From NCBI GenBank assembly GCA_038045705.1, contig JBBSXO010000010.1:1-11751 (forward strand): DNA of 11,751 nt. The letters are read 5' to 3'. Below the pieces are notes generated by a model that saw only the letters and a list, made by a program, of their open reading frames with translations, was not told the origin of the DNA and searched no databases. Shown here one piece after another: positions 1 through 11,751 of this stretch. The stretch's first letter is position 1; every line of letters begins with the position of its first letter. The position numbers and the translations under genes are program-made. Origin of the DNA: Nanobdellota archaeon. Its GTDB lineage: Archaea; Nanobdellota; Nanobdellia; Pacearchaeales; GW2011-AR1.

Positions 1-1
1 A

Positions 2-91
2 ATTATTGTAATGATAGTAATAGTTCATTCTGTGAGAAAGCATAGGAGATTTAAGGGGTTAGTTAATAACTTAGATGTTGTTAAATCATAG
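2..91 (+). CDS. 3' end of a probable C-terminally membrane-anchored protein (partial, starts before the window)
   Basis: My translation of frame 2 reads IIVMIVIVHSVRKHRRFKGLVNNLDVVKS* (TAG at 89-91): a hydrophobic stretch followed by a basic stop-transfer cluster, ending just before the next promoter. Confidence 0.6.
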   Translation: MIVMIVIVHSVRKHRRFKGLVNNLDVVKS

Positions 92-116
92 ATTTAGAAT
101 ACTAATTTTAATAATC

Positions 117-124
117 CTTATAAA
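117..124 (+). promoter_or_regulatory. Archaeal TATA box for the 146..814 gene
   Basis: CTTATAAA with a 21-nt gap to ATG 146, the same spacing as several other genes here. Confidence 0.55.
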
Positions 125-145
125 CTTCTTTTTCATCGATAGTTT

Positions 146-814
146 ATGGAAAAGAGTGTTTTGATAGCATTTATTGTCTTTTTGGTTTTCGTTAGTTCAT
201 TTACTTTTTTTCTTTATGATGAAATATTTCATGAGATTACTGGAAGACAGGTCTTTTTAGATAGTGAATTTGAACAGCCCGCAGATTCTTTCAAACCAAG
301 CAAGCCTTCAAATATTTTTTCTTTGAGTCCATCTAATTGTGAACTTAAATCCATTTCTTTGAGCCATACTGCTACAAAACTTGGGGAAACTGTTTCAGTG
401 TATGTTAATGGTAATGGGTGTTATAGCAGTGATTTAGAAATCAAAGTGTTTGAAAAAGATAAATTTTTTGATGATGAGGTTACTTTAGTTTCTGGAAAGT
501 TTATAAGAGATGAGATTTCTATTGATTTTATTATAGATGAAAAATTTGATTATTTTTTTGATGAATTATTTGAAGGAGATGATATAGAGCTTTATTTTGA
601 GACTAATTTGGTAAACAATAAGTTGACTTCAGATTTGCTTTTTGTTTATTTATCTGAAGAAGATGGTCCACTTTTACAACCTTCAAATGAAGAGAAAAAG
701 TTTGAAATAAAAATTATATTCTGGATGGTCTTTGTGATTCTTGTTGCAGGAATTGCTGTTGCATTTATTTCAATTTTAAGCTCTTTTAAAAGAGGAGCAA
801 TTTCAAAGAACTAG
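146..814 (+). CDS. Hypothetical acidic membrane protein with N- and C-terminal TM helices and a beta-rich extracellular domain
   Basis: 222-aa ORF. N-terminal hydrophobic helix (VLIAFIVFLVFVSSFTFFLY), acidic core with two Cys, C-terminal TM (IIFWMVFVILVAGIAVAFISIL) followed by a basic tail. Confidence 0.8.
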   Translation: MEKSVLIAFIVFLVFVSSFTFFLYDEIFHEITGRQVFLDSEFEQPADSFKPSKPSNIFSLSPSNCELKSISLSHTATKLGETVSVYVNGNGCYSSDLEIKVFEKDKFFDDEVTLVSGKFIRDEISIDFIIDEKFDYFFDELFEGDDIELYFETNLVNNKLTSDLLFVYLSEEDGPLLQPSNEEKKFEIKIIFWMVFVILVAGIAVAFISILSSFKRGAISKN

Positions 815-878
815 AAAATCAATCCGTTTTAAACGATATCTTTATTAATTAAAGTTATTTCATTTTATCAGGTGTTTG

Positions 879-1493
879 ATGGAATTAAGAATTAAAATAA
901 AAAAAAGACATTTATTTGCTATTATTGGGATGATTGTTTTAGTTGGTATTGTTATTGCTTATGGGGGAAATGATCCGCAGAATATGGGTCATTCAGATGG
1001 GGAGATACAACTTACTAATATTGGTCAGAGTTTAACTGCTTGGAGCAATAGTGTGAATAGCCAGATTTCTGGTTTAGGTGGAAGAATGTTTGTTGTAGAG
1101 CGAGATAAATCAGATAGAGGATGGACTGCGGTTAGTCAGCCTCTTCCTGCTCTTTCTTTCCCAGATGGATCAGGAGTTCATAATCCTCAAACTGCTTCTC
1201 ATTCTTATGGTACATCTGTTGTTCCATCGAGTGCTAAGGAAGTTCTTGTTTATGTTTGGGCTTCAAGAGGATCTAATGGTGGAAATAGCGGAATCATCCA
1301 TTACACAATTTCCACTCCCGAAGGTCATGCGCAGAAGTTTTTGGTTGTAGATAATAATAATAATGGTGCAGCGGTGGTTAATTCAGAGAATATGTGGTTT
1401 CCAATTACTAATGATCGGCGTTTGATCGTAAACTTACCAGCTAGAATAACTCAGAACTATAATGCTGGTGCTGAAATCATAGGCTATAGATAA
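879..1493 (+). CDS. Hypothetical secreted/surface protein (signal peptide, short helical stalk, beta-rich C-terminal head)
   Basis: Basic N-terminus plus hydrophobic helix ending VIA, then YGGNDPQNMGHSDGEI. ATG 879 preferred over TTG 876 because an SD-like AGGTG lies at 870-874. TATA-like TTTATTAA at 841-848. Confidence 0.8.
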   Translation: MELRIKIKKRHLFAIIGMIVLVGIVIAYGGNDPQNMGHSDGEIQLTNIGQSLTAWSNSVNSQISGLGGRMFVVERDKSDRGWTAVSQPLPALSFPDGSGVHNPQTASHSYGTSVVPSSAKEVLVYVWASRGSNGGNSGIIHYTISTPEGHAQKFLVVDNNNNGAAVVNSENMWFPITNDRRLIVNLPARITQNYNAGAEIIGYR

Positions 1494-1497
1494 CAAG

Positions 1498-2589
1498 TTA
1501 ATCTAAACCCAAGGATTCTAGAATTTCTTTTTTATTGAATTGTTTTAAATCTTCATATTTTTGGCCAATGCCTAAGAAATAGATTGGTTTGCTAGTGATA
1601 TAGGAAACTGATAATGCTGTTCCACCTTTTTCATCAATATCTGACTTACTTAATATTATCCCATCTATCCCTAAAGCTTCATTAAATGTTTTTATCTGGT
1701 CAATTATATCATTTCCTGCTGTTGATTCCCCGATAAATATTTTCTTATCTGGCTTTATTACTCTAATTAATTTTTCCATTTGTTTTATTAAATTATCTTT
1801 TGTATACATTCTCCCTGCTGTATCTATTAGCAAACATTTTATTTTGTTTTTTTCCGAATATACTTTTGCGTCAAAAGCCACCGAAGTGGGGTCTGTTGAA
1901 TATTGGCTTTTTATTATAGGAATTTTAAGATTATTTGCATGAATTTCTAGTTGTTCTATTGCCGCTGCCCTAAAGGTGTCTGCAGCTGCCAGCACGCAAG
2001 ATATATTATTCTTTTTTAGAAGATTTGCTATTTTGGCTATTGTAGTTGTTTTTCCAGTCCCGTTAATTCCAAAGAAGAGAATAGTGTAAGTGCCCTCTTT
2101 GTCTTTTATCTCTTTAATTAAATCAGGTGAGTCAATTAAGACATCAGATATTGCTTTTTTTATAGATTCAATTATCTTGTTTTTGATATCCTTACTTTTT
2201 GCTTCCTGCCCGATGAGGTCTTCTATTAAATTACTCTTTATTTTATCTACTACTTCTAGAGCAACATTACTTTCTAATAAGACTATTTCTAATTCTTCAA
2301 ATATTTGTTCTACTTGTTCTTTAGTTATTTTGGTATTTGTGAATTTGCTTACTATCTTTGATAAGAAACCCTTTTTTTCTATTTGTTCTTCCTTTATTTC
2401 AGATTCTATTTCTTCATTTGATACTTCTGCTTCTAGACTTTCTATTTTCCTTATTTCTTTAACATTTTTTTCCTTTTTCTTGGTTTTCTTTTCTTTGACA
2501 CTCTTTTTCTTTACACTTTCTGTTTTTTTCTCTTTTGTCTCGGATTTGCCAAAAAATGATTTTAGTTTATCTTTTAATAGCTTAAACAT
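1498..2589 (-). CDS. ftsY: Signal recognition particle receptor FtsY
   Basis: SRP-GTPase motifs GINGTGKTTT, ADTFRAAAIEQL, DTAGR, SKSD..EKGG and GIGQKYEDL; N-domain LLESNVALEV; charged low-complexity N-terminal region. Confidence 0.97.
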   Translation of the reverse strand: MFKLLKDKLKSFFGKSETKEKKTESVKKKSVKEKKTKKKEKNVKEIRKIESLEAEVSNEEIESEIKEEQIEKKGFLSKIVSKFTNTKITKEQVEQIFEELEIVLLESNVALEVVDKIKSNLIEDLIGQEAKSKDIKNKIIESIKKAISDVLIDSPDLIKEIKDKEGTYTILFFGINGTGKTTTIAKIANLLKKNNISCVLAAADTFRAAAIEQLEIHANNLKIPIIKSQYSTDPTSVAFDAKVYSEKNKIKCLLIDTAGRMYTKDNLIKQMEKLIRVIKPDKKIFIGESTAGNDIIDQIKTFNEALGIDGIILSKSDIDEKGGTALSVSYITSKPIYFLGIGQKYEDLKQFNKKEILESLGLD

Positions 2590-2610
2590 GATATTTTAGT
2601 GTTGATAAGG

Positions 2611-2618
2611 TTTATAAG
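2611..2618. promoter_or_regulatory. Candidate bidirectional TATA box shared by ftsY and apgM
   Basis: Reads TTTATAAG on + and CTTATAAA on -; exactly 21 nt from each start codon (2589 and 2640). Confidence 0.6.
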
Positions 2619-2639
2619 TTTTTTATATATCTTAATTAA

Positions 2640-3884
2640 ATGAAAGGCATTTTTGTAATTCTTGATGGTGCTCCAGATGAGCCTTGTTCTAAACTTAATG
2701 ATAAAACTCCTCTTGAATATTCAAAAACTCCAAATTTAGATTATTTTGCTTCTAGGGGAGATATATACAATTGTTTTCCTATAGCTGAGGGTATTGCGCC
2801 TCAGTCTTCTAGTGGATTAGTTTCTTTGTTTGGGGCAGACTTTAGAGATTATTCTAGGGGAGTACTTGAGTCTATTGGAGCTGGAATTCATTTGAATGAA
2901 GGAGATTTAGCTTTAAGGATTAATTTTGCAACTATTGATAATTTAAACAATATGAAGCTGATCGATAGAAGAGCTGGAAGAACTTTAACTAATAAAGAAG
3001 CTATTGAACTTGCTGAAGCAGTTAATTCTAAATTAAAATTACCTTTTAAGTTTGAGTTAATTCATACTGTAGGGCACAGAGGTGTTCTTGTTTTTAGGGG
3101 CGTTTTTTCAGATAAGGTAACTAATGTTGATCCTTCTTATAGTGATGGGCTATCTGTTGAGAATGCTGGCGAGATTGTGGAGTTTTCCAAGCCGAAGGAT
3201 AATAGTAATAAGTCTAGATTAACCTCTGATTTGTTGAATACTTTTATCCGTAAAAGTTATGTTATTCTTGAGAACCATCCTATTAACATAATTCGTAAGA
3301 AGAAGGGTTTTTTTCCAGCTAATTTTCTTTTATGTAGAGATGCTGGTATAGGATTGATTAAGGATTATAAGTTGCGTGGTTCGTGGATTGGTTTTGGATA
3401 TATGCCTTTGGAAATAGGGGTTGCTAAAGTTTTTGGAATGAGAGTTTCATCTTTTAATATGCCTTCGATGGAAAAAGAAGATTTTTATAACCATGTTGAG
3501 CAAAATTTAGATAGAGCAATAACAAAATCTGTTGAGATGATTCAAACCAATTCTGAAATTATAGATTATTTTTATATCCATTTTAAAGAAACTGATTTAC
3601 CAGGGCATGATAATAAACCTTTTCAAAAAGTTAAATTTATAGAATTAATAGATAAGAAATTCTTTGGATATTTGAGAAGTTTATCTGTTAATTTTAGACT
3701 TTTAGTTACTTCAGACCATACTACTTCTTGTCGTGCTAAAAGTCATACATCCCATTCAGTACCAGTTTTATTTTATGAAGGAGATCATCTTAAAAGTTCA
3801 AATAAGAGATTTATTGAGAAAGATGGTCTTAAAGGCAAGACATTTATGGGAAGACAGTTGTTGAGAAAGACTTTGTTTTTATAA
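2640..3884 (+). CDS. apgM: 2,3-bisphosphoglycerate-independent phosphoglycerate mutase, archaeal ApgM type (alkaline phosphatase superfamily)
   Basis: ILDGAPDEP, TPLE..TPNLD, RGVLES, RINFAT, DRRAGR, and metal-ligand motifs HFKETDLPGHD, TSDHTT and HTSHSVPVL. Confidence 0.9.
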   Translation: MKGIFVILDGAPDEPCSKLNDKTPLEYSKTPNLDYFASRGDIYNCFPIAEGIAPQSSSGLVSLFGADFRDYSRGVLESIGAGIHLNEGDLALRINFATIDNLNNMKLIDRRAGRTLTNKEAIELAEAVNSKLKLPFKFELIHTVGHRGVLVFRGVFSDKVTNVDPSYSDGLSVENAGEIVEFSKPKDNSNKSRLTSDLLNTFIRKSYVILENHPINIIRKKKGFFPANFLLCRDAGIGLIKDYKLRGSWIGFGYMPLEIGVAKVFGMRVSSFNMPSMEKEDFYNHVEQNLDRAITKSVEMIQTNSEIIDYFYIHFKETDLPGHDNKPFQKVKFIELIDKKFFGYLRSLSVNFRLLVTSDHTTSCRAKSHTSHSVPVLFYEGDHLKSSNKRFIEKDGLKGKTFMGRQLLRKTLFL

Positions 3885-3895
3885 CTGAATGATTG

Positions 3896-3902
3896 TTTTT
3901 TT
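3896..3902 (+). terminator. Possible oligo-T terminator after apgM
   Basis: T7 run 11 nt after the stop codon. Archaeal terminators are typically oligo-T, but such runs are common in AT-rich DNA. Confidence 0.35.
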
Positions 3903-3914
3903 AGCAACATCATA

Positions 3915-3922
3915 TTTATAAC
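3915..3922 (+). promoter_or_regulatory. TATA box for the GINS gene
   Basis: TTTATAAC with a 21-nt gap to ATG 3944. Confidence 0.6.
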
Positions 3923-3943
3923 ATCTGCATCGGTTTTTTACTT

Positions 3944-4489
3944 ATGTTAAAATACGAGGAATTATATGAGATTTTACGTAAGGAAAAGACTAATGACTCT
4001 CTTCAGAAAATATCTTCTGATTTCATCAAAGACTTTTCTAATTTGATTCATGAAAACAAGCGTAATATAACTAGTAAAGGTGATTTTTTTGCAGAAGACA
4101 TAATTAGAGATAAGAAACAGTATGAAAACTCAATGATTCTTTTTAAGGAACTAATGCTTAGGAGAAAGAAGAAAATTCTAAATTTAGTTTTTATAGCTAA
4201 TGAAACAAGTGTTATGAAAAGAGATTTTGAAAATATGTTTCCATTTGAAAAAGATTTGTTTGATGGTTTGCTATCTTCTATTGAACAAACTGACAAATTA
4301 ATTTCTATGCTTTTAATTAATGAGTCTTCTGTTGTAAATAATACCTCTTTAATTATTACAGATGATGTAGAATCTTTTGTTGGTATGGATGGGGAATCTA
4401 TAGGCCCATTTAAGAAAGGTCAATCTGTTTTATTAGACAAGATAACCGCTGATGTCTTAATTGGTGGACAGAAAGCTGTAAGTGTTTAA
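3944..4489 (+). CDS. DNA replication complex GINS subunit, Gins51/Gins15 type
   Basis: Helical A domain (YEELYEILRKEK..LQKI...F; RRKKKILNL; NMFPFEKDLF) followed by a beta-rich B domain (DVESFVGMDGESIGPFKKGQSVLL...ADVLI), the AB order typical of Gins51. Confidence 0.88.
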   Translation: MLKYEELYEILRKEKTNDSLQKISSDFIKDFSNLIHENKRNITSKGDFFAEDIIRDKKQYENSMILFKELMLRRKKKILNLVFIANETSVMKRDFENMFPFEKDLFDGLLSSIEQTDKLISMLLINESSVVNNTSLIITDDVESFVGMDGESIGPFKKGQSVLLDKITADVLIGGQKAVSV

Positions 4490-4932
4490 TCAGAGATTAC
4501 TCTAGAAGATTTTTTATCTCTTTTTAATAAGCCTAATTGGTCGTCTAATTCTTGTGCCATTGTTTTTAGGTCTTCAAAGACTCTTTGCAGGTCTCTTTGT
4601 AGTTCTTCCATTAGTGTTTCTAAATTCTCAACTCTTAGCATATATTTATTTTCATGTTGAGCAACTAATCCTGATTCTATAAGATGTGATATATGATGGA
4701 TAATTGTCCCTCTTGTTAGATTAGTTCTTGTTGCTAGTTCATCTGAACTCAATAATTGTTTTCTTCTAGCTGATTTAACGAGTTCGACAAAAATTCTGAA
4801 ACATGATCTTTCTTTATCTCTTTGAGAGAACAGTCCAAGAGATTCTGAAAACCATTGAAGGTCAGCATTCAGATCTTTTTTTTGAGGTTTCCTTGTTTTT
4901 ATTAAGGTTACTTTTCTAAATTCATAAATCAT
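4486..4932 (-). CDS. Winged helix-turn-helix transcriptional regulator (ArsR-like fold) with C-terminal coiled coil; candidate heat-shock repressor
   Basis: HTH LSSDELATRTNLTRGTIIHHISHLIESGLV plus wing (ENKYMLR), then an amphipathic helix LETLMEELQRDLQRVFEDLKTMAQELD. Divergent from grpE. Its stop overlaps the GINS stop (TTAA 4486-4489). The heat-shock role is inference. Confidence 0.88.
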   Translation of the reverse strand: MIYEFRKVTLIKTRKPQKKDLNADLQWFSESLGLFSQRDKERSCFRIFVELVKSARRKQLLSSDELATRTNLTRGTIIHHISHLIESGLVAQHENKYMLRVENLETLMEELQRDLQRVFEDLKTMAQELDDQLGLLKRDKKSSRVISD

Positions 4933-4940
4933 TTTTGCTC

Positions 4941-4959
4941 TGTTGAGTTAAGGTAAACA
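4941..4959. promoter_or_regulatory. Degenerate operator copy upstream of the regulator (possible autoregulation)
   Basis: TGTTGAG-ttaag-GTAAACA matches TGTTTAC-N5-GTAAACA at 12 of 14 positions and lies between the regulator TATA box and its ATG. Confidence 0.55.
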
Positions 4960-4961
4960 AG

Positions 4962-4969
4962 TATTTAAG
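4962..4969 (-). promoter_or_regulatory. TATA box for the wHTH regulator
   Basis: Minus strand reads CTTAAATA, preceded by purine-rich GAGTAAATAAC; 29-nt gap to ATG 4932. Confidence 0.5.
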
Positions 4970-4994
4970 GTTATTTACTCAAAATCTAAGAAAT

Positions 4995-5009
4995 CGAAAG
5001 ATTTAAATA
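4995..5009 (+). promoter_or_regulatory. BRE plus TATA box of the grpE-dnaK-dnaJ operon
   Basis: CGAAAG-A-TTTAAATA, a near-consensus archaeal BRE/TATA; predicts a transcription start near 5031. Confidence 0.75.
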
Positions 5010-5029
5010 GGTGTTTATTTGATATATTC

Positions 5030-5052
5030 TATGTTTACTCTAAGTAAACATA
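5030..5052. promoter_or_regulatory. Perfect inverted repeat, candidate operator of the chaperone operon
   Basis: TATGTTTACT-cta-AGTAAACATA (10-bp arms, 3-nt spacer), overlapping the predicted transcription start. Confidence 0.75.
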
Positions 5053-5072
5053 ACTTGCTTAAAATGATAAAA

Positions 5073-5585
5073 ATGGATATAAAACAAGAAGTTAAAAAAG
5101 ATGTTAATGAATTTGAAGATCAACTTAAAAATGATATTGAGATGAAGACTAAGGTTATAGAGGATTATGAAAATAGTCTTAAACGTCTTCAGGCCGATTT
5201 TGAAAATTATGTGAAACGTTCTCAAAAGGAAAAAGAAGATTTTGCAAGAGTTGCTATCGCTAAAGTTCTTGTTAAGTTTGTTGATATTGTTGATGATTTA
5301 GATAGAGCTTTAAGTGTTCTTGAAAAGATTCAAGATGGAGAAGTTAAGACTGGAATTAAGATGGTACACAGTCGTTTTCATAAAATTCTTCGGGAAGAGG
5401 GGATAAAACCTTTTGACTCGGAAGGTAATAGTGTTGACCCATATAAACATGAAGTTATAGAGATGGTTTCTTCAAATAAATCGGAAGGAACTGTTATTGA
5501 AGAAATTCAAAAGGGTTATTCTCTTGGAGATAAGATTCTTAGAGTTGCTAAAGTAAGAGTTTCAAATGGGGAAATTAGAAAATGA
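5073..5585 (+). CDS. grpE: Nucleotide exchange factor GrpE
   Basis: [48 protein letters not shown]. Start uncertain: the track's TTG 5019 lies upstream of the predicted transcription start; in-frame ATGs are at 5031, 5064 and 5073. Confidence 0.95.
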
Positions 5586-7429
5586 GCGGTAAGGAAAAAA
5601 TAATTGGTATTGATCTTGGGACGCAGAATAGTGCTGCTTCAGTTTTACAGGCTGGACGTCCAACTATTGTTCCTAGTGCTGAAGGAGCTTCTCTTTATGG
5701 AAAAGCTTTTCCTAGTTTTGTAGCATTTACAAAAGATGGTTCTGTTTTAGTTGGAGAACCTGCACGCAGACAGGCAATATCGAACCCAGAAGGAACTGTT
5801 TATGGTGCTAAAAGAAAAATGGGAACTAATTTTAAATATAATGTTCATGGAAAAGAATATTCTCCTCAACAAATATCTGCATTTATATTGCAGAAGATAA
5901 AACGTGATGCTGAAGAGTTCTTAGGAGAGAAAGTTAACAAGGCAGTTATTACTGTTCCAGCTTATTTTGATGACAATCAAAGACAGGCAACTAAAGATGC
6001 AGGTCAGATTGCAGGGTTAGAAGTTGTTAGAATTATAAACGAACCTACTGCAGCTGCTTTAGCTTTTGGATTAGATAAACAAGATAAGGAATCTAAAATA
6101 CTTGTTTTTGATTTGGGCGCTGGAACTTTAGATGTTACAATTATGGAGTTAGGAGATGGAATATTCGAAGTTAAATCTACTTCTGGAGATACCCAATTAG
6201 GTGGTCATGATATGGATGCTACAATTATTAACTATATCATAAAAGAATTTGAAAAAGAGCACAGTGTTGATTTAAATGAAGATAAAACTGCGGTTCAGAG
6301 AGTTCGTGAAGCTGCTGAAAAGGCTAAGATAGAATTGTCCACAGTTACAGAATCGGAGATTAACTTACCATTTATTCATAAACAAAAGAACTTCAAAATT
6401 ACTTTGACAAGAGCAAAGCTTGAAGAGTTAATTGATCCTATTGTCCAGAAGTGCAGAAAACCTTTAATGAATGCAATTAAGGATGCTAAATTAGATATAA
6501 AAGATATTCATAAGATTATTTTAGTTGGCGGACCTACTAGAATGCCCGTAATTAGAAATTTTGTGGAGAACATTTTAGGAAGAAAGGCTGAACGTGGAAT
6601 TGATCCAATGGAATGTGTTGCAAATGGTGCAGCTATACAAGGGGGAGTCTTGGCTGGAGAAGTTAAAGATATACTTTTACTGGATGTTACTCCTTTGACT
6701 TTAGGTATTGAAACACTTGGGGGAATTAAAACTGCTTTAATACAGAGAAATACAACTATTCCTACCAAAAAATCTCAAGTATTTTCTACTGCTGAAGATA
6801 ATCAGGGTGCTGTAACTATTCATGTCTTGCAAGGTGAACGGGAAATGGCATCAGATAATAAGAGTCTCGGTCGTTTTGATTTAGTCGGCATTCCTCCTGC
6901 ACCTAGAGGAGTTCCTCAAGTTGAGGTTACTTTTGATATTGATGCTAGTGGTATAATTCATGTATCTGCTAAAGACTTGGGAACTGGAAAAGAACAGAAG
7001 ATTAAAATTACTGCAGAGAATAAATTAAGCGAAAAGGAAGTTGAACGTATGAGAAAGGAGTCTGAAGATTTTGCTGAAGAGGATAAAAAGAAAAAAGAGA
7101 AAGCTGAAATTAGAAATCAGGCTGATTCTTTGGTTTATACCATAGATAAATCTTTGAAGGAATTTGAAGGTAAAATAAGTGAAGATGATATTAAAGAAAT
7201 AAAGAGTGAAAAAGAAGACTTAAAGAAGAAATTACATGAGGAAGATGTCGATGCGATAAAGTCTACAATGGAAAAACTTAATAAGAAGTTGCATGATGCT
7301 TCAACTAAACTTTATGATAAAGCCAAAAAAGAAGAAAAACAAGCTAAAGACCATGAGTTAAATAAAAATGGCAAGAAAGAAGATAACATAATAGATGCTG
7401 AAGTTGTTAATAATGAGGAAGAAGATTAG
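5582..7429 (+). CDS. dnaK: Chaperone DnaK (Hsp70)
   Basis: [59 protein letters not shown] and [27 protein letters not shown] overlap with the grpE stop. Lacks the N-terminal subdomain insertion seen in proteobacterial DnaK. Confidence 0.99.
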
Positions 7430-7452
7430 AGTCTCTTCCTTAGGGATTATTA

Positions 7453-8553
7453 ATGGCAGATGATTATTATAAAATATTGGGTGTTGGTAAGAATGCTTCT
7501 GATGAAGAGATAAAAAAAAGTTATAAACAATTAGCTAAGAAATATCATCCGGATGTGAACAAAGATTCTAATGCTGAATCTAAATTTAAAGAGGTTTCAG
7601 AAGCTTATGCTGTTCTTTCAGATAAACAGAAACGTCAACAATATGATTCTTTTGGAAAGGATGGTTTTCAGCAGAGATATTCTTCTGAAGACATATTTAG
7701 AAATTTTGACTCTTCACAATTTGAAGATTTGTTCGGTGGATCAATTTTTGAAAGTTTCTTTGGTGGAAATAGAAAATCAAGGAATAAGAGGGGAAGAGAT
7801 TTGCAAGTTTCATTGAACTTAACTTTTGATGAAGCAATGAGTGGTGTGCAAAAAGAATTAAGATTACGAAAGAAAGATAAGTGTTCTGATTGTGATGGTA
7901 CTGGTGCTGAAGATAAGGAATTAGAATCTTGTGAAACTTGTCATGGTTCTGGGCAAGTCAGAAAATCTACTCGTACTCCATTTGGTAGTTTTATGCAGGT
8001 TGGTGTTTGTTCCGAATGTAATGGTCTAGGTAGGATTCCTATTGAGATTTGTAAATCATGTGAAGGTACTGGCCATGTTGAAGCAACTAAAAAAATTATT
8101 GCTAATATTCCGGCTGGAGTTGATAATGGTTCTAGGTTAAGAGTTCTAAATGAAGGAGAATATGAAAATGGAAGTGCCTCTGGAGATTTATATATAAATA
8201 TAGAAGTTGATGATTCCGATATTTTTAGGAGAGATGGCAATGATCTTTACTTAAATTTACCAATAACTTTTAGTCAGGCTGCACTAGGTTGTGAAATTAA
8301 AATTCCAACTTTACAAAAAGATGTTACTATAAAGATTCCATCGGGTACACAATCTGGTACTCATATTAAACTCAGGGATGAAGGTGCTCCAGATGTTAAT
8401 GGCAATGAAAGGGGAGATATTTATATTATTGTAGAAGTTGTGACTCCTAAGAAACTTTCTAGAGAACAAAAGCAATTGTTTGAGAAACTGCAAAATCTTG
8501 ATGAAAAAAAATCTATATTTGATAAAATTAGAGAATTAACAAAGAAGAAGTAG
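7453..8553 (+). CDS. dnaJ: Chaperone DnaJ (class A Hsp40)
   Basis: J domain with HPD, short G/F region with EDIF, four CxxCxGxG repeats ([32 protein letters not shown]), C-terminal [13 protein letters not shown]. Confidence 0.98.
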
Positions 8554-8559
8554 TTTTTT
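8554..8559 (+). terminator. Possible oligo-T terminator after dnaJ
   Basis: T6 immediately after TAG, at the convergent junction with the 410-aa gene. Confidence 0.35.
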
Positions 8560-9790
8560 AAGGTGAACAGTCAAATTTGACAACAGTTGATCTTCCAGAC
8601 ATGAATCCTAATATTGATGAATCCGAAAAGACTGCTTTTGGGGCTATGTCTACTCTGTTTGAGATTATTTTGGCAGGTAATAGTGGTTTTTCTGCTATGA
8701 GTCCAGAGTTAGAGTTATACACCACAACAAGATTACCGGGAGATGGAAGATCAACGAGATCTGGATAATATCCTTGATCTGAAAGTGTATAATCTAGGCT
8801 ATCAAGTGTCGTTATCGTACCCATGTTTACATCTGCAACAGCAATGCTTTCAATACTATTTGGATTGATATAATCTTGGTAAATTGCCATTAGTGTTGGT
8901 GGGTATCCTAATGAGTGAATTGAATCAATATCTAGCCCAATTGGTAAGCTTACTATCCTGGGGTTTGGCAAGTTAATATCAAAAATATAGGTTTCGTTTC
9001 CTGGATCTGGTTCTACTGTGGATGCAAATCCTATATTCCTTAGATTTCTATAGAACAAGTATCTGTAACTTGAGTGAACTACGAAATCTTCTATTTTTCC
9101 GTTGCAATTATCTCTTGTTCCTGGTTGTAATGAGCAAGAAACATAAGATGATGTTCTTGGAATTGGAATTGTAGGAACATCATATACATCTTCATATGCT
9201 ATATGGATTCTATTTTGTGTAACTGTTGGAGCAATTGATTGCAGTTTTATGTATCTACTAATTGTCGATAATATTCTTGTGTTAGTACAACCTTGAGATG
9301 TTAACGTGCAAGATTTTATTTCTTTTTTTCCTGATTTAATTGGCTTTACCCAATATAATGTGCTGTTTATTGTATTAATGTTCGGTGCTGATATTATGGG
9401 GTGAATATAAGTTTCGTTTCCGTAAATAGAATCTATTAGAAATCCTCTGTCATCTTGAGTATTGAGTAAAGAATCATTTCCAATATCATAAATATAAAGT
9501 TCAGTTTTATTTAAAATTCTGTTATAAATAAATAGACTTATATGTCTTGGATCAACTTTTTCTATTTCTTCTATAGACGATCTTGCAGGCATTCCATGAT
9601 TTTGAAAGACAGTAGTTATGTTATTGTAACCGCAAGGTTTAGAAGAATTTCCTACTGGAGCACTTAATGGTCCAGCGGATATTTTTTCAATAAGACTTGG
9701 ATTTTCATCATTATCTGTTTGGAAAAATACACCCAATACTGTAACTGATAAAATAAGAATAATAATTTTTAGAGTAATTTCTTTTATCAT
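8558..9790 (-). CDS. Hypothetical secreted/membrane-anchored protein, probable beta-propeller
   Basis: 410-aa ORF with N-terminal hydrophobic helix, recurring short beta strands (LYIYDIG, TLYWV, IHIAYED, TYIFDI, IAVADV, LVVVY), Cys pairs and several N-x-S/T sequons. The fold is inferred. Confidence 0.78.
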   Translation of the reverse strand: MIKEITLKIIILILSVTVLGVFFQTDNDENPSLIEKISAGPLSAPVGNSSKPCGYNNITTVFQNHGMPARSSIEEIEKVDPRHISLFIYNRILNKTELYIYDIGNDSLLNTQDDRGFLIDSIYGNETYIHPIISAPNINTINSTLYWVKPIKSGKKEIKSCTLTSQGCTNTRILSTISRYIKLQSIAPTVTQNRIHIAYEDVYDVPTIPIPRTSSYVSCSLQPGTRDNCNGKIEDFVVHSSYRYLFYRNLRNIGFASTVEPDPGNETYIFDINLPNPRIVSLPIGLDIDSIHSLGYPPTLMAIYQDYINPNSIESIAVADVNMGTITTLDSLDYTLSDQGYYPDLVDLPSPGNLVVVYNSNSGLIAEKPLLPAKIISNRVDIAPKAVFSDSSILGFMSGRSTVVKFDCSP

Positions 9791-9817
9791 TTTCTACTCT
9801 TAGATGAATAAAATTTG

Positions 9818-9837
9818 ATATATAAAGATTTATATAT
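9818..9837. promoter_or_regulatory. Inverted repeat formed by two back-to-back TTTATATA boxes
   Basis: ATATATAAA-ga-TTTATATAT (9-bp arms) in the divergent intergenic region 9791-9893. Confidence 0.5.
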
Positions 9838-9863
9838 TTCTTAGTTTGGCTCCGTTAATAACC

Positions 9864-9871
9864 CTTATAAA
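9864..9871 (+). promoter_or_regulatory. TATA box for the 9894 gene
   Basis: CTTATAAA with a 22-nt gap to ATG 9894. Confidence 0.55.
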
Positions 9872-9893
9872 TCGCAGAGTTGTTAAATCTTTT

Positions 9894-11751
9894 ATGAGGA
9901 GATTTGAATTGATAATATTTAGTCTTATTTTCTTGCTTTTTATGATCTTTATTTTACTTTATCGCGACAGTCTAAATTTTTCACCAGACTCTTCTGCATT
10001 ACTCGCACCTACAGAATTGCATGCTTTAGCACTAAATTCTTCAGCATTAAGAATTACATGGAATGATAATGGAGATAGTAACTCTAATTTTATGATTGAA
10101 AGAAGGTCTCTTCCAGATGGAGAATTCTCATTTTTATCAACGTCTACTAATTCTATCAATAATTTAGAGATGTTTATTGATATAGGTCTTACACCTAATT
10201 CTTCTTTTGAATATGTTATAACTGCATTTAATAGCACTGATATTTCTAGTCCTTCTAATCCGATTCAAGCTACTACTTTAATGAGAGATACTGAATTGAT
10301 TCTTACTCCAAATTTTGGTAGCTTGGATTTTCTAGATTTATTTACTGATGTTCAATCATGGGAATATGTCAAAGCCAATTTAGATGGATTTGGCTTTTTT
10401 TACCATAACTTAAAGACTAATCCTCAATGTTCTGCTTCAACTTGTGGCAATGTCAATTATGATAATCTTGTTGCTGTAGATGCTTTCTCAAAATTAAGGC
10501 AGTGGGAATTAGAGACTTCTATAGAAGTTGATGTTGTCAAGTGGCATAGTTGCATCGCTTCTGAAAGAACAATACCAGCTATTCAACAGATTATTACTAA
10601 TGTGGAAAATGCTGGCGGGAGAGTTGATTCTATTTTTATGGATCAACCATTAAATGGTGGACAAGAAATTATCTGTTTAGGTTCTAATGGGGCAAGGATA
10701 GTCAGTAGCTGTAGCTCTTGTGTTAGTGGAGAAACTTGCCGGACATGCGGTTATACTATGCAACAATCTGCTTCACAGACTGCTCAATATATCAAAGCTT
10801 TACGCGCATGGAGACCTGGCATAAAAATAGGAGATACCGAGCCTTATTCTAAATTTAGCCCTGCTCAAATTCAATTATGGATTGAGGCTCTTAATGCTGA
10901 GAATGTGACATTAGACTCTTTTAGGTCTGATGTTGGTTCCAGGCAAACTTCTGATATACCTAACCTTCGTCAAATAAAGAACTTTTTTATTCAACAAAAT
11001 ATCCCTTATGGTATAATTTATTGGGCTTTCGTGCCAAACAATTTTTTAACTAACAGAGATAGAGAATTTTTTACAAGGGTTTCACAATGGGTAAATTTTG
11101 TAGATGTAAATAAGTTAGATGGACAAATACACAATTTTCAAAGTTGGGATACTAGCCCTGCTGGATCCACTAATCCAGGTCAGACTGTACCTATAAATCT
11201 TCCTGAAGATGATCTTTCGATTTATAGCCATACTCGTCTTATGAGAGAAAATCTGGGTATTCTTTTAGATAATGATGCACAATTTGTCAGTCAACAGGCC
11301 TTGAGCAATATAATCGCTGGTCAGCAATATAATGTTGCTATTACTTTATTAAATAATGGATCTCAACCCTGGGAAGAAGGCAGGTCTTATACTTTAGGGT
11401 CACAGAATCCAAGAGACAATACTAATTGGGGAACTATGAGAGTTGCTCTTAATCCTGGAGAAGTTATTTTTCCAGGTCAGCAAAAGACTTTCAACTTTTT
11501 AATTACTGCTCCTTCGGTTATTGGATCATATAATTTTCAGTGGCAAATGTTGCATGAATCTATAGAATGGTTTGGAGATTTGACACCAAATGTTCAAGTT
11601 AATGTTCTTAGATCCTCTTTGCCCAACTCACCTAGTGACTTGAACGTTACTCCAGTAAGTTCTATACAGTTGAGACTTAATTGGAAAGATAATAGTGATA
11701 ATGAAATGAACTTCAGAGTTGAGAGAAGACAATTACCTTCTGGTAGCTTTA
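9894..11751 (+). CDS. Large multidomain surface protein, partial (at least 619 aa): TM/signal, FN3, glycoside-hydrolase-like domain, NBR1-type Ig-like domain, FN3
   Basis: My translation is open from ATG 9894 to the window end (MRRFELIIFSLIFLLFMIFILLYRD...). FN3 at ~10005-10280 (APTELHA..LRITWNDN..FMIERR..GLTPNSSFEYVITAFN); Ig-like at ~11268-11606 (NDAQFVSQ..LLNNGSQPW..LGSQNP..PGQQKTFNFLITAP..GSYNFQWQM..WFG); second FN3 from ~11622. Absent from the ORF track because it has no stop in the window. Confidence 0.9.
   Translation, partial: MRRFELIIFSLIFLLFMIFILLYRDSLNFSPDSSALLAPTELHALALNSSALRITWNDNGDSNSNFMIERRSLPDGEFSFLSTSTNSINNLEMFIDIGLTPNSSFEYVITAFNSTDISSPSNPIQATTLMRDTELILTPNFGSLDFLDLFTDVQSWEYVKANLDGFGFFYHNLKTNPQCSASTCGNVNYDNLVAVDAFSKLRQWELETSIEVDVVKWHSCIASERTIPAIQQIITNVENAGGRVDSIFMDQPLNGGQEIICLGSNGARIVSSCSSCVSGETCRTCGYTMQQSASQTAQYIKALRAWRPGIKIGDTEPYSKFSPAQIQLWIEALNAENVTLDSFRSDVGSRQTSDIPNLRQIKNFFIQQNIPYGIIYWAFVPNNFLTNRDREFFTRVSQWVNFVDVNKLDGQIHNFQSWDTSPAGSTNPGQTVPINLPEDDLSIYSHTRLMRENLGILLDNDAQFVSQQALSNIIAGQQYNVAITLLNNGSQPWEEGRSYTLGSQNPRDNTNWGTMRVALNPGEVIFPGQQKTFNFLITAPSVIGSYNFQWQMLHESIEWFGDLTPNVQVNVLRSSLPNSPSDLNVTPVSSIQLRLNWKDNSDNEMNFRVERRQLPSGSF

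Follow-up and report, generated by a model that had tools for sequence, protein, structure and literature searches.

The question raised by this locus is how a bacterial-type DnaK system is regulated in a DPANN archaeon. In the window, the whole stretch of 11,751 nt that was analysed, a winged helix-turn-helix (wHTH) regulator gene (4486..4932, minus strand) and grpE-dnaK-dnaJ (5064-8553, plus strand) are arranged head-to-head, and this divergent arrangement, described in an earlier sequence-only reading, is borne out by Pfam and NCBIfam calls. On the plus strand, grpE (5064..5585) matches Pfam GrpE (E 5.7e-39), dnaK (Hsp70; 5582..7429), whose first 4 nt are shared with the end of grpE, matches Pfam HSP70 (E 5.4e-225) and NCBIfam DnaK (864 bits; cut-off 648), and dnaJ (7453..8553) encodes a type I protein with a J domain, a zinc-finger domain, and a C-terminal domain (Pfam DnaJ, DnaJ_C, and CXXCXGXG; NCBIfam TIGR02349, 428.6 bits; cut-off 377.2). 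Either ATG 5064 or ATG 5073, in the same frame, is the start of grpE, and the alignment with related locus L002 begins only at the second ATG; the listed ORF start, TTG 5019, would fall within the promoter.

The bacterial repressors of dnaK and groE (HrcA/CIRCE and HspR/HAIR) follow the same logic as is proposed here, with a dedicated repressor and an inverted repeat as its operator in the promoter of the dnaK operon, and their genes are often at the controlled locus, as is the window regulator; the window promoter, in contrast, is archaeal, of the TATA/BRE type. There is no HrcA domain by Pfam among the 11 window ORFs scanned and no match to the CIRCE consensus in the window at up to 3 mismatches, in agreement with the earlier claim that the window holds neither a full CIRCE nor hrcA. 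Likewise, the regulator has no MerR-family match in Pfam or NCBIfam, and it is not a specific relative of HrcA or HspR. PMC8204110 describes the DnaK system as a lateral acquisition from bacteria; the bacterial regulator of that system was not acquired along with it.

Upstream of grpE, the chaperone TATA box TTTAAATA (5002..5009, plus strand) lies 31 nt before the core (5033-5049) of a putative main operator (5030..5052; TATGTTTAC-TCTAA-GTAAACATA), a perfect 9-N5-9 palindrome downstream of the TATA box that probably covers the transcription start of the chaperone operon. The TATA box is preceded by CGAAAGA, a BRE-like stretch. A putative auxiliary, degenerate operator (5013..5029; GTTTAT-TTGAT-ATATTC), with 2 mismatches to the 12-nt core, precedes the main operator by one step of 20 bp. 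In the other direction, the TATA-like box CTTAAATA (4962..4969, minus strand), presumably the regulator promoter, stands 2 nt before a putative regulator-side operator (4941..4959; TGTTGAG-TTAAG-GTAAACA), which is situated between this box and the ATG at 4932 and has 12/14 identity to the window palindrome. A DNA pattern search of the window for TGTTTAC-N5-GTAAACA found 0 mismatches at 5032-5050 and 2 at 4941-4959, consistent with the previous report of a TATA box followed by this motif in both directions.

Taken alone, the window palindrome is not statistically unusual. At least 2 matches to the motif at up to 3 mismatches were obtained in 47 of 200 shuffles, and perfect inverted repeats with arms of at least 9 nt and spacers of 0-12 nt are present in 69.5 % of the window's Markov-1 simulations. 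Because the window alone is not beyond chance, the significance of the motif comes only from comparison with related loci. For this, 80 loci from other species were used, being the 80 most similar of 559 relatives, with gene starts taken from a crude ORF caller and tblastn projections. Linkage and motif, the loss of which in related genomes the sequence-only reading had held to count against its proposal, are both conserved across these loci, in which the regulators are 50-93 % identical.

Of the 74 loci whose fetched stretch extends 1 kb or more upstream of the regulator, 62 contain a divergent grpE within that stretch and 12 lack one. In 49 of the 74, the immediate divergent neighbour is grpE (38), hsp20 (9; HSP20 by Pfam), or f60 (2), an unnamed operon-first gene. 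The core GTTKAY-N5-RTMAAC, with no more than 1 mismatch, was identified in 68 of the 80 loci in the 200 nt that precede the regulator, grpE, hsp20, f60, or dnaK. Exact 12-nt cores number 65 against 0.69 expected (Markov-1 model, 647,959 nt); 61 of these are upstream of one of the same genes and 2 more are inside over-extended grpE ORF calls. A blind dyad search ranked GTTGA-N7-TCAAC first; this dyad was found in 54 of the 78 regions of 250 nt taken upstream of the regulator and in 0 of 361 control segments from the same loci. Where hsp20 heads the operon, the site precedes it in 9 of 10 loci. The family consensus is GTTGAC-TTTAA-GTCAAC; thus, although the earlier motif is present in the window, it is not that of the family, the GTTTAC/GTAAAC arms being a variant of the window's own clade.

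Among the 12 loci without a site as defined above, one has a symmetric C-variant palindrome before grpE (L004), two have copies with 2 mismatches (L001 and L075), one has a copy 312 nt upstream (L036), one ends at a contig end (L005), one is without explanation (L055), and the remaining six have neither site nor nearby grpE.

The site also follows the genes when they are separated. In seven loci where grpE is 0.6-2 kb from the regulator, and also in L004 and L014, the site is still directly before grpE, and most loci with a displaced grpE have a second site before the regulator. A detached dnaK in L008 has its own site, and in L077, which has a DDE transposase between the regulator and hsp20, the site is retained on both sides. 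The order of TATA box, 2-4 nt, operator, and ATG seen at the window regulator recurs in eight of the loci, including L008 and L077. A candidate site is therefore also found at the regulator's own promoter where this is separate from the chaperone promoter, as autoregulation, previously suggested for this protein, predicts.

The position of the site is likewise nearly fixed: the distance from the start of TTTAWAWA to the core is 30-36 nt for most of the 67 anchored sites and most frequently 31 nt (24 sites), which is also the spacing in the window. At least 80 % of these sites retain a GTT placed exactly 20 nt ahead of the core, and full tandem sites are present in four loci (L053, L058, L048, and L040). 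At this level of column conservation only the TATA box, this GTT, and the palindrome stand out; the flanks are unconserved.

In PMC9133787 and PMC2396416, a site downstream of the TATA box or over the start is the repressor position for archaeal regulators such as Phr and HSR1; the earlier interpretation of this protein as a repressor is supported to the extent that the site sits there, and repression would follow by precedent. PMC9133787 names Phr of Pyrococcus furiosus and HSR1 of Archaeoglobus fulgidus as the sole heat-shock regulators so far described in archaea, and PMC5852551 places both in arCOG01684. The HSR1 motif given previously, CTAAC-N5-GTTAG, is confirmed in PMC9133787 and PMC2396416. 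As those texts present them, both are small, autoregulated wHTH proteins, as is proposed for the window protein, with hsp20 among their targets, as in relatives of the window system; the HSR1 operator is also palindromic, with a 5-nt spacer, and is downstream of BRE/TATA or over the start. The Phr/HSR1-type layout thus recurs here, with a palindrome downstream of the TATA box over the probable start and a site at the regulator's own promoter, a likeness that would be one of mechanism and is not evidence of homology. The system differs in its half-site, GTTGAC, in its DPANN hosts, and in its main target, a bacterial-type DnaK system. We know of no DnaK system in Pyrococcus or Archaeoglobus.

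Of the analogy drawn earlier to HSR1 and Phr, the architecture therefore stands, but specific homology to Phr was not found. With a profile from a 25-sequence alignment of the DPANN clade, none of the 47 PDB matches at E<=10 is Phr (2p4w); with a profile from a wider alignment Phr ranks 39th (E 0.016, 18.1 bits), matching over HTH residues 57-94 only (38 residues) and behind generic ArsR/MarR/CodY proteins; and it is not among the Foldseek PDB matches listed. These searches give no support for placing the regulator in the Phr/HSR1 family: what it shares with Phr in sequence and fold is no more than the generic wHTH.

The 148 aa regulator, which has 734 relatives at E<=1e-3, consists of an N-terminal dimerisation segment, a wHTH, and a C-terminal long helix. 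It reaches the gathering scores of the ArsR/SmtB-type wHTH models HTH_24 (24.2 bits; cut-off 21.9) and HTH_5 (23.4; cut-off 22), which is a superfamily placement only. In the AF2 model (mean pLDDT 79.8), helices 42-56, 63-70, and 74-86 and a wing at 90-99 are followed by a long helix at 104-132, in agreement with the coiled coil claimed earlier. No sensor domain is recognisable in the protein. The regulator is predicted to form a dimer via an antiparallel coiled coil, with an ipSAE of 0.84 (three runs, 0.84, 0.84, and 0.83) against 0.00 for the best control, at least 94 % of contacts in common between runs, and a partner pLDDT of at least 83. In the predicted interface, helix 104-130 is paired antiparallel and residues 5-32 also contribute. 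In calibration, the dimer mark was reached by 20 of 30 proteins with solved structures of two copies of one chain and by 1 of 23 with single-chain structures, counts that are only a rough guide here because a custom alignment was used. As wHTH dimers are common among solved structures, resemblance to these may account for part of the result.

In sequence and fold, the regulator is closest to Lrs14/Sta1-like wHTH proteins of Sulfolobales (PDB 2d1h, ST1889; 6cmv) and Sso10a (1r7j), with 2d1h matching at E 1.3e-5 and 5.3e-8 with the DPANN and wider profiles, respectively, and at 6.9e-3 in Foldseek. In all of these, as is predicted for the regulator, a helix behind the wHTH pairs with its counterpart in the dimer; what sets the regulator apart from Lrs14/Sta1 is a longer C-terminal helix and, at residues 5-41, an additional conserved N-terminal segment. 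At E<=0.01, the NCBIfam models for Lrs14 (NF040939) and Sta1 (NF053606) match 72 and 73, respectively, of the 90 members of the wider alignment. The window regulator itself scores 25.8 bits against a cut-off of 80 for Sta1 and 23.1 against 90 for Lrs14, far under the curated cut-offs, and is therefore a distant relative only. To our knowledge, Lrs14-type proteins have no chaperone linkage.

From the genes, sites, conservation, fixed site position, and predicted dimer obtained by computation, it is likely that the regulator is a homodimeric, autoregulated repressor of an Hsp70/Hsp20 operon that binds the palindrome and is released by proteotoxic or heat stress; binding itself, repression as the sign, and heat or stress as the signal are what we infer. 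The homodimer would bind GTTKAY-N5-RTMAAC (in the window, TATGTTTAC-N5-GTAAACATA). In front of the chaperone genes, it would occupy the main site, some 22 nt beyond the TATA box and over the probable start, together with the degenerate second site in the gap beside the TATA box, while at the regulator's own promoter the single site abutting the TATA box would be bound. Bound dimers would exclude TFB and RNA polymerase from both promoters, so that the regulator would hold low its own gene and the hsp70 operon (grpE-dnaK-dnaJ; hsp20-grpE-...-dnaK-dnaJ in relatives) until proteotoxic or heat stress inactivates or releases it and both promoters are turned on. No published description of this regulator-operator system was found in the literature searched. 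More tentatively, this wHTH family may be a hitherto unidentified archaeal counterpart of HrcA/HspR, in which DPANN, and possibly other archaea, would have taken up bacterial DnaK-DnaJ-GrpE without the bacterial repressor, and an Lrs14-like protein would have been recruited as dedicated autoregulated repressor (GTTGAC-N5-GTCAAC), with the coiled-coil and N-terminal strand-swap dimer as a stress sensor that melts directly or depends on DnaK/DnaJ. If true, it would add a third, independent family to the archaeal heat-shock regulators, the first one known to act on an Hsp70 operon in archaea.

Alternatively, this protein and its site could serve activation, or dual regulation, of the chaperone operon. 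In many relatives a single site is upstream of or beside a TATA element serving the divergent regulator gene, the commonest arrangement has one site 84-90 nt from the regulator start with one TATA-like element that may serve both directions, and L020 and L029 have a second TATA-like element just downstream of the site; in such loci the position of the site relative to the promoter is ambiguous from sequence alone. Activation or dual regulation is nevertheless unlikely: most of the 67 anchored sites come after the chaperone TATA box, and dedicated regulator promoters have the site immediately behind the TATA box, both being the repressor position by the Phr/HSR1 precedent in PMC9133787 and PMC2396416. 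It is most improbable that the palindrome acts as RNA, as a 5'-UTR hairpin, stability element, or RNA thermometer next to an unrelated wHTH gene. The site is at or just after the probable start, and a window transcript from 5030 would form a 10-bp hairpin (-8.5 kcal/mol, z-score -2.89; 3 of 200 shuffles fold at least as well). However, this hairpin leaves the Shine-Dalgarno-like GGTG and the ATG uncovered, there is no Rfam family match, and the phased auxiliary half-site is in DNA 20 nt upstream. In the copies at regulator promoters, which are between TATA box and start, most of the site would go untranscribed. Conservation also concerns the arm sequence itself, beyond its ability to pair: of 81 sites, 79-81 agree at each of arm positions 1, 2, 3, and 5, and of the 20 variants at position 4, 14 are asymmetric and break the pair, none being able to form G:U in RNA, against 6 that are symmetric.

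Another transcription factor, encoded elsewhere, might use the palindrome, the wHTH protein being a general chromatin- or biofilm-type neighbour. This would fit its nearest sequence relatives, the Lrs14/Sta1-like and Sso10a-type proteins, some of which are described as chromatin proteins. Such a reading is very unlikely, since the site accompanies the regulator without an adjacent chaperone gene in L026, L030, and L056 (and as a 2-mismatch copy in L075) and remains beside the chaperone genes in loci with a displaced regulator. Co-occurrence on both sides, across regulators of 50-93 % identity, is expected of a dedicated factor that controls its own gene. For the proposed repressor circuit itself, there is some chance, though not a large one, that the signal is not temperature but redox, via cysteine, or unfolded-protein load via DnaK/DnaJ, as with bacterial HspR/HrcA. 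The controlled operon encodes a chaperone that might feed back, Cys44 is invariant in the 25-sequence DPANN alignment, and the relatives' operon includes redox/metal-type genes, with CxxCxxCC in 33 loci and an FMN reductase and rhodanese nearby. Against a redox signal, Cys44 is lost in the wider alignment, which has no invariant column and in which distant members have T or A at this position, and against non-heat signals in general, Hsp20 and Hsp70 are classical heat-shock genes.

The sequence-only reading had described a winged-helix gene divergent from grpE-dnaK-dnaJ, with a TATA box and a palindrome in each direction and neither a full CIRCE element nor hrcA; taken as a whole, this observation is confirmed. 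Open reading frames and domain assignment place the 148-aa winged-helix (wHTH) protein, here termed the regulator, at 4486-4932 on the minus strand, and grpE, dnaK and dnaJ at 5064-5585, 5582-7429 and 7453-8553. In a motif search of the window, the match to TGTTTAC-N5-GTAAACA at 5032-5050 is exact, and the one at 4941-4959, on the regulator side, has two mismatches. The perfect inverted repeat on the chaperone side is longer than had been noted (9-N5-9, 5030-5052). The TATA box of the chaperone promoter, TTTAAATA (5002-5009), is 22 nt ahead of its site, and that of the regulator promoter, CTTAAATA (4962-4969, minus strand), is 2 nt ahead of its own. Both CIRCE and the HrcA domain are absent from the window, and this bacterial system was set aside.

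The window taken singly is no proof of the palindrome's significance. In a degenerate motif search, at least two matches were present in 47 of 200 shuffles of the window, so the palindrome is not significant alone, and perfect inverted repeats whose arms are at least 9 nt long turn up in 69.5 % of simulated AT-rich windows. Palindrome statistics from the window were therefore abandoned as an argument.

Relatives of the regulator are numerous. A word-indexed protein set contained 734 at E<=1e-3, an exhaustive search of 50 %-identity representatives gave 421 clusters at E<=1e-3 (278 at E<=1e-10), and 559 were found among genomes, one per GTDB species, scanned with a 25-sequence alignment (A1). 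The best 80 of these 559, with regulators 50-93 % identical to that of the window, were retrieved together with flanks of up to 5 kb each (loci with an L number). Window proteins were mapped onto the loci by tblastn and ORFs were called by a simple script, therefore gene starts at these loci are approximate. Relatives of the regulator lie on contigs labelled Pacearchaeota, Woesearchaeota, Nanoarchaeota or Nanoarchaeia, consistent with the earlier assignment of the window to a DPANN archaeon. Where at least 1 kb was available upstream of the regulator (74 loci), a divergent grpE is present within the fetched stretch in 62, and the immediate divergent neighbour in 49 is grpE (38), an Hsp20 gene (9; Pfam HSP20) or an unnamed operon-heading gene, f60 (2). 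Of the 12 loci that lack a divergent grpE, L003 carries grpE-dnaK-dnaJ downstream, in the same orientation, and in L008 dnaK is found upstream.

The motif was recovered from these loci blindly. In a count of every 5-mer dyad (spacer 0-12 nt) over the 250-nt stretches ahead of the regulator gene, GTTGA-N7-TCAAC came top, occurring in 54 of 78 such regions and in none of 361 control segments. The family consensus is GTTGAC-TTTAA-GTCAAC, of which the GTTTAC/GTAAAC of the window is a variant of its own clade. Together the loci (647,959 nt) contain 65 exact copies of the 12-nt core, GTTKAY-N5-RTMAAC, where a first-order Markov model predicts 0.69, and 61 of the 65 are upstream of the regulator, grpE, hsp20, f60 or dnaK. 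The other four fall in over-extended grpE ORF calls (two), a doubtful 85-aa ORF (L042) and the inside of dnaJ (L051). Sites with one mismatch number 40; 16 are at promoters of the same five genes and 23 are intragenic, the latter behaving as chance matches would. The sole non-target intergenic match at the 80 loci is a one-mismatch site before the gene f45 of L041. Pfam searches of 31 more neighbouring ORFs, within 5 kb either side, found no additional chaperone or protease behind a site.

Allowing one mismatch, 68 of the 80 loci, including 9 of 10 hsp20-headed operons, have a site no more than 200 nt ahead of the regulator, grpE, hsp20, f60 or dnaK. Twelve loci fall outside this count. L005 is truncated at a contig end; in L004, grpE is preceded by a symmetric palindrome, GTTCAC/GTGAAC; L001 and L075 have copies with two mismatches, L036 has a copy 312 nt upstream and L055 is unexplained. 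The remaining six (L009, L043, L054, L057, L061 and L067) also have no nearby grpE; the regulator homologue there is 52-62 % identical, with no palindrome upstream, and these genes may be paralogues that act on a different target, or may have been relocated. The sequence-only reading had made its interpretation depend on linkage and motif in related genomes; both are conserved, and the interpretation stands on this point.

The site follows the genes when these are moved. With regulator and grpE pushed 0.6-2 kb apart by insertions, the site is still directly before grpE (L002, L006, L007, L015, L016, L018 and L031), as it is before the displaced grpE of L004 and L014, and most loci with a displaced grpE have a second site before the regulator. 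A site of its own accompanies the detached dnaK of L008. In L077, a DDE transposase (3910-4935, minus strand) lies between the regulator and an hsp20-grpE operon, and both promoters retain a copy of the palindrome. The regulator also retains a site without an adjacent chaperone gene in L026, L030 and L056.

When 67 chaperone-side sites were anchored on the palindrome, column conservation of at least 80 % was reached by the TATA box, by a GTT placed exactly 20 nt ahead of the core and by the palindrome, and by nothing else. The TATA box (TTTAWAWA) mostly starts 30-36 nt before the core, with a mode of 31 nt (24 sites), which is also the distance in the window. The conserved GTT is part of a further copy of the site, degenerate in most cases, that adjoins the TATA box; this copy reads GTTTAT-TTGAT-ATATTC in the window (5013-5029) and is a full site in L053, L058, L048 and L040. 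Archaeal transcription usually starts some 25 nt past the TATA box, and the main site would therefore cover roughly +1 to +20. Dedicated regulator promoters have the order TATA box, 2-4 nt, site, 3-20 nt, ATG; this is seen in the window, L003, L007, L008, L018, L056, L066, L068 and L077. From both positions, chaperone-side and regulator-side, archaeal repressors are able to block TFB and RNA polymerase, as is described for Phr and HSR1 in passages of PMC9133787 and PMC2396416.

That the palindrome instead acts as an RNA hairpin in the chaperone leader, which in the window can indeed fold into one (-8.5 kcal/mol, z-score -2.89), is argued against by conservation of the arm sequence itself, with positions 1, 2, 3 and 5 identical in 79-81 of 81 sites. 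At arm position 4 there are 14 asymmetric and 6 symmetric variants, and G:U pairing is possible in none. The regulator-side copies lie upstream of the putative start, and the main site is accompanied by a phased DNA half-site. A known RNA family at the site was rejected, as no Rfam family matches it. A DNA site is the favoured reading of the palindrome.

The protein that would bind this DNA site was modelled with AF2 from the 25-row alignment (mean pLDDT 79.8, pTM 0.62). The predicted fold has a single helix (21-31) in its N-terminal segment, then a wHTH of three helices and a beta wing (42-99), then a long helix (104-132). As a homodimer it scored 0.84, 0.84 and 0.83 in three runs against 0.00 for the best control, on a scale whose threshold was passed, in calibration, by 20 of 30 proteins with structures solved as pairs of one chain and by 1 of 23 solved as single chains, counts that are only rough with a custom alignment. 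The runs share at least 94 % of contacts, with a partner pLDDT of at least 83. The pass may partly mirror likeness to solved structures, because wHTH dimers are common among them. In the predicted interface the long helices pair antiparallel, together with residues 5-32, and such a dimer would fit the two-fold symmetric site; it would also account for the strong conservation in A1 of the N-terminal motif DLQWFSxSLGLFxxRDKExSCFRIF.

The nearest solved structure by sequence is ST1889 of Sulfolobus tokodaii (2d1h), at E 1.3e-5 with A1 and 5.3e-8 with A2, a 90-sequence profile that includes distant members; Foldseek places 2d1h at 6.9e-3 and gives no fold match at E<=1e-3. The best named models are NCBIfam Sta1 and Lrs14, matched at E<=0.01 by 73 and 72 of the 90 A2 members, and the window protein is far below both cut-offs. 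Phr (2p4w) was not found with A1 and was reached with A2 only over the HTH (E 0.016, rank 39); specific homology to Phr was rejected after these two profiles and the fold search. The regulator is thus proposed to resemble HSR1 and Phr in its working, without demonstrable membership of their family, and on these profiles it appears to form a wHTH family of its own, with Lrs14-like proteins as distant relatives. In the window clade (the window and L001-L008) the recognition helix reads HHI(S/T/N)HL, where most relatives have HHLNKL, with H replacing K, and arm position 4 of the operators is T or C in place of G. This could be protein-DNA co-variation; it is discounted as evidence because one clade represents one event and L065 breaks the rule.

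Passages of two reviews (PMC9133787, PMC2396416) name only Phr and HSR1, both hyperthermophile, as known archaeal heat-shock regulators. The terms regulator, repressor, promoter and HrcA are absent, by term search, from the text of three papers on archaeal or DPANN DnaK (PMC12874294, PMC3564930, PMC8204110). Full-text searching of openly readable papers found no such regulator of an archaeal dnaK operon described. Work of the 1990s on the hsp70 locus of Methanosarcina reportedly includes small ORFs upstream of grpE. The regulator is rated a candidate archaeal autoregulated stress repressor, with a putative operator over the start site, tied to a laterally acquired Hsp70 system; this attachment and the different protein family set it apart from Phr and HSR1. 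Regulator family, operator and promoter architecture can be read from comparative data across a large uncultured group (559 species-level genomes with a relative), and a system of one small protein and a 23-bp site is cheaply tested. It would bear on archaeal control of a laterally acquired bacterial chaperone machine, and would open stress regulation in DPANN archaea, which are otherwise hard to study.

As to how widely the family is distributed, only three unnamed proteins came back from a word-index search started with P0259, a distant member. The few labelled members of Atlas clusters (Woesearchaeota, Iainarchaeota, Microcaldota, Thermoplasmatota and 'Methanobacteriota') are leads only. 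About 20 loci (e.g. L019, L024, L034, L042) are labelled 'uncultured Methanosarcinales archaeon', with a regulator and operon that resemble those of Woesearchaeota. The 'Methanobacteriota' label of the nearest Atlas cluster may share this origin, and neither label should be read as a guide to the family's range.

Many relatives have extra conserved small genes between grpE and dnaK (e.g. L017, L020-L025, L027, L029, L032, L033). In 33 loci grpE is directly followed by the gene of a CxxCxxCC (PF03692) protein (f0), and in 23 dnaK is directly preceded by that of a DUF3467 protein (f1); NUDIX, GNAT, metallo-beta-lactamase, HD, FMN-reductase and inositol-monophosphatase genes are found as well. 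These extra genes may encode partners or clients of archaeal Hsp70 that have so far gone unrecognised. The window has none, and its grpE and dnaK overlap at 5582-5585. A LAGLIDADG homing-endonuclease-like ORF lies between grpE and dnaK in L006 (2459-3394, minus strand) and L016 (1291-2220, minus strand); an intein in dnaK was ruled out, as the ORF is free-standing and the DnaK N-terminus after it is intact. Directly upstream of regulators that stand apart from grpE are VapB-like antitoxin ORFs (L001, 106-354; L002, 4665-4913) and a PIN-domain ORF (L015, 4583-4969).

Elsewhere in the window, which has a G+C content of 28-37 % over 11,751 nt, ORF and domain assignment identify FtsY (1498-2589, minus strand), cofactor-independent phosphoglycerate mutase (2640-3884) and a Gins51-like protein (3944-4489, plus strand), whose gene converges on that of the regulator, the stop-codon ends sharing 4 nt (4486-4489). 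The remaining large ORFs have no Pfam family or carry fn3/Ig-like domains. Of the four that flank the locus, 146-814, 876-1493 and 8558-9790 are without a Pfam family, two of them with an N-terminal hydrophobic segment judged by eye from the translations, and 9846-11750 (>635 aa) has fn3 and NBR1-like Ig domains and continues beyond the window edge; all four are probably surface proteins.
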